From: a virus
DNA length: 49,335 nucleotides
IMG/VR virus record: IMGVR_UViG_3300026116_000052
Location: 1 to 49,335 of that record
Direction: 5' to 3' (one strand)
Shown: positions 1-49,335 of the stretch, piece by piece
Position numbering within the stretch: position 1 is the first letter of the stretch
Layout: each line of letters opens with the position of its first letter
Translations under genes and position numbers: made by a program
Notes under the pieces: model-generated
What the model saw: the letters and a program-made list of their open reading frames with translations, nothing else
Told to the model about the DNA's origin: nothing
Databases searched by the model: none

Positions 1-99
1 CAGGTGCTCAGCCTGCCCAACACCCAACTCTACCAGGACAAGGACGAGGAAGGCTGGGTTCGTCTTCCCTTCTCTGTCGAATCCGGCAGCAACTCGTCC
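1..99. repeat. 99-bp exact duplicate of window end (49237-49335); circular-contig closure overlap
   Basis: Bases 1-99 read identical to 49237-49335. The overlap lies inside an uninterrupted ORF, so it looks like an assembly closure overlap rather than a biological terminal repeat. Confidence 0.9.
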
Positions 100-360
100 A
101 TCGTCGACGTGATGTGGATCAACATCGTCTCGGTCGACTTCGGTGAAGGTGGCAACACCGAGTACAAGCTCTGGTTCGGCAACGACTCGGGTGACTTCAT
201 CGGCGCGGGCGACGGTTCCGACCTGGCAGAGGACAAGATCCTGGGCACCGACTTCCGTCAGTTCGTGCTCAAGTCGGGAACGCGCTTCGTTACCCTCACG
301 TACCGGAACAACGGTTCGGCACGTGCCAGCATCTCCCTCCCGTTCCGCGGGAAGGCGTAA
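1..360 (+). CDS. Endolysin, C-terminal part (putative cell-wall-binding region); 5' part is at 48685-49236
   Basis: The reading frame continues without a stop from ATG 48685 across the 99-bp overlap into frame 1 of the window. Stop TAA is at 358-360. The joined gene is 912 nt (303 aa). Confidence 0.75.
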   Translation, partial: QVLSLPNTQLYQDKDEEGWVRLPFSVESGSNSSIVDVMWINIVSVDFGEGGNTEYKLWFGNDSGDFIGAGDGSDLAEDKILGTDFRQFVLKSGTRFVTLTYRNNGSARASISLPFRGKA

Positions 361-370
361 GGAGAAAGAA

Positions 371-730
371 ATGACCGTCGGCAAACCCATCGTCACGTTC
401 TTCGTGGCGTTCATCATGGCCGTCATCGGCTTCTGGGATGACCACTACATCAGCGCCCTCGAGTGGACCAACGCTGGTCTGGTGTTCATCTCCCTGTTCG
501 GTGTCTACTTGGTACCGAACCTCACGGGAGGTGCTGCGAAGTACGCCAAGCTTGGCGTCGCAGCCTTCGGTGCAGCCGGCACCTTGCTCGTTACCTTGCT
601 CGCGGACGGCGTGACCACCGCGGAATGGATCCAGGTCATCGTGGCCTTCTTGGGTGCATTGGGGGTGGTCCCGCCGAAGGCGCCGCAGTACCTGCTGTCG
701 TCCGGGACTCTGAAACGCGCGATCACGTAA
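371..730 (+). CDS. Holin-like membrane protein (about 4 predicted TM segments)
   Basis: ATG 371 is preceded by AAGGAGAAAG and lies directly downstream of the endolysin. There are four hydrophobic stretches (IVTFFVAFIMAVIGFW, GLVFISLFGVYLV, LGVAAFGAAGTLLVTLLA, WIQVIVAFLGALGVV). Confidence 0.45.
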   Translation: MTVGKPIVTFFVAFIMAVIGFWDDHYISALEWTNAGLVFISLFGVYLVPNLTGGAAKYAKLGVAAFGAAGTLLVTLLADGVTTAEWIQVIVAFLGALGVVPPKAPQYLLSSGTLKRAIT

Positions 731-774
731 TTCTATCCCCGCAATCACCACAAGCGCCCCTCCTCGGGGCATAA

Positions 775-828
775 GGAAGCCCGCCACCTTGCGCTGCGGG
801 GCGCGTATCCTCCGGGTGGCGGGCTTCC
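775..828. terminator. Bidirectional hairpin terminator between the convergent arms
   Basis: Perfect 14-bp inverted repeat GGAAGCCCGCCACC (775-788) / GGTGGCGGGCTTCC (815-828). It sits between the stop at 730 (+) and the stop at 836 (-). Confidence 0.7.
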
Positions 829-835
829 GTCTGTG

Positions 836-1360
836 TTACTTCAGGCGGTTCAGAAGCTCTCGATGGCCCATCTTGAACGTCCGGTAGTGCAGAAGGTGCG
901 CGGTGGCGTCGTTGATGTGCATGCTACCAGGTCGATACAGCCCGATCTTCTTCAACTTGTCGGGGTTCTTCTGCTTGAACCAGAACCCCTTCCCCTCGGA
1001 AGCCGTCTGAAACACCACACGCTGCGTTCCACCTGACTGTTCCAGAGCGAGCATCCTCTGCATCTGGAACAGCTTCAGGACTCCGATGTACTCCTTAGAG
1101 TCCAGCACGATGTTATCACGCTGGGAATCACGAGGGTTGCGACGGTACTCGAACGATTCACATACGATGATATAGTTCGTCGTTTGAAATCGACCGAGCA
1201 TGTCGAAGAGGACGTCGTGGTGGGCCACAGGACCGAGTTCACCCTGGTGCCACTTCTCATCGAACCATTCCTCGCCGCCGTCGGGGTTGAGGATCAGGTT
1301 TGCCCGCCACAACGCGTAGCCAGTCGTTCCTCCCGGGTCGAGAGCCAGGATACTCGTCAC
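836..1360 (-). CDS. RuvC-like Holliday junction resolvase
   Basis: N-terminal ILALDPGGTTGYALW matches the RuvC-type first catalytic Asp motif, and the about 174-aa size is typical. GTG 1360 was chosen as start; TTG 1378 is an alternative. The longer ORF-track N-terminus is R/S/P-rich and looks off-frame. Confidence 0.65.
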   Translation of the reverse strand: MTSILALDPGGTTGYALWRANLILNPDGGEEWFDEKWHQGELGPVAHHDVLFDMLGRFQTTNYIIVCESFEYRRNPRDSQRDNIVLDSKEYIGVLKLFQMQRMLALEQSGGTQRVVFQTASEGKGFWFKQKNPDKLKKIGLYRPGSMHINDATAHLLHYRTFKMGHRELLNRLK

Positions 1361-1649
1361 GCCGCTGCGTAGGACCAATGAGTTCAAGGTTTGCCCCTTC
1401 CACTTCGCCTCCGAGGATTCGGAAGGCTTTGACGCAGACGATGAAGTTGGAGTAGTCGGCTCGTTCGGTCCACCCCTCGCTGAGGTAGATCTTATCCGTA
1501 CGCGGATCGATCCTCTGAGCCGTCTCAGCACGGTGCATGTACTGCATCGCCTGCTCCCCAGTCACAGGGTGTCGACCATCGCCACGCAAGTTGACTGCGT
1601 GGCACAGATGAGTGAACCTCACCATATTTAACGCCACCACATAGATCAC
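1257..1649 (-). CDS. Hypothetical protein; its 3' end overlaps the RuvC-like gene by about 100 nt
   Basis: GTG 1649 lies 10 nt after GAAAGGAG. The first about 95 codons look protein-like (MQYMHRAETAQRIDPRTDKIYLSEGW...). The tail after about 1370 is R/P/G-rich. Confidence 0.4.
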   Translation of the reverse strand: MIYVVALNMVRFTHLCHAVNLRGDGRHPVTGEQAMQYMHRAETAQRIDPRTDKIYLSEGWTERADYSNFIVCVKAFRILGGEVEGANLELIGPTQRRDEYPGSRPGRNDWLRVVAGKPDPQPRRRRGMVR

Positions 1650-1780
1650 GGCGTGTGGTCTCCTTTCGGCTCTCACCGGTGCTGACGGATATAGTTTGTG
1701 CGAAGAGACTCTAGTTAGACTAGCGAGGATCTTGCCCCTACTCCTTATACGTGGGGCTATGACTAAATTAGTCTACGTTG

Positions 1781-1812
1781 AGTCTAGATAGGTTAGACAC
1801 GTTATAGACTTA
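1781..1812. repeat. Copy A of a conserved about 29-bp intergenic repeat (TCTAGATrGGTTAGACnCnTTATAGACT)
   Basis: 26/29 identity between 1782-1810 and 40563-40591, in the same orientation, read directly. Confidence 0.8.
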
Positions 1813-2157
1813 GGAGCTACCCACGTTGAGTTTCTCGTTCTCGAACGTGGCGATCTGCTCCAGAGTCTCCTGTTCCATCGCCTGGTATTCCCGAATCTTG
1901 TCCTGAATGGAAGCGAGCTTCTGCTTCAGCTTCTTCAGGTCGGTCTTGACTTCCGCCAGCTCGAGGTTGTCGATCCGAATGTCACGCTTGTTGCGGTTCT
2001 TGAACACCACACGCTCGGTGCCAAGAAGCGGACGACCCAGCTTCTCCTCCATCAGCATCCGGTGGGTCAGGATCCACCCCCGAGCCGTCTTCGTGTAGTG
2101 GTAGCCATTTGCGCTCCACCGCTCGTCGCCGACTGCTGCTGCAGCTCCTCGGGCCAT
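1810..2157 (-). CDS. HNH-family-like protein with degenerate catalytic motif and C-terminal coiled coil
   Basis: The layout NGYHY...HRMLMEEKLGRPL...VVFKNRNKRDIRIDNLEL resembles HNH_3 endonucleases, but the canonical His residues of the HH/HxN core are replaced (VF). The tail is heptad-like and K/E/Q-rich. Confidence 0.5.
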   Translation of the reverse strand: MARGAAAAVGDERWSANGYHYTKTARGWILTHRMLMEEKLGRPLLGTERVVFKNRNKRDIRIDNLELAEVKTDLKKLKQKLASIQDKIREYQAMEQETLEQIATFENEKLNVGSS

Positions 2158-4541
2158 TACAGTTCACCCCATCGGGTTCCGTAGGTGACGTCCACTTCGA
2201 AGGGGACGTAGGTCGTGTACTTGGCAGCCTCTTCGAGCATGACCTGCCTGACAAGCTGGGCCACCATCTCCTTGTCTTCTTCCTTGCACTCCCACACGAG
2301 GGCGTCGTGAATGAGAAGGCGGAAGAAAGCGATGCCGCGGAGCATCGGACGGAGACGGACGAAGGCGCTGAGGCAGATGTCAGAGGCGGTACTCTGTGGC
2401 TTGAACGACAATCCTTCCTTCAGGACGTCGTCACGGTTCTCGTTCGTGATAAGCATGAAGCGCCGAGAACGTCCGAAGGCTGTGACGAGATCCTTACCAT
2501 CGAGGATCTGCTGCTGTGTCTCCTGCTGCCAGGCAACAGTTGCGGGGATGAGACTCTTGAAGATGCGGACGCCCTCTTCGGCTTCGTGCACAGGGATCTC
2601 GTACTCACGAGCGATCGAGTAGTGAGTACGGCCGTAGCCCAGTCCGTAGAAGTACGCTTTCACACGAATGCGTTCTTCCTTGTCAAACGGCGCTTCGTGG
2701 TGGTAGATGTCCCTGCCGAGCTCGTCGAACAGGTCTCGGTCGGGGTCGCAGAAGATCCTCTGCAGGTACTCGTCTTTAGCCTCCGTGCAGATTACGCGCC
2801 CTTCTGCCTGTTTGAAGTCGGCTTGACCGAGAACGTTCCCTTCTCTTGTGACTGTGAACTGGTTGCGGATTCGCTTGTCACGGACAACATTCTGAAGGTT
2901 AGGGTTTCGGCTCGCCAGCCTTCCACTTGTAGTTCCATGCAGTAGGTACGTCGTGTAAACCCGTCCTCGATAAGTACGGCTACGAAGTCCCTTGATGAAT
3001 GTACCGTGGCGCTTAGTCTTGTATCGATGATCGAGGAGGAGCGTGAGAAACTGACCGACTTGAGACGTCGGCGCAAACTTCGGTTGAAGCCTTTCCAGCG
3101 TGTCCTTACTTGTATCCTTGACCCTAATCTTCTTATCACTGAGGAACTCCCTTACCTGCTTGGGGCTCCGAGGGTTGATACCTCCACCCCGTACGTCGTA
3201 GTCCTTGTCAACAACTGCGTCGATCTTCTCTTCCAGCTCCGACAGCTCGCCGGTGTACTCTACCGACAGGTCCAGGCTGTACTTCTTGTCGAAGGCAACA
3301 CCGTTCAGTTCGACGAACTTCAACTGGTTGCCAGCCCGAACAAGGAAGTCGTGAAGCCCTCGGAGGGTCTTGAAGCCCTCCATGGCTTTGTCAGGATCAC
3401 TTACAGGAGCGTCGAGTTCCTTCTCGAAGAGCTCCCACAGGTCCCAGGTGACTGCATCGTCGTAGGCGTTGTACTTGTAGAGGATCGGTCGAGGAATGTT
3501 CGCGTAGTTCTTGTTCTCCCCCAGGTACGGTGCGATCTCGTCCTTCCAGCTAGGCGCCCCCAGAAGCTCCACACCCAGTGTCTCGAGGTCGTGTCCTCCT
3601 CGACGTTCGTCGGTGACGTAGTGAGCCAGCATCGTGTCGCCGTGGACGTCGACGTTGCCGATAAGAGGGTACAGTCCCTCACAGTCGAACTTGCCGTTCT
3701 GTGCGATAAGAAACTTGGAAGCGAAGAGTTGCTTCAGGGCATCCAGTACCAGCTTCGACTGGCAAGCGTTTTCCCCGAAGACAACCACCTTGCCTTTGGC
3801 GTAGCAGATGCCGATGCAGAGCATCTGGTAGTGGTTCGGGTGAACGAACTCCTTGTCCTTGTCGATGCCGGTCTCGATGTCGATGACTAGCTTCGGAAAA
3901 GCTTCCCCCATAAGCTGCGCAATGACGTGGAGAGCGCCCTCCTCATCATCAACGGTTCGCCATTCAGGCGGAGTCCAGGTGGTGGGGGGCAGTTTAATTT
4001 TGCCGACGTCGAGGAGAAGATCCTTGAACGCGTCTCCATTCCGAAGGCAGTACGCGGGGTGGACAGTAGGAACGATCTCGACGTCTGTCCTGTATGCTCG
4101 GCGGCGCGGACCAACACGCGTTGCCAGAATACCCTTTTTGGTTCCCAGTAGATACTGGCTTGGAGTGTTCCCAAGCGACAGAACAACATCAACTCCGGCG
4201 CCCTCGATTTCACGGACCAGTCGCTTACCGCAGGCAGCGATGGCAGTAGGCGAAGGCGTCGCGTTCGATTTCGGTCGGCAGAGGCAGGCATTGGTGAGGT
4301 ACACCTCGTTTGGGTCGATCTGGTGATGATCCAGAACGACCTTCAGGAGGCGACCAGAGGGCCCGATGAAGGGTTCTCCCTTAGCCGCCTCCTGAAGGCC
4401 GGGCGCTTCACCGACTGCCATGATCTTCGGCATGCCCAGGTTCACCGGAACCTTCGACGGAACGAAGACCCCATCCTCGTAGAGGTCGCAGTTCTCACAC
4501 TCGGCGTCCGGGTGCTTACGAACGACAGTCGGCTCAGTCAT
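2157..4541 (-). CDS. Family A DNA polymerase with 3'-5' exonuclease and an N-terminal family-4 uracil-DNA-glycosylase-like domain
   Basis: UDG4 motifs: GEAPG, HPAY, and Cys ligands CENC / CLC / C. ExoI motif: LVIDIETG. Pol motif A: DFKQAEGRV. Motif B: RVKAYFYGLGYG. Motif C: LIHDAL. Confidence 0.85.
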   Translation of the reverse strand: MTEPTVVRKHPDAECENCDLYEDGVFVPSKVPVNLGMPKIMAVGEAPGLQEAAKGEPFIGPSGRLLKVVLDHHQIDPNEVYLTNACLCRPKSNATPSPTAIAACGKRLVREIEGAGVDVVLSLGNTPSQYLLGTKKGILATRVGPRRRAYRTDVEIVPTVHPAYCLRNGDAFKDLLLDVGKIKLPPTTWTPPEWRTVDDEEGALHVIAQLMGEAFPKLVIDIETGIDKDKEFVHPNHYQMLCIGICYAKGKVVVFGENACQSKLVLDALKQLFASKFLIAQNGKFDCEGLYPLIGNVDVHGDTMLAHYVTDERRGGHDLETLGVELLGAPSWKDEIAPYLGENKNYANIPRPILYKYNAYDDAVTWDLWELFEKELDAPVSDPDKAMEGFKTLRGLHDFLVRAGNQLKFVELNGVAFDKKYSLDLSVEYTGELSELEEKIDAVVDKDYDVRGGGINPRSPKQVREFLSDKKIRVKDTSKDTLERLQPKFAPTSQVGQFLTLLLDHRYKTKRHGTFIKGLRSRTYRGRVYTTYLLHGTTSGRLASRNPNLQNVVRDKRIRNQFTVTREGNVLGQADFKQAEGRVICTEAKDEYLQRIFCDPDRDLFDELGRDIYHHEAPFDKEERIRVKAYFYGLGYGRTHYSIAREYEIPVHEAEEGVRIFKSLIPATVAWQQETQQQILDGKDLVTAFGRSRRFMLITNENRDDVLKEGLSFKPQSTASDICLSAFVRLRPMLRGIAFFRLLIHDALVWECKEEDKEMVAQLVRQVMLEEAAKYTTYVPFEVDVTYGTRWGEL

Positions 4542-4628
4542 CTAAACTCCGTAGTAATGGTAAAGCAGTCCCGTGGAGACGAACACGAACAATGACAGCA
4601 GGGCTACGAGAACCCTAGCCGCGGTCAC
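4542..4628 (-). CDS. Micro-ORF, 28-aa single-pass membrane peptide
   Basis: GTG 4628 follows GAAGGAG. The peptide is MTAARVLVALLSLFVFVSTGLLYHYYGV. Its TAG abuts the polymerase ATG. It is too short for the ORF track. Confidence 0.3.
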   Translation of the reverse strand: MTAARVLVALLSLFVFVSTGLLYHYYGV

Positions 4629-5403
4629 CCCTGACCCACTCCTTCACGGCGACGATGTTCTGCCAGGTCTGGTTGCTCTTGGTCGTCGGGATCTTCGTCC
4701 CGAAGTAGTGTTCGACCCTGTCCACCTCCGTGATGTCGTTACTCAGCGTGATGCCCTGGATGCTGGCGTGGAAGGGCATCGAGGTGTCCACGCCTCGAAC
4801 GTTCAGCTGACGGAAGTGCCGGCCGTAGCCGCTGAGCTCGTCGGCCACCTTCGGGTTCGTACCGAGCAGGTGGATGTCGATCGGTTCCTCGCCGGGACCT
4901 TCGGTGGAGCGGATGTAGTAGGCCACCTCCACACGAGCACGTTCACTCGACAGCGTCGTCAACAGATGCCGAGGGATGCCCAGGCAGGTGACGAACGGCG
5001 TCTCGTTCCGGTAGAAGTGGATCATCGCCTTGATCTCGTCCAGGGTCTGGCCCTGCAGGACACCCATGAAGTTGAACGTTTGGGTGTCGACGAAGGGTAA
5101 GGCCTCCATGACGAGCTTCTTGGTACCCTCCATGTCACCCATCACGTCGGGCAGGACGATCTCGTGTGCGGAGATCTCGTAGGCACGGTCCTGGACTTCC
5201 TGGGAGCCGAGCGTCTTGACCAGAGGGTCCATCTCGGCCTCGGCGACACCGTTGTCCAGGATGATGTAGTCGCCACGCTTGTGCGCCGTCTTGAAGGCCT
5301 TGACCGAGCCTTCGTGGCTCCAGTGGATGGGCAGAGCCATCTGGTAGCCAGTGTGACGGATGGCGTTGATGTGCCTGAAGGGTGGGATGAGTGCGAGTTT
5401 CAC
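4615..5403 (-). CDS. dpdA: DpdA-like DNA-guanine transglycosylase (tRNA-guanine transglycosylase fold)
   Basis: 262 aa with an N-terminal layout (MKLALIPP..., ILDNGVAE, LLGTNP, RGVDTSMPF) that resembles phage DpdA/TGT-like proteins as I recall them. It sits in the same coupled operon as folE/queD/queE/queC. Confidence 0.65.
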   Translation of the reverse strand: MKLALIPPFRHINAIRHTGYQMALPIHWSHEGSVKAFKTAHKRGDYIILDNGVAEAEMDPLVKTLGSQEVQDRAYEISAHEIVLPDVMGDMEGTKKLVMEALPFVDTQTFNFMGVLQGQTLDEIKAMIHFYRNETPFVTCLGIPRHLLTTLSSERARVEVAYYIRSTEGPGEEPIDIHLLGTNPKVADELSGYGRHFRQLNVRGVDTSMPFHASIQGITLSNDITEVDRVEHYFGTKIPTTKSNQTWQNIVAVKEWVRGDRG

Positions 5404-5582
5404 CGGCAGACCTCTCCGAGGCCGAAGGGGTGGATGACTCCGAAGGCCGTCAGTAGGACGAGTGACACCAGACTGACGAAGAAGAGCAGGATGATGATCA
5501 TGCAGCCGAGGGTGAGTCGGTTGACCGCCTTCTCCTTGTACTCGTCCTTCGGCTCATCCGGCGTCGGGGCTTCCCTGTTCAC
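5400..5582 (-). CDS. Small membrane protein
   Basis: Acidic N-terminus followed by one long hydrophobic segment (LGCMIIILLFFVSLVSLVLLTAFGVI). Its stop overlaps the dpdA ATG (ATGA). Confidence 0.45.
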   Translation of the reverse strand: MNREAPTPDEPKDEYKEKAVNRLTLGCMIIILLFFVSLVSLVLLTAFGVIHPFGLGEVCR

Positions 5583-5835
5583 GTGCCACCTCCTCTGCCT
5601 GGATACGATCCTGCAGCAGACGGACCTTGACGTAGGTGTAGCGGGCGTAGTTGGCGAGATCGATGATTTCCATCAGAGCCTCGTCCATCGTGTCGACGTT
5701 GAGGAACTTGCCGGGCCCGTACTTCTTCTCGCCCATGTCGTGACGCTCCTGGCACAGAGCGTCGAACTCTTCGGAGAAGTTCGCGACCTTCTCAGCGAGG
5801 GTCTCGTGTTCCGGTTCGAGGTTGAATTCCGGCAT
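5554..5835 (-). CDS. Hypothetical small helical protein, possibly related to all-alpha NTP pyrophosphohydrolases
   Basis: GEKKYGPGKF...EALMEIIDLANYARY recalls the KYG...NW / helical layout of MazG-related phage dNTP diphosphohydrolase domains. It has an ATGA overlap with the upstream MazG-like gene. Confidence 0.45.
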   Translation of the reverse strand: MPEFNLEPEHETLAEKVANFSEEFDALCQERHDMGEKKYGPGKFLNVDTMDEALMEIIDLANYARYTYVKVRLLQDRIQAEEVAREQGSPDAG

Positions 5836-6206
5836 CAGCTCACCTTCTTCTCGAAGCGTGCGATGTTCTTGTTTCGCTTCGCCATGTACTGCGCCAGGAG
5901 ATCGATGCCGAGGATGCCGGCGAGGTTGAGGACGTAGATGAACACGTCCGTGAGCTCCTCGGCCAGGTCGTGCTGGGTGATCTCCGCCGCGAAGTCGAGC
6001 GAACCACGGTCGATCTTCTTGACGATGTTCGCGACCTCACCCGCTTCGCCGCACAGCGAGAGGGTGTGATGCATGAGGGCCTTGATCTGATCGGCCTGTT
6101 CGGGCGAGTCGATCGGGATGGCCGTCGGGAACCACCGCTTGCTGTCGTGTACGCACTGCCTTTGGAGCTGGTTCAGCAGGTGTGCGGGCACCTGTTCTTT
6201 AGCCAT
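5835..6206 (-). CDS. MazG-like nucleoside triphosphate pyrophosphohydrolase
   Basis: 123 aa. GEAGEVANIVKK and EELTDVFIYVLNLAG match the EEXXE/D-type MazG helices. Confidence 0.65.
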   Translation of the reverse strand: MAKEQVPAHLLNQLQRQCVHDSKRWFPTAIPIDSPEQADQIKALMHHTLSLCGEAGEVANIVKKIDRGSLDFAAEITQHDLAEELTDVFIYVLNLAGILGIDLLAQYMAKRNKNIARFEKKVS

Positions 6207-6945
6207 GCTTGCGCTTCCCTTCGATCAACTGCATGAACTCGGCCTTTGCAGTGCGCGTGTGGTCTCCGAACACGCCACGCATCGAGGACGTCGTCGTAAC
6301 GACCCCCGGCATCTCCACACCCCGCATCGCCATGCAGAGGTGTTCTCCTTCGAGGATGACTGCGACACCTCGGGGATTGAGACGACTTTGGAGCTCTGCG
6401 GCGATGAAGCTCGTCAGCTCCTCCTGCACCCACAGACCCTTCGCCGCCCACTTGACGAGGCGGCCGAACTTGCTCAGGCCGGCGATCAGTTCGTTGGGTA
6501 CGTAGCCGATGAAGGCCTGGCCGTAGAACGGGATCACGTGATGGGCACAGAGCGTGTAGAACGGAATCGGACCGAGGATGATCATCTCGTCCGACGTCGC
6601 CTCGAACGTCGTGAACTTGAACTCTTCACGCTGCGTGAGGTCCCGGATCTGCTGGGCGTACCTGAGTGGGGTCTCCCTCATGTGTCCCTGGTCACGCCAG
6701 CCCTTGGCGACGATGTCCAGGATCTGACCGGCGTGGTGGGCGAGGAGGTCGAGCTTGTCGATCGGGTCCTCTTCGTAGGAGCCGCCCATCGGGTAGGGAT
6801 CCTGGTACAGTGGGAACTGTTCCTTGACACTGTCCTGGGCGATACCCTTGGTCTCGGGATCGAACAATGTTCCCTGCCTCTCGATCTTGTCCAGTGGGTG
6901 GCTACCGTGCCGCAGCTGACCATGCGGCGGTCCGACGAACTCCAT
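6199..6945 (-). CDS. folE: GTP cyclohydrolase I with an about 70-aa N-terminal extension
   Basis: Motifs LCAHHVIPF and EHLCMAMRGV. ATGA overlap with the queE stop. Confidence 0.85.
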   Translation of the reverse strand: MEFVGPPHGQLRHGSHPLDKIERQGTLFDPETKGIAQDSVKEQFPLYQDPYPMGGSYEEDPIDKLDLLAHHAGQILDIVAKGWRDQGHMRETPLRYAQQIRDLTQREEFKFTTFEATSDEMIILGPIPFYTLCAHHVIPFYGQAFIGYVPNELIAGLSKFGRLVKWAAKGLWVQEELTSFIAAELQSRLNPRGVAVILEGEHLCMAMRGVEMPGVVTTTSSMRGVFGDHTRTAKAEFMQLIEGKRKHG

Positions 6946-7625
6946 CAGATGCCCCTCTTGTCGCGGTCCCAGATGTAGTTGTGCACCTGGACGTTGAGCT
7001 TCCAGTCCAGGCGATTCGTCATGACCCAGTCGACCAGTTCCGCCGTCTCGAGCTTTCCCCAGGCGACACCGTAGTACACCTGCACAGGAGAACCTGGGTG
7101 GAAGATGTGCTCGTTCCAGAGCTCGATAGCCTCGTCGAAGTCCTTCACGTTAGCGATGACGAACTTGATCGCATCCTTCTGCTTCAGGAGGCGGATGTTG
7201 CCGATCCTGTTCGGGTTGTACGGATCCTCGCCTGAGCCCTGAAGCTTCCAGTCCATGATCACTCGTACGCGTTCGTTTCCGACCCAGCCAGGGAAGCGTA
7301 GAGTCCCATTGGTGAAGACCTCGACCGTGTAGCCCTCGCGCAACAGGAGCTGGAAGAGTTCACGAGTCTCTTCGTCCGGCTGCAGGAAGGGCTCACCTCC
7401 GGTAAACACCACACGCCGCGGGTAGGGCTGGACGAGATCCATGATCTGCTGGGGCTGGAGATTCTTCCACTCGTGCCGGTACTTCTCCGGGTCGATGGCG
7501 TGCTGCGTGTCACAGGGCCATCCCGGGCAACGCAAGTTGCACCCTGCGAACCGAATGAACTGCGTCATGCTTCCAGCGCCAGGGCCTTCACCCTGCACGC
7601 TGGTGTAGATCTCGGACAGCCTCAC
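6945..7625 (-). CDS. queE: 7-carboxy-7-deazaguanine synthase (radical SAM)
   Basis: SVQGEGP, the CNLRCPGWPCD cluster and GGEP. Start was chosen at the GTG in a GTGA overlap with the queD stop, after AAGGAGG. Confidence 0.8.
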   Translation of the reverse strand: MRLSEIYTSVQGEGPGAGSMTQFIRFAGCNLRCPGWPCDTQHAIDPEKYRHEWKNLQPQQIMDLVQPYPRRVVFTGGEPFLQPDEETRELFQLLLREGYTVEVFTNGTLRFPGWVGNERVRVIMDWKLQGSGEDPYNPNRIGNIRLLKQKDAIKFVIANVKDFDEAIELWNEHIFHPGSPVQVYYGVAWGKLETAELVDWVMTNRLDWKLNVQVHNYIWDRDKRGI

Positions 7626-8140
7626 TGTTCCTCCTTGCCGAGCGACTGGACCCACGTCGCACTGTTGACAGGTCCTTCGCTCACCGTTACCTTCTCCACC
7701 CAGACCCTGGTCTTCGACTCCTTGTACACTTCGTCGAAGGTCTGCTGGAGTTCTTCCACCAGCATCGCTGCCACTGCTTCGACCGTCGGCCAGGGCATCT
7801 CGGGCCAGAAGATGGCATTGCCCTGAAGGTCTTCAGGCTCGCCGAACACGAAGACCTTGCAGCCGTCGTCGAGGAAGACCTGCAGCAGCGAGTCGTCCTT
7901 GCCGAGCATCGTTCCGTGGTCCAGGAACTCGTCGATGAAGTTGCGAACGATCTTCTTCACCGTGCTGTAGTCGACGCTGATGCCGTTCTCGTCCATGCCC
8001 TGGTCCACGTCGTAGCGCTGCAGCTGAACGTCTGCCCACCACGAGTGCCCGTGGATACTGGTGCACTTTCCTTCGAGGAAGGGCAGGCGGTGAGCCGTCT
8101 CGAAGTTGTGCTTGATACTGATCAACGCCTGCCCGTGCAT
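7622..8140 (-). CDS. queD: 6-carboxy-5,6,7,8-tetrahydropterin synthase
   Basis: FETAHRLP and CTSIHGHSW motifs. ATG 8140 is in an ATGA overlap with the upstream stop. The 99-codon upstream extension in the ORF track is R/G/P-rich and was rejected. Confidence 0.85.
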   Translation of the reverse strand: MHGQALISIKHNFETAHRLPFLEGKCTSIHGHSWWADVQLQRYDVDQGMDENGISVDYSTVKKIVRNFIDEFLDHGTMLGKDDSLLQVFLDDGCKVFVFGEPEDLQGNAIFWPEMPWPTVEAVAAMLVEELQQTFDEVYKESKTRVWVEKVTVSEGPVNSATWVQSLGKEEQ

Positions 8141-8454
8141 CAGTCCTCCACCTTCAGCCGGATGCAGCGTCGCACCGGGTCCGTTTCCATCTTCAGGTTC
8201 CGTGTGCTGACACGAATGAGCTCTTCGTCGTAGAGCTCGACCACGTGCTCGTGTCCCTTCTCCGGGTCCGCGCCGTCGCCGACGGCCTGCAGGCGTTCGG
8301 TCAGCACACCGATGACGCACAGTAGCCGGCTGAGCTCCGAACGCAGATCGGCGACCGTCTTCTGGATCGGGTCGCTGAACCTGTGCGTGTGGTCTTTCGA
8401 CGTCTCGTCGTTGGCGTGCGCCACGGGGTGGGTCCAATCCTCTTCGACACTCAC
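8140..8454 (-). CDS. Hypothetical protein inside the deazaguanine operon
   Basis: GTG 8454 is in a GTGA overlap with the upstream stop, after GGAAGGAAAAG. 104 aa with no motif I recognise. Confidence 0.5.
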   Translation of the reverse strand: MSVEEDWTHPVAHANDETSKDHTHRFSDPIQKTVADLRSELSRLLCVIGVLTERLQAVGDGADPEKGHEHVVELYDEELIRVSTRNLKMETDPVRRCIRLKVED

Positions 8455-8639
8455 GGTTCGATCTTTTCCTTCCAGGTCCACCGGACCTTTTCGAAGTTCT
8501 GCTTGCACTGCTTGAAGTAGTCCAGGGTAGCGAAGTCGCTGCTATCTTCCCAGACGGTCTCCCAGCGGGCTGCCCGGTTCACTGCTACGCCGACGATAGC
8601 CCCCGGTGCACGCCAGACCTCGATGACGTGTTTAGCCAT
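8451..8639 (-). CDS. Hypothetical 62-aa protein inside the deazaguanine operon
   Basis: ATG 8639 overlaps the queC 3' end by 8 nt. The sequence is Trp-rich (MAKHVIEVWRAPG...WETVWEDSSDF...VRWTWKEK). Confidence 0.5.
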   Translation of the reverse strand: MAKHVIEVWRAPGAIVGVAVNRAARWETVWEDSSDFATLDYFKQCKQNFEKVRWTWKEKIEP

Positions 8640-9363
8640 CCAGGAGGCCCTTCTTGACCGACACCCCCAGGCCCGGGATGTCGACGCGACGGTCCTCGTA
8701 GTCGGTCGGGTCCTTGACCTTGGCGAGCTCGAAGGCTTCCTTGCGCTCGACGCACGTGCCGCACTTGCCGCAGTGCAGCTCGCCGCCCTTGTAGCAGGAC
8801 CAGGTGACCGTCCAGTCGACGCCGAGCGCCTCGCCGTCGAGGGCGATGTCCTCCTTGCGCTGCATGATGTACGGCGCGTAGAAGTAGAAGGGATCGTTGG
8901 CGAACCCTTCGTTGCCGAGCTGTGCGGCCTTCTCAGCGGCGTTGACGAAGTTCGGTCGGCAGTCCGGATAGATGTCGTGGTCACCACCGTGCACGCCGGT
9001 CGCCACCATCTCCGCCTTCTGGTCGACGGCGTAGGCCGTGGCGATGGAGAGCATGATCATGTTGCGGTTCGGGACGACCGTCGCCTTCATGTTCTCGGCG
9101 GCGTAGTGACCCTCCGGCACCTCCTGACCGATGTCGACGAGTGCCGACGACTGGAGGAGTTGCGTGAGGCTGCCCAGGTCGACGACCTCGTGACGCACGC
9201 CGAACTTGTCGGCCCAGTACCTTGCGAAGCCGATCTCACGCGTGGCATGCTTCTGCCCGTAGAAGAAGGTGATCGGGAGGGGTTCGAAGCCCTCCTTGCG
9301 GATGCGGTGGAGGAGGGTCACACTGTCCATGCCACCGCTGAGGACGACAACTGCCTTACTCAT
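8632..9363 (-). CDS. queC: 7-cyano-7-deazaguanine (preQ0) synthase
   Basis: PP-loop VLSGGMDSV and C-terminal zinc site CYKGGELHCGKCGTCVERK. 243 aa with no extra amidotransferase domain. ATGA overlap with the upstream stop. Confidence 0.9.
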   Translation of the reverse strand: MSKAVVVLSGGMDSVTLLHRIRKEGFEPLPITFFYGQKHATREIGFARYWADKFGVRHEVVDLGSLTQLLQSSALVDIGQEVPEGHYAAENMKATVVPNRNMIMLSIATAYAVDQKAEMVATGVHGGDHDIYPDCRPNFVNAAEKAAQLGNEGFANDPFYFYAPYIMQRKEDIALDGEALGVDWTVTWSCYKGGELHCGKCGTCVERKEAFELAKVKDPTDYEDRRVDIPGLGVSVKKGLLDG

Positions 9364-11570
9364 TTGGTTGGTACTCCCTTTGTTGGGTGGGATTTGCCCC
9401 CGAAGGGGAAGAGACGCTCTGTCGCGCCCTGACGCTGACGGTCGATCTGTCCGCGCTGCTCCAGCGTGCCGAAGATGAAGTCTGCTGTCCTTGCCGTGAG
9501 GTGATACCTCTGCATGAGTACAGAACGTGCCACGCCAGGGTCTCGTCGGATGGCTGTGAGGATCTTGTCGAACTCTCGTTCGGTGGATCCCAGTCCTACG
9601 TTGCTCACGACTTCGTTCGTATAGGCACGCCACTGCTGACCGTATCGCATGGCGACCAGCAGGTCATTCAGTTCGACTCGGATCTCCCTTCCCTGGGGAA
9701 CACGCTGCCGACTCGCTGCGATCAGGACAGCTGCCTTGAGGATCGACTTACAGAGTCGGTCGTAGGTGGGGGTGTAGATGTCGGGGTGCGGGGACTTAAG
9801 GCCTGCGTCCATCATCATGGCTTCGAGTGCGTTGTACCGCTTCCACGCTTCAGGAGTAAGCATTGCCGACCATGGCTGAGGCTGGTGGTAAACGAGTTGC
9901 CCACCGACAGTCTGAAGGGACGGCTCATCCTTGTAGTGGGTTGCCATCTCCTTCAGCTTGTCCATGATCCTGTTGCGAGCGGTAGTATTCGCTAATGAGG
10001 GCGGCCCGAGCGGCCTTACCCGGCCGACGTCCGACTCCGCCGTGATAAAAACGAAGCGAGGAATGAAACCACTCGACACGTGCTCGGACGTCAGCAGGCC
10101 GCAGACCTTGTTCCTGATACCACCTGCGAACAAAATCAAGCACGGGTCCTTCACCTCGATGATTTCCTTCTTCAGGATCCGCTTCTGGAGCTTGCCATCG
10201 TAGAGCTTCGTGAAGGTTTCGGCCATCCCAGCGTAGTAGTCCTTCTTTACCATAGCCTCCAGAAGGCCACTGAATTCGTCCCTCAGGAAGATGGATGGTT
10301 GACCTGGCCTCGTCGAGAGTGACCCCATCAGTCCCTCGATGCTGCCATCGGTCGCAAGGATGCGTGCGGAGTCGATCTCCTCGATCAAGTCCATAGCGAC
10401 GTCCATAGCGGTCGATTTCCGCGTAAGGGTTGTATCGGCTAGAATCATGAACCACAAGTTCGGCTTGATCGTTCCAAACGAAGTGGGCAACCGGACCATT
10501 CCGGAGAGCAGCGAGCTTAGTAAGATCAAGGCCCCCGCTTGGTGGTACTGAGGTGCTGCGTCGCCCAGGGAGCTGGCCCATTCGATGTACTCCTCTACGA
10601 ACGTGGTGACGCCACTGATGCGACTTTCTTCCTCCTGCGTCAGGAGCGGTAACTGCTTGCGTGTGGTCTCCGGATTGAGGAGCTTCCGGTTCTCCTGATG
10701 CCTGGACCACGAACGACAAACGTCGGCCCAGAGGTAGGTCAGCGGCTTACCGTCACGCTTGAACTTGTTCACCGCCGAGTCACGGCAGATGACGTAAGTC
10801 TCTTCTCGTGTCAGCTCCGCTTCGAAGCAGACCATCTCCAGCTTCCAGAGCGGTTCATTCCAGCTACCGTCAGGCTCGGTCTCGAAGAGCATCCGTGCCT
10901 GAGGAGGGAGGATGTCTTCGTATCGCTCCAGCAAGAGTTCGCCGGTGACGTCATCGATGTCTGTTGGGAAGGGAAACTTCTCGTGCTGCTCGACGATGAT
11001 CTTCGGGTACTGCTTGAAGTCGTCGGGCCGGTACTTGTTCCGATTGATCTCGAGGATGCGAACCTGTGCACCCTGGTACTGCGGCTTGAAGTTCTGCGTA
11101 CCCGGAACTCGGAGCAACTGCGAGAGATCCCATCCACTACGGTCAGCCCCCTGGAACGCGTGGTAGTATGCGATACGCTTGGTGATAGCTTCGGTGTCTT
11201 CAGGCAGCTGGTCCTCTTCGAAGATCCAGTATGCCTGATAACGGAGAGGAGAGGACTCCACGACCACGCTCGGTTCCACGAGCATGTTCTCGTACCCGCA
11301 CTCGTCCAAGTCAGCCCACGCGTTCGTGCAGATCTTGACATTGTCTTTGATCCGTCGAGGCTTGCGCAGCAACTGCGGGCAGAAGTAGACGTTGTGCGTA
11401 GGTGTCACCTTGTCGATGAATTCCATCATCTGCGGCAACTGAGATGGCCAGGCGAAGAAGCGCTCCTGGAACATCTCGGAGTCGCGGGCGAGGGTTGCGA
11501 TGCAGATGAAGCCCTCAGTATGGGGGCCGAGGAGAAGCTTGAAGAACGTCTCGACTTGCTTTGACAACAT
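9360..11570 (-). CDS. Primase-polymerase (AEP) fused to a P-loop helicase-like (DUF3987/D5-type) domain
   Basis: N-terminal AEP-like AWADLDE (DxD) and VPGTQN motifs. Central P-loop-like ADTTLTRKST. 736 aa from ATG 11570. The 31-codon upstream extension is R/G/P-rich. Confidence 0.65.
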   Translation of the reverse strand: MLSKQVETFFKLLLGPHTEGFICIATLARDSEMFQERFFAWPSQLPQMMEFIDKVTPTHNVYFCPQLLRKPRRIKDNVKICTNAWADLDECGYENMLVEPSVVVESSPLRYQAYWIFEEDQLPEDTEAITKRIAYYHAFQGADRSGWDLSQLLRVPGTQNFKPQYQGAQVRILEINRNKYRPDDFKQYPKIIVEQHEKFPFPTDIDDVTGELLLERYEDILPPQARMLFETEPDGSWNEPLWKLEMVCFEAELTREETYVICRDSAVNKFKRDGKPLTYLWADVCRSWSRHQENRKLLNPETTRKQLPLLTQEEESRISGVTTFVEEYIEWASSLGDAAPQYHQAGALILLSSLLSGMVRLPTSFGTIKPNLWFMILADTTLTRKSTAMDVAMDLIEEIDSARILATDGSIEGLMGSLSTRPGQPSIFLRDEFSGLLEAMVKKDYYAGMAETFTKLYDGKLQKRILKKEIIEVKDPCLILFAGGIRNKVCGLLTSEHVSSGFIPRFVFITAESDVGRVRPLGPPSLANTTARNRIMDKLKEMATHYKDEPSLQTVGGQLVYHQPQPWSAMLTPEAWKRYNALEAMMMDAGLKSPHPDIYTPTYDRLCKSILKAAVLIAASRQRVPQGREIRVELNDLLVAMRYGQQWRAYTNEVVSNVGLGSTEREFDKILTAIRRDPGVARSVLMQRYHLTARTADFIFGTLEQRGQIDRQRQGATERLFPFGGKSHPTKGVPTK

Positions 11571-11666
11571 TACTCCTCGGAGGAAAGGGTGGGGAGGGGG
11601 AGATCGGCTTCTGTTCCCGTATCCTCGTTGCCCCGGCCGCCAACGGCCCACCCTAGCGTTCACCTG

Positions 11667-12170
11667 CTACGGGAGGAGGTTGCTCTTCCCGCCGGACTTC
11701 GCGGCCGCCTTCTGCGTGGCGCCGACTTTGAACGTGTCGGCGTCGTAGGCCTTGATGCCCTTGACCTCGTTGCGCTCGTCGTACTCCTCGCCGGTCTGCT
11801 TGTTCGACCGCTTGCCCTGCTTGACGATGGAGACGACGACCTCCTTGCCGATGAGGTCGTACGGGTTGGGCACCTCGAAGTCCCCGGCCGTGATGTCGTA
11901 GCCGGTGGCCTTCATGAGCTGCGACAGGGTGTACAGCGCGCCCTCGAAGAGCATGCAGTTCGTCCAGGCCTTGCGGTCCGCGTACGGGCCCTCCTGGATG
12001 GTGAACTCGATGCCCCAGTAGGGCTTGCCGTAGTTCTTCTCGGACTGCGACTCACGCAGCTCGATGTCCGTGATGGACACGTGGTACTCGCCCCGCGGGA
12101 GGAGCTCCACCGACCGCGCTTCGGACGCGGCCTCCTTGTCCGAGAAGTTGACCCTCAAGCCTTCGGTCAT
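11667..12170 (-). CDS. DUF669-type phage ssDNA-binding-like protein
   Basis: About 167 aa directly downstream of a Sak4-like ATPase, which is the usual pairing. The N-terminal LPRGEYHVSITDIE beta-rich core and the flexible K/G/A tail are typical. Confidence 0.55.
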   Translation of the reverse strand: MTEGLRVNFSDKEAASEARSVELLPRGEYHVSITDIELRESQSEKNYGKPYWGIEFTIQEGPYADRKAWTNCMLFEGALYTLSQLMKATGYDITAGDFEVPNPYDLIGKEVVVSIVKQGKRSNKQTGEEYDERNEVKGIKAYDADTFKVGATQKAAAKSGGKSNLLP

Positions 12171-12216
12171 TTCAGTTCCTCTGTTCGATGGATTCGCTTA
12201 GCGTGTCACTTTTGCT

Positions 12217-13008
12217 TTACGCTTCGGCGGCTTCTTCGACCTTGGCCTTGCCTTCGATCAGGTCGATGATCGTCTCCATGGTCGGGTTGAGCATGACCAC
12301 CGGGAGCTTGCCCGTACGGTCCTTCGCGACCACGTCGTCGGTCGCGGCACTGAGGAGCAGGCGAGTCTGTTCCCCATCCACCTCCTTCATGTACATGTAC
12401 ACGACGATGTCCAGGAATGCCGCCACCTCGCTGGCGAGCTTCCCGGACAGGTTGGGCTTCTTGATGGACAGACCGGTCTTCTTGTCCTTGTCGTCCTTCA
12501 TCAGGGCTGTGAAGATTGTGTTGACAGGCAAGTCACGGAAGGCACGAACGAACTTCCGCATCTGCTCGAGGTTGATACCCCACGCACGCATGTCAGGTGC
12601 GTCGATGTCGATGTTGGCCGACGAGGTGTCGACCCTGTTCTTCATGACATCGTACATGTTGAACTTCTGGACCTCGGAGAGCGAGTCGATGATGACCGTC
12701 TCGTAGTCGTGGTCGCCGGCGTACAGAGCGTCGTACACGGCCTGCATCTCGGCCCAGGTCTTCACCCGGATGATGTCGACGTCGGGGTTGTTCTGCTCGA
12801 GCGTGAGCGTCCCGCCCTCGAGGTCGACGACCAGCACCCGCCGCATCCGGGGTACGCTGTCAGCTGACCCCGCCAGGCGTGTCTTGCCAACACCGCTCTC
12901 GCCGTAGATGAGGATGTTCATGTGCGGCGGCCGCTCTTTGGCCTTGATGATCTTCAGGCCACCGAGCTGACGAGGCCGCAGAACCTCAACGCTTGTCCCA
13001 GGCATCAA
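12217..13008 (-). CDS. AAA_24 / Sak4-like RecA-fold ATPase (recombination mediator)
   Basis: Walker A ILIYGESGVGKT and Walker B-like VIIDSLSE. Size about 260 aa. Confidence 0.7.
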   Translation of the reverse strand: MMPGTSVEVLRPRQLGGLKIIKAKERPPHMNILIYGESGVGKTRLAGSADSVPRMRRVLVVDLEGGTLTLEQNNPDVDIIRVKTWAEMQAVYDALYAGDHDYETVIIDSLSEVQKFNMYDVMKNRVDTSSANIDIDAPDMRAWGINLEQMRKFVRAFRDLPVNTIFTALMKDDKDKKTGLSIKKPNLSGKLASEVAAFLDIVVYMYMKEVDGEQTRLLLSAATDDVVAKDRTGKLPVVMLNPTMETIIDLIEGKAKVEEAAEA

Positions 13009-13262
13009 TCCTCCGAGGGTTGTTCTTCGACAGGGCGGATGCCCATGTTGCGTGTGGTGACGTCAGGTGGCACCACCAGCATGTGCGAACGGTCGAGAGC
13101 TGCTGCGGCGATCCGTGCTTCTCGTTCCGTCATCGGGGACCATCCGCTATCACCACCCCACACGCACAACGTTGATGTCAGGATCCTGAGAGCTCTGTGG
13201 AAGGCCTCCGAGTCCTGAACAACCGGTGGACATGCTGCAGGTGGTACCTCTTTGGGTTCCAT
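13005..13262 (-). CDS. Hypothetical protein
   Basis: ATG 13262 after GGAAGGAAG. TAATG coupling with the upstream micro-ORF. Confidence 0.5.
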   Translation of the reverse strand: MEPKEVPPAACPPVVQDSEAFHRALRILTSTLCVWGGDSGWSPMTEREARIAAAALDRSHMLVVPPDVTTRNMGIRPVEEQPSED

Positions 13263-13357
13263 TACTTCCTTCCGGTGAGCTCGCGCCAGCACAGCCAAAC
13301 GGGGATGCCGATGAGAAGCACGAGCACTTCGATACCGACAACGATGAGCACCCACAT
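13262..13357 (-). CDS. Micro-ORF, 31-aa single-pass membrane peptide
   Basis: MWVLIVVGIEVLVLLIGIPVWLCWRELTGRK. The ATG is 1 nt after the upstream stop and the TAA overlaps the next ATG. Confidence 0.4.
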   Translation of the reverse strand: MWVLIVVGIEVLVLLIGIPVWLCWRELTGRK

Positions 13358-13358
13358 G

Positions 13359-13703
13359 TCAGCCTTCGATCTGGAGTGAGTCGGGTTCGATAGCTCCGTG
13401 GCGTCCGATGACAGCCTTGAGGTTGATGACGAAGGGCTTCGAGGCCAACCAGTCCTTCGGGTTGCCCTCGATGGTTGAAGCGCACTGGTCGATGTAGGCG
13501 TCGAAGACGTCGTCGGGAGCGTTGCGAAGGATGAGCTGCTGCTCTCGCCAGCGAGCGTGTTCCATCAGAGCGCGTGCGCGACGCTCGAGGAAGTTCAGAA
13601 CGTTGACACGGTGGCTCTGCTCCATGTCCTCGACGACGTAGGGTCGACCGTCCTGCCCGTACCACATCTTGGTCTGTTCGAGGGTGTCTACGATGTGAGG
13701 CAT
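13359..13703 (-). CDS. Hypothetical protein
   Basis: 114-aa ORF with strong third-position GC, tightly packed between neighbours. Confidence 0.6.
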   Translation of the reverse strand: MPHIVDTLEQTKMWYGQDGRPYVVEDMEQSHRVNVLNFLERRARALMEHARWREQQLILRNAPDDVFDAYIDQCASTIEGNPKDWLASKPFVINLKAVIGRHGAIEPDSLQIEG

Positions 13704-13876
13704 CAGAAGCCCTCCTCGTGCTGCCAGCTCTTCTCGACGGTCATCTGAACGCCACGTACTTCAGGCTGGTACAGGAACGTCTTGATGTCCTCGATAGCCT
13801 TCTCGGGCTCTGTGACGGTCACGCGTTCGTTGTGCCGCTCGCCCCAGTAGTTGACGTCGATCGTGATCGGCTTCAT
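13703..13876 (-). CDS. Hypothetical 57-aa protein
   Basis: ATG 13876 is in an ATGA overlap with the exonuclease stop. The longer ORF-track form was rejected because its N-terminus looks off-frame. Confidence 0.5.
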   Translation of the reverse strand: MKPITIDVNYWGERHNERVTVTEPEKAIEDIKTFLYQPEVRGVQMTVEKSWQHEEGF

Positions 13877-15153
13877 CACTGGCCGCCCTTGCTCTCGGTG
13901 GAGGCTTCGGTGTCGACCCAGTAGTGGTACTTGCGCTTGTCGAACATCGTGTCCAAGGCGTACTGGTAGTCGCCACCACCGTTGGCTTCGAGGCAGGGCT
14001 GACGGAAGGCACACGAGCCGCAGCTGAAGCGGCCTGCGTTCGGGTAGATGCGGAGGTTCTGATCGATGATGTCCATCGCCTCGTATGCGACCATGAGCTT
14101 CGTCTGCATGATCTCTTCGGCGTTGCGGTGGACTTCGTACGCTGCGTGCAGCTTCGAGTTCTTCTTCAGCCACTCGATGAACTCATCGTACAGACCGGCG
14201 GCGTAGGCCTCGGCGTCGTTCTCGGCGACGGTGCGTTCGTAGATCTCCGCCCCGCAGGTGACTGTCGTCTTGCCGGTCGAGAAGCGTCGGCCGAGACGGA
14301 TCGTCTTCATCGGCTCCGGCTCGTCGGTCGAGGCCTTGCGCTGCTCGACGTACACGAAGCCGGCGCAGTCGATGTCGAGCTCGTACAGAGCCCAGACGTA
14401 GGAGCTGATCTGGTCGTCGAGGAGGAGGAACTCGTTGCGGTCTTCGGAGAGCTGCGCGGCTGTCTTCCAGTCGAAGATCCACTGGCGGCCGTCGACGAGA
14501 CTCTCCATGACACAGTCGATGCGACCACCGTAGGTGACGGGCAGTCCACGCTCACGCCAGCGGTGCGGTATCGCTCGCCGCTGTTCGGGTGTGAGCCGCA
14601 TCTTGAACTGGTGCAGACGCTGCATGCAGTTGACACAGTTGCACCAGAGCTGCAGGTGTGTCTCCGGATCCTTGATCGGGACCTCGAACGATACCTCGAC
14701 CTTGACCGGCCGATAGGAGCCACGGAACTGGTCCATGACGAACTTGTCGTGGTAGCGGAGCATCGACTCGCCGAGCTCCATGCGCTCGTTGTAGTCGTCG
14801 ACGACCTCTTTCTCGGGCTCGCCGTGGTAGCCAACGTACTCGTTGAACTGTCGGATGCACCGCTGACGGAAGGCCTGGATGGCCATCTCCAACACGGGTT
14901 CTCGAGGCTTGTCCCACAGCTTGGGCTCGTACAGAGTTTCCATGGCCTTGTGGAAAGCCACGCCGAACTCGAGAGGCTTGGCGGTGGTGCGGGGGTAGTA
15001 GTACTGGCGGAAGAGCCAGTTCCAACGACGTCGACAGCCCTTGAAGGACTTACGTTCGGACGTGTGAACAGAGTGGGTGAGGTCGAGATCGATGAAGTCT
15101 TCGACCGTGATAGGGAAGCTCACTGCTTCCAGCGTTGCCGTGCTCATCCGCAT
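13876..15153 (-). CDS. Cas4/RecB-like PD-(D/E)XK exonuclease with Fe-S cysteine cluster
   Basis: IFDWKTA (D-x-K), DDQISSYVWAL (QxxxY), an N-terminal Cys (KGCRRRW) and a C-terminal CGSCAFRQPC. Confidence 0.75.
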   Translation of the reverse strand: MRMSTATLEAVSFPITVEDFIDLDLTHSVHTSERKSFKGCRRRWNWLFRQYYYPRTTAKPLEFGVAFHKAMETLYEPKLWDKPREPVLEMAIQAFRQRCIRQFNEYVGYHGEPEKEVVDDYNERMELGESMLRYHDKFVMDQFRGSYRPVKVEVSFEVPIKDPETHLQLWCNCVNCMQRLHQFKMRLTPEQRRAIPHRWRERGLPVTYGGRIDCVMESLVDGRQWIFDWKTAAQLSEDRNEFLLLDDQISSYVWALYELDIDCAGFVYVEQRKASTDEPEPMKTIRLGRRFSTGKTTVTCGAEIYERTVAENDAEAYAAGLYDEFIEWLKKNSKLHAAYEVHRNAEEIMQTKLMVAYEAMDIIDQNLRIYPNAGRFSCGSCAFRQPCLEANGGGDYQYALDTMFDKRKYHYWVDTEASTESKGGQ

Positions 15154-15188
15154 CCTTACATTTGGACGTTACGAATGTTCTATATTCT

Positions 15189-15217
15189 ATTATAATGACC
15201 TCAAAGTGATCACGCAA
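15189..15217 (-). promoter_or_regulatory. sigma70/HrdB-type promoter (TTGCGT-N17-TATAAT)
   Basis: On the minus strand the -35 is at 15217-15212 and the -10 at 15194-15189, 36 nt upstream of ATG 15153. It shares the TATAATAGA extension. Confidence 0.6.
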
Positions 15218-15250
15218 CAGGATTTCCCTGAAGATCGTTTACACTTTGTT

Positions 15251-15550
15251 TCAGTCGATGATGTAGGCGTTTCGCAGGTCTTGGTGCAACGAAGAGATGG
15301 CCTGCTGCAATGGTGTGTGCGGCGGGACCAACTCGGTCGATCCGTAGAGCCGTTCGATCTGGGGACGCGTCACACCAGGCGACCTGTTGTCCTGAATGAT
15401 CTGCCCGTCGAGGCCGAGGATGTAGTACTTCTGGTTGTCCTCATCCCACTCCCAGAAAGAACCTTCCTGGTCGCGAAGGATCAGACGCTCCCACCTCTCT
15501 TGCTTGTCGGCTTCCTCCTTGGTCAGACGCATGAGCGGGTGCAGCTTCAC
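15251..15550 (-). CDS. Hypothetical protein
   Basis: GTG 15550 after AAGGAGG. 99 aa. Confidence 0.6.
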   Translation of the reverse strand: MKLHPLMRLTKEEADKQERWERLILRDQEGSFWEWDEDNQKYYILGLDGQIIQDNRSPGVTRPQIERLYGSTELVPPHTPLQQAISSLHQDLRNAYIID

Positions 15551-15559
15551 TTGTCCTCC

Positions 15560-16012
15560 TTAGACGTACTGCTGGCAGTTGTTGCACCAGACCGTGCAAG
15601 TCCCATGCCCCTGGGTAGCGACACAGTCGTGCTGACAGTTAGGACATTGTTTTCGATATCGACCGTAAACTCCGTCGCCACGGTACTCCGTTGCCCCGTC
15701 ATCAACAGGCAGAAGGTTTCGCCCGAGGGCAAGGAACCAGTGGTCACCACGACCCCAGGCATGCGTAGGACGTCCACATTTTGTGCAGACCCACCAGCCG
15801 TACTTGCGACCACGAGTGAACCCCCTACTCTTCATGTCGCCGATGCACTCGCAGAACTTCGTCGGCTTCTTGTACACCGCCCGCAGGAGGGGCTGGAAGG
15901 CCTTGGTGATGTTCATGTCCTGAAGCACACCGATCAGCCCAGCCTTCATCTCCTCCATGAAGCGCTCGGCCTCTTCGTCGTCACCGAACTCGAGCAGGAC
16001 GTACTTAGCCAT
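15560..16012 (-). CDS. Cysteine-rich (multi zinc-ribbon-like) protein
   Basis: CECIG, CTKCG, CPNCQHDC and CTVWCNNC clusters in 150 aa. Confidence 0.6.
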   Translation of the reverse strand: MAKYVLLEFGDDEEAERFMEEMKAGLIGVLQDMNITKAFQPLLRAVYKKPTKFCECIGDMKSRGFTRGRKYGWWVCTKCGRPTHAWGRGDHWFLALGRNLLPVDDGATEYRGDGVYGRYRKQCPNCQHDCVATQGHGTCTVWCNNCQQYV

Positions 16013-16226
16013 CCGCCTTCTCCTGTTCGATGTACTCGACCTGAACGGTCAGTCGACGCTGCTTCGGCATCGACGGTCGCGGGAGGCCCAGACCGAACAG
16101 AGAGCCGTTGTCGACGGTCAGTGAGTAGTACTCGCCTGCTTCGATTCGATCGGCGACGCTTCGGATGAGGTCAGCCTGGGCCTTGTTCCACTCCCTGGCT
16201 TCCTCGTTGTTCAGCCGTTGTGCCAT
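16005..16226 (-). CDS. Hypothetical protein
   Basis: 73 aa. TAATG coupling upstream and an 8-nt overlap downstream. Confidence 0.55.
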   Translation of the reverse strand: MAQRLNNEEAREWNKAQADLIRSVADRIEAGEYYSLTVDNGSLFGLGLPRPSMPKQRRLTVQVEYIEQEKADG

Positions 16227-16459
16227 TAAAGAGCGGGCCTCCTTCGCTTGTATGGAGTCGGGCGTGTGGTCTGTCGAGTCCTTGGGTGCCGTGCGAAGTG
16301 ATCTTCCATCGCACGGTCGTAAGCGTTCGACTGGACCAGGTTAGGGTGACGGTGAATGAGGAGTACCAGCGCACGCACCTTCGGGTCTGCGTTGCGCATC
16401 TTGTGCTTGATCTTGCCGAGCTCGACCTTCTCCTTGATCCAGTCGACCAGCTCCAGCAT
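16226..16459 (-). CDS. Hypothetical protein
   Basis: ATG 16459 is in a TGATG overlap with the upstream reading frame. 77 aa. Confidence 0.5.
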   Translation of the reverse strand: MLELVDWIKEKVELGKIKHKMRNADPKVRALVLLIHRHPNLVQSNAYDRAMEDHFARHPRTRQTTRPTPYKRRRPAL

Positions 16460-16588
16460 CACGGCCTCCGGTTCGTACACTCGCCCAGGTCGGTGATGAA
16501 GATGTGACCCTCTTCGCCTCGACACCAGACGGTGTAGTGACCGAAGATGACGTCGTCGAACTCTCGCCAGATGGTGACGATGTTCGGA
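16459..16588 (-). CDS. Coding-like segment (about 42 codons) with unresolved start
   Basis: IVTIWREFDDVIFGHYTVWCRGEEGHIFITDLGECTNRRP. About 85% G/C at third positions. It ends in a TGATG overlap with the next gene. There is no ATG/GTG/TTG after the upstream stop (16589-16591), and the nearest in-frame GTG is at 16704. Confidence 0.3.
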
Positions 16589-16990
16589 CTATTCGTACGT
16601 TCCGTCGTAGTAGGGGTTGAGGGACTCCCAGCTTTCCTCTGCGTCTTGGAGACGCCGCTCCCGCTCCCGGAGCCGTGCGCGACTGATGTCGGCAACGACT
16701 TCACCCCTGACGGTGCGCTCCCACGCGAACGTTTCGTCGCCTCGGAGTTCCCTGACGGAGCGCTCTTCTTCGTCGAGCCACTGGGTGGGGCTCCGACCGA
16801 AGTCGCGCCGGTCACCGAGGCCAAGTCCCAGCCAGGGGTCGTTGTGGGTGGAATAGGGCTGGAGCTCGGTGTCGAAGACGGCATCGAGGTGTCCACCGGG
16901 ACACGCATCCCCGAAGAAGTGTTCGGAGTGGGAGAAGCCATCGTGGTCACGAGCAGGAGTCCTCCCGCCGCCGTCGCTGCTGTTGCCCAT
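16589..16990 (-). CDS. Hypothetical protein
   Basis: ATG 16990 lies 6 nt after GAGGAGGG. 133 aa with an acidic/Arg-rich C-terminal helix. Confidence 0.55.
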   Translation of the reverse strand: MGNSSDGGGRTPARDHDGFSHSEHFFGDACPGGHLDAVFDTELQPYSTHNDPWLGLGLGDRRDFGRSPTQWLDEEERSVRELRGDETFAWERTVRGEVVADISRARLRERERRLQDAEESWESLNPYYDGTYE

Positions 16991-17003
16991 GCCAGAGCCC
17001 TCC

Positions 17004-17231
17004 TCACGTGAGGTCCTCAGGCGTGGGCACCGGCTGCAGGAGCTTGCCGCTGACCTCGATGTCCTGCGCTCCCTCCATGTGCATGAAGGGATCGTCCTGT
17101 GCGACGTGGATGTCGTAGCAGAGCGCCTCACCCAGGGTCTTGACGTGCTGGTAGGCTTCGTCCTTGAGGTCCACGTCGTACTGAACCTTCACGATCAAGG
17201 TCAGTTCGATCTTGCCTTTCGTGTCACTCAC
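17004..17231 (-). CDS. Hypothetical protein
   Basis: GTG 17231 is in a GTGA overlap with the upstream stop, after GAAGGAG. 75 aa. Confidence 0.5.
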   Translation of the reverse strand: MSDTKGKIELTLIVKVQYDVDLKDEAYQHVKTLGEALCYDIHVAQDDPFMHMEGAQDIEVSGKLLQPVPTPEDLT

Positions 17232-17452
17232 TTCGTCTCCTTCGTGAAGCTGTAGCACTGCAGGTCGTGGGCGTGGGAGAGCTGTGCACCCATGTTGGTG
17301 ATCGACTGCACATCGAACGTGCACTGCTCCCCGGTCTTGTGCTTGTGGATGACGACGAGGACCTCGCTGCCTTCCTGCAGCAGCTTCAGTGCATCCTCCC
17401 GACACTTCTGCTCGTTGATCACCTTGGGGTTGAACACGTAGAGCTGCCGCAT
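17228..17452 (-). CDS. Hypothetical protein (first gene of a transcription unit)
   Basis: ATG 17452 after AGGAAGGAG. The promoter is 26 nt upstream. Confidence 0.6.
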   Translation of the reverse strand: MRQLYVFNPKVINEQKCREDALKLLQEGSEVLVVIHKHKTGEQCTFDVQSITNMGAQLSHAHDLQCYSFTKETK

Positions 17453-17477
17453 GGCGATGATCTCCTTCCTAAGATCT

Positions 17478-17507
17478 ATTATATAGAGGTCCCTAGGGGG
17501 AACTCAA
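17478..17507 (-). promoter_or_regulatory. sigma70/HrdB-type promoter (TTGAGT-N18-TATAAT)
   Basis: The minus strand reads cTTGAGTtccccctagggacctctaTATAATAGAtc. Confidence 0.65.
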
Positions 17508-17510
17508 GAC

Positions 17511-17594
17511 TCACTTTCTTCGAAGCTCGTCAACCCAAAGGAGGGCGTAGGCGACCACCATCACTACTAGTCCGGCGATCGCCCACCACGGCAT
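17511..17594 (-). CDS. Micro-ORF, 27-aa single-pass membrane peptide
   Basis: MPWWAIAGLVVMVVAYALLWVDELRRK. It starts 8 nt after the upstream stop. The RBS is weak. Confidence 0.3.
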   Translation of the reverse strand: MPWWAIAGLVVMVVAYALLWVDELRRK

Positions 17595-17602
17595 CCCGTC
17601 GA

Positions 17603-18133
17603 TCACGCCTGCGGGTTGTCCTTGAGCTTGCGAGTGCCGAGCTTCTTCGGCTGGCCCGAGGTGTCAGTGTAGAAGTCCGTGCTGAGCTCGATGTCCCAGG
17701 TCTTGCGGAGGTTCTCGTGGAGGTGGCAGAACTTGGACCAGTCGATCAGGGCGTCCAGGCTGATCGACTCGGCCTCTTCGGTCTTCGACTGATACACGAT
17801 CGACTGGAACGCCTGCTCGTAGCCGGCCGGATACTTGACCTGCTTCGGCTCCGCTGCCTTGGCCTGAGCGAAGTGCTCGCCGAGCAGAGCTCGCCAGTAA
17901 GCGACCTGGGTGTAGTCGACCTCGATCTTCGACAGCCAACGCCTACCGATCCACGCCGAGCCTGTCGGAACGTACTGCGCCCACGCATCCCACATCACCT
18001 CGGCCTTGTCGAACCGCTCGCGACGCTTGTTCCTGTCGAGCCCTTCCGCTCCCAGGACCAGTGCTCGGTACTCGTTGTACAGGTGCTTGAACAGGGTGAA
18101 CTCGAAGTCACCCTCCTGCAGTACCTCTCCCAT
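17603..18133 (-). CDS. Hypothetical protein
   Basis: 176-aa ORF. TAATG coupling with the helicase stop. Confidence 0.6.
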   Translation of the reverse strand: MGEVLQEGDFEFTLFKHLYNEYRALVLGAEGLDRNKRRERFDKAEVMWDAWAQYVPTGSAWIGRRWLSKIEVDYTQVAYWRALLGEHFAQAKAAEPKQVKYPAGYEQAFQSIVYQSKTEEAESISLDALIDWSKFCHLHENLRKTWDIELSTDFYTDTSGQPKKLGTRKLKDNPQA

Positions 18134-19779
18134 TAGTTTCCCAACTCCTTTGCGATCTGTTCCAACAGTGACAGGTTGCGGTGGTCACGGATTGCCTGGC
18201 GCTGGTAGTCGAACACCTTGTCGCCCAGCATCTTCTGGATGTTCGTCCACTTCATGTTGATGCCCTGCACTCGGCCGAAGTCCAGGGTGTTCCGTGCCAT
18301 GATGTCGTAGACGTTGACGGGGTTGACTTGACCGAGACGGTGCAGACGATCCTCTGCTTGGAGGTTGAATGCTGGGTTCCAAGCACGGTCGAAGAAGAAG
18401 ACGTCCGAGCCTGCAGTCAGTGTGATACCGATACCACCTGCCGCAATGGTGCCCGTGAAGACCTTCAGCTTGCCTGCTTGGAAGTCCCTAATCATCTGCC
18501 CGCGCTGGTCCTTGGTAGCGTCCCCAGTGAGCATGGCGTGTGGTATTCCAGCTGCTTTGAGTCGTGCTGCGAATAGGTAGTTCATGGTCTTGAACTGACT
18601 AAAGAACACCAGTGGCTTGTCGTCCGTATTGTCGATCACTTCCATCGCAGCGTCCAGCTTGGACGAAGGATCGTTGAGGAGGTACGCGATGTAGTTGACA
18701 AGGTTCCACTTGTGGTAGCGTGGGTCCTTCTCCGGGTACTGTCCTGCCTTATCAGGGTAGTGGAAGTCCCAACGCGCCCGCCACTCTTCCCACTCCTTGT
18801 TCAACTTCCTCTTCGTACGCTCCTCGGTCCTGATCGAAGCGAGGGCGAACTGCTGAAGACGGACGAGACGAGTGATGGCAGCTGGTGCGGCGATCGCTTG
18901 TGGGTCCTGCTCACCGACCCACGTGAGCATATCCTTCCGCATCTCGTCGTAGGCGCGACGCTGTTGCGGGGAGAGGTCCACCCAGAGCGTACTGTACCGC
19001 TTCGGCGGGAGGTCCTTGGCGACTTCGATCTTCCGTCGACGAATGAAGAACGGACGCAGCTCCTGGTGCAGCTGAGGTAGCTGGTGCTCCTGTACGCCCA
19101 GCACCTTGTAGTAGCCGTCGACGGGGTCGATACGATAGTCGACGTACTTCTTGTAGAAGTTCCAGTACGACCTGAACTCGTTGGGGTACAACCAGTTGAG
19201 GATCGACCAGAGGTCGTGCGGCTTGTTGTCTGCAGGCGTGCCTGACATGCCGGTCTTGTAGAACGTCTTCAGCTGCTTGAGACAGACCGTCATCTTCGCC
19301 TTGCGGTTCTTGATCCTATGGATCTCGTCACCGACGATGTGGAACCACTTGACGGGTCGCACCGCGTCGTGGATGAGCCGCAGAGCATCCCAGTGCATGA
19401 TGTAGATGTCAGCCGACTTGTTCTCCACTGCCTCAACGAATGCGCCACGCCGCTTCGGGTCGAGAGAGACCACGCGCAGGTGAGGAAGTGCCTCTGCGTA
19501 CGTGTCTTCCCAGGCAGGCACGACGGACATGTTGGTGAGGATGAGAGACGGTCGCCACGGCCTACTCGGGTCGCCACGACCTTCCAGCTGCGAAGAGGTC
19601 CAGCCGTAGTTGTCTTTCTTGCGACGCTCCCAGTCGAGAGCCAAGGCCTCGTACGTCTTGCCGAGACCCATGTCGTCACCGATCAGGACATTGCGTACGT
19701 CCTTACGGTGCACGAAGCGATCGATCACGTCCTGCTGGAAGCTGAGGAGCTTGTAGCGTTCGAGGTCAGTTGTGGTCAT
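18133..19779 (-). CDS. SNF2-family DEAD/H helicase/translocase
   Basis: Motif I LIGDDMGLGKT, motif II VGDEIHRIKN, and C-terminal FFFDRAWNPAFNLQAEDRLHRLGQ. Confidence 0.8.
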   Translation of the reverse strand: MTTTDLERYKLLSFQQDVIDRFVHRKDVRNVLIGDDMGLGKTYEALALDWERRKKDNYGWTSSQLEGRGDPSRPWRPSLILTNMSVVPAWEDTYAEALPHLRVVSLDPKRRGAFVEAVENKSADIYIMHWDALRLIHDAVRPVKWFHIVGDEIHRIKNRKAKMTVCLKQLKTFYKTGMSGTPADNKPHDLWSILNWLYPNEFRSYWNFYKKYVDYRIDPVDGYYKVLGVQEHQLPQLHQELRPFFIRRRKIEVAKDLPPKRYSTLWVDLSPQQRRAYDEMRKDMLTWVGEQDPQAIAAPAAITRLVRLQQFALASIRTEERTKRKLNKEWEEWRARWDFHYPDKAGQYPEKDPRYHKWNLVNYIAYLLNDPSSKLDAAMEVIDNTDDKPLVFFSQFKTMNYLFAARLKAAGIPHAMLTGDATKDQRGQMIRDFQAGKLKVFTGTIAAGGIGITLTAGSDVFFFDRAWNPAFNLQAEDRLHRLGQVNPVNVYDIMARNTLDFGRVQGINMKWTNIQKMLGDKVFDYQRQAIRDHRNLSLLEQIAKELGN

Positions 19780-20197
19780 GCTCGCCACCGTTGAGCAACG
19801 CCGCCAGACCCTTCTCGTCCAGCTCGGTGCAGTTGCACTGGCGGAGCTTCCTGTAGACGCCCTCCTCAGCCATGTGCACACCGAACATGATCAGGCTGGT
19901 GAACATCTTCCAGAGCATGTCGTGCTGGATGCTGTCGAGGTCCAGGTCGACGTTCTCGGTGTCGATGCCCTCCGCTTCCGCCTTGTCGAAGATCGCCCTG
20001 GCCTCGGCGTCACGCTGGGCAATGAAGGCCTGGTGGTAGTAGACGTGACAGAACGTCAGCAGCCCGTGCGGTGCGTGGAAGGGGATGTCTCCTGCTTCCA
20101 TCTGCTGCTGGAGCTTCGAGCCGTACTCCATCATGAAGTCCTCGAGTGTCTCGAGATCCTTCAGAGCGTAGTCCGCCTCTTCATCGCTGATCGCCAT
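19766..20197 (-). CDS. Hypothetical acidic protein
   Basis: 143-aa ORF with good codon bias. Confidence 0.6.
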   Translation of the reverse strand: MAISDEEADYALKDLETLEDFMMEYGSKLQQQMEAGDIPFHAPHGLLTFCHVYYHQAFIAQRDAEARAIFDKAEAEGIDTENVDLDLDSIQHDMLWKMFTSLIMFGVHMAEEGVYRKLRQCNCTELDEKGLAALLNGGEHDHN

Positions 20198-20390
20198 TCG
20201 CCCTCTCCTGCTCCTTGGCTAGGTGTTGCTTGAGTGGTAGCTCCCCGCACACGTGCAGGTGAACTGGGCAGAGCCACATGATGACCCAGCCGACGTCTTT
20301 CCGTTCCTCGTACTTGATCCGGAGCGACTTATACCCGTGCCGCTTCCTGCAGACGCGACACCACTCGCCTTCGCCCTTGTCGGCTGACAT
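20181..20390 (-). CDS. Small zinc-ribbon-like protein
   Basis: CRVC ... CPVHLHVC. ATG 20390. It overlaps the upstream gene by 62 nt. Confidence 0.45.
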   Translation of the reverse strand: MSADKGEGEWCRVCRKRHGYKSLRIKYEERKDVGWVIMWLCPVHLHVCGELPLKQHLAKEQERANGDQR

Positions 20391-20622
20391 CGAAGGTGGT
20401 GTCCAGGCTGCTCCCTGGAACCGTCTCGTACGACGTCTGAACGGTCTCGGCTCGCGACTGCCTGGCAAGTGATTCACGACGTGCCAGCTCCTTCGCTTTG
20501 TCCTCTTCGAAGTGGCCGCACTTGCAACCGCCGCCTGACGTGTTGCACTGGCACTTGGTAAGCGTCACACCGTCGTAGGTGTAGCCGCCGAGCGTGTAGT
20601 TCCAGACGCGTCGCAGCCTCAC
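20329..20622 (-). CDS. Hypothetical Cys-containing protein
   Basis: GTG 20622 is in a GTGA overlap with the upstream stop. Contains a CQCNTSGGGCKCGH cluster. Confidence 0.45.
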   Translation of the reverse strand: MRLRRVWNYTLGGYTYDGVTLTKCQCNTSGGGCKCGHFEEDKAKELARRESLARQSRAETVQTSYETVPGSSLDTTFDVSRQGRRRVVSRLQEAARV

Positions 20623-20915
20623 GGCAACAACTCGAACGGAACGTCGAGAGCCTCGGCACGCTTCTTCATCCGTGCGATCGCCTTGGCCGCCTCTTCCTCC
20701 TTGGCGATCTCTTCCCGGCGCGCCTTCAGCTTCCGTTCCTCGTCGAGGACCTTCTGCCACTCCTCGCAGTAGATCCACTCGTGGTCCTGGATGACGCAGC
20801 CGCACGGCTCCTCCGTCCTGATGACGTGCGCGAGCCACTGCTTCGCTTCCTCGTCCCGATCGATGTCGAGCCACGCGAGGATGTTGTCGAGCACTGGCGT
20901 TTCCGACTTGCTCAT
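20619..20915 (-). CDS. Hypothetical protein
   Basis: 98 aa. ATGA coupling upstream. K/E-rich helical tail. Confidence 0.6.
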   Translation of the reverse strand: MSKSETPVLDNILAWLDIDRDEEAKQWLAHVIRTEEPCGCVIQDHEWIYCEEWQKVLDEERKLKARREEIAKEEEAAKAIARMKKRAEALDVPFELLP

Positions 20916-21160
20916 CGCTCTGCCCTCTTCGCTCTCGCCTCTGCGAAGACCTTGTCAGCCTCCGCTACCTCGATGACTGGGCGTCCGCAGCACTCGCATG
21001 GTGCCTTCTCGATACGTCCGCTCCTGATGTAGTAGTGCACGAGCTGAGGCTGTTCGCCGATCGCTCTGGCGTACTCACTCACCGACATGTGTGTGACACT
21101 CTCGCGCTTGTCTTTGAGTTCGTCCTCTTCGATCTGCTTCCGCAGCTCGTCGATGTTCAC
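20912..21160 (-). CDS. Helix-turn-helix DNA-binding protein (excisionase/MerR-like layout)
   Basis: GTG 21160 is in a GTGA overlap. MSVSEYARAIGEQPQLVHYYIRSGRI resembles an HTH, followed by CECCGRP. Confidence 0.5.
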   Translation of the reverse strand: MNIDELRKQIEEDELKDKRESVTHMSVSEYARAIGEQPQLVHYYIRSGRIEKAPCECCGRPVIEVAEADKVFAEARAKRAER

Positions 21161-21378
21161 GTCTTGTCCCGAGCGGTGAACTCTTCGTTCAGCCCGAGCT
21201 GCCGTGCGAGTTCCTCGATGACCTTGCCGGCGTACTCGCCCGTGTCTTCGTCTCCCGTCGGCGGTGCGATCGGAAGGTTGAGCGTCGCTCGGACTGCTTC
21301 CGCAAAGCCATCCGCTTCGTCCAGACGGGCTTCGATGTTGTCGAGTGCGAGCTGCATGTCTGCCTTGGTGTTGGCCAT
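21157..21378 (-). CDS. Hypothetical acidic protein (first gene of a transcription unit)
   Basis: ATG 21378 after GGAGGTGAAAGC. The promoter is 22 nt upstream. Confidence 0.55.
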   Translation of the reverse strand: MANTKADMQLALDNIEARLDEADGFAEAVRATLNLPIAPPTGDEDTGEYAGKVIEELARQLGLNEEFTARDKT

Positions 21379-21399
21379 TTGCTTTCACCTCCTACAATA

Positions 21400-21429
21400 A
21401 TTCTATATGAGGTTCGTAGTACACTTCAA
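21400..21429 (-). promoter_or_regulatory. sigma70/HrdB-type promoter (TTGAAG-N18-TAGAAT)
   Basis: The minus strand reads cTTGAAGtgtactacgaacctcataTAGAATtattg. Confidence 0.6.
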
Positions 21430-21600
21430 GCCCACCCCACGGTACCACTTTGAGCTCTTGCTTGTGGGCTGAGCTGGGGTCTCTATGTTGTCTAACCAGT
21501 TGAGACTCAACAAAGACCAGAGGACCGCCTAGCCTTAACCCCCTAAATGACCCCGCAAGATCCTTTGGAGTTAGACTCTAAGCGAGACTCTGGTCAATGT

Positions 21601-22284
21601 TCAATCACCCTTGGTGAAGTCCGGAAGCTTGAGGAGACTGTCGGCCGCCGCCTCGGGGACCAGCTCGTGCGTCTGCAACAACCTGTTCCTGAACCGCTCG
21701 GGTACCTTGCCACCGAACCAGACGTTGTGGCTCACGAGGCACTTCGCTTCGAGGTCGTTGACCGGCTGGAAGACGAAGCGGCGACCACCGTAGCCGAGAC
21801 CGGCTCGCTCGCCCTTGACGTGGCCCTTCTCGTTGAGGGAAGGCTCCTTGCCGATGCCGTAGAGGTTCCAGTCCTGGTCGATGACGTTCGGGTCGGTGTC
21901 CTGTCGGCGGATCCGATCGAGCCAGACGTTGCAGTGCATACACTCCTCGATCCGCTTGAGGTGTGCACCGTGCGACCACTGGCTGGGCTCTTCCTCCCGC
22001 CCGCACTCCTTGCACGTGAACGTCGTCTCGTGGCCGAGGAACTTGTACACGTCGCCGACCGACTGGATGTCGGCACGGGAGAAGTCGACGGGCACGTAGC
22101 CATTGCGTGCAGCATTCAGTGCCTCGTAGGTGAGGGCACCATCCTCCCACGTGTAGACCTGAACCTTTTCCCCCTTGGGCACACAGCGGCCGTTGAGGGA
22201 GACGACCCAGCTGCCGCTCGTGTAGCGTCCGTGACTCGGGTGCGGCTTGTTGTAGTAGTCGTTACGCTTCGGTCCGTCAGTCAT
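21601..22284 (-). CDS. Hypothetical protein with zinc-ribbon (CKEC...CMHC)
   Basis: 227-aa ORF with good codon bias. No family recognised. Confidence 0.6.
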   Translation of the reverse strand: MTDGPKRNDYYNKPHPSHGRYTSGSWVVSLNGRCVPKGEKVQVYTWEDGALTYEALNAARNGYVPVDFSRADIQSVGDVYKFLGHETTFTCKECGREEEPSQWSHGAHLKRIEECMHCNVWLDRIRRQDTDPNVIDQDWNLYGIGKEPSLNEKGHVKGERAGLGYGGRRFVFQPVNDLEAKCLVSHNVWFGGKVPERFRNRLLQTHELVPEAAADSLLKLPDFTKGD

Positions 22285-22423
22285 CCTTGAACACCTCCTT
22301 CAGGATTGTTCTGATCTGGTCTTCGACCACCCTCACTCGGTATGCGAAGGCGAGTGCCGTGATCAGGGATGCCAGGCAGAGTGCCGAGCCGATGACGAGT
22401 GCGAGGATGCCCAAGTCACTCAT
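22277..22423 (-). CDS. Small membrane protein (48 aa)
   Basis: MSDLGILALVIGSALCLASLITALAFAY... ATGA coupling with the upstream micro-ORF. Confidence 0.45.
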   Translation of the reverse strand: MSDLGILALVIGSALCLASLITALAFAYRVRVVEDQIRTILKEVFKDD

Positions 22424-22542
22424 GATGCCACCCAGACGAAGATCAGGGCAGCCAGCGGGATGGCCATGCAGAAGCCGAAGGCTGCCCACATGCTGACTGA
22501 CCACCACCGCTGGATGCCCCTACCGTACCACTGCTTGGGCAT
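22420..22542 (-). CDS. Micro-ORF, 40-aa membrane peptide
   Basis: MPKQWYGRGIQRWWSVSMWAAFGFCMAIPLAALIFVWVAS. ATG lies 6 nt after GGGAGG and 2 nt after the upstream stop. Confidence 0.4.
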   Translation of the reverse strand: MPKQWYGRGIQRWWSVSMWAAFGFCMAIPLAALIFVWVAS

Positions 22543-22544
22543 TG

Positions 22545-22865
22545 CTACCTCCCTCGGATCTCCCCGTGCGTGGTGTTGAAGGCCTGCTCGCCGGCGAAGT
22601 TGGCCGCCTTGATCATCGCCTCAGCCTCGGCGTCCGAGCGGGGGATGACGAACTGCTTGGGACCCTTCGAGAAGGTATCGGGGTCCGGGATCGAACCGTC
22701 GGGGTTGATCTGGACGAACCACGGCGTCTCGAACCACCTGCACAAGGGGTTCTCGCACGTGAGCTTCACGGCGGTCACACCCCGCTTGGCTGTCGGCACT
22801 CGTCCGTCTTCACGACCGGCGTTGCTGCACTTGGGGCAGCAGCGTGCCTCTTCCCACGTTGCCAT
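22545..22865 (-). CDS. Zinc-ribbon protein
   Basis: CCPKC ... CENPLC. 106 aa. ATGA coupling upstream. Confidence 0.6.
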   Translation of the reverse strand: MATWEEARCCPKCSNAGREDGRVPTAKRGVTAVKLTCENPLCRWFETPWFVQINPDGSIPDPDTFSKGPKQFVIPRSDAEAEAMIKAANFAGEQAFNTTHGEIRGR

Positions 22866-23371
22866 CAGACCTCCTGCTTGACGACGACATGACCACTGTG
22901 CGTGTGGTCTGTCGTGCTCTCGTAGTTGTCCTTCGCAGGAGCCAGCTTGTTGACGAACGCCACCAGCTCCGGGAACATCTTCTCCAGCTCGCCGATGCGT
23001 CGCTGCATGTCACCGACCTGACCGCGGAGGGTCTCCAGCTCCCGGTCACGCTGCGAACGCTTCGGTGCCTTCTCCCGGAACAACTCCGGCGTCGGCTTCT
23101 TCACCAGCTCCCACTGCGAGGGGCTGTTCCCACCACCTCGCTGCAGCTGCCGCACACACTCCATCCTCACCAGGTGCGTACGCACACTCGTGTAGTACGG
23201 CGTCGGCAGGTTGAGTTCGTCGCCTAGGAGGCGAGTGAGGAACCCCTCCCAGACCAGCATGCGCTTTCCCTCCGACTCACGCACCCCAGCCTGCGCGCGC
23301 ATGGTCTCGTACGCCCGCAGGCAGTGGTTGTAGATCGCCGGCAACGGCGGCTGCTCTTCGATGTCAGGCAT
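22865..23371 (-). CDS. Hypothetical protein, possibly winged-helix plus coiled coil (first gene of a transcription unit)
   Basis: 168 aa. ATG 23371 after GAAGGAGG. The promoter is 27 nt upstream. Confidence 0.6.
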   Translation of the reverse strand: MPDIEEQPPLPAIYNHCLRAYETMRAQAGVRESEGKRMLVWEGFLTRLLGDELNLPTPYYTSVRTHLVRMECVRQLQRGGGNSPSQWELVKKPTPELFREKAPKRSQRDRELETLRGQVGDMQRRIGELEKMFPELVAFVNKLAPAKDNYESTTDHTHSGHVVVKQEV

Positions 23372-23397
23372 TGTGCACCTCCTTCAGTGTTGTATCT

Positions 23398-23427
23398 ATT
23401 ATATAGTATGCCCTAAGTGGAACACAA
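23398..23427 (-). promoter_or_regulatory. sigma70/HrdB-type promoter (TTGTGT-N18-TATAAT)
   Basis: The minus strand reads cTTGTGTtccacttagggcatactaTATAATAGAtac. Confidence 0.65.
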
Positions 23428-23539
23428 GGGGCAAAAGCTAACGGCAGAGACCACACGCCCCTGAGTAAGTGTCGGATGCAGTTGCAGCTGCACGGGGGTA
23501 CCGACACTAGGGGGAGAGGGCGCGTGGCCTCTACCAGTA

Positions 23540-23638
23540 AGGTAGGAGGAATCGAACCTCGCGCAGTGGGAGTGTGCGCACACCCAAACCGCTACGCGCC
23601 TGCAGTGCCGGTATGGTATCCAAACACACTGCCTACCT
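23540..23638 (-). ncRNA. tRNA-like fragment (T-loop GGTTCGATTCC with flanking acceptor-like pairing); not a canonical tRNA
   Basis: The minus strand has AGG-TTCGATT-CCT followed by CCTACCT, which pairs with AGGTAGG 99 nt upstream. I could not fold a D arm or anticodon arm. Confidence 0.2.
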
Positions 23639-23838
23639 GTCCCAGCTGCTAGCCCTACTGACAGTAACTGCACCTCTGAAGGCAACGACGAAGCGCGCAC
23701 GACTAACAAGGTGACGACTGCTTTCAGGACGTAGCTGCGTAGCCTGGAGGGTTCCGATGAGGTGCAACTCCCGACGGATGATGACGACACCCGCTGCACC
23801 TATCCTCTTACGCCCACGAAGGGGCCAGGCCGCCGAGT

Positions 23839-23862
23839 CCGGGTGTTATCGGGAACACCCGG
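23839..23862 (-). terminator. Hairpin downstream of gene 23882-24556
   Basis: 9-bp perfect stem CCGGGTGTT / AACACCCGG with a 6-nt loop, 20 nt after the stop. There is no U-tract. Confidence 0.5.
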
Positions 23863-23881
23863 ACGCTCGGGGTGGTGGGAG

Positions 23882-24556
23882 TTACTCCGCCTCTTCGACC
23901 ACGCCCGCCGGCTCGTTGTCCTCGGCTTCGGTGGTCGCGGCGTCGCCGGCGGCTTCCTTCTTCTCCTTGGCCGCCTTGGCCTTCGCGGCCTTCTCGGCGG
24001 CGTTCTTCCGACGCTCGTCGGCCGCGGCGTTCTTCTGCTTCCACCACTCGAGACCCTTCTCGAGGGTGACGCAGTTCTCCCGCGAGGCGCCGACGGAGTC
24101 GGTGACGGTCTCGCCGGGGTACGGACGGTCCTTCGGGGCGTTCTTGATGTACGAGTACACCATCTGCGGCTTCAGCTCGGCGACCTCGCCCTCGCGGTTG
24201 CGGTAGAGGCCGCGCTCGTTGATCGCCTTGGTCAGGCCGATCGGGGTGACGTAGCCGTCGGGCAGCTCGCCGCGCTTCGGCTGGGCCTTCTCCTTCTTGG
24301 CCGCCTTCGGCTTGGCGTCCTCGCTCGCGTCGGTGCCGGCCGGCAGCTCCTCGACCTCGTCGTCGGCGTCCGGCTCGGTCGGCGTCTCGACGTCCAGGTC
24401 TTCCTGCACGGCGGCCTCGGCCGGGTTCTCACCCGCGAAGGCGTTGGGGTCGGCGTCGAGCGCGATCGTGTTGCCGTCGTATTCGGTGGCCTCGGTGTTG
24501 GTGTCGGTGCTCACGGTGTCCTCCTGGACGTTCTTCCTGCGGGATCGGCTGGGCAT
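23882..24556 (-). CDS. Acidic N-terminus / Lys-Ala-rich C-terminus protein with central HTH-like domain (paralogous to 28817-29101)
   Basis: First gene after a promoter. The central segment YVTPIGLTKAINE...LKPQMVYSYIKN...LEWWKQKN aligns with the 28817-29101 product. The tails are D/E-rich and AAKAKAAKEKK-like. Confidence 0.6.
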   Translation of the reverse strand: MPSRSRRKNVQEDTVSTDTNTEATEYDGNTIALDADPNAFAGENPAEAAVQEDLDVETPTEPDADDEVEELPAGTDASEDAKPKAAKKEKAQPKRGELPDGYVTPIGLTKAINERGLYRNREGEVAELKPQMVYSYIKNAPKDRPYPGETVTDSVGASRENCVTLEKGLEWWKQKNAAADERRKNAAEKAAKAKAAKEKKEAAGDAATTEAEDNEPAGVVEEAE

Positions 24557-24616
24557 GATTGCCTTCCGTTGTTGTGGGTGGGATGCTGTTGTGCTGCTGT
24601 CTTGCTTTCACCTCTA

Positions 24617-24646
24617 ATAATACAGCAAGCGCTGAGAGGTCCACAA
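24617..24646 (-). promoter_or_regulatory. sigma70/HrdB-type promoter (TTGTGG-N18-TATTAT)
   Basis: The minus strand reads cTTGTGGacctctcagcgcttgctgTATTATtagag. Confidence 0.55.
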
Positions 24647-24696
24647 GCCCCCTCTCGCAAGATCTTTTGGGAACTTTTATTGATGCGAGAGGGGGC
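24647..24696 (-). terminator. 13-bp-stem hairpin abutting the -35 of the next promoter
   Basis: GCCCCCTCTCGCA (24647-24659) / TGCGAGAGGGGGC (24684-24696), 18 nt after the stop at 24714. Confidence 0.6.
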
Positions 24697-24713
24697 TGTG
24701 TGTTACGGTTGTG

Positions 24714-25049
24714 CTATCGGTTGTGCGGACAGGTGCCGAAGCCCTTGCAGTGCGTGCAAGGCACGTTGGGATACTCCGGCCAGTGACCCGAACCACCGCA
24801 CTGCTGGCACTCGGTCATGTTGCCACAGACGATGCAGTCCATGTCATCGTCGCTGCTGGTGAAGATGGCAGACAGGAACGAGTCGAAGCCTGCAGGGTCC
24901 TTACCTGCCTTGATGTCCCCGACCGCGTCGTCCGTTGCTGACGCCGGGTCACCAAAGACCAACTTCGCCAGGTCCTCAACCGAAGGGTTGTCGGGATCCG
25001 GCCTGACCGGCTCGTCCTTGTCTTCTGACTTGTCGTCGTCCCCAGCCAT
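24714..25049 (-). CDS. Protein with DnaJ-type CXXCXGXG zinc-finger repeats
   Basis: Acidic N-terminal half, then CIVCGNMTECQQCGGSGH and CTHCKGFGTC. Confidence 0.6.
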   Translation of the reverse strand: MAGDDDKSEDKDEPVRPDPDNPSVEDLAKLVFGDPASATDDAVGDIKAGKDPAGFDSFLSAIFTSSDDDMDCIVCGNMTECQQCGGSGHWPEYPNVPCTHCKGFGTCPHNR

Positions 25050-25050
25050 G

Positions 25051-25551
25051 TCAGACTGCCTGAGCCCGACCAGCGACCGCAGCGATGGTGGTCTTCAGTT
25101 CCTCGAGAGCCGCCTGCACGGTGCTCACCGCCGCGGACACGTTGTTGGCCGCGCCTGCGATCTCCGCGTAGCCGGGCGACTGGTCGCCGATGGCGTTGCT
25201 GACGGCCTGCTTCAGGGTCTCCATCTGGCCGGCCAGTTCGGCTGCAGCTCCGGACGGGACACCTTCCGCGAGGCCGTTCAACTGTCCCGCGAGCTCCTGG
25301 GGTGTCATGCTTGGTGTTCCTTCCCGTTCGAGTTTCTTCCGACGTTTGTATTCGCGTGCACGTCGACGGTTCGCTTCGACGTACTTGGGGTCTTGTTTGT
25401 TTCGTTCGTATCGCTTCGGATAATTCTCCCGGTCACGAACACGAATGCATTCGCGACACGTGAGGCCACCGAACGCCGGGAACTCTTCCCGACTCTTGAC
25501 CGTGAAACAAACCTTACACTCCTTCTCACTGTACCCATGCTGCGTCCCCAT
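25051..25551 (-). CDS. Hypothetical protein: N-terminal zinc ribbon and basic region, Ala-rich helical C-terminus
   Basis: CKVC...CREC, a K/R-rich stretch, then AAELAGQMETLKQAV... Confidence 0.6.
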   Translation of the reverse strand: MGTQHGYSEKECKVCFTVKSREEFPAFGGLTCRECIRVRDRENYPKRYERNKQDPKYVEANRRRAREYKRRKKLEREGTPSMTPQELAGQLNGLAEGVPSGAAAELAGQMETLKQAVSNAIGDQSPGYAEIAGAANNVSAAVSTVQAALEELKTTIAAVAGRAQAV

Positions 25552-25593
25552 GCAGCAGTATGCTCCTTTCAGGTAGGGGTGGAGTGTTGCTGA

Positions 25594-25696
25594 GTGGGGC
25601 GACCTGGCTCGAACAGGCTCGTAGGTCCTAACCTAGGGCTCCTGCTGACAGTCCCGTTTTAACCTGTCAGCTTCTTCCCTACTTCCTAGCGCCCCA
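25594..25696 (-). ncRNA. tRNA-like structure: 7-bp acceptor stem plus canonical T-arm, about 30 nt too long and lacking a D arm
   Basis: On the minus strand, TGGGGCG (25696-25690) pairs with CGCCCCA (25601-25595). The T-arm GCCTG-TTCGAGC-CAGGT directly abuts the 3' acceptor strand with G53:C61. Internally there are 8-bp and 4-bp hairpins. Confidence 0.35.
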
Positions 25697-25699
25697 TGA

Positions 25700-25723
25700 C
25701 CCGCCTAGAGCCACCTAGGCGGG
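25700..25723 (-). terminator. Hairpin in the 236-nt gap downstream of gene 25788-26012
   Basis: 9-bp stem CCCGCCTAG / CTAGGCGGG with a 6-nt loop. A second 7-bp hairpin lies at 25742-25772. Confidence 0.45.
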
Positions 25724-25787
25724 CGGTGTGTATTGTCATCGCGTAGACGAAGTTGGTGTGTGACGGTCTACGTCACTCGAGTTCCCT

Positions 25788-26012
25788 TCACAGGGCGATC
25801 ACCTCCTCTCGAGGCTTCGGCTCGATGCCCAATGAGGCACAAGCCTTCTGGTAGGCGGTCTCGGTGTCGAAGAGGATCCTGTTGCACCTGCGGTGCATGT
25901 CCTGGGAGAGGAGACTGAACTGCGTGGTGCAGACCAACGCACCCCGGTACCTCACCGTACGCTTCGGCAGCGCAGGACGGTCCTTGGCTGGGACGGTGTA
26001 GTTCTTCTTCAT
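25788..26012 (-). CDS. Hypothetical 74-aa protein
   Basis: ATG 26012 is in an ATGA overlap with the upstream stop. Confidence 0.5.
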   Translation of the reverse strand: MKKNYTVPAKDRPALPKRTVRYRGALVCTTQFSLLSQDMHRRCNRILFDTETAYQKACASLGIEPKPREEVIAL

Positions 26013-26380
26013 CAGAGAACCTTCACCGCGTCGCTCACCGCGCTGGTCAGGTGCTTGACCATCTCCTTCGGCGGCAGACCGTCGGCACGCATCTGGCTGA
26101 TCGACTCCGTGAAGGCCGCGAAGCCTTCCGGCGTCATCGTGTGCACCGCCACCGTCTGCAGACCGGCAACGATGGTGCTGAAGGTAACGAAGTCCATCTC
26201 GGAGTCCTCTTCCGTGTTGTAGTCGGAGATGTGGTGCTGTGCTGTGCCGAGAGCCATCTGGAGGGCCACCGACAGTGTCACTCGACGGCCCAGCTTGGCC
26301 TGCACGTCGAGATTCCACTTGAGGAGTGCCTGTGCAGCTTCCTCCTTCACAGTCACCACCGTGTAGCCCTTCGGTGGCAT
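26012..26380 (-). CDS. Hypothetical protein
   Basis: 122-aa ORF. Confidence 0.6.
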   Translation of the reverse strand: MPPKGYTVVTVKEEAAQALLKWNLDVQAKLGRRVTLSVALQMALGTAQHHISDYNTEEDSEMDFVTFSTIVAGLQTVAVHTMTPEGFAAFTESISQMRADGLPPKEMVKHLTSAVSDAVKVL

Positions 26381-26381
26381 G

Positions 26382-26705
26382 TTACCGCTCCTCCATCCAC
26401 TCGGTGGGGCTCTCGTAGCCTTGTGCGTCGTTCAGGTACTGCTCTTCGATGTACGAACCGTCACGCAGTTGCTTGGCCCGTAGTGACTCTTCCCTCGAAG
26501 GGATCTTGAAGTTCGGGTGCTGTTGCAATGGGGCTGCAATCCACTTGCCTGCCGCTAGCAGGATCGGGATTCCCAGCGGTGCACCAATGATGGTGCAGGT
26601 GAGAGCAATGCCCACGGCTCCAACGGGCGTCATGACGATCGCACGACCGAAGAGCCGCAGGCAACTGCCTGTTGCGTTGACGTTGGGTGCGTCAGACATC
26701 CGCAC
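26382..26705 (-). CDS. Membrane protein (2 TM)
   Basis: Hydrophobic AIVMTPVGAVGIALTCTIIGAPLGIPILLAAGKWIAAPL. ATG 26699 is an alternative start. Confidence 0.55.
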   Translation of the reverse strand: MRMSDAPNVNATGSCLRLFGRAIVMTPVGAVGIALTCTIIGAPLGIPILLAAGKWIAAPLQQHPNFKIPSREESLRAKQLRDGSYIEEQYLNDAQGYESPTEWMEER

Positions 26706-27027
26706 CGGTTTCGCTCTGCGCCATCTTGAAGTGCATGAGCGCCTCGTTGCAGCTGGTCACCAGCTCCGCAGCCAGTGCCACCTCCTCGTGGTGACCCGGC
26801 TTCCGGTTGCTCATGCGGCGTGCCTCGGTGTTGGTGGTGTGCAGCAGCTCCATGAGCTTGTCCTCGCACTCCTGTGCGTACTCCTCGAGCGCGTACCGCA
26901 TCGTCGTCCACGCCTCCTGCGTGGCGTTCTCGACGAAGTGCTGCACGAAGTTCTCGAAGCGAGTGCGTGCGTCCTCGTCGTCGTGGTTGATACGGAACAG
27001 CTGCTCGGTAACCTTCTCGATTCCCAT
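26692..27027 (-). CDS. Hypothetical acidic helical protein (first gene of a transcription unit)
   Basis: 111 aa. The promoter is about 90 nt upstream. Confidence 0.6.
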   Translation of the reverse strand: MGIEKVTEQLFRINHDDEDARTRFENFVQHFVENATQEAWTTMRYALEEYAQECEDKLMELLHTTNTEARRMSNRKPGHHEEVALAAELVTSCNEALMHFKMAQSETGADV

Positions 27028-27118
27028 TTCAGTGCCCTCTTCTGTAGGCAGACTGGTGGTATGTAATTGTGGTTGTTGCCTTGTTTAGGTGTTGCTGTAT
27101 GTAATTGTTTTTCTTTTT

Positions 27119-27148
27119 ATTCTACAGCAGGTCGCGAGAACCTTTCAA
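27119..27148 (-). promoter_or_regulatory. sigma70/HrdB-type promoter (TTGAAA-N18-TAGAAT)
   Basis: The minus strand reads cTTGAAAggttctcgcgacctgctgTAGAATaaaaag. Confidence 0.6.
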
Positions 27149-27288
27149 GCCCTTTTAGCGACCCACTTTGAAGGTGTGCTAGCTGTGTTGCTTTGTGTTG
27201 CTTTAGCCGTCACACGGTCAAGGAGGCACACAGCACCACACGCCCTGTGTTGTGTGCAACCTTCACCTTGTTCGGTGAGTGGATTGGG

Positions 27289-27462
27289 TTAGTCGAGCAC
27301 GTAGCCGACCGACACCCGCTCGCTGGGGGCCACGTTTACGTAGTCAGCCACCCAGTACTCGTACTCTCTGTTCGCGAGCACGTTGGTGAGGTCGTTCTCG
27401 TAGGCCCAACGTGCCTGCTGGTGCAGGGTGTTGTGGAGGTATGTGGCAGCAGGTGCGTCCAT
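27289..27462 (-). CDS. Hypothetical 57-aa protein (below the ORF-track size cut-off)
   Basis: ATG 27462 lies 8 nt after AAGGAG. The product is MDAPAATYLHNTLHQQARWAYEND... with high third-position GC. Confidence 0.5.
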   Translation of the reverse strand: MDAPAATYLHNTLHQQARWAYENDLTNVLANREYEYWVADYVNVAPSERVSVGYVLD

Positions 27463-27489
27463 CTGAAGGGCTCCTTGGTCTTGTTCGAG

Positions 27490-27735
27490 TCAGCGCATTG
27501 AGGTGGCGGTCAGGTGGCGTCCTTTGACACAGCGCTCACCACGGGCACACATGCGAGCAGCCGGTTCCGTCTGGTGCTTGCAGGCCACCTCGTTGGTGGT
27601 GCGGTGGAGGACCAACCACGGTCCGAGGATGTTCGGGTTCTTGGTGCTGGGTTGGATCGGAACTGCCTTGTAAGGGCTGGGCAGGTAGTGCTCCTGGTAG
27701 TCGCCGCCCCAGTGCAGTGACAGTGTGTGCGACAT
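27490..27735 (-). CDS. Hypothetical protein (first gene after promoter 27852-27881)
   Basis: 81 aa with good third-position GC. The RBS is weak. Confidence 0.5.
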   Translation of the reverse strand: MSHTLSLHWGGDYQEHYLPSPYKAVPIQPSTKNPNILGPWLVLHRTTNEVACKHQTEPAARMCARGERCVKGRHLTATSMR

Positions 27736-27851
27736 CGTTGTCGGCTTTCTGTTGGTGGGTTTCGTATACGCTTGTGTCTACTTTTCGGTCCGTGCTTGCC
27801 CATACATAGAACACTACAATACAACCAGCACCACCTTGCGGTGTTGATTCT

Positions 27852-27881
27852 ATTATAGAGTAGTACCTACGGGTAAGTCAA
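27852..27881 (-). promoter_or_regulatory. sigma70/HrdB-type promoter (TTGACT-N18-TATAAT)
   Basis: The minus strand reads gTTGACTtacccgtaggtactactcTATAATAGAatc. This is the best match to consensus in the window. Confidence 0.7.
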
Positions 27882-28282
27882 CGGGACTAGACGATTCGTT
27901 ACCAACATGTAACACTATGGTAATGTAACAACCGTCCATAAGAGTCTATATAAGTGACGATAGGTCTATAGACCGCGCTTGTTATATACTGGTAACAACC
28001 TGATTGGCGTAGTGACCTAGGTCGCTATGTGTTACCGTGTATAGGGTAGAGTCATGTTACAGGTATATAGTAGAAGTGTTTAAGGTGTCTCATAGAGATT
28101 TTATAGTCATAGGTAAGGCTCGCGTTGACCTTTACTTTTACAAGGTAACATGGAGCGCAAACGATCCGGATAGGAATGTCTAACCTGTCTCTTTGAGGTA
28201 TTAGTATATGTATTATGTATTATATGTTATATATAGTTATATTGTTACTGAAACGTCACCTCTTTTTTTCTATAGAGCCTCA
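27882..28282. repeat. AT-rich non-coding island with GTAAC-core iterons and an A/T unwinding-type tract (origin-like or regulatory)
   Basis: GTAACA/TGTTAC occurs at 27909, 27925, 27992, 28030, 28055, 28145 and 28243, plus extra GTAAC/GTTAC cores at 27898, 28337 and 28356. The tract tatgtattatgtattatatgttatatatagttatatt lies at about 28207-28243. No ORF is present. Confidence 0.5.
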
Positions 28283-28318
28283 AAGCCTCAATGATACCAT
28301 ATTATCCCATTGAGGCTT
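28283..28318 (-). terminator. 11-bp-stem hairpin downstream of gene 28357-28704
   Basis: AAGCCTCAATG / CATTGAGGCTT with a 14-nt loop, 39 nt after the stop. Confidence 0.5.
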
Positions 28319-28356
28319 GATCCTTTAGGTGAGCTTGTAACCTACGTGTCGACGCG

Positions 28357-28704
28357 TTACCGAAGGTCGATGACCTCAGAGGTGTCGAGCTCCGCGTCAG
28401 GGTAGAAGAAGAAGTGGGATGCAGGTTCGGGGTTCCAAGTGGTCGGAGGAGGCACATCAGGGAACTCGTTGAAGGGTGTACCTGTGGGTGTCGGTGAGGG
28501 GACCGTGGTTGGGGTACGGTGGTTGTACACATCCTCGTAGCAGTGCTTGGCATCGTGGTACGCGTCCATGCATACCTTGTACTGCTTGTCCGAGTCGGGT
28601 GCCGTCGCGTCGCTGATGGTTCCGTAGATGGAGATTACGGCCACCGCCGTACCGACTGACGCCCAGATGCGCCCTTTACGAGTGGCCGGAAGTTTGATCT
28701 TCAT
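28357..28704 (-). CDS. Secreted or membrane-anchored protein with Pro/Thr-rich linker
   Basis: N-terminal MKIKLPATRKGRIWASVGTAVAVISIYG signal-anchor. TPTTVPSPTPTGTP linker. The RBS-to-ATG spacing is long (12 nt). Confidence 0.55.
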   Translation of the reverse strand: MKIKLPATRKGRIWASVGTAVAVISIYGTISDATAPDSDKQYKVCMDAYHDAKHCYEDVYNHRTPTTVPSPTPTGTPFNEFPDVPPPTTWNPEPASHFFFYPDAELDTSEVIDLR

Positions 28705-28816
28705 GAGATGTCTAGACCTCCTTGTCTGTGTAGGTGGGTATACTTGCAGGTAGGGGTAGGGTACTCTACCACCTTGAGAGGGTGGTGGTACCCTACCCAA
28801 CCAACCAGTACACCTA

Positions 28817-29101
28817 CTACTTGATGTTGTTCTTCTTGCAGTACTTCACGAACCACTCAACGAGATCGGAGTGCTTGACGAACTTCTTGTTGTTCTCGAG
28901 GTAGGAGGGGATCATGTTCTTCTTCGTGTAGGTGTAGAACATCTGAGGAGGGAGAACCTTGTCGACCCCCATCTTGACGAACTCTTCGTTGATCACCTTC
29001 GCGCACTGATAGGGGGAGTAGGACTCCTCCGAGATGGGAACCTCCACCTCGAAAAGCTGGGTCTGGTTGGGGTCGATCTGGATGTTGGTCTGCTCGGACA
29101 T
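28817..29101 (-). CDS. Lys-rich HTH-like protein, lower-GC gene, paralogous to the core of 23882-24556
   Basis: ATG 29101 lies 6 nt after GAAGGGA. YSPYQCAKVINEE...LPPQMFYTYTKKN...LVEWFVKYCKKN aligns with the 23882-24556 product. Confidence 0.55.
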   Translation of the reverse strand: MSEQTNIQIDPNQTQLFEVEVPISEESYSPYQCAKVINEEFVKMGVDKVLPPQMFYTYTKKNMIPSYLENNKKFVKHSDLVEWFVKYCKKNNIK

Positions 29102-29198
29102 GATGCATCCCTTCATGTAGGGCTCAACTTGAACTCGTACTGATTCGGTACGAGGAGGGCTATACATATACTGGTTAGGTAGATGTATATCCTTCTTC

Positions 29199-29219
29199 GT
29201 ATCGAAGTAGCTTCGATAC
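29199..29219 (-). terminator. Hairpin downstream of gene 29233-29421
   Basis: 9-bp stem GTATCGAAG / CTTCGATAC with a 3-nt loop. Confidence 0.45.
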
Positions 29220-29232
29220 TGAGAGGATGTTG

Positions 29233-29421
29233 TTAGGAGTTACACTCACATTTGTTAGTAGCGCTACGTACAATGTAGCATGCGGGACACAATTTGGTGA
29301 GATTGGTTTGGCGCTTAATTGGTTTGCGATTGAAGGGGTGAGTAGGGTTGCTTGTGTTGTTGTGATACTCTCCCTTTTGATTGTATCGAAACTCTTGAAA
29401 GTTTGAGTGTGTGAGTGACAT
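29233..29421 (-). CDS. Hypothetical 62-aa protein in a low-GC segment; first gene of the left arm
   Basis: ATG 29421 lies 7 nt after AGGAG. Composition is clearly more AT-rich than the rest of the genome. C-terminal CPAC...CEC. Confidence 0.45.
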   Translation of the reverse strand: MSLTHSNFQEFRYNQKGEYHNNTSNPTHPFNRKPIKRQTNLTKLCPACYIVRSATNKCECNS

Positions 29422-29651
29422 AATATATCTCCTATATTTTTGTGAGATGTGTGGTATGTAATATTATGTGTAGTTGTGTAGTATGTTGATTATTGAGTTG
29501 TTATAAAATTGTGAGTTGATGTTGTGTTGTTTTTTTTTTTATTTTTTGTTTGTAACTATATTATATCGCATAACGCAAGATCCATACAAGACCCGTGGGG
29601 TACCATTGGAGCAAGGAGTAAAAGCATGTGTTACTGTAAGTCACCATGTTC

Positions 29652-29679
29652 TTGTGTGACACCTGTTGTACCATATAAT
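29652..29679 (+). promoter_or_regulatory. Candidate late-operon promoter (TTGTGT-N16-TATAAT)
   Basis: Read on the plus strand, 29 nt upstream of ATG 29709. Followed by AAGGAGACGAAGGAGG. Confidence 0.4.
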
Positions 29680-29708
29680 ATACAAGGAGACGAAGGAGGT
29701 GCCTCAGC

Positions 29709-30089
29709 ATGGCAGACCGTGATGGGTGGGTCAGCGACGACGACCTGAGCGAAGCCACTCAGCTCGCCAGGTCAGTCTACGGCGCCAACGCCTCCAGCAC
29801 CTCAGGCATCAGCGCCACGTTTGCAAAAGCACAGGCGTCGAAGATCTTCGAAGAGAATGCTGCGACAGCCGCCACCACGCTCGTCACGCTCGCCAAGTCT
29901 GCGCAGAATGAGTCCGTGCGGCTGAAGGCGGCCGAGTCGATTCTCAACCGCGCTCTTGGCACGCCTGTCTCGGCCGACAAGCTCGGAGACCAGACAGGGC
30001 AGCTGGACAAGCTGTTCGAGGCGCTGGGCGACAGCGAGGACACAAACCAGCCTGACTACTCGACGGCAGAGGGCCCGTCCACTGACTGA
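29709..30089 (+). CDS. Terminase small subunit-like protein
   Basis: First gene of the structural arm, immediately upstream of terL. 126 aa. ESVRLKAAESILNRALG resembles a helical motif common in small terminases. Confidence 0.45.
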   Translation: MADRDGWVSDDDLSEATQLARSVYGANASSTSGISATFAKAQASKIFEENAATAATTLVTLAKSAQNESVRLKAAESILNRALGTPVSADKLGDQTGQLDKLFEALGDSEDTNQPDYSTAEGPSTD

Positions 30090-30110
30090 CTGACTGACTG
30101 ACTGACTGAC
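30081..30110 (+). repeat. Tetranucleotide microsatellite (ACTG) x 7.5
   Basis: Read directly: actgactgactgactgactgactgactgac. It contains the terS-like stop codon (30087-30089) and provides TGA in all three frames. Confidence 0.95.
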
Positions 30111-30120
30111 AGACAAGCTA

Positions 30121-30152
30121 CTGTAACTGCCAAACGTTAGAGTACGTTACAG
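30121..30152. promoter_or_regulatory. Inverted repeat CTGTAAC-N18-GTTACAG in the terS-terL gap
   Basis: 7-bp arms at 30121-30127 and 30146-30152. The GTAAC core is the same as in the iterons of the 27.9-28.3 kb island. Confidence 0.35.
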
Positions 30153-30189
30153 CAACAGAGGGCGTGTGGTATTCGGAAGGCGGTAGACC

Positions 30190-31680
30190 GTGGCTGCGCA
30201 TGTTTCTTGGGAGGCTTACGCCCGCACAGTGGGCTACAGGCCGCACCCTGAACAGCGCAACTACCACCGCAGTAAGGCACGCTTCAAGGTTCCGGTTTGC
30301 GGGCGGCGGTTCGGTAAGAGTACGATGGCCGCCCGCGACCTGGGGCCGAAGTTGATCGATCGCTCCGGTGGCTGGTTCTGGATTGTCGGTCCGACCTACG
30401 ACCTTGCGGAGAAGGAGTTCCGCATCCTATGGAACGACCTGATGGTGGGCCGCAAGCTTGTAGAGGACAAGAGGGTCAAGCGCGCCTACAACAAGAAGCA
30501 AGGGGAGATGTACATTGAGTTTCCTTGGGGTACTCGCGTTGAGTGTCGTTCTGCACGTCATCCTGATACCTTGGTTGGTGAAGGTCTTTCTGGCGCGATC
30601 ATGTCGGAGGCCGCGAAGCAGCACGAGGAGACGTGGAAGCGTCACGTTCGTCCGGCACTGAGCGACAAGCGAGGCTGGGCCACCTTCCCAACAACGCCTG
30701 AGGGGCAGAACTGGCTGCACCGTCTGTGGCGACTGGGTAGGAACCCTGATCACCCGGCGTATGAGTCGTGGTCGTTTCCGAGTTGGAAGAACACCCACAT
30801 CTATCCTGAAGGGTTTATGGACCCCGAGATCCAGGAAATGTTCAACACCACGAGCAAGGACTGGTTCAACCAGGAGATCGGCGCCGACTTCACGGCCTTC
30901 GTGGGGAAGATTTACAACGAGTTCCAGGAAACGGACCACGTTCAGACCCTGACCTTCAACCCGAACTGGCCGAACTACATTGCCTTTGACTGGGGATTCA
31001 CGAACCCGTTGGCGGCAGTAGAGTTTCAGGTCGGTCCTTCGGACCAGGTGCACGTATGGCGAGTGCACTACAAGGCAGGTCTGACGATCCCTGACCACGC
31101 TCGCATGATGATGGCGCGCGAGCAACCGCCGGGCTACCACATTGTGATGGGCTTTGGCGACGCTGCCGACCCCGAAGCCGCGCTGCAGATGACGCGTGAG
31201 CTCGGGATTCCGGTTATCACCGACAACAAGGCCAAGGATAACTGGCGTCAGGGCATTGAGCTGGTCAAGCGGTTCCTGAAGCTCCGCGTGATTGGTGAGG
31301 ACCTCGATGGTGTTCCCATCGAAGAGTCGCTCATGAAGATCGACCACAGCTGCGAAGAACTGGTCGACGAGTTCAACAACTACAAGGTCAAGAAGAAGCC
31401 ACGCACGCAGGAAGACCAGAACGCACCGGAGATTGCGGCCAATGCGGCCAACCACGCCCTGGATGCACTGCGATATGGCCTGATGCACATCTTCGAACTG
31501 GGTGCAACGGCCAGTTTGAGTGACATCTACGGCTCTGATGGCTTCGCACAGACCAGTAGTGGTCTGTATGTGCCGCAGGATACCAACCCTAACGCCGGGT
31601 TGTTCGTTGCACAAGCCCCCGATGCAGACGGATGGATTGACGACATGGCAGGGATCTTCACGCAGAGCGGGGTGTTCTGA
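30190..31680 (+). CDS. terL: Terminase large subunit
   Basis: Walker A VCGRRFGKST. 496 aa. Positioned before the portal. GTG start. Confidence 0.85.
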   Translation: MAAHVSWEAYARTVGYRPHPEQRNYHRSKARFKVPVCGRRFGKSTMAARDLGPKLIDRSGGWFWIVGPTYDLAEKEFRILWNDLMVGRKLVEDKRVKRAYNKKQGEMYIEFPWGTRVECRSARHPDTLVGEGLSGAIMSEAAKQHEETWKRHVRPALSDKRGWATFPTTPEGQNWLHRLWRLGRNPDHPAYESWSFPSWKNTHIYPEGFMDPEIQEMFNTTSKDWFNQEIGADFTAFVGKIYNEFQETDHVQTLTFNPNWPNYIAFDWGFTNPLAAVEFQVGPSDQVHVWRVHYKAGLTIPDHARMMMAREQPPGYHIVMGFGDAADPEAALQMTRELGIPVITDNKAKDNWRQGIELVKRFLKLRVIGEDLDGVPIEESLMKIDHSCEELVDEFNNYKVKKKPRTQEDQNAPEIAANAANHALDALRYGLMHIFELGATASLSDIYGSDGFAQTSSGLYVPQDTNPNAGLFVAQAPDADGWIDDMAGIFTQSGVF

Positions 31681-33230
31681 TGGGTAAGAGCCGGAAGTCG
31701 GGACGTAGCAACCCGCGCCAGCAGCGTAACCAGCCGGCTGCTCCTGTCACTCTGACGAAGCCGCGCAACATCCACCTGAACGAAGTGCTCGACACGTACG
31801 ATCTTGTCGACGCGGACACCGAAACCAGCGTGCTGACCGTTGCTGAAAGGCCTGGTCAGCAGTTCGCCAACACTCAGCAGGTCGACTACCGCGAGCTTGG
31901 GTCGGCTGTTTCGAGCCCTTGGACCAGTTGGCTCGGCAGGGAGTACAACAACGTTCTCCGCGGCCACAATGGTCTGCGCAAGTACGACGAGATGCGGCGC
32001 TCTGACTCGACGGTCAAGGGTACGCTGAAGCTGGCTAAGACACCGATTCTGGGCGCGCGCTGGTACATCGAGCCGGCAAGCCAGAGCAGCCGCGACATCA
32101 ACGTGGCGAAGAAGATCTGGTGGAACCTCACCGAAGGTATGTCGACGAGCTGGCCGCAGTTCCTGACCGAGGCCTTGCTGATGCTGGACTTCGGCTACTA
32201 TATGTTCGAGAAGGTCTTCACCGACCAGAACCCGAACGCGCCTGCAGGTATGGGTGTGACGTGGAAGAAGTTCGGCCCGCGCCACCCGATGGATGTGACG
32301 GAGTGGCTCACCGACGCCAACGGTGGGCCGGCAGGTGTTCGGATGATGAACTCGGATGGTCACGAGATTGCCATCCCCATCTCGAAGCTGCTCGTGTTCA
32401 CGAACGAGAAGGAGGCCGGCGACATGACCGGCATCTCCTTGCTTCGTGCAGCCTTCAAGCCGTGGTACTTCAAGTCGCAGCTCGAGAAGATCGACGCGAT
32501 CCAGAAGGAGCGTCACGGCATCGGCATCCCGATCATCAAGCTGCCGGTCGGCTACAAGCCTGAGGACAAGATCCTCGCACAGAACCTGGGGCGCAACCTT
32601 CGTACGAACGAGCAGGCTCACATCGTGCTCCCTCCGATGTGGGAGATCCTGTTCGCCGACATGAAGGGTCAGCCTGTTAACGTACTTGACTCGATCAAGT
32701 ACCACAATGGCGAGATCGTCAAGAACATCCTGGCTGCTTTTATGGACGACCCGTCCGGTAGTGGCAAGGACGACGACCGAATCCTCTTCTTGAAGAGTGC
32801 ACGGTTCGCCGCCGATATCGTCGTTGACGTGATCAACAAGTACGCCATCCCCGAACTTGTCGATTACAACTGGCAGCGTGTCGGCTACCCGAAGATCTGT
32901 GCCCGCCGAATCGGTGAGCAGGCGGACTGGAGGACGATGTCCTTCGCGATCCGCAACATGGTTGGTGCCGGTATTATTCGGCCCGATGACAGGCTCGAGG
33001 AGAACATCCGTGAAGAAATGGACCTCCCTGCTGCGGATCCTGAGACGGTTCGTCTTCCGCCGACACCCCAGAATGGAGCTGCCGGTGGACCTGCGCCCGT
33101 TCCTCCAGGAGGACAGGCTAGCACACCTACTCCGCCTGGTCCAGGACGAGCAGGCCCGCCTCGGCAAGCCCCGGTCCCCACGGTGGGGGTACCTCGTCCC
33201 AATGCCGGAATCGACCGTTCAGGGAGCTGA
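31680..33230 (+). CDS. Portal protein
   Basis: 516 aa. TGATG coupling to terL. Canonical position. P/G-rich disordered C-terminus. Confidence 0.7.
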   Translation: MGKSRKSGRSNPRQQRNQPAAPVTLTKPRNIHLNEVLDTYDLVDADTETSVLTVAERPGQQFANTQQVDYRELGSAVSSPWTSWLGREYNNVLRGHNGLRKYDEMRRSDSTVKGTLKLAKTPILGARWYIEPASQSSRDINVAKKIWWNLTEGMSTSWPQFLTEALLMLDFGYYMFEKVFTDQNPNAPAGMGVTWKKFGPRHPMDVTEWLTDANGGPAGVRMMNSDGHEIAIPISKLLVFTNEKEAGDMTGISLLRAAFKPWYFKSQLEKIDAIQKERHGIGIPIIKLPVGYKPEDKILAQNLGRNLRTNEQAHIVLPPMWEILFADMKGQPVNVLDSIKYHNGEIVKNILAAFMDDPSGSGKDDDRILFLKSARFAADIVVDVINKYAIPELVDYNWQRVGYPKICARRIGEQADWRTMSFAIRNMVGAGIIRPDDRLEENIREEMDLPAADPETVRLPPTPQNGAAGGPAPVPPGGQASTPTPPGPGRAGPPRQAPVPTVGVPRPNAGIDRSGS

Positions 33231-33232
33231 TC

Positions 33233-33439
33233 ATGCCGAATCTGTACGTAGGGAAGCCGGTCAGCTACCTGACAAAGACCACAAACGGTCCGTGGAAGTG
33301 GACGGCTGCTAGGGTTGCTTCGGTCGTGAGCGCCTCTGTCGTCAAGCTGGTTTCGAATCAGGGCGTTCCGCTGAACGGAAACGGGAACGTGAACCTCCGT
33401 TCGACCCATGGTCAGACGAACGTCTGGAAGCACCACTGA
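33233..33439 (+). CDS. Hypothetical 68-aa protein
   Basis: ATG lies 2 nt after the portal stop. Confidence 0.45.
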   Translation: MPNLYVGKPVSYLTKTTNGPWKWTAARVASVVSASVVKLVSNQGVPLNGNGNVNLRSTHGQTNVWKHH

Positions 33440-33487
33440 CAACTACATGAAGATCGTGCGTGTGGAGGTTGGAATCACCTTCCCGCG

Positions 33488-33500
33488 TGTTACAGTAACA
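33488..33500. promoter_or_regulatory. Perfect 13-bp palindrome TGTTAC-A-GTAACA upstream of the protease/scaffold gene
   Basis: Read directly in the 124-nt gap 33440-33563. Its half-site equals the iteron hexamer of the AT-rich island. Confidence 0.5.
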
Positions 33501-33563
33501 GACAATCCCGTTGTAGTCCAAGGTTAACCTAGGTGAAAATTACCGAGAAGGGAGGTTCCTCAG

Positions 33564-34880
33564 ATGGGACAGTACGGTCTTTGGGTCGACGTCAGCGGCA
33601 TCAAGTTCGACGAGTCGGAAGGTACGTGGATCCAGGCGCTCCCGCTCGGAACCTACGAACATCCTGAGTACGGCACGATCGAGATCACGCCGGAAAAGGT
33701 CGCACAGTTCGCTCAGAACGTGGCGAACAAGGTTCGTGGTCAGGATCTCGACATCGACTACGACCACAAGCAGCGCGATGGCGTCGCTGCAGGCTGGGTC
33801 ACGGCCGCCGACGCTCGCGCAGACGGGCTCTACCTGAACGTGAAGTGGACCGACAAGGCCCTCAAGCACCTTCAGGACAAGGAGTACCGCTACTTCTCCC
33901 CGGAGTTCACCGACGAGTGGACGCACCCGGCGACGCAAGCAGTCCACAAGAACGTCCTGTTTGGAGGTGCGCTCACCAACCGACCGTTCCTGAAGGGTAT
34001 CCTTCCGATCAACCTCTCGGAGTTGATGATGGCAGACGGGCCGACGCCGCCGGGTGGTGGCGGAAGCGACAGCGGTTCGAGCGGTGGCTCGAGCGGTTCC
34101 AGTGGCGGTTCGAGCGATGCTCCCCAGTCGCAGAGCGCCGACAAGGTGGTCAGCGAGCTCGCGGGCCTCCTCAAGCTCCCGAACAACTCGAGTCCGGACC
34201 TGGTTCTGGGCGCGATGATGATGAAGCTCGGGACGACGGGTGGCGGCGCTCCGCCGAAGCCCAAGGACAACAACGACGACGGCGGTGATGGTGGCGACGG
34301 TACGCCGAACCCGCCGAAGCCCCCGGCACCCGCGCACCCCGCGCCGGCGCCCCAGATGAGCGAAGGAGGTGCCGGCGACGTGACGGGGATCCAGCTGTCC
34401 GAAGAGGACAAGAAGAACCCGACGACAGTGGCGCTGGCGGAAGCCGTGCAGCGGATGGAAGGCCTGATCACCACGCAGGCCAACGTCATCAAGGGTCTGT
34501 CCGCGGACAACGCCAAGTACAAGGCGAGCGAGGTCCTCGACGGCATTGGCGAGGGCAACGTCAAGCTGTCGCCGGCAGCCAAGGATGCCGCGCAGGCACT
34601 CATGCTGTCGGAGAAGCCCGAGGAGCGCGCACAGGGCCTGAAGGACCTGCTGACGACGATCACCAAGGGCGCGGCGACGGTTCAGTTCGGCGAGATGGGT
34701 TCGGCGGGCAACCACGGCGGCGGCAAGTCGGCGATCAAGGCCTTCAACGAGGCGGTCTCGGAGCTGCAGAAGACGAACGAGAAGATGTCGTTCAACGAAG
34801 CCGTGCACCAGGTCGGTGTCCAGAACCCCCAGCTGCAGCTCGACTACCTCGAGGCTGTCCGCTCGGGCGAGACGGTCTGA
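33564..34880 (+). CDS. Capsid maturation protease (Mu gpI-like) fused to a scaffold-like helical C-terminal region
   Basis: The N-terminal about 150 aa (YRYFSPEF...FGGALTNRPFL) resemble Mu-like prophage protease I. G/S/P-rich linkers are followed by a helical tail. It sits directly upstream of the capsid genes. Confidence 0.55.
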   Translation: MGQYGLWVDVSGIKFDESEGTWIQALPLGTYEHPEYGTIEITPEKVAQFAQNVANKVRGQDLDIDYDHKQRDGVAAGWVTAADARADGLYLNVKWTDKALKHLQDKEYRYFSPEFTDEWTHPATQAVHKNVLFGGALTNRPFLKGILPINLSELMMADGPTPPGGGGSDSGSSGGSSGSSGGSSDAPQSQSADKVVSELAGLLKLPNNSSPDLVLGAMMMKLGTTGGGAPPKPKDNNDDGGDGGDGTPNPPKPPAPAHPAPAPQMSEGGAGDVTGIQLSEEDKKNPTTVALAEAVQRMEGLITTQANVIKGLSADNAKYKASEVLDGIGEGNVKLSPAAKDAAQALMLSEKPEERAQGLKDLLTTITKGAATVQFGEMGSAGNHGGGKSAIKAFNEAVSELQKTNEKMSFNEAVHQVGVQNPQLQLDYLEAVRSGETV

Positions 34881-34896
34881 GGGGAGGTAGAGAGAT

Positions 34897-35355
34897 ATGG
34901 CGGGTCCCAACTTCGTCCTCGACAAGGGCTTCAAGGTCGCCGCGGCGGCTACGAACGTCCAGGCAGGCCGATTCTGCAAGTTCAACGCCGGCACGACCGG
35001 CGACACGGTCACGACCTCGGCAGCTCCCACTGCTGGTGCTGCTCCGCTCGCCGCGGAGTTCATCGTCGGTGTGTACCAGGACGAGATCGTCGGCATGGAC
35101 GCGGCCAAGGTCGCGACCGGCAAGGCCACGATCAACGTCCGCATGCTCGGCATCAGTCGCATGATCGCCGGCGCTGCGGTCGTCATCGGCGCACGAGTCA
35201 CCTCCGACTCAACGGGTCGGGCCGTGACGGCGGCTCCGGCTGCCGGCGCGAGCATCCAGGCTCCGGGTGTCGCCCTCACGGCTGCGGCCGCTGCGGGCGA
35301 CCTGATCGACGTCTTCATCAACCCGGTCGGCGTCGCGACCAACGGTGGTACGTGA
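34897..35355 (+). CDS. Head decoration-like protein (DUF2190-like)
   Basis: 152 aa, Ala/Gly-rich and beta-like. Positioned between the scaffold and the major capsid. Confidence 0.4.
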   Translation: MAGPNFVLDKGFKVAAAATNVQAGRFCKFNAGTTGDTVTTSAAPTAGAAPLAAEFIVGVYQDEIVGMDAAKVATGKATINVRMLGISRMIAGAAVVIGARVTSDSTGRAVTAAPAAGASIQAPGVALTAAAAAGDLIDVFINPVGVATNGGT

Positions 35356-35423
35356 TGCCTGTCACGATGCCGATCTGGTCCGAACACTCCGCCAACCAGC
35401 CTCAGGAAGGAGGTGCTCGCTAA

Positions 35424-36422
35424 ATGGCAGCATACAGCCCGTCGGGCAGCGGCAACGTCCACGTCGATCAGGTCCTCACGAACATCTCGATGCAGTGGCC
35501 TGGCAACACGGACTTCGTGGGCGAGCAGCTGTTCCCGTCGATCAACGTCAAGAAGCAGTCGGACAAGTACTACATCTACGATCGTGAGACCTGGAAGCTC
35601 GAGATGCACGACGTGCGAGCGCCCGGGTCGGTTGCCAACGAGATTCCCGGTCCCCGGATCTCGCTGGACACCTACTACGCGAACGAGCACTCGCTGCAGA
35701 TCGCGGTCACGGACGAAGAGCGTACGAACGCCGACGCTCCGCTGACGCCGGATCAGGACGCCACCGACATCGTCACCATGCGGATCCTGCTGGGCCGCGA
35801 GAAGGCGATGAAGGACATGGTGACGAACACCGCCAACTACGCCGCCGGCATGAGCGTCACGCTCACCACCGGTGCGGGCGGTACGTCATGGAACACGTCG
35901 AACTACAGCACCTCGGACCCGATCTCCGACGTGCGTACCGGCATCCGTGCGATCCACTCGAAGATCTTCACACCGCCCACGGTGGCGGTGGTCCCCTGGC
36001 TCGTGATGTCGAACCTGGAAGACCACCCGGACTTCATCGAACGGATCAAGTACTCCGAGCGCGGCATCATCACGCAGGAGATCATCGCGGCGTTCTTCGG
36101 CATCCCGAAGATCATCGTGCCCGGCGTGGGCTACTCCACCGCGGCGACGGGCGTTCCGGTCACCGGCGCGAACGTTACCTACCTCTGGGGCAAGGACGTC
36201 GTCCTCGCCTACGTGCCCGGCCGTCCCGGCATCAAGCAGATGGGCACCGGCTACGAGTTCGTCTGGGGCTACCCCCAGGACCAGGTCGTCGATCGGTGGC
36301 GTGAGGACCCGCGCAAGTCGGACCTCATCCGCTGCTCGCGTCGGTACGACCTGAAGCTCGTGGGTCAGGAGGGTGACGGCCTGTTGGTCACTGCCTACCT
36401 GATCAAGAACGCGATCGCCTGA
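35424..36422 (+). CDS. Major capsid protein
   Basis: 332 aa. Canonical position after the protease/scaffold. AGGAGG RBS. Lambda gpE-like size. Confidence 0.7.
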   Translation: MAAYSPSGSGNVHVDQVLTNISMQWPGNTDFVGEQLFPSINVKKQSDKYYIYDRETWKLEMHDVRAPGSVANEIPGPRISLDTYYANEHSLQIAVTDEERTNADAPLTPDQDATDIVTMRILLGREKAMKDMVTNTANYAAGMSVTLTTGAGGTSWNTSNYSTSDPISDVRTGIRAIHSKIFTPPTVAVVPWLVMSNLEDHPDFIERIKYSERGIITQEIIAAFFGIPKIIVPGVGYSTAATGVPVTGANVTYLWGKDVVLAYVPGRPGIKQMGTGYEFVWGYPQDQVVDRWREDPRKSDLIRCSRRYDLKLVGQEGDGLLVTAYLIKNAIA

Positions 36423-36628
36423 TGTCGGCGTACGTGTTCAACAACATGAAGGTCGGGAACCTCATGGTTCGCGACGCGGGCAGCGGCGTGGACCTGGGCC
36501 TGTCCCAGGAAAACGTTCCCGGCGTCCAGGGCGTGGTGTCGGTCAATCTGAATCTGGCCTACACCAGCCCGCAGTCGGTGCCGATCGACCCCCGCAAGAA
36601 CTACAAGGTCACCATCGAGGAGGTGTAG
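36422..36628 (+). CDS. Hypothetical 68-aa structural-region protein
   Basis: TGATG coupling to the capsid gene. Confidence 0.5.
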   Translation: MSAYVFNNMKVGNLMVRDAGSGVDLGLSQENVPGVQGVVSVNLNLAYTSPQSVPIDPRKNYKVTIEEV

Positions 36629-36631
36629 AGG

Positions 36632-37213
36632 ATGACGGATTACTACGCAACCACCCAGATCTCGGTCAACACGGCCGACGAAGGACGACCGCGCAAGATC
36701 GAGTACTTGCCGCCCTACAAGGCCGCCGGTCAGGACGAGTGGGAGGAAGCACTCGGCGAGGACCAGTTCGAGGCCTTCGTCAAGGAGGGCGTTCTGGTCG
36801 AGGTGACCGAGGACACCAAGGTCGACGAGCAGGGCTTCATCCACTTCAAGCGGATCGGGTTCGGCAGTTCCGTGGTCGACGACCCCAACGCTCCGCCGGA
36901 CGAGGACGTCGCCAAGCAGCTGACGGACGAGGACGTCGAGACCGCGAAGGCGCAGCGCGGCGAGGGCACCGGCCAGCCGCCGGGTCTGGGTACCGAAGCG
37001 AAGACGGACGACGGCAAGTCGGCCACCGAGAGCGGTACCGTGGTTTCGAACGACGCGGCTTCCGTGCGCGCCGAGGAGACCGAGGCCAAGGGTGGACCGG
37101 CAGCCAAGCCTGCGGTGAACGAGGCGGCCAAGCCGGTCGCGGCTCAGGAGCCCGGTTCCCAGGGGAGCTCGGGCAAGGCGGCGGGCAAGGCCTCGCCGCA
37201 GGCGAAGAAGTAG
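36632..37213 (+). CDS. Hypothetical acidic / low-complexity structural-region protein
   Basis: 193-aa ORF after GAGGAGG. Confidence 0.5.
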   Translation: MTDYYATTQISVNTADEGRPRKIEYLPPYKAAGQDEWEEALGEDQFEAFVKEGVLVEVTEDTKVDEQGFIHFKRIGFGSSVVDDPNAPPDEDVAKQLTDEDVETAKAQRGEGTGQPPGLGTEAKTDDGKSATESGTVVSNDAASVRAEETEAKGGPAAKPAVNEAAKPVAAQEPGSQGSSGKAAGKASPQAKK

Positions 37214-37234
37214 TCTGGAGAGGAGGGTAGGCTC

Positions 37235-37684
37235 ATGGCGCGGATTGTAGTCGCTGATGCACAGGCTTGGCTCGACGGAACCAAGCTGACCATTGCGACG
37301 CTTGAGCCTGCCCTCCTCGCTCAGGTCGAGTCCCAGATCGTCTCCTCTCTGGACAACGCTTTCGACATTACTGGTTGGGTGGACGACACCACCACGCCGG
37401 CGATCGTCAAGACCATCATTGCCATGAACTACGTGGCATGGCTGTACGACAGGTCGTACAGCGAAGATCAGGAACAGGGTAACGACTACGCGGCTCTCCT
37501 CCGTGCGCAGGCAGCTGCGCTACTGGCAGGATTGGTAGACGGTAGTATCGTCATCCCTGGACAGGAGACCGAGAACATCGGTACTCCCGAATTCTTTCCG
37601 ACTGATGCCTCCTCCGTGCTTGCTCCGACAGACCTTGAGCCTTCGCTCGGTCCTGCGAGCTTCAACATGTGGGGAGTCTTCTGA
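37235..37684 (+). CDS. Head-tail adaptor/connector-like protein
   Basis: 149 aa. Called from position and size only. Confidence 0.4.
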   Translation: MARIVVADAQAWLDGTKLTIATLEPALLAQVESQIVSSLDNAFDITGWVDDTTTPAIVKTIIAMNYVAWLYDRSYSEDQEQGNDYAALLRAQAAALLAGLVDGSIVIPGQETENIGTPEFFPTDASSVLAPTDLEPSLGPASFNMWGVF

Positions 37685-38343
37685 TGCCTGCCTTCCCTAA
37701 CGTACGAGGCCTGCGCCTCCATGATGGCATTGTGTCTTTTGAGTTCAAGCCGAGTGTCGGCATCCTGGCACGGGACATCGACAAGCTCGGCCTCGACATC
37801 CGCTCATTCCGAGAGCCGTTGCGGCGCGCTGTCAAAGAAGTCATGATCCCTTCGATCAAGAAGAACTTCACTCAGCAAGGGCGTCCTGGGTGGGAGCCCC
37901 TCGCGGAGGACACGCAGCTACTTCGGGACCGCCTCGGTCTGAGCGGACCTATCTTGCGGCGTACTGGTGCGCTGATGCGAAACATGGGTTACACCACCAT
38001 GTGGGACATCACGCAGGACTATGCCATCATCAAGGATCTTCCGCCGCGTGTTTGGTATGGGAAGGTCCACCAAGAGGGCATTAGCACCATGCGCACTCGT
38101 ATGAAGAACGAGATGCAGAAGGCTGCTAAGAAGGGCTTTAAGCTCTCCCCGGGCGAGGCAGCCAAACGTGTTCAGAAGCAGATCGACGCCGACATTTTGT
38201 CTGGCAAGGCAGCGAAGCATAGCACCACGAATATACCTGCACGGCCGTTCGTGATGTTCCAGGATGAGGACTACGACGCTATCGGTGGTGTCTTCAACAA
38301 GTGGCTCGGTGAACGTGCTGCTAAAGCCGGCTGGAAGGGGTAG
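37684..38343 (+). CDS. Virion morphogenesis / tail-completion-like protein (Mu gpG / S-like)
   Basis: KKNFTQQGRPGWEPLAEDT...GPILRRTGALMRNMG matches the hallmark layout of this family. ATG 37684 is in a TGATG overlap. Confidence 0.5.
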   Translation: MPAFPNVRGLRLHDGIVSFEFKPSVGILARDIDKLGLDIRSFREPLRRAVKEVMIPSIKKNFTQQGRPGWEPLAEDTQLLRDRLGLSGPILRRTGALMRNMGYTTMWDITQDYAIIKDLPPRVWYGKVHQEGISTMRTRMKNEMQKAAKKGFKLSPGEAAKRVQKQIDADILSGKAAKHSTTNIPARPFVMFQDEDYDAIGGVFNKWLGERAAKAGWKG

Positions 38344-38345
38344 TC

Positions 38346-38804
38346 ATGGCTGACCCTTCCGACCGTCTCGTCGATGTCACCGATGCGGTCTACCAGGCGG
38401 TACTCGCCAAGAAGGTCGATGTTGGCCTGCAGGACGTCTGGTTCGGCGAACACGACAAGCTTCCACGTCTGCCTGCTGTCTGTGTGATCGGTGACACCAA
38501 GGAGCGGGAAGACCGTGGCGCTCCTCGACTGGTCACCAATACGTTCAGAGTCAGGTGCGACCTGTACGTTGTGAAGATCAGCACACAGGCAGACATCGAC
38601 CGTGACGCACTCACACTGGCAGACGACCTCGAAGAGGTACTGCATGAGGATCTCACCTTTGGTGGCATCGTCATCGGTAGTCTGGTGAGATCCAACGAGC
38701 AGGGCGTAGTGGATAAGGCAGGGACGAGGTACCGTACGGCACGCCTCACCCTGGAGTTGATCAACCGTACGATGTTGCCGATGAGACCGGGGTACAACCA
38801 ATGA
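38346..38804 (+). CDS. Neck/tail-terminator-like protein
   Basis: 152 aa. Called from position only. Confidence 0.35.
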   Translation: MADPSDRLVDVTDAVYQAVLAKKVDVGLQDVWFGEHDKLPRLPAVCVIGDTKEREDRGAPRLVTNTFRVRCDLYVVKISTQADIDRDALTLADDLEEVLHEDLTFGGIVIGSLVRSNEQGVVDKAGTRYRTARLTLELINRTMLPMRPGYNQ

Positions 38805-39148
38805 GGCACTACTTGAAGGTGGACCTGCCGGAGCTGGCAGGCGCGAAGCGTTTGGTCGAGGTTCCTGGTCTCGGGGCTGTCATCAACCCGGGCACTTACG
38901 AGGTGCCCGAGGAGCTGCTGCCGCAGTTCAGGCAGCTGCACGGCTACGAGCTCAGGGATGCTAACTTCCAGCCGGGGGTCGAGTACGTCGAGGTCGACGA
39001 TCAGGTCCACCAGGACGACCCGGACGCGATCAAGTCCACAGCGTCGATCGAAGAGAAGACGCAGGAGCAGATCGAGGCCGAGTTCGAAGAAGGGTCGGCC
39101 GACAACGAAGCCCGCGAGGCCGAGCAGAAGAAGGAAGGTGACAGCTGA
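38801..39148 (+). CDS. Hypothetical structural-region protein with acidic tail
   Basis: ATGA coupling upstream. Confidence 0.45.
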   Translation: MRHYLKVDLPELAGAKRLVEVPGLGAVINPGTYEVPEELLPQFRQLHGYELRDANFQPGVEYVEVDDQVHQDDPDAIKSTASIEEKTQEQIEAEFEEGSADNEAREAEQKKEGDS

Positions 39149-40431
39149 TGACGAGTCCTGGCATCGGCGGTGGCGGCTTCATGGGCATTGCCCTGGAGCA
39201 GCTCGCCCCTCCCGTGCAGACAGCACCCTCGACGGCCACCAGTGGTGGCACGCTTGCTGCTGGCACGTGGCGCTACATGATCACAGCGATCAACGCCAAC
39301 GGTGAGACGCTGCCCTCCAACGAGATGTCTCAGGTCACGACTGGTGCCTCTTCGACGGTCACGGTGAACTGGAACGCCGTCGTCGGAGCAACCGGCTACA
39401 AGGTCTACCGTGTGCTCGCCGTCGGTGGCGGTACGGGTACGGAACTTCTGCTCACCACGCTCGGCAACGTCCTCACCTACATCGACACCGGCGCTCTCAC
39501 TCCGGCGGGGGCGTTGCCGACCGTCAACACCGCAGCCAATCCGAACACGTACTACGCACCGACCAAGTTCTTCCCGTTCCTCACCGAAGGTCTGTCCTAC
39601 AAGCAGGACACGCAGTGGCGCCGGCCGATCCGTCAGAACGTCGACAACCTCGGTGGTGTGCCGGGGAACGTCAACACTGAGGGTGACGTCGAGATGGAAG
39701 CCCTGATGGACGTCGCTCCGTACTTCCATGCGGCATCGAGGTGCGGCATCGTCAAGTCCGGTCCCGTGTCGAGCATCTACACCTACGTCGCAACGCCGAC
39801 GGCTGCTGGTGTTGCCACACGCACGCTGTCGATCACCATCGTCCGAAACGGTCGGGTGTTCGGCTACACGGGCTGTGTCGTCGGGACGTTCAAGTACTCG
39901 ATCGACAACGGCATGCTGAAGGCGACCTACTCGATCATCGGATCGGACGAGGCGAGCCAGAGCCTCCCCGCACCGACGTACACCAACCAGCTGCAGCCGT
40001 TCGGCGCCGGCGAGTACGACATCGAGATCCCCACCGCCACACAGGTGTTCGATGCCGACACGTTCGAGGTCTCGGTCGAGGACAACGCTGCGGCACAGTT
40101 CCGTCTGAAGAACACCGGCCGCGGTGCGCAGTTCGTCCAGTTCGGCGAGCGCAACGTCACAGTCTCCACCGAGCGAGACTTCCTCAGTCGAACCGAGTAC
40201 GACGCGTACAAGGCGCTGACTGCTCAGGCAATCATGCTGAAGGCCGTCAAGGCAACCGGCGAGGTCTTCCAGTTCGACATGCCGTCAGCGATCAAGGATA
40301 CGTACGAGATCGCACTCGGCGGCCAGGGTGATCTCGTCAGGGCCAGCATCAACTACATGGGCACCTTCGACGTCGCGACACAGAAGTCCTACACCCTCAC
40401 CATGAAGACGCTGGAATCCGTTCCTGTGTGA
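39148..40431 (+). CDS. Major tail protein with N-terminal FN3/Ig-like domain
   Basis: 427 aa immediately upstream of the chaperone pair. WRYMITAINANGETLPS...VTVNWNAVVGATGYKVYR is FN3-like. Confidence 0.6.
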   Translation: MTSPGIGGGGFMGIALEQLAPPVQTAPSTATSGGTLAAGTWRYMITAINANGETLPSNEMSQVTTGASSTVTVNWNAVVGATGYKVYRVLAVGGGTGTELLLTTLGNVLTYIDTGALTPAGALPTVNTAANPNTYYAPTKFFPFLTEGLSYKQDTQWRRPIRQNVDNLGGVPGNVNTEGDVEMEALMDVAPYFHAASRCGIVKSGPVSSIYTYVATPTAAGVATRTLSITIVRNGRVFGYTGCVVGTFKYSIDNGMLKATYSIIGSDEASQSLPAPTYTNQLQPFGAGEYDIEIPTATQVFDADTFEVSVEDNAAAQFRLKNTGRGAQFVQFGERNVTVSTERDFLSRTEYDAYKALTAQAIMLKAVKATGEVFQFDMPSAIKDTYEIALGGQGDLVRASINYMGTFDVATQKSYTLTMKTLESVPV

Positions 40432-40561
40432 TCGGGCGTGTGGAGTTGTAGGTTGCACCACCCCGAGTCTATAGATCGAAAGGTCTCTCTTCGGGTCTAA
40501 CTAAAAAGGATCAAGCCCCGCGTAATGATATTAGGGGTAGGGCTAAAAGGAGTCTAACTAA

Positions 40562-40593
40562 GGTCTAGATGGGTTAGACTCCTTATAGACTAC
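40562..40593. repeat. Copy B of the conserved about 29-bp intergenic repeat
   Basis: See 1781-1812. It sits in a 191-nt low-GC gap inside the tail operon that also holds GTCTAAC at 40495 and 40552 and GTTAGAC at 40573. Confidence 0.8.
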
Positions 40594-40622
40594 CCGAGGC
40601 TTCTAAGAGTTGAGGAGCTCAA

Positions 40623-41039
40623 ATGCCTCGTGCAACAGTCGATACCACCGCCACAGTGCGGAAGGAGCTGACGACCCTTCCCGATGGGTACGTCGTGCTT
40701 CGCAAGCTTCCGTACGGAGCGAAGCTCCAGCGCTCCAGCGAAGCGATGAAGATGACGATGGAGATGGGACGCGGCCGCGGGAAGAAGAACGCGAAGGCCG
40801 ACGTCGAGATGCTCCAGCACGCATCGACGCTGTTCGACTTCAGGCACTGCATCGTCGAACACAACCTCGAAGACGAGACTGGGCGTACGCTCAACCTCCA
40901 CGACCCGAACGACATCAACAACCTGGACCCGCAGATCGGCGAAGAGGTATCGAACCTCATCGACGAGCTCAACAACTTCGAAGCGGACGAAGAGGCCAAG
41001 GAGGATTTCGGAACAGGGTTCGGTCCTCAGTCGTCCTGA
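40623..41039 (+). CDS. Tail assembly chaperone (G-like)
   Basis: 138 aa with an acidic C-terminus, immediately upstream of the tape measure. An overlapping -1 ORF extends to 41224. Confidence 0.65.
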   Translation: MPRATVDTTATVRKELTTLPDGYVVLRKLPYGAKLQRSSEAMKMTMEMGRGRGKKNAKADVEMLQHASTLFDFRHCIVEHNLEDETGRTLNLHDPNDINNLDPQIGEEVSNLIDELNNFEADEEAKEDFGTGFGPQSS

Positions 41040-41224
41040 ATCGAGACCCGGACCCAGACATCTCGTTCTGGATTGAAGCAGCGCACACCTGTAAGGCGCT
41101 AGGCGTCCTCCCCCGACAAGGTGGACTGTTCGACCAGGACGCAGAGGATGTGTTCAAGATCCAATGCGTCCTCGCGGCAGATGCCGAGTGGGAGAGGAAC
41201 GAGCGAGAGAGGCAGAGACACTAA
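40623..41224 (+). CDS. Tail assembly chaperone -1 frameshift product (GT-like); slip site not identified
   Basis: The -1 frame is open across the 3' end of G and continues 61 codons to a TAA that overlaps the tape-measure ATG (TAATG). The extension has no start codon of its own. Confidence 0.45.
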
Positions 41225-43977
41225 TGGCCCTCAGCACACGAGAGCTACTCCTCATCCTCCGTGCGCGGGATGAAGCTTCTCGTATGCTGAACGGCATTAG
41301 TCGTGGCTTTGGCAACGTCGACGATGCTGCCATGAAGGCTGCCAGGAACCAGACAGCTGCAGGGTCGGCACTAGTTGGTTTAGGTGTTGGCATTGCAGGT
41401 GCCGGTGCAGCAGCACTTGCCTGGATGGCTGGTACCGTTAAGGATGCTGCTGACTTCGAACAGCAAGTAGCACGAGTGGCTACTCAGACTGACAAGGTGA
41501 AGGTCAGTCAACAAGAGCTCGGCAAGGTCGTTAAGACTGTCGCTAAGGACGTTGCAGTTCCGATCGAAGAGCTCAGCTCTGGTCTGTACGACATCTTCTC
41601 CTCGATGGATGTTTCGGTACCACAGGCGCAACAGCTCTTGGAAGCCTTCGCTAAGGAGGCTGTTGCTGGTCAGGTGAGCATCCAGGACGCTTCGCGCGCC
41701 ACGATCGGTATTATGAACTCCTTCCACATCCCGGTATCGAAGGTTAATGACGTCCTCGACGTGCAGTTCCAGCTGGTTCGGAAGGGTGTCGGTACCTTCC
41801 AGGAGTTCTCCACGGCGATTGGTAAGGCAACCCCGTCGGCTACACGCGCAGGACAGAGCGTCCAGCAGCTTGCCGGCATGATGGCCTTCATGACCCGAAA
41901 CGGTATGACCGCCGCCCAGGCAGGAACTTCGGCCGCTCGCGCCTTCGATGCGCTCGCGAACCCGAAGGTTGTCCAGCGTCTGGAGAAGATGGGCGTCACC
42001 GTTCGCGACAACAAGGGCGAATTCCGTGGCATGTCGGAGATTATGGCCGACCTTCAGAAGAAGATGTCTGGTCTAACTGACCCTCAGCGCGCGGCTGCCC
42101 TCCAGCAACTCTTCCTGGGTGCGGGTGGAACTATTCAGGCACGGCGATTCTACGACATGGTGCTCAAGGATAAGGGCGCTGCCGAGCAGTTTGTTGGTCT
42201 TGTTGGCGACATGCAGAACGCCTCTGGTGCGTTTACTGGCGCGTATGACCAGATGGCAGGCACTGCTACGAGCAAGACTCAGGTCCTGAAGAACCAGTGG
42301 GAGCTAGTTCGTATTGAGGTCGGCGAGGCTTTGATGCCTGTCTTGACCGAACTGCTTAAGATCTTGTCTGCTGTACTCGGTTGGTGGAACAACCTCAGCG
42401 AGGGAACGAAGAAGACCATCATCTGGATCGCTGCAGGAGCGGCAGCGTTTGCTATTGTGCTAGGCGTACTCATTGCTGTCGCCGGCGCGATCATGATGGT
42501 TTCCGGTGCTGCAGCAGCCCTAGGTATCAGTGTTGGTGCCCTCATCGGCATCGGTGCTGCCGTGGTGGCTGCGATTGCGGCCATCATTGCCATCGGATAC
42601 CTGGTTGTTAAGAACTGGGACTGGATCAAGGCTACTGCTGAGAAGGTCTGGAACGGTATCGTCGGTGTCTTCCAGAGTGTGTACAACTGGATCAAGACCA
42701 ACTTCGGCGACAAGCTCAATGCCATCTGGCAGGACATCAGCTCTAAGGTTGTCGAAGCTTGGACTACGGTCCGTGACTGGACAGTCAACCTCTGGAACGA
42801 CATTGTCAACTGGACGTCGAAGCTCTGGGGTAAGATCCAACCCCTCATCCAGCCCATCATCGACTGGTTCGTTGGCATCTGGGACAACGTCAAGAACATT
42901 GTCAAGGACGCTCTTGACATCCTGATCTCGACGTTCAAGTTCGCCTGGGATACAATCGTTGCAGTCCTGAAGGGTGCCTGGCAGATCGTCTCCGGTGTCA
43001 TCATGGGCATCTGGAACGTGATCAAGGGCCTGATCGACTTCATCGTTGGCATCTTCACCGGTGACTGGCAGCTCGCATGGGAAGGTATCAAGGAGATCTT
43101 CACTGGCATCTGGGATGCCATCAAGGGGATCTTCGAAGGTGTCTGGACTGCGATTAGTGGTATCGTTGAAGCAGGCATTACGTTCATCAAGGACACGCTC
43201 AAGCCTGCAATGGACTTCATCAAGAACATCGTACAGGTCGCCCTCGAGGCTCTCTACCAGACGTGGATGTTCACTTGGAACGCCATCAAGGGTCTCTTCA
43301 AGCCGATCATCGATGGCATCATCAGTGGCATCCAGGGACTGGTCAACGGCATCAAGAAGGGCTGGGACTTCCTAGTCAGTACGACTGACAACATGCGGAG
43401 GGTCATTGGGGAGAAGATCAACAACGTCATCCAGTTCTTTAGGGATCTGCCTGGTAAGATCTGGGGCATGATCTCAGGCATCGGCAACTGGCTCTACAAT
43501 GCCGGTCGCGATCTGATCCAGGGCTTGCTCAACGGCATTGCTAACTTCGCAGGTAGGATCAAGGACAAGCTGCTCGACATCGTTCGAGGTGCCTGGAATG
43601 CTGCTAAGAACTTCCTAGGCATCAGCTCACCTTCGAAGCTCTTCCGGGAGATGGGTCGTTGGACAGGCAAGGGTTTGGTCTTGGGCTTGGGTGACATGAT
43701 GGATGACGTTGAAGATGCTGGCGATGCACTTGCTGCGGCAGCAGTGCCAAGCTGGGGCTTTGGTGCTCCTCCCGGTAGCTATGGCGACGACCCGTGGGCA
43801 GGGCCTTATGGCGGCGGTGGCTACAACCCGTCGAACGGCTTCGGTCCTGGTCCGTTTGGTTCTGCAGGTACAGGTACGGTCGTTTACCAATCGGTCGGTG
43901 TCTACACGGCACAGCTCGACCCGCAGCGTAACGCCTCTGACCTGGGCTATGCACTGGCGAATGGGGTGGCTGGCTGA
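41224..43977 (+). CDS. Tape measure protein
   Basis: 917 aa. Central TM-like Ala/Gly/Ile segment. Long periodic Trp/Phe repeat region (WNxIKxxF-type). Canonical position. Confidence 0.85.
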   Translation: MALSTRELLLILRARDEASRMLNGISRGFGNVDDAAMKAARNQTAAGSALVGLGVGIAGAGAAALAWMAGTVKDAADFEQQVARVATQTDKVKVSQQELGKVVKTVAKDVAVPIEELSSGLYDIFSSMDVSVPQAQQLLEAFAKEAVAGQVSIQDASRATIGIMNSFHIPVSKVNDVLDVQFQLVRKGVGTFQEFSTAIGKATPSATRAGQSVQQLAGMMAFMTRNGMTAAQAGTSAARAFDALANPKVVQRLEKMGVTVRDNKGEFRGMSEIMADLQKKMSGLTDPQRAAALQQLFLGAGGTIQARRFYDMVLKDKGAAEQFVGLVGDMQNASGAFTGAYDQMAGTATSKTQVLKNQWELVRIEVGEALMPVLTELLKILSAVLGWWNNLSEGTKKTIIWIAAGAAAFAIVLGVLIAVAGAIMMVSGAAAALGISVGALIGIGAAVVAAIAAIIAIGYLVVKNWDWIKATAEKVWNGIVGVFQSVYNWIKTNFGDKLNAIWQDISSKVVEAWTTVRDWTVNLWNDIVNWTSKLWGKIQPLIQPIIDWFVGIWDNVKNIVKDALDILISTFKFAWDTIVAVLKGAWQIVSGVIMGIWNVIKGLIDFIVGIFTGDWQLAWEGIKEIFTGIWDAIKGIFEGVWTAISGIVEAGITFIKDTLKPAMDFIKNIVQVALEALYQTWMFTWNAIKGLFKPIIDGIISGIQGLVNGIKKGWDFLVSTTDNMRRVIGEKINNVIQFFRDLPGKIWGMISGIGNWLYNAGRDLIQGLLNGIANFAGRIKDKLLDIVRGAWNAAKNFLGISSPSKLFREMGRWTGKGLVLGLGDMMDDVEDAGDALAAAAVPSWGFGAPPGSYGDDPWAGPYGGGGYNPSNGFGPGPFGSAGTGTVVYQSVGVYTAQLDPQRNASDLGYALANGVAG

Positions 43978-44831
43978 TGTATGTGGGTGACTACGAATTC
44001 CGATACAAGCCCGATGGCATCATTCTCAACAACAGTGCCAGCGTACCTTCAGTAGGCAACCCCATCTGGGACATCACGAAGGTCGACGGTATGGACTTGC
44101 CTGACGTGAAGGTGAGTTCGAAAGACCATGACGGCTATGACGGTGGTGCCGTCGAGGCTCAGTTCTACTCGCAGCGGACGATCGTCTTGGAGGGAACGCT
44201 CTTCTGCCACCCTAGCGACTCCCTCGAGCTCTGGCTTGACAAGCTCAAGAAGAACTTTGCCCCGACAGACTGGTCGCAAGGCTTTCCCCAGTCCGGTGGG
44301 TTCTTCTATGCTAAGGCGCCGGGCTCTCCAGAGAAGTTCATTCAGGCCTACAGTCTGGGTGTGAAGTATGTCTGGGATAACACGCGTCGCTTCAACTCGC
44401 AGACCTTCAAGATCATGCTCCAGTGTGCGCAGCCACAGTGGTATGCACTGACGGGCAAGACTCTTGGACCTGTAGCGGTTGGTGCAGGCCTGACGTACTA
44501 CAACGAAGGCAACTACCCCAACACAGGCATCATCAAGATCAAGAACGCTGACAGTGTTGTGAATCCTGTCGTGACGTTGACAGCACCAGGCTTTGGTAGT
44601 GCTATCCCTATCACTGCCACCGTACCCGTTGGCGGCTATGAAATCTGGATCGACCTCGGCCAGCGTGTCGTTCTCTTGATGCAGGGCTTCAGCTCGACCA
44701 ACTGGAGGAACCGAGTCACGAATGAGTCGGGATGGTTCAGGTTTGCTCCTGGTGCGAACGTCATCAAGCTGACGAAGACTAGCGGTGGCGCACCCACCAT
44801 GACCCTAGACATTCAGGACCAGTGGATCTAA
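43977..44831 (+). CDS. Distal tail protein (Dit-like)
   Basis: 284 aa directly after the tape measure (TGATG coupling). Confidence 0.5.
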   Translation: MYVGDYEFRYKPDGIILNNSASVPSVGNPIWDITKVDGMDLPDVKVSSKDHDGYDGGAVEAQFYSQRTIVLEGTLFCHPSDSLELWLDKLKKNFAPTDWSQGFPQSGGFFYAKAPGSPEKFIQAYSLGVKYVWDNTRRFNSQTFKIMLQCAQPQWYALTGKTLGPVAVGAGLTYYNEGNYPNTGIIKIKNADSVVNPVVTLTAPGFGSAIPITATVPVGGYEIWIDLGQRVVLLMQGFSSTNWRNRVTNESGWFRFAPGANVIKLTKTSGGAPTMTLDIQDQWI

Positions 44832-44832
44832 C

Positions 44833-46050
44833 ATGGCGAATCCTAACCCGGTATACAGGTACCTGATCACAGACACGTCAAATCCTGGCGTGTCTAATCA
44901 GGCGAACTTCATGGGTGAGTTGATTGGCCTGTATGGTCTCTACATGGACAAGAACCTCAGCAAGCCCGGCAACATGACGTTCTCGTTCCGCATCGACAAC
45001 CCTTTGATGTCACAGTCCAACATGGAGTTCTGGACGCGTCCTGGACAGAGGACCATCTGGGTTTACCGAGACAACAACCTCGCTTGGAGTGGCATCATCT
45101 GGTCGAGGACGTATCAGAGCAACGGGCGAGTGGTCAACTGTACAGCACAGACTGCTGATGCGTATCTCGATCGTGTCATCTTCCCGTTCAACTACACCGA
45201 CTTCCAGTTCCCACACAACCTGATCATCAACCTGTGGGCACAGATTCCTACGATCGTTGGGCTCTACTTCGTTGGTCGCTACCCTGGAGACTTTGCTATC
45301 CCTGCACTGCAGGCTGGCTTCGGCTCCGGCTTCACGATCAACGTCGACGGCTACCAGGCCCCGACACTAGCGAGTCTCGTCGACACCTGTGTCAAGTGGG
45401 GTGGCGAGTACCGCATGCAGTCGTCGGAATTCAGTGCACTGATTGGGCGCTGGAACGTTCTTGAGGTCGGCATGTGGCCGCCACCTCCAGGGGGTACGGA
45501 GTTTACCGTTGGCCTCAAGAAAGCGCAGAAGTCAATCACCATCCAGTACCCAGGTTCCATCGCCAACTACTGGTGGCCGGAAAGCCTTGGTGTTAGTGCA
45601 GGTGGTGCATCCTCCGTTTACATGGTTGGTAAAGGTGCCACCAAAGCCGCAACGCCCTTCGGTCTAGTCAACAACAACTCCCTGATCGGCAACACCATGG
45701 TCAGCACGTCGAAGAGGGTGTACGACGAAACCATCTCCGTGCAGGCCGACCTGAACGCTGCACTGGCCAACATCGCACCACTGTTCCAGCAGCCGATCAC
45801 GAACCCGACCTTCGAACTGGATGTCTCGCACAGCGATATCTCACTTCCGTACAACGGTCCGTTCTCCGGATTGGATGTCGGTGACTACTTCGACTACATT
45901 GTTACCGACAAGTGGAGGTTTCCGAGCGGGCGTAAGGGCGAGGCACGTGTCGCTGGGTGGGTACTCAAGCCGCCGTCTGATGACGGTCCCGAACAGTTTG
46001 GCATTTCCATCGTCGACAGGCTGTCGACCATCACAGCGGACGGTAGCTAA
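44833..46050 (+). CDS. Tail-associated / baseplate hub-like protein
   Basis: 405 aa. Position after Dit. Confidence 0.45.
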   Translation: MANPNPVYRYLITDTSNPGVSNQANFMGELIGLYGLYMDKNLSKPGNMTFSFRIDNPLMSQSNMEFWTRPGQRTIWVYRDNNLAWSGIIWSRTYQSNGRVVNCTAQTADAYLDRVIFPFNYTDFQFPHNLIINLWAQIPTIVGLYFVGRYPGDFAIPALQAGFGSGFTINVDGYQAPTLASLVDTCVKWGGEYRMQSSEFSALIGRWNVLEVGMWPPPPGGTEFTVGLKKAQKSITIQYPGSIANYWWPESLGVSAGGASSVYMVGKGATKAATPFGLVNNNSLIGNTMVSTSKRVYDETISVQADLNAALANIAPLFQQPITNPTFELDVSHSDISLPYNGPFSGLDVGDYFDYIVTDKWRFPSGRKGEARVAGWVLKPPSDDGPEQFGISIVDRLSTITADGS

Positions 46051-46241
46051 TGACTAGTCCATACCACAGCACCAACCCAGCACCGATGCCCGGCCCGCCT
46101 CCGAACGCACAGTACGGTCCTGCAGGCCGTGACATCATGGGTCAGTTCGCTGGTACTCGAATGGCCGGTCTGCTCGACAAGATCCGGGAGCTGGAAGCAC
46201 GTATTACCGTTCTCGAAGTACAGATGTCGCAGAAGGTGTAG
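46050..46241 (+). CDS. Hypothetical 63-aa protein (Pro-rich N-terminus, short coiled coil)
   Basis: TAATG coupling upstream. Confidence 0.45.
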   Translation: MTSPYHSTNPAPMPGPPPNAQYGPAGRDIMGQFAGTRMAGLLDKIRELEARITVLEVQMSQKV

Positions 46242-46251
46242 GAGGTGAAGT

Positions 46252-47277
46252 ATGGCGTGGCCAGTTAACATCTCGACGAAGACGGTCGTCGGCACCTTCT
46301 ACGACATGCAGACGGAGCTGCCCGCCTCCGGTAGTGTGACCTTCACCCCGTCACCACCCAATGGCGTGTGGTTTTTGGACCCTGCCGCCACCACGGTAGT
46401 GGTGCCTACCCCAACCGTTGCGCAGATGGATGCCAATGGTGCGATCTCCGTTGTGCTACCTTGTACGGATGATCCTGACCTCTCGCCGATCAACTGGACT
46501 TGGCACGCCAAGATGGTGTCAGGTACTGGACAGGTTGCTGAGTTCGACTTCAGCCTACCGTCGGCTTCACCTGCAACGGTTGATCTGTCAGCGATCATCA
46601 ACGTGCCTGCCATCCCTGCACCCCCGGGACTGTATGTCAAGTCGGTAAACGGCATCACTCCGAACGTCAACGGCGACGTTACCGTCTTCACGATCGCGCC
46701 TACCATCTTGGACAACCTGTCGGACGTGAACGCACCGACGCCCGCGAACCTGAACATCTTGTCCTTCGACTTGGCTTCAGGTACCTGGATCAAGTCTGGA
46801 CGCCTGACGACGGTCGAAGCCAACATGGGTGCCTGGTCGGGCGGTACTGCGATCTCCAGGATTCAGGGTCTGGAGAACGCTCGAGCAGTTCGTTACGAGA
46901 CGAACACGGGCACAAGCTGTGCGAATGCTACGGATACCGACATTCCGTTCGGTACTGTCGTACGTGCTGACACGTCACTGTTCACTGTCTCAGGTGCGAA
47001 CTACACGTGCGTCAAGACGGGCTTTGTGGATGCAGGAACGTGCATCCGTATGGCAGCAGGCACTACTGGCTTCGAACTCAAGATCAAGTTGAACGGCACG
47101 CTTGTCGTTGGTACAAACGGCCTTACTGGACTACAGGCGAACATCTGGACTGGCTTCCCTGTGACAGCAGGTGATGTCATCAAGACGTCCGTCTTCCACA
47201 ACTCTGGCTCGGCGAAGCCATTGGAGACAGGTGCTGGGCGACAGAACCACATCGTGCTCGAATATCGTGGTACGTAG
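46252..47277 (+). CDS. Tail fibre / receptor-binding-like protein
   Basis: 341 aa, beta-rich, last tail gene. Its N-terminal about 120 aa are paralogous to 48088-48468. Confidence 0.4.
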   Translation: MAWPVNISTKTVVGTFYDMQTELPASGSVTFTPSPPNGVWFLDPAATTVVVPTPTVAQMDANGAISVVLPCTDDPDLSPINWTWHAKMVSGTGQVAEFDFSLPSASPATVDLSAIINVPAIPAPPGLYVKSVNGITPNVNGDVTVFTIAPTILDNLSDVNAPTPANLNILSFDLASGTWIKSGRLTTVEANMGAWSGGTAISRIQGLENARAVRYETNTGTSCANATDTDIPFGTVVRADTSLFTVSGANYTCVKTGFVDAGTCIRMAAGTTGFELKIKLNGTLVVGTNGLTGLQANIWTGFPVTAGDVIKTSVFHNSGSAKPLETGAGRQNHIVLEYRGT

Positions 47278-47286
47278 GAGGTAGAC

Positions 47287-47724
47287 GTGTCGCCCTATAA
47301 GGATCTGTATCACGCGAAGCAGCCCCACGAGATCTGGTGGCTGTCCGTGTTACTGCTCTGGGGCACCTTTGGCGTCTTCGCCTTCGGTCAAGTTGCCTCG
47401 GCTTCAGTACGTTCGCTTCCCATACCCTGGGGACACGTGCTGTATGCCGGGCTCGCCATCTGGTCGCTTATCGCTTTGGTTGGAATCTACTGGAGGAAGA
47501 ACAACCCGCTTGGAGCCATCATCGAACAAGTTGGCCTGGGCGGTCAGTCGTTATACGGTGTCACCTACGCGATCATCATCCTCGGCGTCGCAGGAAAGCC
47601 TGGTGCAGGCTTTGGTATCCTGATGGCGGGTCTGTCGGTCGCGAACCTAGTACGTATCTGGCAAATTCAGAGGTATCTGAAGGTTGCTGCTGCGGCTAGA
47701 ACGATGCTGAGAGAGGATGCATAA
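47287..47724 (+). CDS. Holin-like membrane protein (4 TM)
   Basis: GTG 47287 after GGAGG. Four hydrophobic helices. Confidence 0.45.
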   Translation: MSPYKDLYHAKQPHEIWWLSVLLLWGTFGVFAFGQVASASVRSLPIPWGHVLYAGLAIWSLIALVGIYWRKNNPLGAIIEQVGLGGQSLYGVTYAIIILGVAGKPGAGFGILMAGLSVANLVRIWQIQRYLKVAAAARTMLREDA

Positions 47725-48116
47725 TGCCACCGTGGGTGCAGATCGTCGTAGCCTTGGGCGGGATAACTGGCCTGGGGGCAGGCGTAGGCTCGCCGTTCTT
47801 CATTCGCGCCCAGCTGAAGAAGTTCAAGGCGGACAGCAATGTCTCAGAAGCTACCGCAGCAGAGACTATTCAACGTTCCGCTCAAGCATTACTGGCGCCA
47901 GCAGTTGAACGTGCTGTACAGCTCGAGCAGCAGCTGAAGGCAGCGAACACACAGGTCTTCGATCTGACTATAAAGCTTGGCACTGCCAACGCCGAGCTAG
48001 CAGATCTTCGCAACAAGATGGACTCCATGTCGAAGGAACTGGTGGCTAAGGAAGCAGAGCTCGAACGCATCAGGAGGGAGTACGGTAATGGCCTACCCGG
48101 CGAACATCACACTTAA
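47724..48116 (+). CDS. N-terminal TM plus coiled-coil protein (possible lysis accessory)
   Basis: WVQIVVALGGITGLGAGVG followed by a long heptad region. Confidence 0.4.
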   Translation: MPPWVQIVVALGGITGLGAGVGSPFFIRAQLKKFKADSNVSEATAAETIQRSAQALLAPAVERAVQLEQQLKAANTQVFDLTIKLGTANAELADLRNKMDSMSKELVAKEAELERIRREYGNGLPGEHHT

Positions 48117-48468
48117 GACTGTCACCGGCACCTTCCTGAAGGGTGACGGTACTCCCTTCACAGGGCCTACGGCTTCCACCTTCGTCACGTTCACCCCGAA
48201 GTATGAGAAGTCGAACTTGATGTGGTTGAAGGATCCTACAGCAGCCACGCCTACGATCTTGGTGCCTGCACCGATCAAGTGCTTCCTCAACGGCTCCGGC
48301 CAATTTGCTTGGTCGATGCCTGCTACAGATGAGCCCGACCTCATTCCACGAGGTTGGCAATACGAGGTCTGCATCTTCATGGGTGAGTGGAGTAAGAAGC
48401 TTTTCTTGCTGTCACTACCTGTTGCAGGTCCCGGAGTGGTCGATATCTCGACCGTAATCCCGCTATAG
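48088..48468 (+). CDS. Stand-alone paralogue of the tail-fibre N-terminal domain
   Basis: MAYPANITLKTVTGTF...TFTP...DP.A.T...VP.P...P.TD.PDL.P aligns along its whole length with residues 1-about 120 of 46252-47277. Confidence 0.5.
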   Translation: MAYPANITLKTVTGTFLKGDGTPFTGPTASTFVTFTPKYEKSNLMWLKDPTAATPTILVPAPIKCFLNGSGQFAWSMPATDEPDLIPRGWQYEVCIFMGEWSKKLFLLSLPVAGPGVVDISTVIPL

Positions 48469-48481
48469 AACAGGAGGTCAA

Positions 48482-48685
48482 ATGAGTAATCCCGAAGAGG
48501 AACTGGACATCGGCGACTTGGAGAACGAGACCGTCTTCGTTCCCACGCCCGACGATGTCGTTTCGCACGAGCACGACCAGATGCACATGGGCAAGGGACA
48601 CGAGAACGACTTGCGTGATCCCTGGTTCCACACGCCCGAAGGCCAGGCATGGCTCGAGCAACAGGAAGGGTGGAGTGGGAGCTGA
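48482..48685 (+). CDS. Hypothetical acidic 67-aa protein
   Basis: ATG after AGGAGG. TGATG coupling to the endolysin. Confidence 0.45.
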   Translation: MSNPEEELDIGDLENETVFVPTPDDVVSHEHDQMHMGKGHENDLRDPWFHTPEGQAWLEQQEGWSGS

Positions 48686-49335
48686 TGTCCTACAAGTCCA
48701 GCCCTCGCGGCTCGCGCCCCGTCGACAAGATCGCCATCCACACGGCCGAGGGTTCGCGCACGGCTGCCTCGCTCGGTTCGTACTTCTGGCGTGACGACAT
48801 CCAGGCATCGAGTCACGTCGGCATCGATGCGAACAACACCCTGCAGTACGTGCCGTACGATCGTGCAGCGTGGACGCTCCGTTCAGGCAACCCGATCAGT
48901 GACAATGCCGAGATCTGCGGCTTCGCTCACTGGTCGCGGGAGCAGTGGCTGTCCACCGGTACGGTCGACGGCTGCGTGAACCCTCGAGCGATGCTCGATC
49001 GTGCTGCTGCGTGGATTCGTTCGCGTAGTCAGGCTCGCGGTGTGCCGATCCTCAAGCTCATCCCCAACCAGGTCGCTGCGGGCTGGGATGGTGTGATCGG
49101 TCACGTCGACTGGACCCTGGGAATGGGAGACGGTACCCACACCGACCCAGGGCCGAACTTCCCGTGGGACTACGTCATCAACAAGGCTCTGAGCGGAAGC
49201 TCACCTATCATTCCGGAGAAGTACATGAAGTCCTGCCAGGTGCTCAGCCTGCCCAACACCCAACTCTACCAGGACAAGGACGAGGAAGGCTGGGTTCGTC
49301 TTCCCTTCTCTGTCGAATCCGGCAGCAACTCGTCC
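48685..49335 (+). CDS. Endolysin, N-terminal N-acetylmuramoyl-L-alanine amidase (Amidase_2/PGRP-like) domain; continues at 1-360
   Basis: IAIHTAEG, SSHVGID, AWTL..GNP and GHVDW...THTDPGPNFPW match zinc-amidase motifs. There is no stop before the window end. It is absent from the ORF track for that reason. Confidence 0.8.
   Translation, partial: MSYKSSPRGSRPVDKIAIHTAEGSRTAASLGSYFWRDDIQASSHVGIDANNTLQYVPYDRAAWTLRSGNPISDNAEICGFAHWSREQWLSTGTVDGCVNPRAMLDRAAAWIRSRSQARGVPILKLIPNQVAAGWDGVIGHVDWTLGMGDGTHTDPGPNFPWDYVINKALSGSSPIIPEKYMKSCQVLSLPNTQLYQDKDEEGWVRLPFSVESGSNSS
49237..49335. repeat. Second copy of the 99-bp closure overlap
   Basis: Identical to 1-99. Confidence 0.9.

Follow-up and report, generated by a model that had tools for sequence, protein, structure and literature searches.

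The window, that is, the whole 49,335-nt stretch of DNA that was analysed, is the genome of a complete, uncultured (metagenomic) phage. Ten minus-strand ORFs make up a block at 4615-9363, which lies between a primase gene and a polymerase gene. From the primase onward, the features are as follows:

9360..11663, minus strand: DNA primase (PHROG 10514, 2e-88), directly upstream of QueC
8632..9363, minus strand: QueC, 7-cyano-7-deazaguanine (preQ0) synthase, 243 aa (Pfam PF06508, 4e-58)
8451..8639, minus strand: orf62, small ORF of 62 aa, with its ATG overlapping the stop of QueC (ATGGCTAA)
8140..8508, minus strand: orf122, small ORF that meets the start of QueD in a TGATG overlap; the listed start is a candidate
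7622..8140, minus strand: QueD, 6-carboxy-tetrahydropterin synthase, 172 aa (Pfam PTPS, 1.7e-22; PHROG 2389, QueD-like, 1e-28)
6945..7625, minus strand: QueE, radical-SAM 7-carboxy-7-deazaguanine synthase (Radical_SAM, 8e-8; PHROG 2076, 1e-36)
6199..6945, minus strand: FolE, GTP cyclohydrolase I, 248 aa (PF01227, GTP_cyclohydroI, 1.2e-46; PHROG 2197, 5e-47)
5835..6206, minus strand: MazG-like all-alpha nucleoside-triphosphate pyrophosphatase, 123 aa (PF03819, 2e-5, over the cut-off; PHROG 229, 1e-11)
5554..5835, minus strand: orf93, conserved accessory protein
5400..5582, minus strand: orf60, small ORF containing a hydrophobic stretch; it overlaps the start of the DpdA3-like gene (GTGA)
4615..5403, minus strand: putative DpdA3-family transglycosylase-like protein, 262 aa (hhalign, AF2/Foldseek, iterated search)
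2157..4541, minus strand: family-A DNA polymerase carrying a family-4 UDG domain at its N terminus (PF00476, 3.5e-56; PF03167, 8e-26)

The overlap junctions from the primase through the 262-aa ORF, which sits at the end of the overlapping-codon block, read ATGA, TGATG, GTGA or ATGGCTAA. QueC starts at the ATG at 9363, overlapping the primase stop (ATGA), and the FolE start overlaps the QueE stop (TGATG). QueE probably starts from the GTG at 7625, with AAGGAGG upstream of it and the stop of QueD overlapping it (GTGA); 7655 is the alternative. The orf93/orf60 junction departs from this pattern: with the GTG at 5582 as the start, these two ORFs overlap by about 29 nt. The overlap of orf62 and orf122 is 58 nt as listed, and PolA follows the block after a gap of 73 nt. 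Within the block, promoter- and terminator-like sites did not exceed chance. The first-pass annotation had described five minus-strand ORFs in a translationally coupled block; all five lie where it placed them, and the overlapping start and stop codons bear out the coupling. The count, however, is ten, with the MazG-like gene, orf93, orf60, orf122 and orf62 added. The cassette is real, tightly packed, operon-like and conserved.

The four pathway enzymes are identified as FolE, QueD, QueE and QueC. Each has a significant family match, and every motif that had been named for them earlier was found. QueC scores 178.5 bits against the equivalog model NCBIfam TIGR00364 (curated cut-off 150.3); it carries the PP-loop SGGMDS at 9322-9339 as well as CGKCGTC, and no amidotransferase extension or domain is present on its 243 residues. 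QueD has the signature CxxxHGH (CTSIHGH, within CTSIHGHSW) at 8045-8065 and does not carry the DpdL form LxxxHRHxF. In QueE, CNLRCPGWPC at 7512-7541 holds the only three cysteines of the protein, and GGEP is also found; its matches to TIGR03963 (1e-43, full length) and TIGR04349 (2e-41) are both under the curated cut-offs. FolE contains CAHH and HLCMAMRG.

Among the related loci examined, the order primase-QueC-QueD-QueE-FolE-MazG-orf93-DpdA3-UDG::PolA recurs. In 57 complete primase-to-PolA blocks, QueC and FolE are present in all, QueD in 55, QueE in 49, orf93 in 51 and the MazG-like gene in 47. The primase of the relatives is of the DUF3987/RepB_primase type and likewise adjoins QueC, and UDG::PolA is always the next gene past the DpdA3-like gene (L003-L008 and the IMG/VR loci). 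The nearest PDB sequences to the MazG-like protein are small MazG proteins, DCTPP1 and MazZ, and it aligns with CGPG_00068 of Cellulophaga phage phiST. The invariant residues of orf93 are G35, K38, Y39, G40, E56, D59, N62 and Y63; its model is a two-helix hairpin (pLDDT 75), and family and fold searches gave no match. The other three small ORFs are lineage-specific. Outside the window, orf60 was seen only in the near relative L008, where the C-terminal part of orf122 is also conserved, and only there. No match to orf122 was found in Pfam, NCBIfam or PHROGs, and orf62 has zero PHROG matches and was not seen in the 57 related complete blocks.

The 262-aa ORF has no sequence match in Pfam, NCBIfam, PHROGs or the PDB. 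The TGT/DpdA-like layout ascribed to it earlier thus finds no backing in direct scans: hmmscan against Pfam gave zero hits, with no TGT, DpdA or DUF6610 match, and its relatives gave matches only below threshold. At the level of fold, the assignment stands. The AlphaFold (AF2) model is a TIM barrel (pLDDT 95.5), and the top ~50 Foldseek matches in the PDB are almost all TGT (TMq 0.62-0.66 for the best). The best viral match in BFVD is phiST CGPG_00065 (M4SLA5; TM 0.79), the founding DpdA3, which was linked to PF01702 through HHpred (PMC10516641). Transitive homology through this protein gives further support: hhalign pairs the two over their full length (probability 99.4%, E 3.5e-21). In a set of 253 proteins, phmmer from phiST DpdA3 retrieves 73 of the 223 family members at E<=1e-3, and one iteration gets to the 262-aa protein at 3e-67, while reaching neither the 9g DpdA1 nor the orf93 controls. 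The best viral match and the full-length profile match therefore point to a DpdA3-type protein, not DpdA1. The DpdA1 type of phage 9g and the actinophages, the phages named in the first-pass annotation, was rejected; the profile aligns to 9g DpdA1 with an hhalign probability of 0.2%. On homology and predicted fold, then, the protein is a TGT-type barrel of the DpdA3 family. Its own family, which counts 5341 representative clusters across public genome and metagenome data, appears to be virus-only; a pattern scan of 185,579 species genomes found no relatives.

The protein has a single cysteine, does not contain the large Ins8 insertion of bDpdA, and carries the motifs ILD50NG, PD86V, VLQ117G, H178LLG and VD206TSMP. 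Residues D50, D86, H178, L180, G181 and D206 are invariant in 56 homologues. A sub-threshold alignment to bDpdA 7ui4 (E 0.2), on which the residue mapping rests, would match D206 to the nucleophile Asp256 and L180 to Leu236, the roles of these two bDpdA residues being taken from PMC10164549.

We propose that the cassette is probably a phage DNA hypermodification module, in which preQ0 is made and then exchanged for guanine in phage DNA by the DpdA3-family enzyme. FolE, QueD, QueE and QueC would turn GTP into preQ0 (7-cyano-7-deazaguanine) as a free base. The TIM barrel would swap the guanine at C1' of a DNA deoxyguanosine for preQ0, giving 2'-deoxy-preQ0, with D206 as the putative Asp nucleophile and D50 as the putative Asp general acid/base. 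The GTP-to-preQ0 pathway with a TGT-fold transglycosylase, as the earlier reading had it, is supported by the family matches, the predicted fold and the DpdA3 homology. Neither QueF, Gat-QueC, ArcS nor DpdL was detected in the window. The QueF NADPH motif and the DpdL motif are absent in six frames, in agreement with the earlier remark that QueF, a QueC amidotransferase extension and ArcS are missing, and Pfam and PHROGs revealed no tailoring gene among 23 further early-arm (minus-strand) ORFs checked. preQ0 is therefore the simplest base, and dPreQ0 is our prediction for the end product. Much of the G, perhaps all of it, may be replaced; a high or complete level of substitution by dPreQ0 is plausible because all three measured DpdA3 phages (phiST, CP220 and immuto_2-6A) replace every G (PMC10516641). 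Restriction enzymes whose sites contain G would be blocked by such replacement, and the MazG-like pyrophosphatase probably assists by editing the (d)NTP pool, e.g., by lowering dGTP. We infer whether the substrate is DNA or a free nucleotide, which base is inserted, how much G is replaced and what MazG does. Activity of DpdA3 enzymes has been shown neither in vitro nor in E. coli (PMC10516641), and the same authors argued that preQ0 insertion by DpdA3 is unlikely, an argument built on phages without QueC.

It is possible, though we think it unlikely, that the exchange is pre-replicative. The DpdA3-type barrel would then act on free dGMP, dGDP or dGTP, the MazG-like enzyme would destroy residual dGTP, and UDG::PolA would incorporate dPreQ0TP, giving complete replacement. 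Complete replacement, as found in all measured DpdA3 phages, would be easier via the nucleotide pool, cells infected with CP220 were seen to contain the ADG nucleoside in their cytoplasm (cited in PMC10516641), and a possible modified dGTP has been raised (PMC6884629). The retention of a MazG-like gene in 47 of the 57 cassettes and in phiST is consistent with this route, as are the short, one-cysteine protein without Ins8, the inactivity of DpdA3 on expression in E. coli (PMC10516641), and the kinase-like P-loop genes that adjoin DpdA3 in phiST (AAA_18, 9e-7) and Bacillus phage BSP7 (weak dNK match). However, no TGT-fold enzyme is known to use free nucleotides, the window has no recognisable nucleotide kinase (its sole early-gene Walker A belongs to AAA_24), and the authors who defined DpdA3 prefer post-replicative insertion. 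Moreover, pI fails to separate the 262-aa protein family from the DNA-acting 9g DpdA1.

The pathway could also run as described and end in another base, namely dADG, dG+, dPreQ1 (through host QueF) or an undescribed derivative, formed via the small ORFs or host enzymes. We regard this as rather improbable. The ORFs inside the block (orf62, orf122, orf60 and orf93, the last in 51 of 57 relatives) could alter the end product, but they have no enzyme-like match or fold; the QueF motif is absent in all frames, and QueC exceeds the cut-off of the preQ0-synthase equivalog. Minor extra derivatives are frequent in known phages (PMC6884629), and some relatives have a DJ-1/PfpI (GATase-1-like) gene inserted between QueC and QueD, which suggests that end products may vary within the lineage. 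Very improbable, in our view, is an auxiliary metabolic module that supplies queuosine or preQ0 for host tRNA, with the 262-aa protein acting on tRNA or unrelated to base exchange. Bacteria do make tRNA queuosine with the same pathway enzymes, and direct biochemical evidence for DpdA3 is lacking. Against this, the one-cysteine protein is missing both the Zn part and the C-terminal tRNA-binding part of TGT, its family appears confined to viruses, and its gene is fixed among replication genes at all loci examined. Every phage measured so far that has both pathway genes and a DpdA has modified DNA (PMC6884629, PMC10516641).

The hypermodification module proposed here belongs to a known class of system; the functional pairing of FolE-QueD-QueE-QueC with DpdA3, with no tailoring enzyme, is a prediction. 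The measured DpdA3 phages share with the window the transglycosylase subfamily (~260 aa, a minimal barrel) and a dpdA gene that has the deazaguanine synthesis genes on one side and the DNA polymerase on the other. In phiST a MazG/dUTPase-like gene lies in the same interval (PMC10516641). None, however, has exactly the gene set of the window: phiST does not have QueC and makes dDG through DpdL, CP220 stops at CDG and carries dADG, and immuto adds QueF and DpdN to reach fdPreQ1. The 262-aa protein is only 19% identical to phiST DpdA3, and the window does not have the AAA_18 kinase-like neighbour of phiST.

The DpdA1 systems of Queuovirinae and actinophages (Enterobacteria phage 9g, Escherichia phage CAjan, Mycobacterium phage Rosebush and Pseudomonas phage iggy) resemble the window in their four preQ0 synthesis genes, a TGT-fold DNA transglycosylase adjoining the polymerase, a replication module with DUF669, AAA ATPase and primase, and the three-motif layout LD[SN]G, H..G, D[ST]S. 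In CAjan, Rosebush and iggy the product is dPreQ0. Their DpdA is of another subfamily, which the window-family profile misses, the cassettes do not have a conserved MazG-like gene or orf93, only 0.1-30% of G is replaced, at sequence motifs, and 9g makes dG+ with Gat-QueC. bDpdA of the Salmonella Montevideo Dpd system (PDB 7ui4; PMC10164549), a component of a restriction-modification system, also has the TIM-barrel TGT fold and inserts preQ0 into DNA. It differs in its length (400+ aa), the large Ins8 insertion and the requirement for the DpdB ATPase, and modifies <0.1% of G; neither DpdB nor DpdC is present in the window.

Among cultured phages, the 262-aa protein has detectable homologues (29-31% identity) only in Bacillus phages BSP7, BSP19 and BSTP5/8/10/12 and Weizmannia phage Youna2. 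The BSP7 group shares the order primase-QueC-QueD-QueE-FolE-...-DpdA3-like-PolA with the window. It differs in its low-GC Firmicute hosts and in a P-loop kinase-like gene that takes the MazG-like place upstream of the DpdA3-like gene, and its PolA is only ~29% identical to that of the window.

The minus-strand block between the primase gene and the gene for a uracil-DNA glycosylase–polymerase fusion (UDG::PolA) encodes a complete pathway from GTP to preQ0. FolE, QueD, QueE and QueC all score above threshold in Pfam. In NCBIfam, only QueC exceeds its equivalog cut-off, and FolE, QueD and QueE are significant yet below theirs. The motifs quoted in the first-pass annotation were all found in the translations. 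The sole three cysteines of QueE all lie within CNLRCPGWPC, and the QueD signature has the QueD form, CxxxHGH, rather than the DpdL form. Family matches and catalytic signatures thus bear out the assignment of the four enzymes.

Genes of the block and the two genes that follow it (window coordinates; values in brackets are family matches and motifs)
8632-9363, minus strand: QueC (Pfam 4e-58; NCBIfam TIGR00364, 178.5 bits against an equivalog cut-off of 150.3; SGGMDS, CxxCxxC)
8451-8639, minus strand: 62-aa ORF (orf62)
8140-8508, minus strand: orf122
7622-8140, minus strand: QueD (PTPS 1.7e-22; CxxxHGH)
6945-7625, minus strand: QueE (Radical_SAM 8e-8; QueE models 1e-43 and 2e-41, below curated cut-offs; GGEP)
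6199-6945, minus strand: FolE (Pfam 1.2e-46; CAHH, HLCM)
5835-6206, minus strand: MazG-like pyrophosphatase (PF03819 2e-5; PHROG 229 1e-11)
5554-5835, minus strand: orf93
5400-5582, minus strand: orf60
4615-5403, minus strand: 262-aa ORF
2157-4541, minus strand: family-A DNA polymerase with an N-terminal family-4 UDG domain (PF03167 8e-26; GEAPG and HPA motifs intact)
1810-2157, minus strand: HNH_3 endonuclease (overlaps the PolA stop; so placed in nearly all related loci)

The module extends exactly from the QueC ATG at 9363 to the stop of the 262-aa ORF at 4615. It had been described as a block of five ORFs; we count ten, the additional ones being the MazG-like gene, orf93, orf60, orf122 and orf62. 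The translational coupling proposed for it holds: wherever a junction between the primase and the 262-aa ORF was read on the minus strand, the stop codon overlaps the next start (ATGA, TGATG, GTGA, ATGGCTAA). Two junctions are less certain: that of orf93 and orf60, where a start at the GTG of 5582 would give an overlap of about 29 nt, and that of orf62 and orf122. The 262-aa ORF therefore shares one overlapping-codon block with FolE, QueD, QueE and QueC. A scan for promoter- or terminator-like signals inside the block found none above chance, and a gap of 73 nt separates the 262-aa ORF from PolA.

The 262-aa protein itself has no match in Pfam, NCBIfam or PHROGs, nor in the PDB by sequence (Pfam hmmscan at E<=0.01). 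It does not reach the gathering thresholds of PF01702 (TGT), PF23859 (DpdA) or PF20314 (DUF6610/DpdA4), and the Pfam matches of its relatives are sub-threshold only (the homologue in Bacillus phage BSP7 against DUF6610, 0.0039; P0071 against DpdA, 0.066). Such a scan says little about phage DpdAs, because the validated DpdA1 of phage 9g was likewise unmatched in it. A database search yielded 100 homologues, none of them annotated. The AlphaFold (AF2) model, built with 55 homologues aligned, is a (beta/alpha)8 barrel (pLDDT 95.5, pTM 0.92). In Foldseek searches of the PDB, almost all of the top ~50 matches are bacterial and human tRNA-guanine transglycosylases (TGT), with E from 2e-6 and TMq of 0.62-0.66 for the top matches. 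Among viral models (BFVD), the first match is M4SLA5 of Cellulophaga phage phiST (E 1e-14, TM 0.79). This protein, CGPG_00065, is the founding protein of the DpdA3 subfamily (Hutinet et al. 2023; PMC10516641). Far below it follow a Vibrio phage nt-1 protein and actinophage entries named 'queuine tRNA-ribosyltransferase', which going by annotation are probably DpdA1.

Sequence comparisons lead to the same protein. Aligned by hhalign, the family profile matches phiST CGPG_00065 over its full length (probability 99.4%, E 3.5e-21), and pairwise BLASTP of the 262-aa protein gives E 4e-6 at 19% identity. In the reverse direction, phmmer from CGPG_00065 (E<=1e-3, Z = 5e6) recovers 73 of the 223 family members in a test set of 253 proteins, and one HMM iteration reaches the 262-aa protein at 3.2e-67. 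The iterated search never matched 9g DpdA1 or the unrelated negative controls. DpdA3 is operationally defined by psiBLAST from the founding member with at most 3 iterations (PMC10516641), and since the 262-aa protein is retrieved from phiST by iterated search, it classes, as judged from sequence, as DpdA3. Three independent lines (homologues plus structure, the closest viral structure, and sequence profiles) establish its identity. The TGT/DpdA-like layout suggested initially stands in its fold, in the viral structure and in the profile link to the phiST DpdA3; the match to TGT-fold profiles that the suggestion called for is literally absent in Pfam. The closest analogue is thus not the 9g or actinophage enzyme, and the transglycosylase is reassigned to DpdA3. 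With the family profile, hhalign does not detect 9g DpdA1 (probability 0.2%), which leaves structure as the one link to DpdA1.

Invariant across 56 homologues are D50, N51, G52, E55, D86, H178, L180, G181, E189 and D206. D50, D86, L180 and D206 are located at the C-terminal ends of strands in the AF2 model. The only match of the family profile in the PDB is sub-threshold, to the bacterial enzyme bDpdA (7ui4, E 0.2), and this HMMER alignment places D206 on Asp256 and L180 on Leu236, the nucleophile and the stacking residue of bDpdA, respectively (PMC10164549). From motif order only, we infer that D50 and D86 may be equivalent to Asp95 and Asp130. The large bDpdA insertion is absent and, with its single cysteine, the protein has no zinc site.

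The cassette is conserved well beyond the window. The order was compared in six contigs (homologues 28-83% identical) and 80 IMG/VR loci, and the common arrangement is AAA_24, DUF669, primase, QueC, QueD, QueE, FolE, MazG-like, orf93, DpdA3-like, UDG::PolA and HNH. In the 57 loci whose block is complete from primase to PolA, QueC and FolE are each present in all (57/57), QueD in 55/57, orf93 in 51/57, QueE in 49/57 and the MazG-like gene in 47/57. The remaining small ORFs, orf60, orf122 and orf62, are limited to the nearest relative, contig L008. In the closest IMG/VR relatives (L009-L019, about 40% identity in the DpdA3-like protein), the QueE of the window has no tblastn match between QueD and FolE, and about 0.8 kb is present at that position; these loci may carry a different type of QueE. 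Of the extra ORFs in the relatives' cassettes, DJ-1/PfpI, DUF3310 and DUF6884 alone were recognised, and QueF was not found. A DJ-1/PfpI gene (class-I glutamine-amidotransferase-like) and a partner of 117-151 aa are inserted between QueC and QueD in 4/57 cassettes (for example at 5917-6519 in the related contig L003 and 4557-5243 in the IMG/VR locus L045), and these phages may make a different derivative.

At E<=1e-3, public genomes and metagenomes contain 5341 representative clusters of the DpdA3-like family. A pattern scan of 185,579 species genomes found no relative of the 262-aa protein, and the module had no megablast match among phage genomes. The sole cultured carriers are Bacillus phages BSP7, BSP19 and BSTP and Weizmannia phage Youna2, of which BSP7 keeps the gene order; we found no report on the DNA chemistry of these phages.

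The predicted base follows from the enzymes present. QueF, Gat-QueC, ArcS, DpdL, DpdM and DpdN were detected neither in the block (Pfam, NCBIfam, PHROGs) nor in 23 further early-arm ORFs (Pfam or PHROGs), an absence to be read within the limit that about a dozen early ORFs carry no annotation. QueC has no extra domain, and neither the QueF NADPH motif nor the DpdL motif occurs in any of the six frames. The first-pass prediction of preQ0, made from the apparent lack of QueF, a QueC amidotransferase extension and ArcS, is upheld by these scans, and preQ0 is the simplest base for this module. Phages with DpdA1 and the same pathway replace up to ~30% of G (PMC6884629; bioRxiv 10.1101/2025.10.29.685425). 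In the DpdA3 phages measured so far (n = 3), all G is replaced (PMC10516641). DpdA3 was deemed unlikely to insert preQ0, as its examples lacked the full pathway (PMC10516641). The strict coupling of QueC and DpdA3 in 57/57 blocks argues against this view.

Of the accessory genes, the MazG-like protein has small MazG proteins, DCTPP1 and, weakly, MazZ as its nearest solved relatives. Profile searches of Pfam and the PDB with orf93 were uninformative, as was Foldseek with its AF2 model, a two-helix hairpin (pLDDT 75). The idea that orf93 is a half-MazG or DUF1599-like protein was unsupported; hhalign with the MazG-like family gave a probability of 0.5%. Together, orf93 and the MazG-like gene form a newly defined, conserved accessory pair, and both are candidates for the factor missing in heterologous tests of DpdA3. 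The small ORFs that occupy the position of orf122 in relatives showed no convincing homology to it except in L008. In orf60, a hydrophobic, membrane-like stretch (IIILLFFVSLVSLVLLTAFGVI) stands amid an otherwise cytoplasmic enzyme cassette. In phiST, CGPG_00066 (46381-46860, minus strand), which adjoins DpdA3, has a match to the P-loop kinases of AAA_18 (9e-7). In BSP7, the DpdA3-like gene is preceded by one (7441-8004, plus strand) for a P-loop protein that weakly matches deoxynucleoside kinases. These neighbours hint at nucleotide-level steps and have no counterpart in the window.

We propose, as the best-supported and probable model, that the four enzymes would turn GTP into preQ0, that the DpdA3-type barrel would replace guanine with preQ0 through the double-displacement chemistry of TGT, and that the product would be DNA rich in dPreQ0 and resistant to restriction. 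An exchange at the nucleotide level instead of on DNA is rather unlikely. It would fit the conserved MazG-like gene, present in phiST too, the kinase-like neighbours in phiST and BSP7, the minimal architecture of the 262-aa protein and the lack of DpdA3 activity reported from E. coli; however, the window has no kinase, and no TGT-fold enzyme is known to use nucleotides. Activity has so far been shown for no DpdA3 member (PMC10516641). The isoelectric point was rejected as a discriminator between DNA and nucleotide substrates, the DNA-acting 9g DpdA1 (pI 5.64) being as acidic as the 262-aa family (median 5.8).

In its fullest form, which we consider quite unlikely, every guanine in the DNA of a widespread uncultured lineage would be 2'-deoxy-preQ0 made before replication. 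The barrel would act on the free deoxynucleotide, the MazG-like protein would clear dGTP, and the UDG-fused polymerase would incorporate the modified triphosphate. If true, a TGT-fold enzyme would be seen for the first time to act on nucleotides, and it would be settled whether fully substituted 7-deazaguanine genomes are made pre- or post-replicatively. Another end product, reached through the small ORFs of unassigned role, is a less likely reading with a slender chance, and a tRNA or auxiliary-metabolism role for the module is less likely too, and highly improbable.

The module is thus confirmed as an observation, and its interpretation is supported. This class of system is already known; what is new is this predicted pairing of pathway and transglycosylase, and the conserved accessory pair. 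DpdA3 is the least understood transglycosylase subfamily and is linked to complete G replacement, and here, across a large phage lineage, DpdA3-type genes occur in strict coupling with the whole preQ0 pathway, QueC included. Cultured Bacillus and Weizmannia phages make both the dPreQ0 prediction (possibly at 100%) and the DpdA3 mechanism testable. Genomes with 7-deazaguanines resist many restriction enzymes and are in turn targeted by newly found defence glycosylases (bioRxiv 10.1101/2025.10.29.685425).

An exact 99-bp repeat is found at both ends of the window (1-99 and 49237-49335), which is therefore a circularly closed, complete tailed-phage genome with a unique length of 49,236 bp. The minus-strand early arm carries an SNF2 helicase, a PD-(D/E)XK nuclease, AAA_24, DUF669, the primase, the module, the UDG::PolA fusion and the HNH endonuclease. 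From ~29.5 kb, the plus strand encodes terminase, a Mu-type portal, an E-type capsid protein, tail tube and tape measure. The UDG::PolA fusion is kept directly after the DpdA3-like gene in those related contigs with Pfam annotation, and such fusions have been described in SPO1-like and SP15-like phages (bioRxiv 10.1101/2025.03.26.645540). Restriction-site avoidance in the window gave no strong signal except for CTAG. The tetramer TATA is strongly over-represented across the genome (51 observed, 18 expected). The early and late arms diverge at 28000-30000, where GC falls to 0.48 and the AT skew flips sign; this is probably a promoter or origin region.
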